DNA of 64,000 nucleotides from Thalia democratica (lineage: Eukaryota). The DNA is taken from positions 99,324,001-99,388,000 of the forward strand of contig OZ241826.1 in assembly GCA_965202585.1 (NCBI GenBank). The letters are read 5' to 3'. This document shows positions 1 through 64,000 of this stretch, one piece after another (the first letter of the stretch is position 1; every line of letters starts with the position of its first letter). The notes beneath the pieces were generated by a model. The model worked only from the letters and a program-made list of their open reading frames with translations, searched no databases and was not told the DNA's origin. Position numbers and translations under genes: made by a program.

Positions 1-888
1 TTAAATTGTGAATGTCTTTTAAATGAGTATCACCAAGGTATTTTTAAATTCGTTAAAAATTTAGTTATTTTAGTATTTATAAGTTCGAGATTAAAGGGAC
101 AGGTGAAAAAATTAGTCATGATGTAACACACTCAATTTTGTCCAGAAATCAATTACCCTTGCAAACGGTAGGGTTAGAAATTGAAGTTATATACCTTAAG
201 AAAACTTTTAGAAAATAATTCAGAGTTTCCACTGAAAATTCAGAAAAATTCTAGGAGAGTGATATTAACTAAAATAATTATGATAGACAACTTGATTTTT
301 TAGAAAAAAAATTATACCTTATTAAGTTTTACTCAAGTTTGAAAGGTTTTTACAAACCATGCATACAAAATATTTTTATATATTTTATGAGTGCACGACT
401 ATTCGAACTCGAACAATTCAAATTCCTACAATTCAAATTCAAAAGGAAAAATGAAAGGGCCACTACTAAAAAAGTAATGTATATTTGTCAAATGTAAAAA
501 ATACATATTTAGGTCTTATTAATATCTACAAGGCATGTTTTTCTTTTTGTAAAACATTAAATATTTTTTGAGATATGGCTTAAATAAAGTAAAAAAAAGT
601 TATTTTTAGTAATTTTAAAATATCTTTAAACATATTTAAGATCTTGCAAAATATAAAAAAAATGTTTGTAGATATTAATAAGATCTACATATGTTTTTTT
701 TTCAAACTTATATTACTTATGAGATTTAGTCTTTCAAATATTTTCTCAAGAATTTTAATTTTCGGAATCTGATTTGTCCGAATTTGAACTGTCATGTAAC
801 CATATTTTATGATCATGTTGTGTTAACAAAAACTTATTTATATACTCAGTACAGATTGTTAGAGTTAAAAAATGAGTTTATTAAAACA

Positions 889-1880
889 CAGTGGGTCACT
901 AGTTTTTGAGAAATTTATTCCAGAATTTTGAAAGTAAACATTTTTGGGTTTATTTAAAACTAAAGTTAAGGTTAAAAACTGTGTCAAGTAGTATAACAAC
1001 ATTAAATAGATATTGTTAAGTTGCTTAAAACTTCTTAAAAAAAAAGCTTTTGATGATGTCAACATTTTTTTATCTATATGAAATATTTTTCATGTCAAAC
1101 CAAAACTTTACTACTTAAGGGCATAGAGGGATCTACCTTGATTTTTACAAGTTGATCTTATCTTATAGAGTTTTATCTGAGCTCTCAGACATTTTGAACC
1201 ACTTAAAAAAATTCAAAGTAATTTTTAAGATATGAGCGATCAAAGTTGGTGACCTCAATAGGTTTCTAATAGAAGGTGCAAACTAAAAACGCAAAAAAAG
1301 ACAATTTCACTAAAAAACAATCTTTCTTCATTTTTTCAGTAATCTTCTTAAAACTTTCACAAAAAGTCTAAAAAAAATTTTTAGTAAGATTGAAGGCAGG
1401 AATTTTTCTAATTTTGAAAGTAAAATTTTTATTATAAAAAAATCATCTGTTTTTTTCGATTTGAAACTTTTGTTTTTTAGTATTTTCAAAATCGCAACAT
1501 TCAAAGTCTTTTTAACTATAAAAGGAATATTTTCTAAAAATTTGAGGTCTCTAGCTCAAAAATGAAGGAGAAAATAGATACATAGTGATTTTTTAAACTT
1601 TTGAAAAAATTAACCCAGAAAAGTTTGTAGTCCGTAGTAAAAACTTTTTATAAAAATTACAGTATCTCAAAAGTTAATAAGATTTTTTATTACTATAAAA
1701 ACTAGTTTGTAGTTTGTACTTAAAGCTTTCATATAAGGTCTAATATTATTTTAAGTAAAAAAAAAATTTGCACTTCCCTATGCCTTTAAAATGTAAAATT
1801 GTTTAAAATTCCAATTTTTCTAGTGATTTGTTTTGAAAATTCCAGGTTTTTCCAGGATTCAAGGTTTTTTAGCCACTCTG
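889..1880. mobile_element. hAT-like MITE (CAGGGTGGCCAC family, ~370 bp) interrupted by a nested Kolobok-like element
   Basis: Both ends align to the reverse complement of the 50041-50411 element (left cagtgggtcactagttttt, right ttccaggtttttccaggattcaagg...agccactctg). No clear TSD. Confidence 0.7.
1119..1785. mobile_element. Kolobok-like non-autonomous DNA transposon
   Basis: TIRs gggcatagaggg / ttccctatgcct, flanked by TTAA at 1115-1118 and 1786-1789. Purine-purine termini with a TTAA TSD are Kolobok hallmarks. Same family as 19570-19848 and 41555-41917. Confidence 0.75.
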
Positions 1881-2483
1881 TCAAAAGTGTATTTTAATGT
1901 TTTACTTAATTTCAATAATAACTTACCAATTTGGTTAACATTCCATACCACCGTTTTTAAATTTTTTATATAATAATTCGGGTGGCTATAAATTTTGTAG
2001 AAATTTCTTCCAAGTTATCTGATTTTGTTCCACACTTTATTTTTGAAGTACAAGTTTAATTGTTGAACTAAAATAGGCAATATTGTAACTACAAGTAGAA
2101 TTTAAAAACAATTACATATATCACTTCTATATCAAGATAGATTCCTTCTATTTATTTTTTTGTATAAAAATATTTTTCAAAGACTGTTCTTTTGTAACAG
2201 TTAAAAACTTATAATTATAAACTAATATATTTACCAAAAATTAAATTTTTCTAACTTCATACAAAGTTTGTTTTAAATATAAGTCCATAAGCAACCAAAG
2301 AAAAAGCACATTTTCAATCTATAATTTAACATTTATTAAGAAAGAAAGAAAAAAGAAAACTGTGAGGCTCACAACTAAGGTCGATGGATTGGTGTGCAGA
2401 AAGACTTTTCAGTCATGAGCTGTGCACCATTTGATTGTAACTAATACTTTGAGATAAATTAAAAAATATATAAAAATAAAATA

Positions 2484-2868
2484 CAAGGTTGCCACTCTTT
2501 TTTCTTTTTTTTTTTGGTTTTCCAAATTTCTTCTAGGTTTTTTAAAGTACACATTTTTCGGTCTTTTTTAGTTTAAAATTAAGTTTGTGGTAACAAACTG
2601 TGTTAAATAGCATAAAAACATTGAAAAGATACTGTACAGGTACTTTTTATGTTTTTTGATAAAAAAATTTTGATGATGAAAAAAACTTTTAATTCATATA
2701 ATAGATTTTGTGAGTCAAATCGAAATTTTATTACTGAACATATTAAATTGTTAAAATTCAATATTTTTCCAGGTTTTTCTCAAAATTATCTAAACTACAG
2801 GTTTTTTTTTTTGCTTAAATAATCAAATTCTAGGTTTATCCAGAATTCCAGGTAAAGTTGCAAACCTG
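2484..2868. mobile_element. hAT-like MITE with 6-bp TSD
   Basis: TIRs caaggttgccact / agttgcaaacctg. Perfect AAAATA at 2478-2483 and 2869-2874. Interior matches the reverse complement of 50041-50411. Confidence 0.8.
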
Positions 2869-4176
2869 AAAATAAACAATAAACTTAAAAAGTAATTTTA
2901 TACACAATAAAAAAATGGTAAGCACCCTTTTTAACCCATTACTGCAAACATTAACTATGAAAAGCATAGTCTACCATGGGCTCCACCCACACTGTCTGCT
3001 ACCCTAGATTTTTAGTTTTATAATCATTTAAACTTTTCTTGTTGCTCTTTTTATGAGAGCAGCCAAAAAACTGCAACTAATAACTCAAAATTAAATAAGA
3101 GGAAAGAATAGGTAGTGTCACTACAATAAAACATTTAGCATAATCATAATACTGTAAGAGCACCATGTATTCAAATAGTGTCTATAAATTTTTGTATATG
3201 TAGGTAGGTAAAAATTTAAAATACTTGCATAACTGTTTTATTGATTTGTAGACTTGTTTTACTGATTAAAAAAATTAATAAGTTCAATTTGCATATAATT
3301 TGGTTTAATTTAAGTAAATTAAATGAAACAACATTTAAAAAAATGTTTCAAGTGAAAAAATTAGTTTAAAAATTTGCTTTTTCACGTTGCTTATGGATCA
3401 ATATTTTAGAAATTTTTGTTTTAAGTTTAAAAAATCAATTTTTGAGAAATAACTCGTACAAGATGAAATGATAAAATACTTTCTATCAAAAAGAATAGAT
3501 TTTGAAGATGTAGTATATAAAAATAGTTAAATAAAAATTAAGGAAACTAATTTGTTTTGAAAGTTATTGAATTTTTCAACTAATATACTAATTAATTGAA
3601 CTATTTGATAACTTTCTTTATTGTGAAAAAAAAAATCAGTCTCAAGCTCTACCATATTTTATTGGAATTGTTTTTATTATTTTATACAAATAAATAAGAT
3701 TATCATTTACTTAACCTTCTAATAACAGCTTTAAATCAGTTTTCTAAATTTTCAAAATTGATTGTAATAATTTTACTTATATTATTGAACAAGACCTTTA
3801 AAAAATATACTATAAGTTCAGACAACATAAACTTCATAATTAACATATTTTTTACTATTATACTTTTTTATTTCCTGTTTATTAGTTATTAATGTTGTTT
3901 TAATTTATGTGATAGGTTGTTTTAAAGCATAAAACTATTTTTGTTGAGCTAAATGTTATATAAATAGTCATCATAGAATAAAAAGTTTTTTAAGGTTTTA
4001 AAAAAGGGGGTTTTTATTTTTAACTGTAATATTTTTTACATAAGCTTATAGTGTAAAATCACTTTTAGCTATAATTTGATGGCTAAAAGCTTACTTATTG
4101 CTACCTTCGAAAAAAAACATTTATTTACAAAGATTTATGGCTTTATAGCTACTTATGGGAACTGTGTCGACCCCTG

Positions 4177-6627
4177 TTCTACTAAGATAAGATTTTTTAT
4201 ATCTTTATCATTTATTCTCTGCGTAACTTAAAACGAGGTTTGTGTGTTTGAATAGAAAAATAAATTGAGTGCTCATAAAAATATCATTGATAGAAAATTC
4301 ACTTTATATAAAAAAATATATTAGATTTTAATCAAAACAAAAATTAAAAAGCATTTAATGTAAATTGTCAAAAAAGACTTTACTGTGATATATTATAAAA
4401 GTAGATCTTTTTTCTTAGCAGTAAACCATTAACTAAAACACTACAAAAGACCTCATATTATAACAAATAAAGACCAGACTGAGAAATATTCTAAAAAAAA
4501 TTATTTCATTAAATTGTGTAAATTGATTATAGAATATATAATGTAATTTTAGTTATTTTTTTTTATCTTTTGTCTTCGTTTGAGGTTAGAATTATTTGCT
4601 GAAGGTTTTATTTTAATAAACTTAACTATAACAATTTATTATTGTTTATTATAGTGTAATAAATTAGTAAATAAATTAGTAAATTAAAATAAATGAATTA
4701 AAAGCTAACATTTATTGTTTAAGGAATAAGCTTGCATTTTATTAGAATTAATAATAAAACCAATTGTCAAATTCAAAAGTCTATATAAAATTAGTAGCAT
4801 AGCATTTTTATACAAAGTTGCTATTGTTTAAACTTAGTAGTATGTGTTTTTTTTTTAATGATTTTTCAGTTACACAAATTAATAATGCTGACCCCGATAA
4901 GAGTTATATACTTGTAAAAGTGTTTTTAAGTTCGTTTTTAAATTTGATTTTGTTTGCTAAGAATATCATACTTTTGTTATATCAATAAAAATAAAAATTT
5001 TCATAAAAAACATGTCAATTTGATGATGTTTTGCCATCTTACTCGTGATTAAACCTCACCGGGTGGTATGTTATTACCACCCAGTATGGGCTTAATCAAG
5101 AGCATGATGCAAAGTGTATTGACACTTTAGTGACTGTCATGGGGATCGAACCCACAGCCACTGGATGACCAGCACAACGACCTAACTAACCAAGCTAAGC
5201 TGCCACTTATTTGTTAACACCTAAACGAGGTTATAAACTCAAGTAGTTCATACTAATGAGAAAATTATCAAATTAAGGAGAAATAAAAGAGCTAAGTTTT
5301 TAAAGTAATTTAACATAATAACAACAAACAAAAAAGATTTATTTTAAAAATTAATTGATATAATATAAATTGTTAATATAAAGAGTTGTCAAAACGTTAT
5401 ATAAAGTAAAATCTAAATATGATACATTCAGAAATAATTCTATACTACAAACACAGAAACAAATTTGGTTACAGTTTTTAAGAGTTTTATTTTATACTGT
5501 AACATTAACAAAAATCATATTATTCAAACTTCTAAATCTATACTATGAAAAATATTAATTATATCTTAAGAAATATTAAAGTAAGACAATTTTATATGAA
5601 ATACCTCTTTTGAGTTATTAAAAAGCACAACAAAATACTAATTTACACTTATTTGTTTGTTCAACTTTATTTGTACTATGAAATGACATAACAGCTCATC
5701 ACATAAAAAAGCTTCATAAATTGAATTGAAAACATTAATTTGTTAAGGTAAACATTTATTGTATGAACTAGGTGAGTTAATTATATTTTTCATTAGAAAT
5801 TAGATTAAACAGTACTCTAAAAAACTAAAATTAAAAATTAAAGCTTTTTTTTTACAGTTCTGATAAACTATAGTTACTTTACATATTCGCTAAAATATAT
5901 TTTCCTTGAAGTTAAATTTATAACTCTCAAAATTTATGTTTTTATCTCAATATAGTTAGTAAATAAGAGGTTTATAGCTTAGTATCCGTAACGTCCTTTT
6001 GTACTAAAGGTTAGTATACCAATTATTTCATTAACTTTTGTCAAGTTTAATAAAAAATTTGTTGTTAAATTTGGTATGGACAAAAATTTATTTTTATTTA
6101 AAAAAAAAGTGGCTCAAAGTTTTATTATAGTTAGTTCTTAAAAGCTTAAAAATATAAAAGATTCAAGTAAAGTTTTTTTTAACCAAAGTAATAGTTTTAA
6201 AACAATATTTATTATGCTATTAGTCAAATGTATAAAAACTTAAATAAATAAAATTATAAAACAATTTGTTAAAATTATAGTTTTTTTATGACAAAATGTT
6301 TATTTTATTCTTTTAAACAAACTATTACAATTCTGTAAAAGAGCATTATAATATTGACTGTCACAATTTAAAATAATCGACAAAAGTTTTTGTTATAGTT
6401 AAGTTGTATTAAAGTGCAACCTTTTTCTTTAAAGGATGCTTTAGTATTAAAGGAAGCAAACATTATTTTTTCTGAATATTAAATGTTTTAGTTGATTTAA
6501 AAGAAGCATTTTTTAGGTTGCAAAGAAGTTTACTAGACTTTAGATCAGGGTTTTTTCAAACTGTTTTAGAACGGCTCCCTTAAAAGAAATAAAAAAATAT
6601 ATGGCCCCTCCGACAAGATTTCTCTAA
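4177..6627 (+). repeat. Third, partial copy of the segmental duplication (block X)
   Basis: Colinear with 35196-37938 (roughly 80% identity by eye) and with 63499-64000. Includes the same SINE and the same MITE start. Confidence 0.9.
5042..5204 (-). mobile_element. tRNA-Ile-derived SINE-like element
   Basis: 74-nt head (5204-5131) with A-box TAGCTTGGTTAG and B-box GGTTCGATCCC, gap-free similarity to tRNA-Ile, broken acceptor and anticodon stems, and a stem-loop tail. Confidence 0.8.
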
Positions 6628-6812
6628 TAACTTCTATTAAAAAATTTAATGTTGATTTTTTTGAAGCTCATTATAACTCCAGAACACCATTTCAAGTTTT
6701 ACTTAATGACCTCATTCCTCTCCTCTCCCCTTTACCCTTTGTTGCTCATGGGTCCCTAAAACTTCTGTAATGTCCTTCAAATGAGTCACTTAGTCCACTT
6801 TGGGTAAATTTT
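6546..6812. mobile_element. Degenerate hAT (Charlie/Buster-like) MITE
   Basis: Left end cagggttttttcaaactg. Candidate TSD ctttagat / ctctaggt (6/8 match). Right TIR poorly preserved. Confidence 0.45.
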
Positions 6813-8555
6813 CTCTAGGTAAGTGTTATTTAATCCTCATTTTTAAATTTAGAGATACAAAAGACTTTAAAAAAAGACTGAAAAATTTACAAATTGTTAT
6901 AATACAACAAATAGTTTTAAAAGTTAGTATTAATTTAGGTTAAAAAGAGTAGATTGAAAATTTATTACATAAATGGAAAGAAAATATAATTTTGTTTAAG
7001 TTTAAAAAAAAAACGAAATTAGATATAAATCGAATTAATAAAGTTAGTTAATTATTTAAAAAGAAAAAGCTTTTCTAGCTACCTTTTTTTTGAATGTTTT
7101 TCTTAGATTGTATTTTAAACCGGTTAATAGGTTTTGCATATCTGATGACTTTTAAAAGTTTAATATAAATAAAAAAATTAAATATGAAAAAAAATTTAGT
7201 TATGATATTTTGCTATAAAAATTAATTAAACTTTAAAAATATAATTAAAACGTAAGACTTTGAAAAAAAAACCAAATTCTTGTAAACTTAATTTAAAGAT
7301 TCAGTTAAAGTTCGGAAAAGTTTTATTTGTTTTGCATTTTTTTTTGTTAAATTTCGGATGTTTCTACTTATACAAATATTTAAAAAAAGAAGCTTTATAA
7401 AATATTCTCATTTACTTATTTACTAGAAAAATAATAGAAATATAGTTCATTGCTTACTTTTTTAAACGTTTAAAATCTATAAGTATCGATATATTAATAT
7501 ATATATAACAATAAAAATAATTAAAATTATAAATAAAAACACGCTAATGTTTTAATATAATTGTTAGGAGCTTGATTTAATTTTTTTTTTTAACATTTTT
7601 TCATAAAGTTTATAAAGCAATTTGTAATATGATATACAAAAATAAATGTTTTTACTCGATCAATTTTTCATGGATTCTTCACAAATGTCTTTTTAAAAAA
7701 TACTTAAAGTAAAGCTTCAAGTATAAGCAAAACAACAAATTAGAAAAAAATATTTTTTAAAATTTTTGTTATAGTATTTATTATTTTTAGTTCAAAAATT
7801 ATACTAAAATTACGTTTTTAAATTATTCTGCTTATTTTGGGTGGACTCAAATATAGTTTTTTTTTTTTGAGCCAATCAGAACAAAGCTGCTAAAGCTGCT
7901 TTTATTTTTCAAAAGAACAAATATTTACCTTGTTTTGATATTCAATACTACAAAGAAGATAAGCTACACTTCAAATTAAAACATTAATAATAAAAATAGT
8001 AACGGGTCAAAATTGCACGAAGACAAAATTGAACGAGTGAAGTTTTGCACGAGAGTAAAAAAAAAGAAAGAAAAAAAAAAAAAAAAGCTACTGATTGAGG
8101 GTAAAGGTTAGGTGTAACATTGATAGTAAAAATAAAAAAAATAACTAATAAAAATTAAAAAAAATGAAAAATTAAAAAGCTACCTTTCGAGGGTAAGGTT
8201 TAGTGTTACAATGATAATAAAAAAAAATAATTAAATAACTAATAAAAATTATTAAAAAAAAAAGTTTTGAGTAGTGGTGCACTATACTTATGTAGATGGT
8301 TATACCTAGTATTAAATTTATTATGAATGTTTGTTTGAAAAATGTTACTTTAAAGTTAGTTTGAAAAGATTACAATAAAAAACTAGTTTTCAATCCACCC
8401 CTTATTTTAACAACATTTATACAAGTTGCAATTTAGGGACTTAACTCTGCAATAAGCTGATTGAAAATAAGAATAAAAATGAGCATAAAGTTAAAAAAAT
8501 AGGCAAATTTATCAATTTTTCAAAAAACACAAAACTTTAATGTCAATATATACTA

Positions 8556-9794
8556 CAGTAACCTCTCGCTTATTTACGCACATTGTTTCCACAGAAAAAG
8601 TGCGTAAAGATATGAGAGATCGTAAAGATACGAGAGGTACCAAATATATTTACTATAATGACTGTTTTTTGATATTGCTTCTAATTAAAAGCAGACTGGG
8701 CATTTTCCTACTTTTAACAATTTTTTACATTATTTATAATTATAAAAAGAAAAAAAAAAACTACACATATTTCAAAACAAAAAAAAAGGTTTAATTTTAT
8801 ATAAGATAATAATACTTGTAGAAAAATTTTACTCATTTTAATAATAACTAGATTTTATCCTTATCTTAATTTATATATGCCTTATTTGACACTTAACATT
8901 TATATTCTATTCTACTTGGCATATTTAGTTTACAATTAAGCACTTGTTTACAATTAAGAAATGGTGTGGTGTCTATAATAAAACTTGTTTCTATAGCCTT
9001 TTACAAAAATATGCATTAGGTGTTATAATGGATTTCTTCTTTTCAACAAAAGTATGAGTAAAATGTTTGATAAAAGTTGTTTATTTTACTACAACTTTTT
9101 TTAATTTGACCTTTGACTACATAAGGATACACTTGTCTTGCATTGAATTAAAGATATATTAATTAATTTTTGAGTAGGAATTAAATTTCATGCCATAAGA
9201 ATTTGAGGAATTGAAAATAATTTTATCTATTGAAAGGTACAAAAAAAGGGGTGTTAAGACAACTAAGCTATAAAGGTCAAAGCCATAAAGTACAACAGGC
9301 TCCTTATGGAAAGCATGAACTAAACATTTAAAATTAGTGATATGTTTACTAAAAAAACAATTGAGATTTGTGTTAAGTGTCTATATTTATTTAGTATAAT
9401 TGCTATTTTTTGCTAGAAGTTTCATAAGATTTCATACATAGGCCAAGAATGCTGTACTATTTATTTAATTTTAAACTCTATTTATTTCATTAAACTTTCA
9501 TTATTTAACAAAGTCATATTTCTTTCAGAATTTTAATTTAATCTTATACTGTTAACAAAATTTCTGATATACTGAGGTATAAATAAATGTTTATCAATTA
9601 GTCAAGAAACATAAGTTTACAAAGTTTAAAGATATAAAGAGATTAGTTAGCATTTAAAAACATATTTTAAACTTAAAGATATACAATAAAACTAATTTGT
9701 GCAATATTAAAAAAAATATTTTTTGAATTTTAAAATGCGTAACTAAACGAGAGTGCGTAACGTCACGAGTACGTAAAGATGCGAGAGGTTACTG
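8556..9794. mobile_element. Tc1/mariner (pogo/Tigger-like) non-autonomous element
   Basis: TIRs cagtaacctctcg / cgagaggttactg with TA on both sides (8554-8555, 9795-9796). Subterminal cgtaa repeats. No decodable transposase. Confidence 0.85.
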
Positions 9795-10181
9795 TACTTG
9801 CTTCTTAAACCATAAAAACTTCTGCATGGGTTAGTTTAATACAAATAAACAAGGTATTTTTCAATTTTAGAGCCTTTGAACACTTGCTTTGGGATTTAAG
9901 CTTCAAAACTGTCCCACATTTTATAGTTTTTAAAGCTGAAATTATATCCTTGTGAGTGTACTCCAAATGGAGTGTTACAAAGAGTTTTTTCAAATGTTTC
10001 AAAAGTAGTATTTTGTTTGTTTTATTTTTGGATGATTAAAGTTAAATATCAATGGACAGGTAAAATTACCAACTATTTAGCACACTCACTTTTCTCAAGA
10101 AAATGTTTGTTGTTGCAAAGAGTAGATTTAAGACTGATTGTTACACGTTGGAAAATAGGTTATCTTAGTGCAATTGATATT

Positions 10182-11703
10182 CAGGGTTGCCACTTGGTCA
10201 GGAAAGTCAGGAAAATCAAGAAAAGTTAGGAAAAATTAAAAGAAAAGGCAAAAGTCAGGAATAAATGAGGATTTAAAAAAAAAGTCAAAAAATTTGAAAA
10301 AATGTAATATTTTATCAGTTTAAATCTACAAAATTATATTTTTCAAGAGTCTTCAAGTGGTAAAAATTTAATAAAAAATACCTAAAAGTCAGACTAAAAT
10401 TGCAAAATTTTCTTAGAAATTTACAAAGTTACTTAGTTTCCAATGCCTTCAGCTTGTAAAAGTTAATAAAATGTCCTTTGTAAAACTGCAAAGTTTTTCT
10501 ATTAAAATATTGAACAACTACCTTACTTGAAAAATCAGTTATTTTATGGTTTTTAGTATTGATGATATGTAGCAAGGACTTTTAATAGTGAAACTGTGAT
10601 ATATGCACAAAAGTTTAGTTGTATTTCATTAGTTATTTGATATCTCTGATGCGGCCTTTTTTGACACTGTACCAGAGTACACTGCCTGAGATTACCTTTA
10701 TGCATGAGGATAATTTGTGATTGGTAATTAAATTCCTCTGCATCACTATCAAAGACCTGATAGTTACGAACCTCAGCCTTAACCAGTTATTCAAGGTTGA
10801 ATTGATTGATCAAGCTTTTCCAAAACCTGACCTTGATCTTGGTTGTGCTGCAACCAGTTTGCTTGCAAGTTTGAAGAAAAAGATCCAGTTGAGGAACAAA
10901 AGGTCTTAAATTTCAACAAAGTATGTAAATTTTTGTTATAAAAGCGGTTGAAAATCTTCTGAGCACAATGGCTATTCGAAGTACATTTGTAAAAAATATG
11001 TCATGCCTAAATCCACATAGCCTTGAAAATTAGTTGTCATAGTTGTTAAGCGTTTTGCCAACATTCTGCTCTCCTTAACAAAGTAAAAAAAAAATGCTCC
11101 AACTCTGAAGGTCATGCTAGCATTGAACAATTTAAAACTTTGGTAAGTTGTCCAATGATTGCAATAAAGTTCAAGAGCTTCAAGCAAAGTGTAGATCTTT
11201 TGGACCAATTCTATTTGTAAATTGTAAGTTCCTGCCAAATCTTCTCTCGGAAAGTTGTTGAAACTATAGTTTGTGTTGCACAATGACCAGGTTGAGGTAA
11301 ACAAGGGTTTAGCAATAACAAAGTTCTGCTTGAAAACAGTATGAAAGGAGAAACTATTACATCCAGAAAATAATTAGAGATAATATGTCTGCAAACAAAT
11401 TAGAACTGTATTAAGTTAGAAAATACAAGTTATTTGCAAATAGAGCTGTTTATTGCAAATACATCAATCATACTCTGATGTTTCAAGTGATGTAATGGAA
11501 GTTAGATGATTGAATTCATCAAAATAAAACTGATGTTTTAACCTGTAAAAATAGATTTAAAGCTTTATATAGTTTCAGAAGTTTGATTATGTATTTTAGA
11601 ATAAGTGTAATTTAAGAGTTTAGATTTAGAAAAGTCAGGAAAATTTTAGTAAAAAGTTACGAAAATTCAGGAAATTTTTTCAGCTTAATCCCTGGCAACA
11701 CTG
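10182..11703 (-). mobile_element. Internally deleted hAT-like transposon with transposase remnants and 6-bp TSD
   Basis: TIRs cagggttgccac / tggcaacactg. GATATT at 10176-10181 and 11704-11709. tcaggaaa subterminal repeats. Peptide remnants such as LMRPFLTLYQSTLPEITFM and QPLL*QKFTYFVEI. Confidence 0.75.
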
Positions 11704-11718
11704 GATATTACTGTAGAT

Positions 11719-11930
11719 CAGGGGTTGGCAGGTCAAAAAGGAACGTTTTTTTATGTGCTTTAAAAAACATTATCAAAGACAATTTTTTTCAACAAAAAAA
11801 ACTAGGTGATAGAATATTCTTTAAATATAACACTAAAATTTTATTTTTGTGTTTTCGAAAATATTAGTATGTTAAACTAGTTGAACAAAAATTTAAATGT
11901 GACCCGCGGGCCGCAGTTTGCCGACCCCTG
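11719..11930. mobile_element. hAT (Charlie/Buster-type) MITE, 212 bp
   Basis: TIRs caggggttggcag / gtttgccgacccctg. Perfect 8-bp TSD CTGTAGAT (11711-11718, 11931-11938). Reverse complement of the 54452-54662 element. Confidence 0.92.
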
Positions 11931-12827
11931 CTGTAGATAGACAATATTTGTGTTTTCATTTACTACTAAATTCAATAAATTTTGGACATACATTTAAACA
12001 AAAACAAAAGACCTGTTTGTTGTTTTTAGCTTTTTCATTAAGCTTTAAAAAGGGTAGCCACACTACATGAAATAAAAATTGTAATTGGATACTTTTTTTT
12101 GAATGTAACTTTCAACTAAACTGTCATGAAAAAAGTTAAAATTTTGAACAAATTTTACTGATAGAATAATGAAATTAAAAAATTATTATATTTTAATAAT
12201 ATTATTTTTTTTTGCTATTTATTTCGTCTAACATAGTTGTTGGACAGTTAAAATATAAATATTAAATGAGCATGTAAAATTACATATGATGCAACATTGT
12301 TATTGCCCTGAAAACATTATTTTTCTAAAGGGTAGAGTAACTGACATTTTTATATCATAAAAAACTGCCATTACAGTATTTTAGTTTATTATATCTAAGA
12401 AAAATTGTACTTATTAGGGACATAAAAAGTAGAGCAGTGAAACATTTGTAAGATTATCAGAAAACATTGAAGAAATTTAAAAAATACAAGTGATCAACCT
12501 GAATATAGAAACCTAAAAGGACTGGAAGTTTTAAATTTTTAAAAAACCCTGTCTATTTTGTTTTTATTTTAATTAATCTGAGGTAGGTTTCAATTTTTTA
12601 TTGCCTTTTTAATTTTATTTTTATTTACTTAACTTTGCCTAAAAGTTTCTTGTGATTAGTTTGATAGTTTTTATAGTTTTTAGCTATTTAAGCTTTTTGC
12701 TTGTTTTTTGGAATGTATTTTTTTTTTGTTTTAAAAATTGTATTTTGTTATGTTCTTTTCGTATTATTTTGGGTTTTTATTGATATTCGAGCTTGAATGT
12801 TTTTTTTTCACTTTTTAACTCACATTG

Positions 12828-14528
12828 CACAGTGGGCTAGCAAGTGAATATTGACCATTTTAATAACTTGAAAATTTAACTAAGACTTTTATTCAGCTGT
12901 GTGTAGCTTGGGTTCTTCTTTTATAAACTGGGTCTGGTCCTAACCTACTTCAAGTATATTAAAAGATAATTCAGGATAAATGTAGCAAATGTTTGCTTAT
13001 TGAAATTAAAGAATAAATTTAAATCTTAAATTTTGTGTCAAAATTATTGAAATCGCTTACAGAAACTGCCACTAAAAAATTCAATAACTTTTATTCAAAA
13101 ACTTTTTTTTAAGGTATTTTCATTTCCATAGGTTAATTTAACTAAAAAGTCTAAAGGTTTTAAACTTATAAAAAGAAATGTATTTTGTTTCTCATTCAAA
13201 AAACTGATATTCCTTCTAAAAACCAATTGCAGTTTTTAGAGAAATGTAGGGTCATTTAAACATAGTAGGGTTTTTAAACATGATTAGAAATCTATATAAG
13301 AAATTTAAAAAGTCTATCCACAGGTCTATAATTATATTATATGTTTATACAATCAATATTTAATGCCTTTTTAAGTTGTTTTTATGAAAAGTGGTAAAAT
13401 ATTTTTTATTAAATAAGTATTTCAGGTATTTTTCTGTATTTTCTTCAAACAAACTGTTGACGAAAACTATAAAAAAATTTGAGTGGTTTTTACACAGTGA
13501 AAGTAAAAAAAATGGCGAGATTTAACATACAGAGCTTTCTACATACTTAAATCAGAAAAGTAACAAAGCCAATTTTTAAATAAAGAAATCAAAATATATT
13601 TAGCTATACTAAAGAATTAGTTTGATTTTCTATCCTGAAAGTTTTATTTTATAGGCAATGGCAGCTTGAACCTTGTTTTCAGCTAAATGTGATTTAATTT
13701 TTCAATTTTATTATAAATTCAGGCTAGTTTGTTTCCTAAGTGAGATCCGCAAAATATTTTTCTATAAACATGACCAACTTTGAAAATTTTATGTTTTCAA
13801 GATCTAGTTCATAAAAAAAGAGACCAAAGTTGTAAAACTAACTTTATAAAACTTTTTATGTTATATTGGTACTAAAATTTTGTAATTTAGAATATAACAA
13901 GGATTTGAAAGAACTATATATAAAAATAAATGCCATAGGTAGAGGTCTAAAAAACTTTTTCTTAAAGGTATCCTATTTTTACATAACTGATTTTGGAAAC
14001 TCAATTAAAACTTTGAGGTATAAGCTATCAAATATTGAGAGTTATTTAGGCTCTTAAGAAAAGGCACACATAAAAAAGTTAAAATAGATTACTTAACTGA
14101 AGCTTATATTTTCTCTAGTTTGAAATGAACTACTTCAAAAATTATTCCACACTCATCATTATTAAACTAAATACAAGTTAAATAAACTGATTTTAAGGTT
14201 CTCTAAGTTTTTTTTATTGTTGAAATTATCCAAAACAAATTATTTAATTTTTTCAATAACTGGTATTCCACAATTTGTTAGTAACATTGATAAAAATGTT
14301 ATTCTAAATATGAAGTAAAATTTTTTAAATAAAAAAAGTTTTTCTGTAAAATTTTGAGTAAACAAGCTATGACAAATTTACTAATAATATGTTGGTTTCT
14401 TTGACATAACTGGTTTTATCTCAAAAAAATAGTTTTGGTCTATAAAAATTACTTTATAGTATATACTAAAAGAAAAGGTGATTAGAAACAATGTTATTTT
14501 TTATCAAAAAAATTTTGATCCTACTATG
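12828..14528. mobile_element. Possible Transib-like non-autonomous element
   Basis: Left end CACAGTGG. Degenerate right end ttttgatcctactatg. Putative 5-bp TSD matches only 3/5. Confidence 0.3.
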
Positions 14529-16407
14529 CACTTAATACTTATGAAATATGAAAATAGAAAATTAAACTGCTAATATTTAATAATTTGAATAACTTAAAAA
14601 GACTAAAACAAATTTATAGTTTAGTTTTAGTTTTCAAAACAGAACTAAAACAAACTAAAATTAAATAATAAAATGAAGAAAATCTATTTTACCAGGAAAT
14701 AAGTACAAAAAAATAAGTTAAATGATCAAAATACAGTATCTAATTTATATAAATTCAGATAGGACATATTCATTCATATACAAATTAAGTAAGTAGAACA
14801 ATAGTTATGTTCTAATGTTTGTAAAATTTATATAAATACTAGAAAAGGTTGAAAAAAATATAAAAAATATTTAGTAAACAATTTGAATTTACCTTTTACT
14901 TTTTTTTCCAGTCTAAGAAAAAATCAGAAGAAGTCTCCAGAACCTAAGCCTGATCTTTCATTTTTGTAAGACAAGCTTAAATTTAATAAAGGTTTGATTA
15001 TACCAATTCGATCATCAGACAACAAGCTTTTGGTAGAATGAGACATTAGTCTGTTATTATTTAAACTTGTCTTTTTTCAAAGCTTTTTGAAACTTATTAG
15101 CTTTCTTTTATCTGTTTAAAAAAAAAATTAAAAAAAAAAAAGAGTTTTAAAATTTTGTGTACTTAGGTTTATATTTTTAACGAGCAACTTCTAAATACTT
15201 ATTACTTGAATGACTATAAAAAAAAATTCATGTATCATAATTTTTTATTCCAGCATACCTTAAAGTGAAAGAAAACAAAGGCTACCTATCTTATTTACAT
15301 AAAATAATTGAATTTCTTTTAAATAAAGTAATTTTGTTTTTTGATAATTTTTAGTTATGAAATAAGCAATATGTAGCTAACAAGTTACATGCAAGTTTTA
15401 AATGTAACTACTGCCTTATATTGATAATAAAACTTCTGTAAAAAATAAAAATTTTCAAATTGAGATCTACAACCTAAAGTTTTCTCAACTCAGTGTAAAA
15501 ATATTAAGAAAAAAAGATAATGGTGAAGGATGTAAAAAACTTTATTTTAAAATAAAAAAATACTCAAAAATCAAAAACTCTGTTCTTAAAAAAATAAATA
15601 AAAACTTAAATGTTTTACTAAAAACCTTTGTTAACAATTGCTGAAAATAAAGGAAAAAGTAAGATATAGTGAAATATTTTTTTTATCCTTAAAATTCCTT
15701 ACATAAAATACCTGTTGTTGCTTTAGTTTTATTTTTAGCATTTATTTGATTCTGATCAAAATAACAAAAAAAAATACCTTAGAAGAACTCTGATACCACT
15801 CCATGATTTCTGAATGGTTTGACTTGAAATTTAAATTGATATTAAAGCATTTATAAAATAAGTTTATACAGCTTGAGCTTACTTTGTAGACTTTTAAGTA
15901 AACTATAAGTTGTTTTGAATTGCTGTTTGGATTGAATTTTGAAATAAAGTTTATTTAAGTTGGAGATCCCCAAAGTTTTATAATTAGAGGGAAGTACAAA
16001 TGACTAAACAAAAAACAAACTAATTGTTTGTCTCCAATTTGAGTTTTTAGGCAAATACATTAAAGTTTTTAGATAAACTTACTCACACAACAAAAGACAA
16101 TTCTCATAGTTAAACTTATATCAACCTGTATTTAAACTAACAAGTTTCATGCATTTATTTTAAATTAAAAAGTTATTTAATATAAAGTATATAGATAGTG
16201 TGTTAACGACATAGAGGGTCTATCATTTTTTCTATAACAAAAATTAGCATAAGAAATTATATGAAAGCGTTGCTTATATATTACAAAATACTTTTCAGAT
16301 TGAAAAAAAAAATATTAGCTTTGAAATATCAGTACGGTGTAAAAATTTTCTCAAATAGTTCAACACAAGCATAACTAATGTTTTAGGTTGTTTTAAAAAA
16401 TAACAAC

Positions 16408-17404
16408 ATGCAAACTACAAATTATAGTGAATGGACTGTGGATCAGATTAAACACCTTGATATAAATGCTTTGTCTGAAGTTGAAAATCTCAAGTTAAAA
16501 AACAGTAGACCAACACCAGATATTTCAATTACCCAAGAGTGTACATCAAGAGGTTTGAAGTTTATTATATGGCTAAGCTAAAAGTTTAAACTATATGAAA
16601 AAAAAATAATTATATTTTATATATGTGTTTGTTACTTTAAACAGAAAATATATTATTAATAAAAAGTTATTATGTTTACAAAGATTATTGCAGTTTTAAC
16701 TAAAATATTAGCTTTATAACTCAAAGTATTTAGAGCTAAGGTATACTTGAAACATTGTTTCATCCTAATATATTTTTTAGCTGAGATTTTTGCAAAGGAG
16801 AAACTTTTAGAGCTTTTTTATATATTTACTTTTCAGGTATTTATAGTTTTATCAATATGAGTTTTTGTAACAACTATAGCACTCAAATAATGAGAATGAA
16901 GAGTTTTTGTTATTAATAGAGTGTGTAAATTTATTTTAATTTTCTAAATAAAGGTAAAATTTTGTTTTTTTTTATGGTTTTACAGTCATTTTTTTGTCAA
17001 TGTCAGATTTTTATATTAAAAAGGTAAACCTTTTAAGAGAAAGTTCAGCAATGAATATTACAACAAGCATCAGTGGCCTTGTGGATGTAAACAGTCCATA
17101 GCCCATACTGTTTTTCTTGCATTCTGTTTGGAGGTGAAGATACTTGGACAAAAACTGGTTTTAGAAACTTGTCCAAAATTGCTGCAAGATCTTTAACTCA
17201 TGCTAAATCTTCTAAGCATTTGGACAACATTGTGTTTTTCAACTTTCTAGGTAAAAGTTGCATCCAAATTCACCTTAGTAAAAGTTACCAGCATAGAGGT
17301 TACCAGAGAACCATATCCACAATTTTAAAAACTCAGTTGCTAGAATTAGGAACTCAATTATAAGAGATCATGAGTCTGTAAATATCTCTGCTGCTGCAAA
17401 AGAG
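16408..17404 (+). pseudogene. Spliced hAT-transposase-derived (ZMYM1-like, TTF-type zinc finger) pseudogene fragment
   Basis: Exon 16408-16552 plus exon from 17024, joined by a phase-1 GT..AG intron, read ...RPTPDISITQECTSR-GKPFKRKFSNEYYNKHQWPCGC. After a 1-bp frameshift it continues YCFSCILFGGEDTWTKTGFRNLSKI...H.KS.KH..., the W.CGC/YCF.C.LFG/W...G/H...H pattern of TTF zinc fingers. Confidence 0.72.
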
Positions 17405-19569
17405 GTTTGTTTTGTGTTTTTGATTAATTTTTATTGTTTTTAAGTATTAAAGTTTATATGTTACTTTAAAACTTTTAATTTTTATAATTTGCAAGTAGTA
17501 AACTACTAAAATTATTTAACTTTATTTTTAATTCTCGTACCGAATGCTACTTTTGACTAAACTTTATATTTTATTTTTTTCAGATACATTATATGTTTAT
17601 AGTTAGTGTTTTATTAATCAGATGCTAATGCTTATAGGTTTTTTTACAAATTTTAGTTTTGTTAGTCAACAAATTGTGAACTATCACATAGATTTTGCTT
17701 TGTTTGTTAATTTTGTATATTAAAACTAATTCTGACTTAACTTCAATTATGTTTCTAGTAAAAGTTGTTGTTTTTTGACCCAGATATTAATTTTTAAAGG
17801 TTATTTTACAACTTGTTGTAGTTCATTAGTTTGCAAACAAAGACATTTTAATTTTTTGCTTTATTTGATTATTATCTATATTGAAAACTAATTCTGACTA
17901 AGTTTTGCTTTTTAATTTTTTATAAGGTATATTAAAATTATTATATATGTTTGAAAACGTATGTAGAATTTTATTTAATTTTTTTAGTGTGTAAAACTAT
18001 TTTAAGATTAAAGTCATTTTTTTTACTGCTGTAATATTTATAACTTTTTCAAGACCTTTGTGTTGCATTGTAAAAGTTTTAAAAGAAAATTCCTTCTAGT
18101 GTGATTTTTTTTTCAATTATGATGTTATTTTTTGCTAATAAAAAATAAGTAAGTAACTCAAAACAAACAAAGTTACTGTTTAAAGCAATTTGTTTTTAAT
18201 TGCTTTAAAGTTACTTTATTTTTTGAGTTAGTTTTATAATCTACAAAAAGGTTATTAATGATATTTGCTGATCCTTAATTTTATTTTGCTAAACATATTT
18301 TCTTTTTTTTGTGTATTAAAGCATTGACGCTTAAATAGTTAATTGTGTAGTTTTTTAATCATTTTTAAAGTTGTATTGTAAGAAGTTATTGAAACATGTA
18401 AATTAATTAGTTTTTAAATCTGTAAAAGAGACTTATTTTTCTTTTATAATTAAATTATGTTAATACATACAAACTTTTTATCAATGTCTGATATATTGTA
18501 TATTTATTTACTGTATTATGATATTTTTTATTAGCAATATAGTAATCTATTTACTTTATTAAGTACTTTTAAACAATTTTCTTGTATATTTGAATTTAAA
18601 TATAAAAGTATAAAATATATATTTTTAAGTATATCATGTTTTTTTTTTATAAACTCTAAGAATAACAATATAATATAAGAATCATTAAAGCTAATATCTT
18701 AAAGATTTCTAGCTTAAACATTTCCCTATTTCTCTCTAATTCCTTGAGTTTTATTGTAATGTTTCAAATTAGGGGACTTTTTAAGTTGACAAATTAATCT
18801 GCAGCACCCCCTAACATAAATACCACGCGACGACACTGGTGTGTTTACAAAATTTTTCAGTTTAATATTAAAAAATTGAATATTAAATTTATGTAACTAT
18901 AAAAAACTAAATTGAGTAAAATTATTTTAGTTTAAAATTTATCAACTTTTTTTAAATTTAAAAAAATCTATAAAATTTAAATGTATTGTATTTTTCAAGT
19001 ATTAAGTATGTTCTGATAGTTTTATGTCTAATTATAAAACAATATATTAATCTAAATAAGAACATGAATAAAAACTTTTTTTTATCATGTTGTTTTTAAC
19101 AATTCAAAGTTATTTCAGAGGACAAATATGTTTAAGAGCAGTTTGAGAAATATTTAAGCTGTTTTTATATTTGTATATCAGATAAAAAATTTGTGGTATT
19201 TTTGTACAAAATAGTTTTTATTTTTGTCTTATAATCATGTGTTGAAATATTACTATTAACATTACAAATTTACATTTTAATTGATAAATGCTGTACATTT
19301 TTTATCAAAGTTTATAATAAAAAAATTATATTGATTATTTTTTAAGCATTTACAATAAGTTAATATAGAAAATACATACTTAGTTAAATCTACTTTATTT
19401 TTGAAATTTTTGTACTTAATTATTTTTCATGCGTTAGTAAGCAGAAAGTACATGTAAACTTTATTATATTAAAAGTCTTGTAACTGTAGTTATAATTTAA
19501 ATTTTAAATGTTTTTTTTTGTATATTCTTTATATAAAACTTTTATCTTTTGATTTTTTTATATTTTATT

Positions 19570-19848
19570 ATGACAAAATTTTCTAAACATTGCAAGAAAC
19601 ATTTCCTGAAAGTTTGAGGTAGTTATCTCTAAAAACTTAGCAGAAAATAGATTTTTAGTGAAAAATTCTATTTTCACCCTTTTAGTTTGGCCTCCTATAA
19701 GGAACCTTTGTTGCCTCCGACTTTGACCAGCTAGATCTCAAAAATTATTTTGAAATTTTTTAGATGTGTAAAAAAACTTATAGCTAAATAAAAACTATAT
19801 AAAACAAGATCATAATGTGAAAGAATTAAGCACCCACCCCCTATGCTC
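19570..19848. mobile_element. Kolobok-like MITE fragment
   Basis: Matches 41640-41917 (catttcctgaaagtttgaggt...) and ends cccctatgctc/ttac. Left end not located. Confidence 0.6.
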
Positions 19849-19899
19849 TTACATAGCTGTTTTAACTGACTAAAATAAATTTAGACAAAATATTAGAAT

Positions 19900-22800
19900 T
19901 TTTTTTTTAATGGAAGATTAGGTACCACGACATCAAGTCTTTTATAAAGGTTTGTGAAATCAAATTAGTTCTTATTTTGACCCCTATCGTGGGGTCAAGC
20001 TTACCTTATTTTCAAAGAAGTAAGCTTCGTTAAGAATTAGGATTTCTTAAATCTAGCAGTACTAGATCTCATATTTTTTGCATTTAATTTTTAAACATTA
20101 ACCACTTAAATGACATGTTAATAACAAATAACGAAAAAAAACCCTGATCCTGGATGACTAAAACTTTTATAATTAGATAAAACTAAAATACAAATTATTA
20201 TAACAACACTTACCTTTCTGTCATTGAAGTTTAAACTTTACCTACACCCACTACCCGCTATTTCACCTGCCGACCAACCAACCCTTAAGTTCATCATGGA
20301 AAGCAACCCTGCGGTTCGTTTTACATTAGTGTATCTTTAGTTTTAAATTTTTAAATTAATAGCTGAATTTGATTTGTTAGATAGTGTTATCATTACAGAG
20401 TTCCAACTTCCTAATATTTCCCTATAAATCCATAGTACCAATTGAAAAATATGTGAAAATCCATATAAACCTATATAAATTATATTTTTTGCTTGGTTAT
20501 TGGAATTTAAAAGCCAAAGCAGTAGCACCGCAAGCTGAAAATACACATACAAAAGTTGAACTAGGTATGTTAAACTCAAATAAACTACTGTGTTTTTACA
20601 ATAAATTAATCCATAAGTTACTTCCTTCGTAGGTTAGCGATAAATGACCTATTTTGCTGTTGAATCTAAGTAGAAAAAGAAGTGTTTCTGAAGACCTCGT
20701 ATGATAATTTTCGACATTTTTTACACTTCTATAGTAATTTTAAAGTAAGCTGGTAACAAGTTTTTGTTAAACTTAAACATAAACAGACCTATTTCATATA
20801 AATACAGACTTTCATTATCTAATACTTTTTTCTGCATTTTTAATTCTCTTACACTATCATCATATTTTTTATAATGTATACATCTAAGTGATCTGTTTAT
20901 AGGAATATTAATATCATTTATACATGTTTTATTTGCTTTCCCCAGCACTACAAGCCATATCTAACACTGCTCATATACAAAGAATTAAAAATTAAATATG
21001 ATGCTTTTTCTTTTAAGAAGTGTCTGGTTTTATATAATACACCCAATGTTTTTTGTTACTTTGTATTTATAACTTCTATGTGTTCTGTTCTTTCGAAATT
21101 TTTGTCTAAAATTATTCCCAAATATTTAAAGCTTCTGTGTTTGTTATAATTGTTTCACCTATTTTAACATTAAGTTCTGTATTTTTCCAAAAACTATTTT
21201 TTGATTGATGTAGAATCATGCTTCTTGTTTTATTAAGGTTTAGTTTAAATTTGTTTCCCATAAGCCAATCTGAAATCTTTTTTAGTTCTGTGTTAAGTTT
21301 TTACAGTCATTTAGGTATGTGTCTTTTTTGAATATTTTGTATAAAATTGTATCATCTGCAAAGTCGAGGACTTTAAGACTAGTATTATTTGTTAGTCATT
21401 TATGTGTATTAGGAATAACACAGTTCCTAATACTAAGCCTTGTGGTACCCCAACTTCACATTTTTCACAGTTTGACTCATATCTTCCAAAGCTAACGAAT
21501 TGTTTCCTTCCATCTAGATATGAGCTAATTAGTAGATGCATATTTCCTCTCAAACCATAACATTCCAATTTCATTAGTAAGATATTTCTATCTACACTAT
21601 AAAATGCTTTATCTAAGTCTAAAAAGACTGCACAAACAGCTTATTTTTTATCAAAATTGGACAGAGCCCCTTCAACAAATTCAGATAAAGCTAAAGTGGT
21701 GGAATGATTCTGTCGAAAGTCAAACTGAGAATTATCTAGAACTTTATTTAAAAAAAAAAACTGTAAAGGTGATTATAGATTACTTTTTCAATTATTTTTA
21801 TTAAGTTAAATAGATATGAAATGGGTATATAATTTTCTGGTAATGTTTTTAATCCTGATTTTTATAATGATTTTTATAATTGGTATCACTTTTGCAAGAC
21901 TTAGGCTACTTTGATAAGCACCTTCATAAAATGCTTGGTTTATTAATTTGCTTAGTATTGGGGATATAAGATTGTTTTCTTTCTTAATGATCTTTACAGA
22001 TATACTATCCTCACCACTGGCTTTGTTTGGATCTAAACGCTTGATAATACTAAATACTTAAGTCTCTGTAGCATCAAACCAAAAAAAAAACTATTACTAA
22101 CATTTCTGAGATTGTCAGTAAAACCTAGTTGGTTACCTTTTTGAGCTGATGTATACTTACTAATACTAAAAAATGAATGTTAAATTTGTTTACTATGTCT
22201 AATCGTTTTATTTATGATTTTTGATTCACATCTAGTCTATGTGGAAAATTGCTATCTTTTTTCTGTCTATTAGTGATGTTATTTATTACATTCCAAATTT
22301 TTGATGTATTTTTTTATGAATTTTTAAGAATGTTTCCATAGTATGCTTTTTTAGAATTTGTTATTATTTTCGCAATTTTATTTCTGTATTTTTGTATTCT
22401 TTTAAGTTTAATTGGGTTATTAAAATTCTTTTTGAAAAGGTTTTATATAATCTATTTTTTTCTTTTTATGGACTTCAGTATCTCTTGTGTTATCCAGGGT
22501 TTAGATTTTAGTTTTAATTTAGCTTTGGAAATTTTTTAGTTGGAAGGTTTTGGTCAGTAATCTCTTTAATTTTTTTATTAAGTGATTTTGTGTATATAGA
22601 TTTTTTAGATTTAATAATTTTATCTTTATGTTTGTTGTAAAATTGTGTAGCATCACTTAAAAGTTTATTATTGTTAATTCCAAAAAAGTCTTTAATATAT
22701 TTTTTTCTTATTCTTCGAGTTATTTATAATTAAATTGCAATTTTTTAGTTTAATATGAAGTGGAAAGTGGTCTGATATATCTGATAATAATATAAAAGAA

Positions 22801-24470
22801 CTAGTAATTTTTTCAGGACATGAACAATAAAAATGATCAATCAATGTACCTCCCATGCTATTTATCCTAGTGGGTGCTGTAATAAGATTTGTTAAGTCAA
22901 ACCCTTGGGTTTGGTTTAAATAGTTTTCCACTGCGTTAACTTTATCATTTTAAGAGTTTATATTTATGTCTCCAAAAGTACATATGTTATTATAACTAGT
23001 TATGTTTTCTTTAAAAAAATCTGAAATCTTTTTACTAAACCCCTGAATAGATTTTCCAGAATTTCTATAAATTACTCCTACTAAGATGTTTTTACTGATA
23101 TTACTGTTTATTGCTACAGATATTTTTAGCCAAAGTGGTTCATCTTCTCTGCAAGTAAACTTAAGATTTTTTCATATAAACAAGCACACCACCAGATCTT
23201 TTTTCAGACTTGACAAAATATAGGTTATAATTTTCCAATGATATCAAATCTATGTTGCTGTTTGTATTAAGTTTTGTTTCACATATACCTATGATATCTA
23301 GAAAATATTGCATGAGGACATAAGCTCCTAAAATTGAGATTTATTTTTACTAAAAATATACTTTTTATATTGACATGCAGAAATCTTAAACCTTTATTAT
23401 TTAAATCATTATATTTCTGTAATTCAAGGTCTTCAGTAGAAATGTATTGAATACTAAAAACAGTTAGTTCAGTATTTAAGTTAAATTTTCTATCTAGGTG
23501 TTATTCTTTATTAGAAAGTTCAGTGTTGTTAATATTTTAAATGGAAAATTTTTTTTTTTAAAAAGATTATAAATACAACAAAAAAGGTTTTTTAAATCAG
23601 AATAGTTAATTAGGCTAAATGGCATTTCTTAAGAAAACTATAGTTAAAAGTCATGATAAATTGTTTAGGTTCCATAAATTATTTTACTTTAATTGTTATT
23701 GAATTAAATGTTTACACATACAATGTCTTCTTCATAAATTTGCGATTCTTCATTTTTTCTCAGGTGATCAATGACATTTATTGTCCAGAGAACTTTCCAG
23801 TTTTGTTGTTTTTTGAACTGAAGTGCTGTTGTGAATAGTTTATGGTTTCTGTGTGTGAAGTTTTTATTGATGTATTTTCTTTGTAATGTGAAACTTTACA
23901 ATTAAAAATCTTTTTTTAGTTTTAAAGATTTCATTTCTTTTTCTACAAAATTCAAGTTTTACTATAATTGGGGCACTATAGTTTTTTTTTCTTGTTATTT
24001 CTTTTATTTTTCATTTTTTAGACAGACAAAACCTCATTATTTTAAATTTCTGGATCTACTTCTTTTAGTATTTCCAGAGCTACTTCAGCAATTTTCTCAC
24101 CATCTTTCTCTTCTACATTACTTAAAACTATACTGTTAGCCTTTTGATCTCTTTCAATGAAATCAAGGTGTAATATATTCTTCATTGATTTCTCATTGAC
24201 TTGTTTTAAAGCTTTGTTTTCTGTTTCCATTAAAGAAACTTATCGTTTTCTGTTTAAGAATTTTCCAACATATTTTTTTCAAATTTGCTGTTCATGAGCT
24301 CAAGTGACTTTTCAACTTAGTCACACTTCTCCTTCATGCCCATTAAGGAGGTTAATATACCTTTTATTTCCTTCATCTCATCTTTTAATTTATTTTCTTT
24401 ATCTTGCTTACCCTCGCAAGTTTTCATTTTAATTTAGACTGTTTTTCATTTAATATCTCATGTCTTATTC
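19900..24470 (-). mobile_element. Decayed CR1-clade LINE (ORF1 + APE-RT ORF2), copy A
   Basis: ORF1 from ATG 24427 (coiled coil, DQKANSIVLSNVEE). APE motifs PTRI..GGTLIDHFY and SDISDHFP (22692-22931). RT GVPQGLVLG (21392-21574). Many stops and frameshifts. The 3' boundary is uncertain. Confidence 0.93.
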
Positions 24471-24497
24471 AAATAGGATAATAGAATAACTATTCAG

Positions 24498-24609
24498 AAA
24501 TAGTTTTTACCAAAGAAATCTATATAAATATAGAAATGTTTATTACTATTCAAATAGAATAATAATAAACATTTTCATGTTTATATAGTTTTCTTTGGTA
24601 AAACTATTT
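24498..24609. repeat. ~112-bp near-perfect palindrome (fold-back MITE-like)
   Basis: Arms aaatagtttttaccaaagaaatctatataaatatagaaatgtttattactattc and its near reverse complement, with a few-nt loop. Also present at 47709-47820. Confidence 0.85.
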
Positions 24610-24793
24610 TTTTGGTAGCTGTTTTTTTGTTGATTTCTATAGTTTCATACATTTATAAGAGTTTAAATCATTTATTATTTTATAGTACTCACTTCTAAAT
24701 AAATATTTTATTATTATTTGAACCTTTTTCAAGTTTCTGATAGATATTGTTTATGTACGGTAATAAAAGATAGTAATATAGTAAAAAAAATAG

Positions 24794-25432
24794 TTCATGT
24801 GACCCGACCTGTGCTCTGTTCACATCAAGAACGTCAGCTTAGAAACCGTCACCATGGTCACCTAGAAGAAACCGGTTGATGGGCAGCATTCTGAAGACAC
24901 CGGTAACAACAACATTTATGAAAAAAGTCAGTTGACTTTTTTATTTATTTTAAAAATATACAATGTGTAAATACGAAAAATGTACGAACACGAGTTAAAG
25001 ATACTTACCTGAATTAATAAAATACACGTTATTGTTTAAAAATTGCAATCTTTCAAACTAAAAACCTTATAAATGCAGTTAAAAACAGATACTATGTTGT
25101 TTTATTTTAATTTTATATTAAAATGATATATTTTTTATAGGCTAAGTAGAGCAACATATTTATGGTAAAAAATATAATTAATAAAACATAACTTTATTCT
25201 ACTTTTATAACGTCACGCAGGGCAAAACCAGCTGTACTTGAACTGACATCCAACTTTGTGGCGCCACTCAGTGGTTGAACGAGCAATAAAGCACGTTTGT
25301 GGGTCGCAAATTTCGATGGCAAATTTATTGACGAGGAGGAGCGACCTCTTGGACGCATGGGGAAGAAATTGTAAATGTTGAAGTTCATGTGAAACTTCTT
25401 CATGCTAAACAACCGGTCAGTTTAATATTTAA
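24794..25432. promoter_or_regulatory. Two GC-richer conserved islands (24794-24918, 25207-25432), possibly regulatory; the second overlaps a PLE terminal repeat
   Basis: Well conserved in copy B (48993-49117, 49404-49597). CRE-like (t/a)acgtca, E-box catgtg, and a minus-strand donor-like CAG|GTAAGT at 25009. No codon-biased conservation. Confidence 0.3.
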
Positions 25433-25599
25433 TACTAATACAAATTTTGTAAAGTGTTTTTACTTAAATAAAGTATACTCAGAGACTAGTTTAAGTTTAT
25501 TTTAATAAAAACATGAGTAATTTTAAAACAATCTGTCAGTTTCACACGTGTTTTATCATGTTACTAAAATAAATGATTAAAAAATAAAATTATATGAAG

Positions 25600-26870
25600 T
25601 TTAAATTACGTTGTTAATTTATAATAAAAAAGGTTGTTTACTTAACAGTAAAACTCTTGTTATTTTTAGTTTTATTTAAGTATTTCGACAATTATGAAAA
25701 TAATAATCTTAAATTTAAGAAATTATGAAAATAAAGTTAAATAACTTACTTTTCAACAAAATTCAATATTTTTTTTTCAGTGGTATAGTAAATTTATGCA
25801 TTTATTTTTTTTATTTTTCCTTATACATTTCTTGTTGACATTTTCTTAGCTACAAAGCCATCATCTCTATAAACTTCCTCTATTTTCTTAGAGATTATTT
25901 TTAAGTATTTGAATTTTATAAAACCCAACTAGCTCACTTATTTCCACACCATGTTTGTTGCCCACTGTTATATTAAAGAACTCGATGCCATTGTCACTTC
26001 TGATCTGTCCATGTCTTTTCTTTACTAAGATTTATATTGTCACGTTGTGCATTACTAATTTATCTTGATTTTTGACTGTTTTATAATTGTTAGCGAATTC
26101 GAATGTTATTTTCTGATAGCTTCTTAGTTAAAGTGATAGTAAAAACATTTATTATCAAACTTATTTAGTTTAAATTAATTATTAGAGACTTTTCTACCAT
26201 TTTATGACATTATCAGTAATTGTCAAAACGAAGAACTGGTTTGTTTTTCCGGATTTTTTGTTTATTTTGTTAACGTTATTTTGCAATTTTTCCTAATTCT
26301 TAATTTGAATGGTTTGTCAATCTGGTTACTGGCATTTGGAAGAAACTGATTTTGGGATATTGTTGTAATTTTTTTTGTTTTTATTTGGGGCTGGTTAATT
26401 GATTGTTTTCAAGCTATAGTTCTTCTATCATGTGTTTAGCTGCATTGTTTATACCGCTAACAAAAGTATTATTTCTCTTTTTATATATATTTCTAATAAA
26501 ATTTTCTTTTAATTTGGTGTATTCTTTTTTGTAGTTTATAGTAATTTGTAGTTTTATCAGCATATACAAGTTTTCTTTAACGTTTTTTATAACTTTAATA
26601 TTATTTTTAATTCTTTTTTTTTTTTTTAATATCAATTGTTTTTAAGAGTTAAACATATCATTTTAGATTTGTTTGGGTTATTACTTCTTGATTTTGAAGA
26701 AACTTGGCTTTGTTGTTTCGATTTTTCTATAATTACTATCTTCTTGGTTAGTTTGATAAAAAAGCTTTTAGTCTTACTGTTCTGCAGAAATCCTAACTAA
26801 TATGAACTGCTGATTTCTATATGTGTATTTTAGATTATAAACTAAGTTGATATATTCATAGGGTACTATT
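25600..26870 (-). mobile_element. Heavily decayed Penelope-like element (PLE) reverse transcriptase, copy A
   Basis: Ordered PLE motifs across frames: DFCRTVRLKAFY, LVYADKTTNYYKL (26533-26571), INNAAKHMIEEL, ELGKIAK, NVIKW, FEFANNY, FNITVGNKHGVEISELVGFY (25918-25980), VYRDDG (25857-25874). Confidence 0.8.
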
Positions 26871-27712
26871 TTTGAAACATTTTATTTCAGACTTTTCCTC
26901 CTGCGAAGGGGCAAAACGTTCTCCGTAAACTACTAAATTAATGAAGCCACTGAATGGTGCTGGAGGAGTAAAGAACGATTTTTTCTCATTGAATGATAAC
27001 GATTTACAAACTAAGATCAAACGAAAAAAAACCACACCGTCCCTTTAAACACTCTTCAAATATTCAATTGAATTCAAACTTTACAGCAATACGAGTTTTT
27101 ACTAGTTATTTGTGACTAAAACTAAAATATTTTTGAAAACTTGTTTTGAAATTGTATGATATTGTTTTAGTTATTGATTTTACATAGAAGCTGACTTTAC
27201 AAGTTAATTTTTAGCACATTTAGCTCATCAACAACTTAATTAAGGTTTTTTTTTACTGTAAGTATACTCTTGTTAGATTTACGACTGTGATTTAAATTTT
27301 TTGTAAGTACTCTTTTCTGGCCTATTATTTATTTTTTCAGTTAAATAGAAAATAAAGACTTCTTTGTATATGCATAAAGTTTCACGTATTTTGATCAGTT
27401 TGTGTCTAAAAACATTTGTGTGCTTTTAGTTTTTAACAATCGTAATATGTAAACTTTTGTCTTTGAATTGTTTTCAAATTAAAAATTAGTACCTACTTTT
27501 AACTGTTTTAACAACTAATTTGTTAAAAAGTTTTACAAAATTTTTAATCGTTTTCTTAAGTAGCCTACCATTGTAATAACTAGCGCTAATAGTATTAGAA
27601 AATTGTATTTTTTTGTTTATTTTTGACAATTTTTTTCATTCATTTTTTATTTATTTTTTAGACTCGTATGTTATAAACACCTGTTAGTAATTAAAAATAA
27701 TAGGCTTTAAAC

Positions 27713-28018
27713 CAGATTTTCTTATTATGGGGCAAAGAGAGCACCATGAGCAGTAAATGGGTCACACGGGGCTATGAGATCAAACTTTAAAACTGGCACT
27801 GGACAATATTGGAAAGTTTGAAAAATGTACTGGGCCAAACCTTTAAAAGAAAATGTTGGGGAACAAGGCTATAATTTAAAATTGACACTAAATATCCTCG
27901 AGTTGATGATGAAATTAAATAAAAGGTCTTAGGCGGTTTTAATGGTAGTTTTTTGAGGAGGGGCCATAGCTTTTATTTCTTTAAAGGGGATTTTTTTATA
28001 AAAAGTTTGGAAACCCTT
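27713..28018. mobile_element. hAT-like MITE
   Basis: Ends cagattttc / gtttggaaaccctt. TSD ctttaaac / atttaatc (6/8 match). Related sequence at ~55990-56270. Confidence 0.55.
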
Positions 28019-31000
28019 ATTTAATCAAAATCATTTAAAAAGGCCGCAATATTTACGTAGGGACTTAAATATTCAAACTTAAATATATGTTTAGTTTGCT
28101 TTAGTTTAGAGATAACAGCAAAACTAAGAGTTTCTACTTTCCAATTAGCAATATCTGTTTAAGTATAGTTTTAAGTAAATAAGGTTTACGCAGAGTCACA
28201 AAAAAATTTTTTTAGTAATCAAATTTACAAAACAGTTAATATTTATTTGTACCAGGTATGACGGGTGTATAGGTATGACGTAAGCTTCAACCTGCATGAA
28301 AAAAATATTATAAAACAGTTTATAGGTTTCTTAAATCAGTACAGTTGGTTTGGTACGATTTATTAATTTAAGTTGAAAACCGTAAGTCTATTTAAAAAAG
28401 TGTGTAATGTCTTTATCCTTAATCAATAGTACCATTGTACTCTGTATTCAGCCTTTGCTAACTTCCATCTTATACAGAAGAACAAAGATTTATATTATTG
28501 TAAATAAAAGTAGACTCTCTAATAGTTACATTATACCTACAATTTTTTTTAAAGTTTTTGGTCAGGATCAACGGTATAAAGTGCATTTATTGAAAAGTAA
28601 ATTGTTGTACACAGTAAAAGGACACATATATTTTTATTTTTACCTTAGTTTTTCCTTTGAAATTCACTTTGTTATTAGCTCTAAAAAACAATCTCAGCTG
28701 ATCTGACTAATTATTTAGTAGCAACAAGTTTTACTAAAACTCAGTACCAGCTTTCTGGAGACGTAATTAAGATTTTTTTGTTACGTAATATAATCTTCTA
28801 GTCTTGTAACGTTTATTTTTAGTGTTTTTATAAGATTAGAAGAATTTAAGGCTTGTAAATTAATAGTTAAAAAAATATATACATCTAAAAATGTTTGACT
28901 AACAATTCTTTTACAAAAAAAGCCGAATGTAAACCAGGAGCGAAAATGATATTATTTGGGTAAAAACCTTTTTATTTTTGATAGTCATAAGTGTATATGG
29001 TTTAATTATGTGTCATAATACTGCAGAAAAAATGTTTATCAGCTTAAAGTCTCGGATATTTGAGCGGTTAATTGCTGCTAAATGAGGGCTCGACTTTATT
29101 TTTTTGAAAGTTTAAAAAGATTGTATGGTTTTTAAAAAAGTAGTTTTGAAATTAAACATCTAAAACTTCGTTTTACTTCATTAAATTTAAACTTATAGTT
29201 GTTTTTTTTTACTTATGGGAATATCTTACCCATCATGTAAGTATTTTATCGAGGATCAGTACATTTCTTTGTCAATTTTAGCTGTAGCAATTAATTAAGC
29301 ATAAAAAAACAAAATTGTCTAAGATGTTGTCCAGAGATCTAAGAACTCCGGTCATCGAAACTCTTAAATGTTTCTTTTGTTTACTGTGAAATAGAAAAAA
29401 CAATATTTACAAAACTACTACTGATATTGTAAGCTTTTTATATTGAATAGTTAAATGAGGTTTCAAGTGTAAAATTTTTACGCAGTTTAAAATAAAAAAC
29501 ATTTTATTTAATAAAGTATGTGTTTTTTTAACTTTAAAACTCCTTACAAATAGTTTTAATTTTAATGATCTTAAAGATTATTTTTATTACCAGTAAAAAA
29601 AATCTTAAAAATTTGACTATCATAAACGCAATTGATAACATCTACATTTTCTTGTAACAAATCATTTTTATTCTTATAACTTTAAAATTTTTCTTCAATT
29701 CTAACCTTCAGTCGCCAGATATCTTTGCAAACAGTGTTGAAAATCTTGAATTTTTTGTTTAAAAAAACTATATTATTTATTAAGTAAAAAATACATTTTA
29801 TAACTGATAACCAATATATGTTGTTTAGTAAAAAGCTTTCTATAAAATTTCTTCAGACGCTATAAATCAGCCTTGTTTTTTGGATTTTAGAACTTTTTAA
29901 ATTTTTATAATTTTTTTTTGCAAATAACCAAACCGTACAGGCTTTACCTGACAGATGTAAATTTTATATCAGGCTTTTAGAAAATATACACAAAAATCTA
30001 AATTCTATTGAATTTTGCAAACGAATAAAAAAATCTAGAAGCATAAAAAAATAGTTTTTTTTTGCTTAGCGAGTAGTTATTGTTTTGATTTAAAAAATTG
30101 ATCTCACCATAGCATGTAACGGTAAATATGACGTAGAAAAGATAATAATGACAACTTAAACGATTCTTTAAGTTAAATATTGAAAGCATAAAAAGTTTCT
30201 GGTAAATAATTAAATTTTCCGAAACATTTTGTAGTTTAGAATAAAATAAATTTTTAAGTTTTCTAGTTAAGGTAAATAAACTTAACAGCAACTATTAATT
30301 AGTTCTCAACAAATTTTTATTTTTGTAAAGCCAAACTCTTGCACAAAACTTCTCTGTTAGCATGTATTTGCCATAAGTAAGTAAATTTTTTTATACAAAT
30401 AATTTAAAACAACTGGTGTGCATTGTAAATTTTTATGTCAAATCATATTACTTATTGTTATTAATCCATAGTTTTTGGTATTATAAGAAAACATTGTTAC
30501 GTCTACTATTTTAAATTCCTGATTTTTTCTGCATTTTCAAATTTTTATAGTCAAGTTACTTTTGCACTTTGAAAACAGATAATTTAGTTTTGTGATTTTT
30601 GTATTTAGTTTCGAATTTTTGATTTAAAAATTTAGCAGAGCCTAAATATTATTGCTTTTTGTATCCTATGCAAATTCATTGTTTCTGTAGATTTTAGAGC
30701 TTCTTTAGAATGTAAATTTGTTGAGTAATTAAGTTTATGTTAAGCTTTTGTGAAGAATATATTTGCTTTTTTGTACACCAAACTTTTGTAATGCAAAGTT
30801 AGCAGGTTTCATCTACAAAACACCAATATATAAACAAATTTCATTGTTTGTGATTTTTTTTCAATTTTTCTTTCTGAAAAATAAAACAAATACTTTGTTA
30901 TTTTTTATTAAATCTACCTTTTTTAAGTTTTGTGTTTGTCTGTTTAATCAACAAGCTAAAACTAAACAGATCTAAAGGTTAGTGATAGATAGCACAATAG

Positions 31001-31143
31001 ACATCATTTAGCAAATACAAAATCTGTTGTTAAGGTAGACTTTTAATTGTTTTGACTTGTTTTCTTTTAATCTTCTCTTATATTGAAAGGTATTACATAT
31101 TTAAAAAGTTTTGTCTGATACTTTTTTTTATCAAATCTGTTTT

Positions 31144-31563
31144 AGAAGCGTATATGCATTTGTACCTAGCCAATGATAGACAAACCTAGACAGTCGTTGG
31201 TCTGTCACCGAGTCTAATACCGGCCTTTATGGGTGCAACAAGCGTCGCCCTGAGTAAGTGTCAGCTCCCTCATTGAAAGGGAAATGCTAAATCATTTGCA
31301 GATGACCTAGTTGAAGATCAGGATGTTGTGATCGTTAGAGTAGTTTTCCGCTGCGATTCGTTAAGAGTAAACCTTTTATCTGGCTATCGAGGCCCGTGCT
31401 AGCACAATTTTGCTCCAACAGCCCACAATTCAGCACCTCGACAATGCCGCGATGATCCGACCCATTTGCGCGTCGGTGGTGCCAGGGAGCCGAAAGGCAA
31501 GCCCTGACATGGTCCAGCGCGGCTATTCGTTCTGAACCCCCCAAATACAAAAGGTGTTCGCTT
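31144..31563 (+). mobile_element. 420-bp non-coding, structured insertion related to the 3' UTR of the R2-like element
   Basis: GC-rich and absent from the paralogous site (~59885). 31266-31408 is homologous to the reverse complement of 52376-52517. Possible degenerate ~8-bp TSD tctgtttt / cctgcgtt. Confidence 0.75.
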
Positions 31564-34500
31564 CCTGCGTTGCCTTTTGGAGCAACAAACTAATTGAAAA
31601 CAAATTAAACATTTTATGTTAGGCAGCACGTTTGCTTCATTTTTCTTAAATTAAATACAATTTTGCAACAGTTTTTCTATAACGAAAACATTTTCGTTAA
31701 AAAAGAACGTCTGATACGTAGACTTGGTTAACATAATTGATTTTTAGTTTTGTTTCATGAAATAAGTCATTTTGTTTTAGCCTTAAAATTAAATGTTGTG
31801 ACAACGACTATTATAAAGCGATGATCTTTGTTATATAATTTGGCTTTTACTTGTAAAAATAATTTTGTAGTTTGCAAATAAATAACTAACTTTCGAGTTT
31901 TGTTCGATTTATTTTTATTTTCTTTAAAAAACAAATAGAGCCTTAATTTTTATATTTCGTCTGTGGTACATTTACTAGGTCTGTTTAAATTTTTTTAGAA
32001 ATAACATTGTTGAGTACTTGGATTTGTTATAAACTTGTGTTAAAAAGTGTTTGGTTGTTTGTACTTCAGTTTTTTTGTAAATTTAAAAGTAGCAGGTATA
32101 CAAAAGACTGTTAACTGATTTATTTTCAAACTCTTCTACTAAAAGATACTACAATTTTAATCCGTTAGGTCTGACAATTCGTTTTTCATTTACTCTGTGT
32201 TTGCCTTTTGGAGCAACAAGCAAAACAGATCAAAAATGTTAAGATAAATGGCACGCTTTTTTCGTAACTTGAAATTTTGTACGTAGTTTCTTTTCAAACG
32301 ATCCAAAAATATTAATCGATTGTATTTTTAAAGTTTTTATTTTTATAATAAATGTGTAGTAAAACAATTTTAAGATAATACTTCAAGTTTTTCGTCTGTT
32401 CGATAAAACTGTGTGCCTTAGTTTTTCAATAATTTAGTTTTATTAGATATGATAATACAACGTTACTATTGCTATATTGATTGATTTTACTCTAAAGCGT
32501 TTTTAAGAGGTATGACTACTTAAAGTAATTTAACTTGTGTTTTCAAAGCTTTTACCCATTTTGCTTTGGCAATTTGTATTTGTATATAAATAACCAACAC
32601 CAATAGTTTTTAACTTTAGTATTTAGATTTTCGTATAACAGGCTAAAATTAAACTTTATAATTAACAATTAATTAAAAACAATAAAAAACAGCTTGGTAT
32701 ATAATTCTGAAGTATGTAATTATTATGTTTTTTTTATTATAACATGCGTTTTCAAATTTTTTAAACAACTTTAGATTGTCTGTTATAACCTCAATAAAGT
32801 TTAGTATACATATAATATGAACTTAAAGACTGTAGTATATTTCTTGAGGCACACTTTTATTTTAATCGGTAGTATTTGTATTATCTTTAAAGCTGATTAA
32901 ACAAAGAAATTAAATGGAAAATCATCAAGTAAAAAACTCTAAAAAACAAAAGTTTAACTATTCACATTTTATTACATATAAAGTATTTAGAAAACCACTT
33001 AAAACAACTAACTTGATCGAAAATAATTATATAAAAAACTTCTTTAATTTATCAGCAGAGAGGCACAAAAACATTTTAGAACAAAATGCTTTCTTTTAAC
33101 ACATAGTTTAATGAATTAAGTCTATTTATTAACCTAAAATATTGATTCATGATAATTATCAACTAGTGCTGAGAAAATTTTTTAAAATTGATCTGTAAAG
33201 AAATATTAATTTTTAAAGTTACTAAATAAAAATATCTTTATTACCTTAAAAACTAGCGATATTTTTGGGAAATTGGAAAAATTATAAAGAGGTTTGAGAA
33301 TAATTTTAAAATATATGTTTAGTGTACATCTATTGAAAGAATACAAGTTTATAACAGATATAAAAAAATTGTTGAAAATTATTTAAAATTAAATTAGTGT
33401 TACAAAACAAAACTCAATTTTATGCACCAGAGGTTTAATTTGGCTAAAATCTTATAAGCTACCTTAAATGTAATATTTAAAAAAACTTTTTTTATATGTA
33501 ATTTTTATTAAACTAGTGACTTTAAATTTTGCATGTTTTGAAACGAGTTATTCAAAACAAAAAACCTAGAAGTTAAAAGACACTTTTAGACTACAATAGA
33601 AGATAGGTGCATAAAAATACAATTGATATTTAAATGATAAGCTCTTAATAGCAGAGTCGAACATTTAAAAATAAAAACAAACCAAGACAAAAACTTGATT
33701 TAAACTTTTTATTTTAGTTTTCGTATTTACTGATACAGAACTTTTATTTATTTTTTAATTACATAATTTTTATAAACCCATAACATATAGTAATTTAAAC
33801 ATGCACGTTTCGCTGGTCTGTAACTAATAACTTGTACAATTTTACTAAAATAATACTAAGCTATTAACAACCGCTTTAATCCGACTACTCTTTTAACCTG
33901 ACTTTATTAGCTACTTTAGACCGACATTGAGGCCTTATGTAAGTTATGAGTTATATTTCTAAAAACGTTGCTGTGAAAGATGAGTCTACCGCAGGCCATA
34001 GTTCTTTCAAAATAGTTGTACTAAGCAACTTAAAAATACTAATTGAAAAGAAGCATGTGTTAAAATAAACAGTAGTATAAGCGTAGTAATAAGTATTTAT
34101 TAATTTAAGAACCTACTTGTAAGCTTTTACCACAAAAACTTAACTCATTACTGTTTTAAATTGGGTACGTTTTAAGATAAAGGGTACCTAGCTACCCCCA
34201 GATTTTGGGCTTCGGGACGTAATACACCGACCCTTACTTAAGACTATAAACAGAAAAATTTATTAGAAGGAAAAAGAAAAACAGTTATATACTTGTTTTG
34301 TTTAAAAATTTTCTAAATTTAGAATTGTTTTTTTAGGTATAACTTTCTATATAGTTTTTAACAGTATGGCTATCAAATAAAGGTAAAGTTTTATTAAGTA
34401 GGTTGAAAAATACCTTTTACTATATTGTTAAATTGTCTTACAACAAATTACAAAAAATTGATACAACAAATCTTAAAGTATTATTTGCACGTCAACTCAA

Positions 34501-36062
34501 AAATGGACAAGCTGGTAAAACCGGACTTATTCTAGATAGGGCCCTTCCGTTTTGTCAAGGAGCCGACTTTCAAAATAGTTTAAGTCCCCCCGAAGCAACC
34601 TTGAGGCAACAAGACAAAATTCGGCCAACTGTTTAGAAGTCTCCGTAGCGAATAAAAATCAATTAGTAAGAAGACCGGCTCATTTTTATTCTGGTCAGGG
34701 CGAAAACTTGATAATTAACTCACATCCAGTCAAATTTTGTCAAGATAACTGAGTATCAAACTGTTTATGAGTCTTGTTCAATCTTTACCTGGATTGGTAT
34801 TTGTTTACTATGATGTTCTATGCATTTTTTTTTTAAAAACAATCTTATATAAACATGTATTTAGATGTGAAAAGCTTTTTTGAAACAAAACTATTATTCA
34901 ACTAACTATTCAAAATGTTACAATTAACTAAATATAGTTTTATTAGTTATTTTTACTAATCTTATTACATATCAAAAGCTTATCAGTCTTAGCTTAAAAA
35001 AAAATAAAAATTAAAACTTTAATCTTAAATTTTTCACCTTTGTTTTAGTAAAAATTATCAATGTAAAATTAACTAATGTTTATTATTTACAAAAGTTTAC
35101 TGTATAGTACTTAGGTATAACTTTAAAAAGTGTGATAGACTGACTTTAATAATTAAAAAAAATGTGTTAGTAAAATGATAAATTAAATTACAAGATTCTA
35201 CTAAGACAAGTTTTTTTATTTCATCAGCTTTTATTCTATGAGTAACTTAAAACTAGGTTTGTGTGTTTGAGTCGAAAAAAACAAATTTAGTGCTCTTAAC
35301 AGTATTATTGATAAAAAATTTACTTTAAAATTATAATAAATTATATTTTACATTAATTAATTATATATAATTAAAATAAAAAATAATAAAAAACAATTAT
35401 AGCCATAAATATACAATACTTCATGTTATTTATTGTAAAAAAAAGTTGTTCAGAGCAGTAAACCACTTAGTAAAACATTACAAAAGACCAAAAAGTACAA
35501 CAAATAAAAACCAGAATGAGAAATATTTTAAAGAAAGTTATTTCAATAAAAGTATAAAAATCGGTTATTAAGTATATAACTTTTTTTTCGTTAAAAAAAA
35601 TTATCCTTGCTCTACGTTTGAGATTACCATTATTTGCTGAAGGTTTTCATAATAATAAACTTAACTATAACAAATCGTTTATTTTAGTTTAATGTTAGTA
35701 AATTATTTGAATTAAATGCTAACATTTATTGTGTAACGAACAAGCTTGCATTTTATTAAAATCAATAATATAATACTAAAACCGTTTTTCAAAATTCAAA
35801 GTTCTATATAATATCAGTAGCATAGCACTTTTATATAAAGTTGTCGTAGTTTAAACTTAATAGTGTGTGTACTTTTTTTAGTTATTTTTGAATTACAAAA
35901 ACTGTTAGTGCTGACTCTAATAAAAGTTATTTACTTGTTAATGTATTGTTGAGTTAATTTTTAAGTTTGATTTTGTTTGTTAAGAGTATTATACTTTTGT
36001 TATATAAATAAAATTAAATTTAAATTAAAAATTATGTCAATTTGATGATGTTTTGCTATCGT

Positions 36063-36226
36063 ACTCGTGATTAAACCTCACCGGGTGGTATGTTATTACC
36101 GCCCGTCTGGGGTTTAATCAAGGGCATGATGCAAAGTGTATTGACACTTTGGTGACCGATGCGGGGATCGAACCCACAACTACTGGTTTTTCAGCACAAC
36201 GACCTAACCAATCAAGCTAAGCTGCC
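36063..36226 (-). mobile_element. tRNA-Ile-derived SINE-like element (paralog of 5042-5204)
   Basis: GGCAGCTTAGCTTGATTGGTTAGG...GGTTCGATCCCCGCATCGGTCA, followed by CCA (36152-36150) and two hairpins. Confidence 0.82.
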
Positions 36227-38580
36227 ACTTATAACTTCACACCTAAAAGAGTTTATAAACACAAGTAATTCATACTAATGAGAAAGAAGGCAAGTTAAGG
36301 AGAAATAAAAGAGCTAAGTTTTTAAAATCATTTAACATAATAACAATACACAAAGAAGATTTAACATGAAATTTAATTTTATAATACAAATTTTTAATAC
36401 AAAGAGTTGTTAAAACTTTCTTTGAAGGAAAATCAAAATATGATAAATTTTAGACTTTCATTTATAACAATTTTCTTAGTACTTAAAATAAAACAAAACT
36501 CTAAAAAACAGTATCCAAATTTGGTTGTGTGTTTGTAAAAAAGAATTATTTCTGACACAGTTTTTTAGAGTTTTGTTTTATTTAAATTATTAAAAAAGTT
36601 GTTATTAATGAAAGTCTAATATCTAAACCATGAAAAAAGTTAATTAAATCTTAAGAAATATATAAGTAATACATTTTTATATGGTATAGCTAAAAGGAGA
36701 TATAAAGTACCACTCCAAAATACTAAGTTACACATAGTTGTTTTTTTTTAACTTTGTTTGTATTATGACATGACATAACAGCTCATCAGATAAAAAAGCT
36801 TCATAAACTATATGAAAACAGTAATTTGTTAAGTTACATCTTGTTATATGAGCTAGGTGATGTTAATTATATTTTTTATTAGAAATGAAATTAATCAGTA
36901 CTTTTTAAAACTGTTTGTTTTTTGAAATTTAAATAAACTATTGTAATTTTTTGAAAGCTAAACATTCATTAATTTTATAACTTGAATGAATAAAAATTGA
37001 TATTTATTTACTTTTGCAAAATCTGCAATTTTAAATAATTTTAACATAAGAGTACTACTAGTTTTACCTATTCGGTCTATTTTTATTTTTTACAAATCAT
37101 AGGGAAGTTAACATGACTTAATTTTAACAAACATTTTATTACCATATATGTTCATGAAAAATTACTATTTTTTAGTTTTTGTATTTAATTTTTTTTTAAT
37201 CGCTTTAATATGTTTTCATTTAACTTATATTTTTATCTGTCAAAATATATTTTTTCATCTCAACATAGTTAGTAAAATATGAGGTTTATGTCTTAGTATC
37301 CGTGAGGTCCTTTTGAACTCAAGGTCATAAGACCAATTATTTTAACATTATTTAATCAAGTTTAATAACCTTTTTTTTTAAGTTGGTATGGACAAAAACT
37401 TATTTTTATATTAAAATAAATTGGCTCAAAGTTTTTTTATAGTTAGTTCTGAAAAGCTTAAAAGTATAATAGATTCGGGTAAAATTTTTCTTAACCAAAG
37501 TAATAGTTTTAAAACAATATTTATTGTGTTATTAGCAAATTGTATAAAAACTGAAATAAATAAAAATAATTAAAACATTTTCTTTAAATTATAGTTTTTT
37601 TATAATTTTTACTTTATTTTATGCTATTAAACAAAGTATTACAATTCTGTAAAATATCATTATAATATTGACTGTCACAACTAAAATAATCGAATTTTTT
37701 TTTTGTTATAGTTAAGTTGTATTAAAGTGCAAACTTTTACTGAAAAGTTTCTTTAGTGTAAGCATAAATTATGTTTTTTTAAATATCAAATGTCTTGGCT
37801 GGTTTAAAATAAAAAATATTTTGGTTGCAAAGAAGTCTACTAAACTTTATATCAGTTTTTCCAAACTATTTTTATCGGAAAGACTCCCTTAAAAGAAATT
37901 AAAAAAATCTATGGTCCCTCCGACAAGATTTCCCTAATTTAAGCTTCCTAGATTTTATTACCTTCGCACATTTTCTATATTTCTTAATAAAATGCCTTCG
38001 TAAAATATCTTTGGCCTTAAAAATCTAAGCTCTATTTTTTTTGACTGGAAAATTTCTTTCATTTTTCAATTAACACAAAAACACATTCAACGTGTTTAAA
38101 GACAATTTTCATGGATGTGTTTCATGTTTTTCTCTAAAAAAGCTTTAAAATAACGAAACACTATTAAAAAGTACATAAAATTCAAAAATGCCCTTATAGA
38201 ATTTTTTTATGATGATTTCTTGAGATTTAGAGTACTTTGTTAAGCAAGCATCATTAAAAAAGAAAACTTTTATGGTACTCTTAAGTCTGTACAAAGTTTT
38301 AATACTTTTCATGCAAAAAATGTTTTATTATTTCAATGATTTTACTTTGACTCGGTTATTGTAAGGTGGCTGACATTGCTCCCTTGAGACGATTTTTGCT
38401 TTTAGTGGGCAATATTTAGGAACGATAATATGATTGAGTAATTAACTAATTAAAAGGTCATTATTTTATATATCTATGAAGTTGGTATTTTATAAAATGA
38501 GTTTTGGAAACCCTGAATGAAGCACAAAAATGAATAAGTTTAGATCTGTCTCGGGGTTTTCCCATAAATGCAGTATAGAA

Positions 38581-38978
38581 CAGTGGTCTTCAAGCTTGTA
38601 AATATCCATGCAGCCTAAATTCAGAAATTAAAATTTTGTCTACCCCAATGTGTGAATAACTAGTACAAGTTTCAAATTCTGTAATATCTTGTGCAATATT
38701 TCCGAAACTTTTTATCAAAAGGCCCCCTATAAAGAAAGTAAAAAAGCTATTGCCCCCTCCAACAAGGTTTGCAAAAAAACAACAATGAAAATTGCCAAAG
38801 GTTTTTTTTTTGTTTTTAATTTTCAATTTCAGAGTATATAGGTTGAGTTGTAAGTTTCTAAAGTTTTCAAATATTTAAGTTTTTTTTGCTCTTTAAAACT
38901 TTCAAGTTCCAATACAGCAATACCAAAATAAATTTATTGTACACTAGTGTTAACTGGTGCACACTTTTAAGATCACTG
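38581..38978. mobile_element. hAT (Charlie/Buster-type) MITE
   Basis: TIRs cagtggtcttcaa / ttaagatcactg. TSD gtatagaa / gcatagaa (7/8 match). Confidence 0.75.
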
Positions 38979-39244
38979 GCATAGAAAATGGGTGACTTAT
39001 GTTTACTTTTTTTTCTTGTTGTGTATATTTATTGAATTTTTTTTTTTGAAATCGTGGTTTAAAATTTTGTTAAAAATTAAGAAATCCCTATACTAGACTT
39101 AATTTATTATAACATCTAGTGTGTTGTAAACATCAGTTTGAACATAATTTAATAAGTTTGCTGTGCTACAGCATGCAAATCATTAAAAAAACTAAAAATA
39201 CTAATAATAATAAACTCAACTAGTATTTTTTTTTCTTGTAGAGC

Positions 39245-39871
39245 GGGTCAGAATAGACGGCGTTGCTTTACTATCTTATTGTATAAGTATTTATGAATCT
39301 AGTTGAAAATGTATGTGATTGTTAAATAACTAACTTAAACATTTTCAGGTATGATATTAAATATTTTTTAAATATTTAATACTATTACATCTACAAAGTA
39401 CTAGAAAGTTTAAAACAAAATTTAAAAGATAATTAAAATTGTTAGACAAACAAATTAATTAAATAATTTTGCAAGCCTTAAAATCCTTGAAATTTAGATT
39501 ACTTTAAACTATTTTTAATCAGTGAAATAGAAGTTTTTAGAGAATCATCCTATTGAAAAGCTTTAGTTCTTTAAAATTTAAGGCTCAAAGCAAAATTAAT
39601 CCACCGTGCTAAATTGACTCAGTGAAAAAGTGACCCATCTTACTTAAGTGACTTAATGTGCTAAATTGAAATAATGTAAAAGTGACTCTTCCAACTAAAA
39701 CGACCCACAGGGCTATTTGACGCAACGTGCTAAAATGACCCCCTGTGCAAAAGTGAATTAATGTGCTGAAGTTCAAAGGTGACTCCTGTACTGAAATGAA
39801 GTTTAGCAAATGGACACACAGTGCTGAGTTAATGATACGTGCTTAAGTTTTGCTGTGCCATTCTGACACCC
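39245..39871. mobile_element. TIR element with internal degenerate gtgctaaa(a/t)tgac repeats
   Basis: Ends gggtcagaatagac / gtgccattctgacaccc. Repeated motif at 39606-39850. Superfamily not assignable. Confidence 0.45.
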
Positions 39872-40985
39872 ACCAACTTTACCAACAAAGCAACAGCAGA
39901 CCTATTTTTAGTAAAACTAGTGCTAACATTTTTGGTTGATATAAAATATGTATTTTTAACTTTTCAGTTTATTCTTTTTTCACAATTTTAGTTAAAATAG
40001 TTTTTTGGAAAAAAACATGACAATTTTATAACTTTTTTGCTTTATGTGCTATTTTTTTCTTTTTCTTAATAGTTTTTAAAGAAATAAATAAAATTTTAGA
40101 CATTTTCAAAAATTATTTTCAAAAGCTTCACATTCTAGAACCTTTTGGTTAACCTTTCTGTTTTCAGGTCATTCAATGTTTTATAAACTTTAGCCACTTA
40201 AAAATCTTTGTTCAACATTCTTCAATCATTCCTTAAATACTCTTGTTTGGTAAATTGAGTAAATTAACAACTAAAATTTCTGAAAATTTAAAATGTTTTG
40301 AATACAAAATATATTTTACAAAGACAGCATTACCAGGGTTGACACATGCATAGGTGTTTAATTCTAATTAAAATCAAAGAAGGAATTAAGCTAATTCTGG
40401 CTAGTTAGTTTTTTTTTTGGTAATCTTAAAAATGCTGAACTTAAAGTTTTTTAATTCAGGTTAATTTTTGTTATAAGTATATAATTATTGATTGAATCAG
40501 TTTTATATTTTATAGTAAACTTTATATAATTCAGTTTAAAAAGTTGATATCAAGTAAAAAAACAATAGGTTGGCAAACTTGGTTCTGCAGGCAAAGTACA
40601 AGCCACAAAGCAAAAAGTATGAGGGATAATGTACTTATTAGCAAATAATATTTCTAATTAAATTAACTTTTATTTCACTCAAGCTGTCAATATTATAGTT
40701 ATGAATTAATAGTTTTTATCTTATCATATTTTGTGACATTTTGATTGAAACTGTCTTTTCCATGAATCTTTACCTTTTATTTTAAATAACTGTGGCTTGC
40801 TGAAAAGTATTTACTTTGCAATGTTGCTGATATTTGCTTTTTCTATGAAAACTAACCATTAATTGAAAAAGGCATACTTTTTGAAAATGAATAAACCAAG
40901 TAAAGTGGATTTTAATCTGTGATAGTTTAATTTTACTATTCTTTTTGATAGAAATAATTTTTTATCAGGTTAGACATTTTGTAAC

Positions 40986-41497
40986 GGTTCAAATATGCAC
41001 AAAGAGACACTTTTGCACGAACAGTATTTTCAAAAACGGTTGCTTTTGTACAAAGACACCGTTACACTAGGGGTGTTTTTTGCATTAACGACAATTTTGC
41101 CTGGGTTAAAAATAATTATAACAACTAAAAGAAAAATTAATATAAGATAAATACTGACTAAGCATTAGGGCTAACAGTGATAGTTATACAAAGGTAAACA
41201 AAATATATAAAAGATAAAAGATATACCTGTGTAAGGACTAAGCGTAATAGTGATTGTAAAAAAACATAGACAACTAAATAAATATAAAAACAAGTAAAAA
41301 CTACTACAAACCAAGGTTAGAGATAACAGTTGTAATAGTTTTAAAAATTGATGAGAAACTATCCTGACAGTTTTATGTCTAAATTAAAAGTATTAGGATT
41401 AATAAGAATTTAAGATAACTAAAAAACAAAAATTTTCAACCCCTGCATGCAAAAGACAGTCTTCAAGCAAAAGTGTCCCCTTGCGCATTTTTGACAA
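40986..41497. mobile_element. MITE with ~35-bp imperfect TIRs
   Basis: Left tcaaatatgcacaaagagacacttttgcacgaa vs reverse complement of the right end tcaaaaatgcgcaaggggacacttttgcttgaa. Related sequence at ~8003-8300. Confidence 0.55.
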
Positions 41498-41554
41498 ATA
41501 CCAAGTCTTTTTACCTCAGAAACTTTTGCTAGTTTTCCTTTTAACATAGTTTAA

Positions 41555-41917
41555 GGGCATAGGGGTGAAAAATTACAAAATTTTTGTTGTTGTTTAATTT
41601 TTTTATTAAATTTACCGTTTTTTAATTTTTAATTTGTTTTTATAGAATTTTCTAAATATTCTAAGATACATTTCCTGAAAGTTTGAGGTATTTATCTCAA
41701 AAGACGTAAGGGGGATAGATTTTTAATGATTTCTAGTTAATTGCAGTTATATTTTACGCCTCCCACAAGGAACCTTTTGTTGGCTCGAACTACGACTGGC
41801 TATATCTCAAGAATTGTTTTAAATTTAAAAAATCTGTGAAATGCAACTTTTATCCGAGTTAAAACTTGATAGAATATTACTAAATTGTAAAAAAGGTGGT
41901 TTAACTCCCCTATGCCC
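41555..41917. mobile_element. Kolobok-like MITE
   Basis: TTAA|gggcatagggg ... cccctatgccc|tcaa. Confidence 0.75.
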
Positions 41918-42429
41918 TCAATAGTTTTTTTAAAGGCTATGCCAAGCAAATAAAATAATAGATCAAACATAAGGCGTCTTTCAAGATACATTTTTTTAAA
42001 GCTTATCACTTGAAAGAAAAGAAAATTTTAAACCATATTTTTTTACATTTAGTTTCGAATACTTATCGTTTTATTTTAAACCATTAGTTTTTAAGATGCA
42101 TTGGATAGGGTTTACATTATAATACTTTTATTAACTTTCATGTTATACTTCTAGATTTAAAATAAAAAAGATAAAATATAAAGAAAGTTGAAAAAACTGA
42201 CAATATAACATGAAATCAAGAAGTGCCTCCCTAAAACTTTTTTAAACCATTTTAATTGTGCACAAAATGTTTTTAAAACAACTGCCAAATGTAAAAATAT
42301 CCAACTAAAAACAAAAGGTTGGAATTGTCAGCACCTTAATATTCATACTCTGTAGACTTTTTTTTTTGATATTTGAGTTTTTCTTGATTTTTATAGATTT
42401 AATAAAGTAAAAAGGATGTAAACAAAACA

Positions 42430-42780
42430 CCTGGAATAACTTGAATTTGAAAATTTAGGCTAATAAATCTGAAATTTAAGAAATTTTGAAAAAAAAACAG
42501 GAAAAATCTTGAATTAAAAAAAATAACATGTTTACTTGTAAATTTCAATTTGACCCAAAAAAATCATACTGATAAAATTTTTATGCCATCATCAAAAACA
42601 AATTTATTTAAAACACATTTTATTTAGCTTTACAGTATCTTTTTAATGTTTTTGTGCTATTAGACACAACTTTTTCCTTAAACTTAACTTAAAACTAAAA
42701 ATAGACCCTAAAAGACTTTAAAACCTTGAAAAAATTTTGAAGACCTTGAGAAAATTTGCCAAAAACATTTGGCAACTCTG
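42430..42780. mobile_element. hAT-like MITE fragment (CAGGGTGGCCAC family)
   Basis: Interior matches 50041-50411. Right end tggcaactctg. Left end eroded. Confidence 0.6.
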
Positions 42781-43124
42781 AGTAGATTATAAGGTTTGTG
42801 ATATGTAGAAGTGTTTATTAAGTACAAAAGTACATTATTTATCAAAATATATTTAAACCCACCAAATTTTGTTTTTTATCTATTTAAATACAGTTCTGCT
42901 TGTATTGCTTGTAAATTAAATTTTAATCCAAATTCATAAACATCTTAATTTTAATATACTTTCTCAGACATTATGGCAAAAACTTCAAAGACTTAAGACC
43001 TCATCAGCTATAGAAAAAATGCAGTATGTCTTAGAAGTTAAGAAGAAGCTGTGAAGAATTCGTGCGAAAGGTGTACATGCACTTATAGTGCACAACCAGT
43101 AGACCAAGCAGCTGACACAATTAT

Positions 43125-46100
43125 TAGAAGATTTTTCTTAGTGCAAGATTAGGTGCCACGACATCAAGTCTTTTATCATGGTTTGTATAATCAACTTTGT
43201 TGTTATTTTGGCCCCTGTTGTTGGATAAAGCTAAACTTGTTTACAAAGAATTAAGCTTCGTTATGAATTCAGATTTCTTAAATCTAGCAGTACTAAGTCT
43301 CATATTTTTTGCATTTAATTTATAAACACCAACTACTTTAATGACATGTATATTACAATTAACAAAAAAAATGTGTATCAACCCTGATCCTGGACAACTA
43401 AAACTTTTATAATTAGATGTACAACTAAAATACAAATTATAATAACAACCTTTACATTTCTGCCATTGAATTTTAAACTTCACCTACACCCACTACCCGC
43501 TACTTCACCTGCCGACCAACCAACCCTTTAAGTTCATCATAGAAAGCAACCCTGCGGTTCGTTTTACATTAGTGTATCTTTAGTTTTATATTTTAAAATT
43601 AATAGCTGAGTTTGATTTGTTAGATAGTGTAATCATTACAGAGTTCCAACTTCCCTATATTGCCCTATAAATCCAAAGTACACATTGAAATATATGTGAA
43701 AATCCATAAAAATCTATATAAATTACATTTTTTTGCTTGGTGATTGGAATTTAAAAGCCAAAGCAGTGGCACCGCAAGCTGAAAATACACATACAAAAAT
43801 TGAACTCAAATAAACTACAATGTATTTTACAATAAATTAATCCATAACTTACTTCCTTTGTAGGTTCACGATAAATGACCTATTTTGCTGTTGAATCTAA
43901 GTAGAAAAAAAATTTGTTTCTGAAGACCTTGTATGATAATTTTGGACAAATTTTACACTTTTTTAGTAATTTTTAAAGTAATCTGGTAACAAGTTTTTGT
44001 TTAACTTAAACATAAACTGACCTATTTCATATAAATACAGACTTTCAACATCTTTTTTGTCTGAATTTTAATTTTCTTACACTATCATCATTGAACATTG
44101 ATACCATTTACACATTTTATTTGCGCTTCCCCACCACATTAAGCCATCTCTAATATTTCTCGTAAACAAAGAATTAAAGATTAAATATGATGCTTTTTCT
44201 TTTAAGAAGTGTCTGGTTTTATATAATACACCCAATGTTTTCTGTAATTTAGTATTTATACCTTCTATGTGTTCTGTCCATTTGAAATTTTTGTCTAAAA
44301 TTATTCCCAAATATTTAAAGCTATCTGTGTTTGTTATAATTGTTTTACCTATTTTAGTATTAAGTTCTGTATTTTTCCTGAAATTTTTTTTTGATTGATG
44401 TAGAATAATGCTTCTTGATTTATTAAGGTTTAGTTTAAATTTGTTTCCCATATGCCAATCTGAAACCTTTTTTAGTTCTTTGTTAAAATTTTTACTGTCA
44501 TTTAGGTATGTATCTTTTTTGAATGTTTTATATAAAATTGTGTCATCTGCAAAGTTGAGGACTTAAAGACTAGTATTATTTTGTAAGTCATTTATGTTTA
44601 TTAGGAATAACAATGGTCCTAATACTGAGCCTTGTGGTTCCCCAACTTGACATTTTTCACAGGTTGACTCATATCCTCCAAAGCTAACGAATTGTTTTTT
44701 TCCATCTAGGTATGAGCTCATTAGTAGATGTATATTTATTCTCATAACATTCCAATTTCCTTAGTAAGATATTTCTATCTACACTATCAAATGCTTTACT
44801 TAAATCCAAAAAGACTGCACAAACAGCGTTTCCTTTATCAAAATTGGACAGCACCGCTTCAACAAATTCAGACAAAGCTAAAGTGGTGGAATAATTCTGA
44901 AAAAAGCTAAACTGAAAATTATCTAGAATTTTATTTTTGGAAAAAAAACTGTAAAGGTGGTTATAGATTACTTTTTCAATTATTTTATTTATTTTAGATA
45001 GAAGTGAAATAGGTCTATAATTTCCTGGTAATGTTTTTAATCCTGATTTAAAAATTGGTATCACTTTTGCAAGATTTAGGCTACTTGGATAAGCACTTTC
45101 ATAAATTTCTTGGTTTATTAATTTGCTTAGTATTGGGGATATAAGATTGTTTACCTTCTTAAGGATCTTTGCAGATATACTATCCTCACCTCTGGCTTTG
45201 TTTGGACCTAAACTCTTCATAATACTAAATACTTAAGTCTCTGTAGCATCAAAACAAAAAAAAAACTATTACTAACATTTCTAAGATTGTCAGTAAAACC
45301 TAGTGGTTACCTTTTTGAGCTGATGTTTGCTTTTAAATGCTAGAAAAATGTAAGTTAAATTTGTTTACTATGTCTAATGGTTTTATGTATGATTTTTGAT
45401 TCACATCTAGTCTATGTGGAAAATGGCTATCTTTTTTCTATATATTAGTGATTTTATTTATTACTTTCCAAATTTTTGATGTATTTTTGTAAGAATTTTT
45501 TAGAATATTTCCATAGTATGCTTTTTTAGAATTTGTTAACATTTTTGTAATTTTTTTGTGTATATTTTGTATTCTTGTAGTTTAACTGGGTTATTAAAGC
45601 TATTTTTGAAAAGGTTTTTATATAATTTGTTTTTTCTTTTTATGGACTTTAGTATATCTTTTGTTATCCAGAGTTTAGGTTTTAGTTTTAATTTAGCTTC
45701 AGACATTTTTTTAGTTGGAAGGTTTTGGTCAGTAATGTCTTTAATTTTTCTTATTTAGTAATTTAACTTGGTATATATGGAATTTTTAGATTTAATAATT
45801 TTATCTATTTCATGTTTGTTAAAAAATTGAGTAGCATCAGTTAAAAGTTTATTATTGTTAATTCTTGAAAAGTCTTTAACACATTTATTCTTGTTCTTTG
45901 AGTTATTTATAATTAGATTGCAATTTTTAATTTAATATGAAGTGAAAAGTGGTCTTATATATCTGATAATAATATAAAAGAACTAGTAACTTTTTCAGAT
46001 CATGAACAATACAAATGATCAATCAATGTACCTACCATGCTATTTGTCCTAGTAGGTGCTGTAATAAAATTTGTTAAGCCAAACCCTTGGGTTTGGTTTA

Positions 46101-47690
46101 ATTAGTTTTCCACTGCGTTAACTTTATCATTTCTAAAGTATATTTATGTCTTTAAAAGTACATAAATTCTTATAACCAGTTATGTGTTCTATAAAAAAAT
46201 ATAATTTTTTTTTTACTAAACCCCTGAATGGATTTTCCAGAATGTCTATAAATTAGCACTACTAAGATGTTTTTAATGATATTACTATTTATTCCTACAG
46301 ATATTTCTAGCCAAAGTGGTTCATCTTCTCTGCAAGTAAATTTAAGATTTTGTCATACTGTATATAAAATTGATTTTTTCATATAAACAAGCACACCGCC
46401 AGATCTTTTTTCAGACTTGACAAAATTTAGATTGTAATTTACCAATGATATCAAATCTATATTGCTGTTTATACTAAGTTTTGTTTTACATACACCTATG
46501 ATATCTGGAAAAATATTGCATGAGGACATAAGCTCCTAAAAGTGAGATTTATTTTACTATTACTTCTTATATTGACATGCAGAAATCTTAAACCTTTATC
46601 ATTTAAATCATTAATTTTCTTTAATTCAAGGTCTTCAGTAGAAATGTATTGAATACTAAAAACAGTTAGTTCAGTATTTAAGTTAAATTTTATAATTAGG
46701 TTGTTATTCTTTATTAAGAAAAGTTCAGTGTTATTAATATTTCTAAATGAAAAAATATCTTTTTTAAAAAGATTATAAATACAAAAAAAAAAAAAGGTTT
46801 TTTAAATCAGAATAGTTAATTAGGCTAAATAGCATTTCTTTAAGAAAACTATAATTAACAGACATGATAAATTTATTGGTTTTCATAAATTATTTTACTT
46901 TAGATGTAATCAAATTAAATCTTTATACTCACAATATCTTCTTCTTTTCTTACTGCATAAATTTGCGATTCTTCATTTTTTCTCAGGTGAACAATGCCAT
47001 CTATGTCCAGAGAACTTTCCAGTTTTGTTTTTTTTTTGAACTAAAGTGCTGTGGTGAGTAGTTTCTGGTTTCTGTATGTAAGGTTTTCATTGATGTATTC
47101 TTTCTTTGTAAATTTAAATTTTACAGTTGACAATCTTTTTTTATTTTTAAAGATTTCATTTCTTTTTACTGGATTCAAATTTTACGATAATTGGGGCACT
47201 ATAAATTTCATTCTTGTCATTTCTTTTATTTTTCAACCTATTGACAGACAAAACCTCATTTTTTTAAATTTCTGGATCTATTTTTTTTAGCATTTCCAGA
47301 GCTACTTTAGTAATTTTCTTACCATCTTTCTCTTTTACACCACTAAAAACTATATTGTTAGTCTTTTGATCACTTTCAATAAAATCAAAGTGTAATATAT
47401 TCTTCATTGACTGCACATTGACTTGTTTTAAAGCTTTGTTTAATTCTTGGTATTCTTTTTCCAGTGTAGAAAATATTTGCTTAATCTCAGAATTTTCCAA
47501 CATAACTTTTTCAAATTTGCTGTTCATGAGCTGAAGTGACTTTTTCATTGAGTCAATGGTCTCTTTCATGCCAATTAAGGAGGTTAGTACACTTTTTTCC
47601 CTTCAACTTATCTCTTAATTCATTTTCTTTATCTTGCTTGACCTTGCAAGTTTTCATTTTAATTTAGACTGTTCTTTCCTGTCTTATTCA
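43125..47690 (-). mobile_element. Decayed CR1-clade LINE, copy B
   Basis: ORF1 from ATG 47657. RT motifs KVIPIFKSG..PGNYRPISLLS, VFLDLSKAFDSVD (44684-45220), GEPQGSVLGPLLF (44563-44745), FKYLG (44077-44451). Confidence 0.95.
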
Positions 47691-47708
47691 AATAGAATAA
47701 TTGTTCAG

Positions 47709-47820
47709 AAATAGTTTTTACCAAAGAAATCTATATAAATATAGAAATGTTTATTACTATTTAATTAGAATAATAATAAACATTTAAATATTTATATGAT
47801 TTTTATTGGTAAAACTATTT
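47709..47820. repeat. Palindrome, copy B
   Basis: Left arm essentially identical to copy A. Right arm carries different mismatches. Confidence 0.8.
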
Positions 47821-47887
47821 TTTTGATAACTGTGTTTGATAACATGACTGATATTGTTTATGTACGATATAAAAGGTAGTTATATAG

Positions 47888-48975
47888 CAGGGTTCGTGCG
47901 CGTCAGGCTAAGTCAGGCTAAATCAGGCTAAATCAGTTTTTTTGAAAGAAGTTGAAAAACGTCAGGCTAAATCAGTTTTTGTGTTTAAAAATTTGAGAAT
48001 CTCAGTTTTTGTCAGTTCAAATGCATGAAATTTTTTTAATTAAGATCAAATTAAGATGTGAATTTATTTCTAAATAAAGATTTAGTTATTAAAGACAAAA
48101 TCAGTCAGTATTTGTAAAAATAAGTGCTTAAAACCTTTTGTTGAATCTCTAAAATAATTTTAAGAATCTTCATTATTTTGTTTTTAGTATATTATATACG
48201 TCATAACTATAAAAATTCATAAAAAAGTACATTTTAAACACTACAGTTTAGTTCAACAACTTGACTGTTTATTTGAATTTGTTTACATGAGCTTTGTTTT
48301 CCAGAGCTTAGTTAGTTAAACTGTTTTAATTTCTAATATAAAGGCTTTATACCAAATACTTTATAGATTAATACTCTTAGCAGTTTGTTCACATATTTTA
48401 TTTTCTGTTTATTCAAAGTTATTTGAGATATTCACAAGACTAAAAAATTACTTATGTAATATCATGATTATTTTAGTTAGTTATTTTAAAAATTAAGATG
48501 CTTTAATGATAATATAAAGTTTTTGAGAGATGTGTTTAATTACATTTTGTTTTTCTTTTACAGACTTATTCACATTTCTGTTTTAATAAAAGCTTCTGGT
48601 CCAGTCATGTAACTTATAATTGACAAATTCAAGTACTAATTGACACAAACCTTGTATATGGGTGATAAGTTGTGGATGTAACTAAGCCCCAAAATTTAAT
48701 AAAGGTATTAATTCATTGAAGCAGAAATTATAATGACCAGTTTAAAATATTCAAGTTGCTGGGTAAGGGATTGATAGATGTTGAAAAATAATTCATTTAA
48801 ATTTTTATTTTCTTTAAAAGTAGTTTTGTGAATACTTTTATTGTGTTAATTTGCTATTGAGACCCCCCGATACCCAAAATGCCTTCTGAAGGTGATTTTT
48901 TCTACTTTGAAAAAATGTCAGGCTAAATAGGTCTCTGTCAGGCTAAATGAAAAGGAATTTCGCGCACGAACCCTG
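47888..48975. mobile_element. Non-autonomous hAT-like element with 5-bp TSD
   Basis: Perfect 15-bp TIR cagggttcgtgcgcg. TATAG at 47883-47887 and 48976-48980. Single tatag at the empty site in copy A (~24777-24781). Six tcaggctaa subterminal repeats. Confidence 0.92.
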
Positions 48976-49769
48976 TATAGTAAAAGAAATATTTCATGTG
49001 ACCAGACCTGTTCTCGGACCACATAAAGAACGTCACCTTAGAAAGCGTCACCATGGTCACCTAGAAGAAACTGGTTAATGGGCAGCATTCTTAAGACACC
49101 GGTAACAACAACATTTACGACAAAAGTAAGTTGACTTTTTTATTTATTTTAGAAATATACAATGTGTAAAGACGAAAAATGTACAAACACGAGTTAGAGA
49201 TAGTTACCTGAATTAATAAAATACACGTTCTTGTTTAAAAATTGCAATTTTATAAACTAAAAACCTTATATATACAGTTATAAGTAGATACTATGTTGTT
49301 TTATTTTAATTTGATACTAAAATGATATATTTTTTATAGGCAAGGTAAAGCAACATATTTATTGTAAAAATACTATTAATAAAACATAGCTTTATTATAC
49401 TTTTATGACGTCACGCAGGGCAAAACCAGCTGTACTTGAACTGACATCCAACTTGACGGCGCCACCTATTGGTTGAACGAGCACGATTGTGGCTAATTTG
49501 TAGTCGAGGAGAAGCAACCTCATGGATGCATTGGGGAGAATTTGTAAATGTTCAAGTTCATGTGAAACTTCTTCATGCTTAGAACCGGTCAGTTTAATAT
49601 TTATTAGTAATTTGAATTTTGTTAAGTATTTTTACTTAAATATAATATACTCGAGACTAGTTTAAGTTTATTTTTACAAAAACATGGGTAAATTGTAAAC
49701 AATCTGTCAGTTTCACACCTTTTTTATTACAATAATTAAAATAAGTTCTCAAAAAAATATTGAAACTAT

Positions 49770-51370
49770 GTTGTAATAACATTGTTACTATCTCATAGAC
49801 AGGATTATGGTTCTTCAACAAGCTGTATTTATTTTAAGATTTTAATTAAAAGACTGTCATTTAATAATTTTAGAATTTTGAGAAATTTCGAAATGAACGT
49901 TGAAAGACTAAAACTTTTCAACAAAATCAAAATATAATTTTTTTCTATTGGTTAAGTAAATTTGTGTAATTCTTTTTAATTTTCTTTGCTTCTATATTTC
50001 TTGTTAAATTTTGTATACCTATTAATCCATCGTTTTTATACAGGGTGGCCCATAACCTTGAATTCTGAAAAACCTGGAATTTGAAAATTTGGGTTAAAAA
50101 ACTTGGAAAAACTTTGAGTTTTTAGAAAATTTGTAAAAATAAACTGGAATTTTAAGCTATGTTTACATGTTAAGTAGAAAATTTTGACTTAAAAGGAAAA
50201 GTTTATCATGTAGATGAAAGTTTTTAGTCATCATCAAAAACTATTTTTATTTAAAAACAAATTTAAAGTAGCTTAACAGTATCTTTTCAATGTTTTTATG
50301 CTATTTAACACAGTTTTTAACCTTAAATTTACCTTTAAACTAATAATACACCCAAAAACGTGTACTTTAAAAAACCTGGAAGAAATTCTTTAAAAACCAG
50401 TGGCCATCCTGTCAATAAATTCTTACTTTTTTATCGAATGTTTGTTTAAGTCCTTGTAGTATATACACCCAATTAGCCTTATTTCTCACCACATCTTTGC
50501 CTAAATCCTTTGCTTATTTGCGATATCATATAGCTCGATGCCAATAACACTTTTTCTCTGTTTTGTCTATATCTATTTTTTTATTTACCAAATTTTGTTT
50601 CGTGGTGTTGTGTAACACTACTTATAATTTTTTTGACGCTGTTTGGTAATTGTTGGCAAATTCGAATGCTTTTTCTTATAGTTTCTTATTTATACTTGAA
50701 GAAAAAAACTTAATGTTAATATTATTCCATTTTTGTACTATTAAAAGACATTTTCAGTATTTGTCTTCTAAATGAAGTTGTTTGCTTTTCTGACCAATTT
50801 TTTAATTTATTATTGTTATTTTGCCTATTTGTCCTGCATCGTAATTTGAAGGATTCATCAGTGTTACATAACATTATTTTAATTGGGAGTTAGTTAATTT
50901 ATTTCTTTACAAGCTTAAGTTATTTTATTATTTGTTTTGCTTCATCGTTTATACTGCTAATGGGGGTATAATTTGTTATGGAGTTTTATAACGGAATTTT
51001 GTTTAAATTGATGTATGTATTAATTTTTGTAGTTTATAACAAATTGTAATTTTTTCAGCGGGCAAAAATATTTGTTTGATTTTTAGTAATTTTTACACCA
51101 TTTTTTTAACCCTTGGGTTTTTCGTGGACTTTCCTAAATTTTAATTTTTACATGGCTGATCATTCCATTTTAATTTTTCATAAGTTTTTCTTGCTTTGGT
51201 AGATATTTGGCTTTAAATCAAATTGTTTTAATTTTTTCTATCATAATTTTCTTCTTGGTTAGTTCAATAAGAAACTTATAGTTTTATCAAAATTATTTTC
51301 ATAAACTGTTGAGTTATTGATGTGGGTACGTAAATTTAAAGTGCAAGTCAATTCATTCATAGGGTACATT
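49770..51370 (-). mobile_element. Decayed Penelope-like RT, copy B
   Basis: PAEKITICYKL, SINDEAKQII, LIG(V)YIL-like segment, and YKNDGL, with the MITE 50041-50411 inserted at the Y.DD motif. Confidence 0.75.
50041..50411. mobile_element. hAT-like MITE with inferred 6-bp TSD
   Basis: TIRs cagggtggcc / agtggccatcctg. Flanks tttata and tcaata each differ by one base from TCTATA at the empty site 25866-25871. Confidence 0.85.
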
Positions 51371-52365
51371 TAATAGGGCTAACATACGAGTGTTTTTATT
51401 TTAGACTTGTTCCACCTGCGAGAAGACTAGTCTCCGTTAACAAGGGCAGCCACATGACGGTGCAGAAAATGTTCTTGGTTCCGGAGCAGGACTGAAGGAG
51501 GAATTTTATTTCTTAAGTTTTGCAGACCTACAAAATAAGATTTAATAAAAAAATTACACTGTCTTTTCTATCAAAATTTGTGTTTGTTTTTATTTATACT
51601 GTAATGAACTAAGAAGTTTTATTAAACTAGCTAGGTAAAAAAATACTAAGAGGTACTCGAAGTTTACAAGGGTAATTTAAAACTACCCTATATTACTTTT
51701 TGTGTTTTTAATTTTAAAACTCATTAAAAGTAAAATCAAAAGCTTCTAGAACAATTCTATTATTTTTTATTTTCAAAGTATTAAGAGAATTTTATTGAAA
51801 TCTAAATATTTTTACAGATTATCATTTTCTTCAAAAACTTAATTAGATAAACCTTCAAGCATGACGAGTGTTTACTAATTGTTTGTGACGATAATGTAAA
51901 CAAAATCGTTTTTAAAAATTGTAAATTATTGTTTTTAATTATTTTTTTAACACAAAAGCTGATCTAATATACTAATGTTTAGCAGCAATCATATAATTAT
52001 TTAGTGTAACAAACGTATGTTACCAATTACTGTATTACTAATTATTGTAAACAGACCTTTGTTAGATAAATTACTGTGACCTTAAATTCCATTTCAAAAT
52101 TGTCCTGGCTGGTCAAGTACTTATCACTGATTTAGATACGAAATAAAGACTTTTTTGTGGCTGCTCAAGTTTTAAATTTATCTATCAGTTTTTATCATAA
52201 GAACTTTTTGTGCTTTTAATTTTTAATATTCTAACAATGTGAACTTTTGTCTTAAATATAATGAAAAATTTAAGCGAATTTAACTGTTTTAATAATAAAT
52301 TGATTATATCTACTACATACCCAAAAGTTAGTGGGGACTTAAATGTTTAAACTTTAGTATATAAT

Positions 52366-55300
52366 TAGCTGACCTATTGTAGGAACTGGCACGGCCAGAT
52401 CGAAGGCTTACTCTCAACGAATCGCAGGGTAAAACTGCTCTAACGACCCCAACACCCCGATCTTCAATCTGCTAGGCTGGACTCTGACTTAGTTAAGTCA
52501 TGACCCTATCTTTGGGCTCCGACTAGACCAGTTCTTGGGCATTCTCACGTCGCTACATGCGCGAAACTGACCTATAGTGCGGTTGTGATCCATTCTCGGC
52601 CACTTCGTCGGCCCGCCAATGGTCGCGCTTGCATTTTGGCATCTCATTCGTTTTTCACCGGACTCCGGTTCTGCCAACTTGTTGCTTTGGAGCTACACGT
52701 TTCGGCAATCACTGTTTCCGAGCATCCGCTTCCAGCACCGTTCCGACAAGAAGTTAAATCTTCCCATCATTCGCAAAACAACCATGCTTCTGCCAAGCGC
52801 CCGCAAAGGCTCCTTCGCTGCCATCTACGTTAAACCCCGGATCACCGATATCTTTGCGTCCGCGCCCAACTCGCCGCCTGTATTAAAATATGACCCGGTA
52901 TATGTACTCCTTAAGGTCAAGGCTCTCCCTGAGCCTGGCCACCATCGCTTTATGTATCTGAGACACCATGTCTTGGGTGGTGTGACACACGTTTAGGACG
53001 TGTCTGATCGACAGCGTCGCACTCAGTGAATGCCTGCAGGGCCCACTCGAAGAGCCGGGCCTGATGGCCCCGACTCCCGCTTCCACGACTCCCTATTCAA
53101 CGAACGTCTTCTCGTCCAGGCCGGACAAGAAGCTCTTTATCCACCTGCTGCGGTATCCGCTACCGCCAATATGGTTTCTCACTTCTCCCCAGCCTCCATT
53201 GCCCAGAGATTTCGACGCTCGGAGTGCTCCGGAACTCGCTCGCTCACCTTTGTTCACCTACCTGTGGACTAGGCTTGCGGATCATCGAACCTTCATTCGA
53301 ATTACGGTGGGATCTGTTTCGGTTGGTGGCTTCGACTAATCGCAGTATTGCTTTACCGCCGAAACTCGCATTTGCCTGTATGTACCAGTCCGGCGTGAAC
53401 TGGTCGAGCAGAATCTCTTCACGCAATTTGAGGTCGCAAAACTCAGTGAACGGTTATCTAATTATATCAGGTCGACGACGTAACGCGCCTTGGCCAACAC
53501 ATTGTTACGAATGATAAAGCTTTTGCATCAAAGTGAGTCGACAGCTTTCGGTTCAGCCCAAAGCCTCTCAATGTTTCAGTTCACCTCTCAGGGTGCAACT
53601 CCAAACCGAGGTAGCGGTAGTGCTGTTCGGCAGACAAATTGGCGACAAGCTCGCCATAAACACTAATCTTTGGCCTTCTGGCAGCGTACCAGAGGCCGTT
53701 TTGCGAGATACGCACTTAGCCGGCTTAAATCCTAAGCTTTTAAGTTCTAATCCGTAAGGCTTCATCCGAGCGGTCAATCTTTCACTGCGGCTACTGACCC
53801 GTACCGGCTAACAGCGCGATGTCGTCCGCGTAGGCCGTGTAGCTAAGCGCGTCTCTGTGTCAGACTCCAGTTATGCATAAACATTCTGATCCTGCGTGAG
53901 CGTCCCACAGGATCTGGTCCAAGACTAGGTTGAAGATTGTCGGGCGACAGCGGGTCACCCTGGACGACTCGTACGTGCATCACTCCACCGTGCAGACTGA
54001 TCTTAATGTTTTGATACAGATTAGCCACTACCACCAGCATTCGTATCGGCATGCCTCTGTGCGCCAGTGTCGCCATTATTTTGATCAACCGAATCAAATT
54101 TTTTAGCGACGTCCAAGAATGCGTACGAGAACTCACCGCCCTGCATACTCACACACTTGACCGCCTCCTGTACTACTCCAGCCTTCCTTACCGGCCTTGA
54201 AATCTCACTGCTCCAACTCGGTTCCGATTTTGCTCAATCTGCTGTTCAGCACCATTCTGTACAGAAACCGTGTCACAGACCCCAGGCTGATGGGCCTGTA
54301 GTTTCCCGGCAATGACGATTCATCGACCTTCGGTATTAGGGTTAGTCTGAACTGCCTCAGCATCTGAGGCAGATGGCCGGTGTTTAAGAATCGATTAACC
54401 AGTTTTTCAAAATGTGCGTGTCAATGGCGCTAACCATGTCACGGTCTAGACCAGGGGTCGACAAACTGCGGCCGACGGGCCGCATTGAATTTTTTTTTTC
54501 AACTAGTTTGATAAATTAGTTTTTTCATAAAACTAAGTTTAAGTGTTATCTTTAAAGGATAGTATAAAGCCTAAATTTATTTTTCTTCAAAAAATTCTTT
54601 TTAAGTATGTTTTTTAAAGTAGATAAAAAATGTTCAAATTTTGTTTAACCTGCCAACCCCTGGTCTAGACCGTCCGGGCTTCGGGCTTTATCCTAAGCCA
54701 CTTTCACTGAACATAGGTCTCACTCACTACAACTTCATCCTCGAGCCAGCTGAGTGAAGGCTTCTCTCTGTAGATCAACCGTCTTGTGTATCTATAAGGT
54801 CATCAGTCCCTTCTAAAAGGCGTACGTGCCTTCCGGTAGGGATCCCTCGGCCGCCAGCGGTTTGCCCTGCAAGATCTGCTTCGCGGTGTCTCACACGGCA
54901 TGTTCTTATAAGCCTTTCGTCAACGCTTTGTCTCTAGTTTGCGTCTGTCGACGCTGCGCCCATGCCGCGTCATCTCTTTGAGGGCCTTGGCGGTCTGAAA
55001 CTGTCGCCGCCTATTTGTCTTCAAAAGATTTTGTAGTCTTCCTCCAGGTCCGAGCGCCCCGCACTCATGAACGACGGTAATCGGGCGATCTGCATATCCT
55101 CTGGGTTGATGGTTTCGACCCTGTCCTCGTTCGCCTCCAAAATCGCTTTTCACTCCGCTGGGTTCGCAATCAGGGTGTGTTTGTTAAGGTTCCGTTTCGA
55201 GTCGCAATCATTATTGCAGTCGCTATATCCATGCTCATGACACATTGTAACTACTCTTAGTCTGCTGGTAAACAAGAAAAAAGAACTGGTTAGTCAGAGC

Positions 55301-55420
55301 GAGCGGTACTAGCTACATATATGAACATTCCGCCATCGCACCCAAGCTTGTCTCGAACATGGTCATTAGTACAAACTGACTGTCCTCACTTTGTAATTAA
55401 GTACAGTAACCTGTCACAAA
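52366..55420 (-). mobile_element. Decayed R2-superfamily (RLE) non-LTR retrotransposon
   Basis: Minus strand, with frameshifts: N-terminal C2H2-like/Myb-like region from ATG 55245, RSPDG, LTLIPK..PGNYRPISLGS, FLDVAKKFDSV (54087-54116), QGDPLSP (53942-53962), YADD (53821-53832), CCHC-type knuckle (52952-53038), degenerate RLE region, and 3' UTR. Absent from copy A. Confidence 0.9.
54452..54662. mobile_element. hAT (Charlie/Buster-type) MITE nested in the R2-like element
   Basis: TIRs caggggtcgacaaac / gccaacccctg. Perfect TSD GTCTAGAC (54444-54451, 54663-54670), matching the NTCTAGAN target preference. Confidence 0.95.
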
Positions 55421-56778
55421 TAAATAAATGTTAGTTAAAACACTAACCACGTTTTTATTAAATTTTAGTTATTTAAAAAAGCTAGTTTTTGGTTTTGAAA
55501 TTTTACTTCTGCTTACTTATTATTTAGTAATTTTTGCAATTTCAAAGGTTGTCTTCGTAGAAAACATAACAGTTAAGAATAAAATGGTGTGTTGCTCTTA
55601 GAAGGAAATAGTGTGCTGCTCACAGTAGACTGTGGTTTCAATAGTCAATATTAGCAATAATGGATTTTAAAAAGAGTCTAAACAATGTTATTAGTTTTAT
55701 AAACATAATTATTTCGTTTATATGTATTTATCATTGTTACCACAATCTCAGGTCACTTTAATTTCATTTGAGATAATAGTTATTTTTTCTTTTAAAAATA
55801 ATGTATGACTATTAAGACATTTTTATTCCTAATTTTTAATCATACGGTACACGAAATTCATATAAGGTACACATAAATTGCAATGTCCATATTTTCGTTA
55901 AATAAATAAATTTAATCTGCTTGTTTTAAATATTACATTTGATCTACAACATGTAAGTTTATAAGTTATTTTTTAATTCCTTTTATTCTTGTTTTCCCTT
56001 TGGGGCCATGACATATATGCAGGGGTCTTAGCATCAAAGGGGGCCATGAGTAATAAATTGCCACAGGGGGCGATGAGTTCATAGTTTTAAACTTGCACTA
56101 GATATTCTTGAGTTGCTGATTAAGAGCAAAATAAAAATATCTTAGGCAATATTGTTGTGGAAGTTTTTGAGTAATCTTGTTGAAGGGGGCCAAGCAATGG
56201 TTCATTTGATTTCTTTTAAGAGGGCACCTGCTTTTTGGGAAAACCTTTAACAATTTATGAAACCCTGCTTTAGTTTAAAGTTATTAAGATTTATTGTAAA
56301 GTATAATACATTAATTTACTACTTTTAGTTGGATATTTTAGTATTAAAACTAACAACGAATGCTTTTTGAACACAGCGTTTTTGCTCTTAAAAGAGCGTA
56401 CCATACCGACAGTTCATACTTAGGAAGTGCTTACCTGGCTGGCAGTGTAACTAGTATTTTCAAACTTACAAAACAACTTATGTTTGTTTATTTCCTATAT
56501 TTATGTAAAAATTAAGCTTTAACCTGTCTATACATAAAAATTTACCATAGAATTTTTCAACAAAATCATTACAATTAGTTTGGTACGGTCTACTACTTTG
56601 AGTTGAAACAGTAATACTACTTTTAAGAAGTTTATAAGCGTCTTATTTATTGATACCGTAGTACTCAGTATTCAGTCTTTTCTAATCACTTTTTTCATTT
56701 ATACTAATTAACAATCCACGACCAAAGCTCAAGCAGGAGAAAATAGTTTTCTTGTTGAAAAAAGTAGACCCTCCAACA

Positions 56779-57395
56779 CAGAGTTTCCTAAAAAGAGCTA
56801 TTACAAAAGTGTAGGGGGCCATAAGCACCTAGGGGCAAAACGGGGTGTAAAAACAGTAAGGGGTTTCAAAAGGACCATGACGTCATAATATGAAAATTAC
56901 ACTAGGTGTTCTGGAGTTGATAAGGAAAGCAAAAATATGTCCTAGCTGTTTTTAATGGTAGTTTTTAAATTTTTACTAGTTATTATGAAAACTTTTTCGA
57001 AAATTTAGGGCCATAATCTGTAAAAGAGGGAGATACATTGGTCATAATTAAAAATTTTTAAACTTATACTTAATGTCACGGAAAAATTTTATCAAAATTT
57101 AGGGGCAATGACCTTTAAAAGGGGGAGTCACTAGGACATAATTTAAAACTTTTAAACTTATATTTAATGATATAGTTAAATTTAATGAAACTTTGGGGGA
57201 AATAACCTTTAAAAGGAGGAGCCACAAGGAAATAATAAAAAACTTATATTATATTTTCATGAGTTGATGATTAACAGCAAAAAAAAATATTTTAATCGTT
57301 TTTACTGGTAGTTTTTTGAGAAATCTTGTTAGAGGGGGCCATATATTTGTCTTTCTTTAAATGGCTCCTTTTGAAATAAAGTTGAGGATACCATG
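56779..57395. mobile_element. hAT-like MITE with an internal ~95-bp tandem repeat (about 3 units, ~57003-57255)
   Basis: Ends cagagtttcc / gttgaggataccatg. Flanks ctccaaca / ctctagaa. Empty site ctctaata in copy A (~28517). Confidence 0.65.
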
Positions 57396-60300
57396 CTCTA
57401 GAAACCATGCTCTAGCAGTTACATTTTATACCTACATTTTGTTTTTTCTAAACTATTAGTGAGGCCTATAACAGTAAAATGCACTTTTTGAAAAGTAAAT
57501 TGATATAAACAGTAAAAAAACAATTTAAACATATATTTAATGTTACCTCTTTTAAACTAACTGTGTTACAAGTTTTAAAAGAAACAAGCTTAGCTGGTCT
57601 CACTGATTTATTTTAGTAGAAACAAAAAAAAAGTTTTACTGTAACTCTGTATCAGCTGTCTGGATTCTGGAAACGTTACTAAGGTGTTTTTCGTTTCCAT
57701 GCCTTAATAACATCTTGAAGTATTTTTGTAACGTTTACCTATAGCGTTTTTATAAATTTACAGCTTGAAAATATATATATCCATAACTGCTTGACTAAAT
57801 ATTTAATGCAGTTTTTATAAAAGCGGCCCAATGTAAACCAAGGGCGACTTTAATATTATGTGGGTAAAAACCATTTATTTTTTAAAAGTCATGTTGTTAA
57901 AATATGTTTCATAATATTGCAGAAAAAATTGTGTATCAGTTGAAAGACTTGAGTGCATAAATGTTGCTGAAGGAGGGCTCAATTTTTGTTAATGAAAGAT
58001 TAAAAAGATTGTGTGGAATTTAAATAATATGTTGTCTAAAGATCTAAGATCTCTCGGTCATCAAAACTTAAAAACGTTTGTTTTTGTATTCTACTGTGAA
58101 GTACAAATAAAAATGATATAAAACTACTTCATATAACTACTACTGATAATGTAAAAAACTTTTTATATCAAACAATTGAATCAGTTTTTAAGTATAATAT
58201 TTTTACCGAGAAAAAAATAAAGAATATTTACTTTGTAAACTTTGTGTATTCTTTTCTAAAGCTTGTAAAATTTTAAAACATCTAAACAAAATCTAAATTT
58301 CAACGATTATTAAGGTTTTTTTGTTGCCACAAAAAAGCTTATACCTTAAACAGTAAATTAGAATAAACACTATTAAAAAGTTTTTAGTTCTTTTTGTAGC
58401 AAATCATTTTTATTCTATTAGCTTTAAACTTAATCTTGAAGTCTTACTTCTGTAGTCTAAAGTTATAATGTTTTATAACTAATAACCAATAATAACTTTT
58501 CAAAAATAAGTTTTTTACGAAGTTTCTGCAGACCCTATAAACTAACTTTGCTTTTTGAGTTAGATTTTAGAGCTATTTAAGTAGTATCTCACTGTTTTCC
58601 ATGACTATCATATATAGTTCTAGATTTTTTAAATTAGCACTGAAGAGGTCTTTGACCGAAAGTGAGTCTGATTTAAACTATCTTGAAAGAATTTCATAAG
58701 TACAATTCCTCCTCTATAAGTTGAGATCTTTTTATTAGTTTTCGAAAAATCAAAAAAATTAATAGTATGTTCTTTTTTTATAGATAACTAAACTATACAG
58801 GCTATACCTGACATACGTATGTTTTATATCAGGCTTTTATAGAATACACACAGAAATCTAAATTCTAACAAATTATACAAAAGAGCTAAAAAAGGTATAA
58901 AGGATTTTTTTATTCTAGTAAACTTTGTTTTTAATTGTAAGATCAATCTTAGCAAAACATGTATAAGTAAACAAGACGTACTACTGGTAAACATGAAAAC
59001 TATATAATTCTTCCATTTTTGAAAGCATCAAAAGTTTTCCAGTGACAAATTACATTCTTCGAATCATTTTGTAGTTGAATTAAGGTTTTATAACTTAACG
59101 GCAACTGTGAGTTAATTCTCAACAAAGATTTATAGCCAAACTTTTGCACTAAATTGCTCTGTTAGTATTAATATAACTTTACAAGAGTATGTATTGCTAG
59201 CCTTTGCCGCAAATTAGTTTAATTTTTACTTATAACTCTGTTAAAATAATTGGTGTACACTGTAATTTTTTTGTTTTAAAACACATAACTTGAAATTTAA
59301 AAGCTATTCATTTTTGTATCATAAGAAAACATGGTGACGTCTACTATTTTGAAGCCCTGATTTTAAATGCATTTTAAAACTTAAAACTATCAAGATACTT
59401 TCGCATTTTGCAAATAAACAATTTACTTTTGTTATTAATAGTATTTTGCTTCGATTTTTCTATTAAAAAATATAACAGTGCCAAAATGTTATTGATTTTT
59501 CTCTTAAATGCTATTTCAAGGTTTCTGTAGAGTGTAAAGCTTCTTTAGAATATAATATTGTTGAGTCTTTCAACTTATTTTGAGTTTATGTTAAAAATTT
59601 ATTTACTTTTTTCTACTCCAAACTTTTGTAAATGTAATTTTAGCAGGTTTCCACTACAAACGACAATTACATAAGTACATTTAACTGTTGTTGATGAAAA
59701 AAATGTAATTAAAAGATAATATAACAGTTTTGATAACTTTTGTTTAACCAACTGATCTTTTTCAGTTTTGTATTCGCCGGTTTAGCAACAAATTTTAACC
59801 AAAAAGATCAAGATTTATTTAATGACATATAAAAGACATCATAAAAGATTTTACAAAGTCTTTTGTCTGATAAATCCTTTTTTAGTCTGTATTTGTCTTT
59901 TTGAGCAATAAACTAATTCAAAACAGATCAAAAACTTTATGTTATACTTCTTTTTTTTTTACCTCAAATACAACTTTGCAACGATATTTCTATTTTTAAA
60001 ATGTAATTTTTTAAAAAGCACGTCTGATATGGAGACTCAGTTAACATAAATGACTTTTAGTTTTGTTTTATGAAAAAGTAATCTTATTTTAGCCTTAAAA
60101 CTAAATGTTGTGACAACAGCTGTTTTGAAGCGATGATCTTTATTAGATTACTTGGCTTTTACTTGTAAAAGTAGTTTTGTAGTTTGAAAAATAATGATTT
60201 TTTTCTGGTTTTATTCGATTTTTTTTTATATAAAAAAATAGAGCCTAAATTTTTATATTTTGTCTTTGGTACACTTACTAGGTCTGTTTAATTTTATTTT

Positions 60301-63300
60301 AGAATTAATATTGTGAGTACTGAGATTTGTTATAAACTAGTGTTAAAAAGTGTTTGGTTGTTTGTACTTTAGTTTTTTTTTATTTAAAAAAAGCAGGTAT
60401 ACAAAATACTGTTAACTGATTCCTTTTCAAATTATTTTATTTAAGATACTACAATTTTAATACGTTAGGTCTGATAATTCGTTTTTTATTTACTCTTTGT
60501 TTGCCTTTTGGAGCGACAAACAATATTTTATGATACATGCTTTCTTCGTAAGTTCAATGTGTGCTTGAAATTTACTAGCTAGTATCTTTTCAAAGAATCT
60601 AAAGACATTAATCGGTATTATTAAAGTTTTACTTTAAAAGTATAAGAAGTATAGTGTTGTAAAAGTAACTTTAAGATAAAACTTTAAGTTTCCCGTTTGT
60701 TAGATATAACTGTGTGCATTATTTTTCAGTTAGTTTAGTTTGATCAGATATGATAAAATAACTTTACTGTTGCTATAATAGATTGATTTTAATCTATAAA
60801 ACCTTTTTCAAGAGATATAAATCCCTAAAATAAATATAACTTGTGTTTTTGAAGCATCTATTGTGCTTTTGCAACTTGTGATTTTTTATATAATTAATTA
60901 ACTCAACAATTTTTAATTTTAGTATGTATGTTTTCGTATGTTAGGCTAAAATTTTAGTTTCTATATAACGTTTAGTTAAAAACAAACAAAACATCTTGGC
61001 ATATAGTTCTAAAGTGTGTAACTATTATGTTTATTTTACAACAACCTCCGTTTTCAAATTGTTTGAAAGAACATAAGATCGTCTGTTATAACCTCAATAA
61101 AATTTATCATAATATAGTATTAATTCGAAGACGGTAGTATAGTTTACATATTTCGTAAGGCACACTTACTTTTAGTTGGTAGTGTTTTTATTACCTTCGA
61201 AGCAGATTAAACTAAGAAATTAAATAGAAAACTACCAATTAAAAAAATCTAAAAGAACAAAATTTTAAGTATTTTTATTTTATTAGTTATACAAGCATTA
61301 AGAAAACAACTTTAAACTATTAACTTGATCTAAAAAAGATTATAATTTTTTTTATTTATCAGCATAGAGGCACATATACATTTTAGAATTTAATGTTTTC
61401 TTTTAACACATGATTTTCGGAATTAAATCTTTTTATTTATGTAAAAAAATCAATCATGATATTTATCAAATTGTGCTTAGAAAATTTGTAAAAATTGGTC
61501 TGTGAAGAACTATTAATTTCAAAGTTACTTAGTATAAATATTTTTATTAACTATAAAACTAGCAATATTTTTAAGAAACTGGAAAAATTATAAAAGCTTT
61601 AAGAATAATTTTAAAATAGATGCTTAAGTTTACACTTATTTAAATAAACAAACTTGGAACAGATATAAAAAATCAGTTGAAAATTGTTTTAAATCAAAAT
61701 ATTTTTACAAAACAAAACACAATTTTATGGACCAGAGGTTTATTTTTTCTAAAATTGTTAGTCTACTGTAAATGCAAAATTTAAAAGAACTTTTATTTGT
61801 CTAGTTTTTATTAAACTAGTGACTCTAAATTTTGCATGTTTTGAAATAAGTTATTAATAACTAAAAACCTAAAAGTTTAAAGACACTTTTAGACTACAAT
61901 AGAAGATCGGTGAATGAAAATACAAATGATATTTAAAAGCTAAGCTCTTAATAGCAGAGTCGAACATTGAAATATAAAAATAACCAAGAAAAAAACTTAA
62001 TTTAATTTTTTTTTAATTTTCCTTTTTACTGATACAAAGCTTTTATTTATTGTTTAATTATATAATTTTTATAAACCCTTAACAAAAAGTATTTTAAACA
62101 TGCACGTTTTGCTGGTTTGTAACTTTTACAATTATACTAAAAACATACAAAGCTATTAACTACCGCTTTAATCCGACTACTTTTTTTATCTGACTTTATT
62201 AACTTCTTTAGACCGACGTCGGCAGCTTTTATAAGTTACGGGTCGTTTTTTCTAATAACGTTGCTATAAAAGAAAAGTTTACCGCGGGCCATAGTTCTTT
62301 CAAAATAGTTGTATTAAGCAACCAAAAAATTATATTTGAATAGAATAATGTGTTATAATAAACAGTAGTATAAGAGTAGTAATAAGTCTTTATAAATTTA
62401 AGAACCTACTTGTAAACTTTTACCTTAAAAACTTTACTTTTTATTGTTTTAAAAGGGGTACGTTTTAAGCTAAAAAGGACCTCGCAGCCCGCAGATTTTG
62501 GGCTGTGGGTCGTAATACACCGACCCTTGTTTAAGACTATACACCAAAAAATTTTATTAGAAGGAAAAAGAAAAACAGTTATATCCTTGATGTGTTTTTT
62601 AAATTTTCAAAATTTCTAATCGTTTTTTAGGTATAACTTTCTAAATAGTTTTTAACACTAAGGCTATCAAATGTAGGTAATGTTTTATTAAGTAGGTTGA
62701 AAAAAACCTTTTACGATCTTGTTGAAAATTTTCTTACCACAACTTACAAAAAATTAATAATAAAAATTTTAAAGTGCTATTTGCACGTCATCTCAAAAAG
62801 TGACAATCTGGTAAAATCATATGTTGAACTCATGCTAGATAGCGTTCTTCCTTTCTATCAAGGAACCGCTTTTGAAAATAGTGTAAATCCCTCCGAAGCA
62901 ACCTTGAGGCACCAAGACAAAACTCGGCCGACTTTTTAGAAGTCTCCGCGGCGAATAAAAATCAATTAGTAAGAAGACCGGGCTCATTTTTATTCCGGCT
63001 AGGGCAAAAACTTGATAATTAACTCACATACAGTTGCATTTTGTCAAGATAACTTTGTATCAAACTGTTTATGAGTCTTGTTCAATCTTTACCTCAATTG
63101 GTATTTGTTTACTATAATATTATATGCATCGTTTTTTTTATAAACAGTCTTATATAAACATGTGTTTAGATGTGAAAAGCTTTTTTGAAATAAAACTATT
63201 ATTCAACTAACTATTAAAAATGTTACAATTTACTAAATATAGTTTTATTAATATTTTTACTAATCTCATTACATATCAAAAGCTAATCAGTCCTAGCTTA

Positions 63301-64000
63301 AAAAAATAAAAATTAAAACTTTAATCTTAAATCTTTCACCTTTGTTTTAGTAAAATTTATCAATATAAAATTAACTAATGTTTATTATTTACAAAACTTT
63401 ACTGTATAGTATTTAGGTATAACTTTAAAAAGTGTGATCGACTGACTTTAGTAATTAAAAAAAAATGTGTTAGTAATATAATTAATAAAATTAAAAGATT
63501 CTACTAAGACAAGTTATTTCTATTTCATCAGCTTTTATTCTATGAGTAACTTAAAACTAGGTTTGTGTGTTTGAGTCGAAAAAATAAATTTAGTGCTCTT
63601 AACAGTATTATTGATAAAAAATTTATTTTAAACTTATAATAAAATATATTTAACATTAATTAATTAGATATAATTAAAAAAAAAATAATAATAATAATTA
63701 TAGCCATAAATATACAATACTTCATGTTATTTATTGTAAAAAAAAGTTGTTTAGAGCAGAAAACCACTTAGTAAAACACTAGAAAAGACCAAAAAGTACA
63801 ACAAATAAAAACCAGAATGATAAATATTTTAAAGAAAGTTATTTCAATAAAAGTATAAAAATCGGTTATTAAGTATATAACTTTATTTTCGTTAAAAAAA
63901 TTATCCTTGCCCTACATTTGAGATTACCATTATTTGCAGAAGGTTTTCATAATAATAAACTTATCTATAACAAATCGTTTATTTTAGTTAAATGTTAGTA

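Follow-up and report, generated by a model that had tools for sequence, protein, structure and literature searches.

A lineage of R2 retrotransposons in fish (R2Gs, R2Pt, R2Bs-A/B and R2Sb) carries 28S-derived sequence in its 3' UTR, which has been suggested to stabilise pairing with the target, and R2 families without target specificity have also been described (Kojima, Seto and Fujiwara 2016, PMC5035012). The sections of Eickbush and Eickbush (2012, PMC3414825) drawn on here describe R2 as having a 5' ribozyme and a specific 28S site, and its SIDEs as arising by internal deletion of full-length elements. On reaching the end of one template, the R2 reverse transcriptase (RT) can jump to the 3' end of a second (Bibillo and Eickbush, as cited in PMC7650587). 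LINE machinery also carries 28S sequence into dispersed retrocopies in the mammalian 28S-derived SINE28 (Longo et al. 2015, PMC4994717) and in LINE chimeras with cellular RNAs (PMC13174262).

We describe here a GC-rich insertion in a 64,000-nt stretch of the Thalia democratica genome (contig OZ241826.1, positions 99,324,001 to 99,388,000; referred to as the window). The insertion is very probably a dead, 5'-truncated retrocopy of an R2-like non-LTR retrotransposon family that lives outside the ribosomal DNA (rDNA) and includes a degraded element at 52 kb of the same window. Like the fish lineage, this family has a diverged stretch of host 28S in its 3' UTR, as part of the element itself and not of the flanking DNA (PMC5035012). 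The fish elements lie within rDNA, where their insertion is reported to replace 110–130 bp of 28S on the upstream side of the canonical R2 site (PMC5035012), whereas the Thalia copies are outside it; the Thalia capture is also larger, comprising the last ~300 nt of 28S and ~40 nt of spacer, is internal to the UTR with a 190-nt tail behind it, and looks as if it has been re-copied several times. The Thalia family combines a fish-type 28S-derived 3' UTR with loss of the rDNA target. R2-clade and R2-like elements dispersed outside rDNA likewise occur as 5'-truncated copies, and no rRNA-derived UTR module is described for them in the excerpts of that literature considered here. The insertion resembles the R2 SIDEs, as those sections of PMC3414825 present them, in being a short non-coding unit that uses an R2 3' end for target-primed reverse transcription, and it differs from them in that its 5' end falls at random within the UTR and it matches no ribozyme. 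SINE28 and the chimeras are stand-alone SINEs or one-off L1 chimeras (PMC4994717, PMC13174262), whereas in Thalia the rRNA piece forms an internal part of the UTR of an autonomous R2-like element, and they are looser parallels than fish R2.

The insertion at 31 kb and its similarity to rDNA

The window is AT-rich (~24% G+C) with two GC-rich islands, at 31.1–31.6 kb and 52.4–55.4 kb, and contains tandem segmental duplications with a period of 23–31 kb. Alignment of the 31-kb region with its paralogue at ~59.9 kb places the GC-rich insertion at 31144–31571 on the plus strand, with edges that are ambiguous by one or two T residues. The empty, uninserted site lies at 59886–59909 (plus strand), where the two flanks of the insertion, TCTGTTTT and TGCCTTTTGGAGCAAC, form an unbroken TCTGTATTTGTCTTTTTGAGCAAT, and comparison of the flanks with this site reveals no clear target-site duplication at 31144–31571. 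A first-pass annotation of the window had reported an insertion at 31144–31563 that is missing from the paralogous site; the insertion is real and clean, the uninterrupted paralogue confirms its absence there, and its true end lies ~8 nt further on.

Its first 241 nt (31144–31384) are 86% identical to the genome's own rDNA (genome search, E 1e-72). This 28S-derived module spans ~-249 to -9 relative to the 28S 3' end and, as judged from rDNA identity and an Rfam LSU match, includes the ES41/H98 tip, the 5' strand of H99, H100 and H101. The rDNA matches to the first 238 nt (86–87% identity) lie in tandem arrays with ~15.1 kb spacing on unplaced contigs. No Rfam family matches at the gathering threshold anywhere in the window; a permissive scan aligns 31291–31387 with positions 3300–3397 of the 3401 in LSU_rRNA_eukarya (23.5 bits, E 0.002), a score below the gathering score because the insertion is a fragment. 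At one rDNA locus the last 1.7 kb of 28S rRNA score 1648 bits and are followed by U2 and U5 snRNA genes (137.7 and 79.8 bits); in the ~15.1-kb repeat these genes (L010:2205–2596) lie ~0.45 kb beyond the 28S 3' end.

The 28S homology stops ~10 nt short of the 28S 3' end and gives way to a 187-nt non-rDNA tail. The variable first part of the tail (31385–31453; GGC..CGTGCTAGC..) is homologous by alignment to the post-28S segment of other copies; next comes a conserved core (31454–31527, see below), and the 3' terminal segment (31528–31571) closes with ...GGTGTTCGCTTCCTGCGTT, the family's common 3' end, which occurs beside unrelated flanks in L058, L039, L035, L043, L085 and others. The 86% identity to rDNA would fit an orphan rDNA fragment, comprising the 28S 3' end and spacer, that moved at the DNA level and had nothing to do with retrotransposition. 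Such an origin is extremely unlikely, since the 187 nt after the 28S part find no match in the rDNA spacer and instead match the 3' end of the R2-like family, and the tail is missing from each of the 54 rDNA units examined near the 28S 3' end; rDNA contigs contain none of the 23 scored tail candidates of the genome.

The sequence shared with the 52-kb element

The inverted match between the insertion and the 52-kb element covers 31311–31384 and 52394–52467 (74 nt, 85% identity; blastn E 3e-18). Helices were assigned from the Rfam structure line for the rDNA copy, in which H97 lies ~300 nt from the 28S 3' end, the ES41/H98 arm has a GAAA-capped hairpin at its tip, the last 28S nucleotides close H99, H100 is short, and H101 is a long hairpin (UUGAAGAUCGGGG...CCUUUGAUCU). 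By its sequence, the common 74-nt stretch is identifiable as 28S helix H101. The H101 copy in the 3' UTR of the 52-kb element (52397–52467, minus strand) is 93% identical to rDNA and folds like rDNA H101; the decayed copy in the insertion (31311–31381, plus strand), recognised by alignment, helix assignment and fold, is ~88–92% identical. Since both match rDNA at H101, the stems previously singled out in them (agatc.../...atct, gtag/ctgc and others) are host 28S rRNA helices. Both copies leave rDNA at the same point, after ...CCTT(T/C)(G/T)ATCT and ~10 nt before the 28S 3' end, and both then read GGC...CGTGC(T/C)AG. The match had been drawn more widely, between 31266–31408 and 52376–52517; the 74 nt at 85% identity stand, and outside these and the ~20 nt that follow there is no position-for-position homology.

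The first-pass annotation also held that structure is kept in this region where sequence is not. Its 'hairpin 1' and '16-nt hairpin' in the insertion are the decayed 28S ES41/H98 tip and H99/H100, whereas their supposed counterparts in the 52-kb element, 'gccc[7]gggt' and 'tgacttaactaagtca', belong to a piece (52468–52507, minus strand) derived from H97, as comparison with rDNA, L033, L046 and the paralogue L057 indicates. An internal deletion with a CCTAG repeat on either side has brought the latter hairpins up against H101, so that non-homologous parts of 28S had been compared in a register that is only apparent. Earlier assignments of these upstream hairpins to an R2 UTR, and then to 28S ES41, were dropped, since L033, L046 and the paralogues show their H97 origin. 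At the reported swap of a G-C for an A-T pair, rDNA has G·U; one copy has A-U and the other G-C, which amounts to two independent single transitions.

Covariation over H99–H101 was tested on an alignment of rDNA and 21 element copies (22 sequences) with the Rfam-derived structure and 500 shuffles. The score is 0.079 compared with 0.085 in the shuffles, 402 of which reach it, and 61.5% of cells are paired compared with 61.0%. The 28S-derived part carries no signal beyond inherited rRNA sequence and its decay, and the covariation proposed for the shared region is no better than in shuffled alignments. In the insertion the long H101 helix is lost from the best fold (-11.6 kcal/mol, z +0.1), whereas rDNA (-17.9) and the 52-kb element (-18.1) form it. 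The shared structure had been put forward as an R2 recognition element; what is shared is host 28S H101, and the element that covaries is the tail core, which the 52-kb copy has lost.

The R2-like family and its dispersed copies

The 52-kb element (52368–55390, minus strand) is a degraded R2-like non-LTR retrotransposon, identified from its translation, its RT match and its paralogues. Its reading frame is broken by many stops and frameshifts, and the translation retains the RT motifs RPISL, F.D..K.FDSV, QGDPLSP and AYADDIALLA (YADD at 53821–53832), as well as a CCHC-like string (C..H..C...H) near 53040 that has no significant PDB match. A 71-residue piece of the RT has its best PDB match in Bombyx R2 (R2Bm, 8ibw/8gh6; phmmer E 3e-7), followed by R2Tg and others. 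The short ORF pieces of the element give no Pfam match; its relatives match RVT_1, and the better-preserved L086 matches R2 at E 1e-22. The label 'R2-like' given to the element from the outset is supported, at the level of sequence, for its polymerase. Within the RT region lies a MITE-like insertion that is foreign to the element (54445–54669, minus strand), with terminal inverted repeats (TCTAGACCAGGGG...); it is recognised from inverted-repeat pairs I11/I12 with 11747–11937, and a related copy occupies 11714–11937 (~11.8 kb).

Paralogous copies of the 52-kb element are found at C1:99304.8k (L056) and C1:99405.7k (L057), and the 3' flank is the same in all three, so that one old insertion was multiplied by segmental duplication. 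In each paralogue a different segment of the 28S module has been deleted between direct repeats of 5 nt, CCTAG...CCTAG in the 52-kb element and GATAG...GATAG in L057, which retains the stretch deleted from the former. The tail ends ~30–60 nt after the junction in the three copies and the conserved core is absent from all of them; alignment and comparison of the paralogues show that the 52-kb element retains a remnant of the first part of the tail (GGCCGTGCCAG..; 52368–52396, minus strand) up to the element end, with the core deleted. As it lacks the core, the 52-kb element cannot itself be the source of the insertion.

The tail is present at at least 20 dispersed loci, ~17 of which have a 28S-derived piece directly upstream; the inspected loci were compared by blastn with the final 400 nt of 28S and 100 nt of spacer. 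The commonest form of the 3' UTR has ~300 nt of the host 28S 3' end (H97 to H101), ~40 nt of the 3' external transcribed spacer (ETS) and the ~190-nt conserved tail, and a second form, to which the insertion and the 52-kb element belong, is without the last 10 nt of 28S and without spacer. At the junction of the second form (type A: the insertion, the 52-kb element, L058, L032, L085, L045 and L043) 28S breaks off at GATCT and GGCCGTCGGG opens the tail. At the other junction (type B: L035, L033, L037, L046, L047, L048 and L049) 28S runs through its true 3' end to spacer position +39 to +41, and is followed by a short linker, a second copy of 28S ~-31 to -10 (GAGAGTAAGCCTTCGATCT) and the same GGCCGTCGGG. 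Both tail subgroups (...CCTGCGTT and ...CATGCGTT) include type B copies, whereas type A is confined to the first, so type A is probably derived; it probably arose from type B by losing the stretch between two 19-nt direct repeats, and the distribution weakly suggests that the spacer-containing form came first.

The type A junction bears on whether the insertion might be a one-off chimeric retrocopy of the U6-L1 type, made when the RT jumped from a truncated R2-like RNA to mature 28S rRNA during insertion at 31 kb. End-to-end template jumping is known for the R2 RT (the work of Bibillo and Eickbush, in the form in which PMC7650587 cites it), and the layout fits, with the 3' portion of a cellular RNA ahead of a LINE 3' end. 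The same 28S/tail junction (GATCT|GGC..) recurs in all of the other type A copies, however, and is placed 10 nt inside 28S and not at its end. The insertion and L032, which are 60 kb apart on opposite strands with unrelated flanks, moreover have in common 13 derived substitutions relative to rDNA, so that the 28S module was already part of a diverging source lineage and was not captured afresh at 31 kb. The common junction and the common derived changes place the template jump in an ancestor, and a chimera formed on the spot is very unlikely.

The 3' and 5' ends of the copies differ in character. Most of the copies that reach the 3' end have ...TTCGCTTC(C/A)TGCGTT beside unrelated flanks, L032 and L050 being without it. 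For each of 24 copies we recorded the start of 28S homology, the 3' end and the G+C of the 60-nt upstream flank. Where that flank is AT-rich, copies begin at -249 (the insertion), -238, -217, -210, -193, -149, -87 and -36 from the 28S 3' end. L041, L044, L052 and L048b begin inside the tail and L053 within an old H101-like module; L035, L046, L048a, L049 and L040b run upstream into GC-rich sequence that they have in common with the 3' UTR of the 52-kb element, and L085 and the 52-kb element itself extend further, into decayed coding sequence for the RT and CCHC regions. A fixed 3' end combined with smoothly distributed 5' ends is the hallmark of target-primed reverse transcription with premature termination, and not of a unit with a 5' end of its own. 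Alignments show the insertion to be collinear with L032, with the 3' parts of L035 and L058, and with the 3' UTRs of copies that retain ORF remains (L085, L049, and the 52-kb element and its paralogues), among others, which supports what the first-pass annotation had offered as its fallback, a 5'-truncated copy of a sister family.

Its favoured reading, a SIDE- or SINE-like parasite, fares less well. Such a unit would have a 28S-derived head and an R2-like tail, would itself be transcribed, and would be mobilised repeatedly by an R2-like protein. The insertion's tail is common to the autonomous family, its 13 changes in common with L032 are what a single short master would produce, and there are ORF-less relatives, L042 (~1.5 kb) and L040b (~0.75 kb). 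The 5' ends are nevertheless scattered over 250 nt and in other copies run on into UTR and ORF, so that they range from inside the tail through 28S to the R2-like ORF; the same module lies downstream of ORF remains in the 52-kb element and L085, and the junction type is present in only 4–6 copies. The insertion contains no tRNA, its only Rfam match is to LSU rRNA, and there is no 5S, 7SL or other pol III-type head. No ribozyme family matches the insertion or eight better-preserved copies at E values up to 5–10, a search that a divergent HDV-like fold could escape. The random 5' truncations with a common 3' end and the lack of covariation in the shared region are the two outcomes that the first-pass annotation had itself named as refuting its proposal; a non-autonomous unit is very unlikely, and a truncated retrocopy remains the reading that we prefer. 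A further idea, that the tail itself is a SIDE made of a 5' ribozyme and a 3' UTR, was dropped, as the apparent 5' ends of head-to-tail elements in L040 and L052 look unlike the point at which the tail begins.

None of the members found is intact or full-length, and no examined locus has an open frame longer than ~280 codons; the active element's structure has therefore been reconstructed from decayed copies. No copy was encountered at the 28S AAGG|TAGC site of R2 proper; all lie in unrelated, mostly AT-rich flanks. In this assembly the family looks extinct and non-rDNA.

Several loci have features of their own. At L040:600–1800 and L052:1350–1600 (minus strands) a tail end is followed head-to-tail by ~30 nt of AT-rich, TATATG-like sequence and the GC-rich start of another ORF-less element. 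L042 and L040b have two 28S-like modules and are possibly true non-autonomous members. At L045:1560–2410 an element of ~780 bp with inverted ends (CAGTGCTTCTGAA...) sits exactly at the 28S/tail junction. L091:1970–2012 (G000:C4:21.35M) matches a type I hammerhead ribozyme at gathering score (34.5 bits) beside an R2-like RT relic. L038 and L039 (G000:C1:34.505M and 34.528M) are 100% identical inverted copies of an R2-like 3' portion, 22 kb apart, that have lost the whole 28S module; their identity and orientation point to a recent inverted duplication.

The tail core and the origin of the 28S module

The conserved core of the tail (31454–31527, plus strand; 74 nt) is the best-matching part of the tail at >20 other loci in the genome, at 78–92% identity. 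Its helices are a CCGAC/GTCGG stem enclosing a UUCG-like loop, a GGG/CCC stem, a GCC-GAAA-GGC hairpin, a closing GACCGG/CCGGTC stem and CCGC/GCGG. These five helices were tested on 23 copies with 500 shuffles and slid-partner controls. With 83% of cells paired and eight pairs changed on both sides, the covariation score is 0.177 compared with 0.137 in the shuffles, none of which reaches it, and 0.04–0.08 in the slid controls; the structure was hand-drawn from the same sequences, which makes the test partly circular and biased in its favour. RNAalifold on the full tail alignment gives only a weak partial structure. The core is probably the RNA element recognised by the R2-like protein and, on this modelled structure, appears a better candidate than the 28S module for the protein-binding RNA of the lineage.

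We propose that the insertion was made by the family's R2-like protein, which would have bound the tail core in its folded form and used a nick at an AT-rich site to prime reverse transcription; synthesis would have run through the tail and on into 241 nt of the 28S-derived module before it broke off. Neutral decay of the insertion would have followed; 26 of its 34 differences from rDNA are G/C to A/T. The module itself probably entered the UTR by an RT template switch onto abundant 28S precursor RNA, a step deduced from the junctions.

Captured rDNA extends as far as spacer +39 to +41, which places its end at the foot of the second ETS hairpin. The 3' ETS (L010:1749–1850) folds into a hairpin at +1 to +36 and a 14-bp GAAA-capped hairpin at +40 to +71, followed by U9 (z -4.6). 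In this predicted fold the second hairpin with U9 looks like a terminator or processing signal, and its foot could be the site of a processed pre-rRNA 3' end.

Capture may have happened repeatedly. L042, L050 and L053 have an older and much more diverged H98–H101-like module directly before the tail; in L050, 67 nt at 98.5% identity to present rDNA are joined to the old diverged H101-like module, and in L048 a 28S piece is nested behind older, H97-like sequence. Taken together, such arrangements suggest that the rRNA-like module of the UTR was overwritten from host 28S or pre-rRNA more than once, for which homology-guided template switching is the likely route. By its sequence, the 19-nt '28S repeat' at the start of the type B tail looks like the last remnant of the old H98–H101-like module. 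That the module (H97–H101 and the first spacer hairpin) is a functional rRNA mimic and no mere passenger, retained in the 3' UTR and periodically re-copied from host pre-rRNA, is rather unlikely. If it were one, it might serve in ribosomal-protein or nucleolar association, in pre-rRNA 3'-end processing or in pairing with rDNA, and the old versions in L042, L050 and L053 and the fresher ones elsewhere would reflect selection together with homology-driven template switching.

These results correct the earlier reading of the locus: what had looked like a covarying RNA is host rRNA that a transposon carries, and the insertion is a dead copy of the ordinary kind. A non-rDNA R2-like lineage with ~300 nt of 28S and ~40 nt of 3' ETS in its 3' UTR, apparently re-copied more than once, is moderately new, and a lineage that is gone from rDNA yet has so large a piece of 28S and spacer in its 3' UTR is of interest for transposon biology. 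The repeated overwriting from host pre-rRNA, if true, would be in-genome evidence for the template jumping seen in vitro with the R2 RT, and the end of the capture at the foot of the spacer hairpin hints at the position at which pre-rRNA is cut in Thalia democratica.
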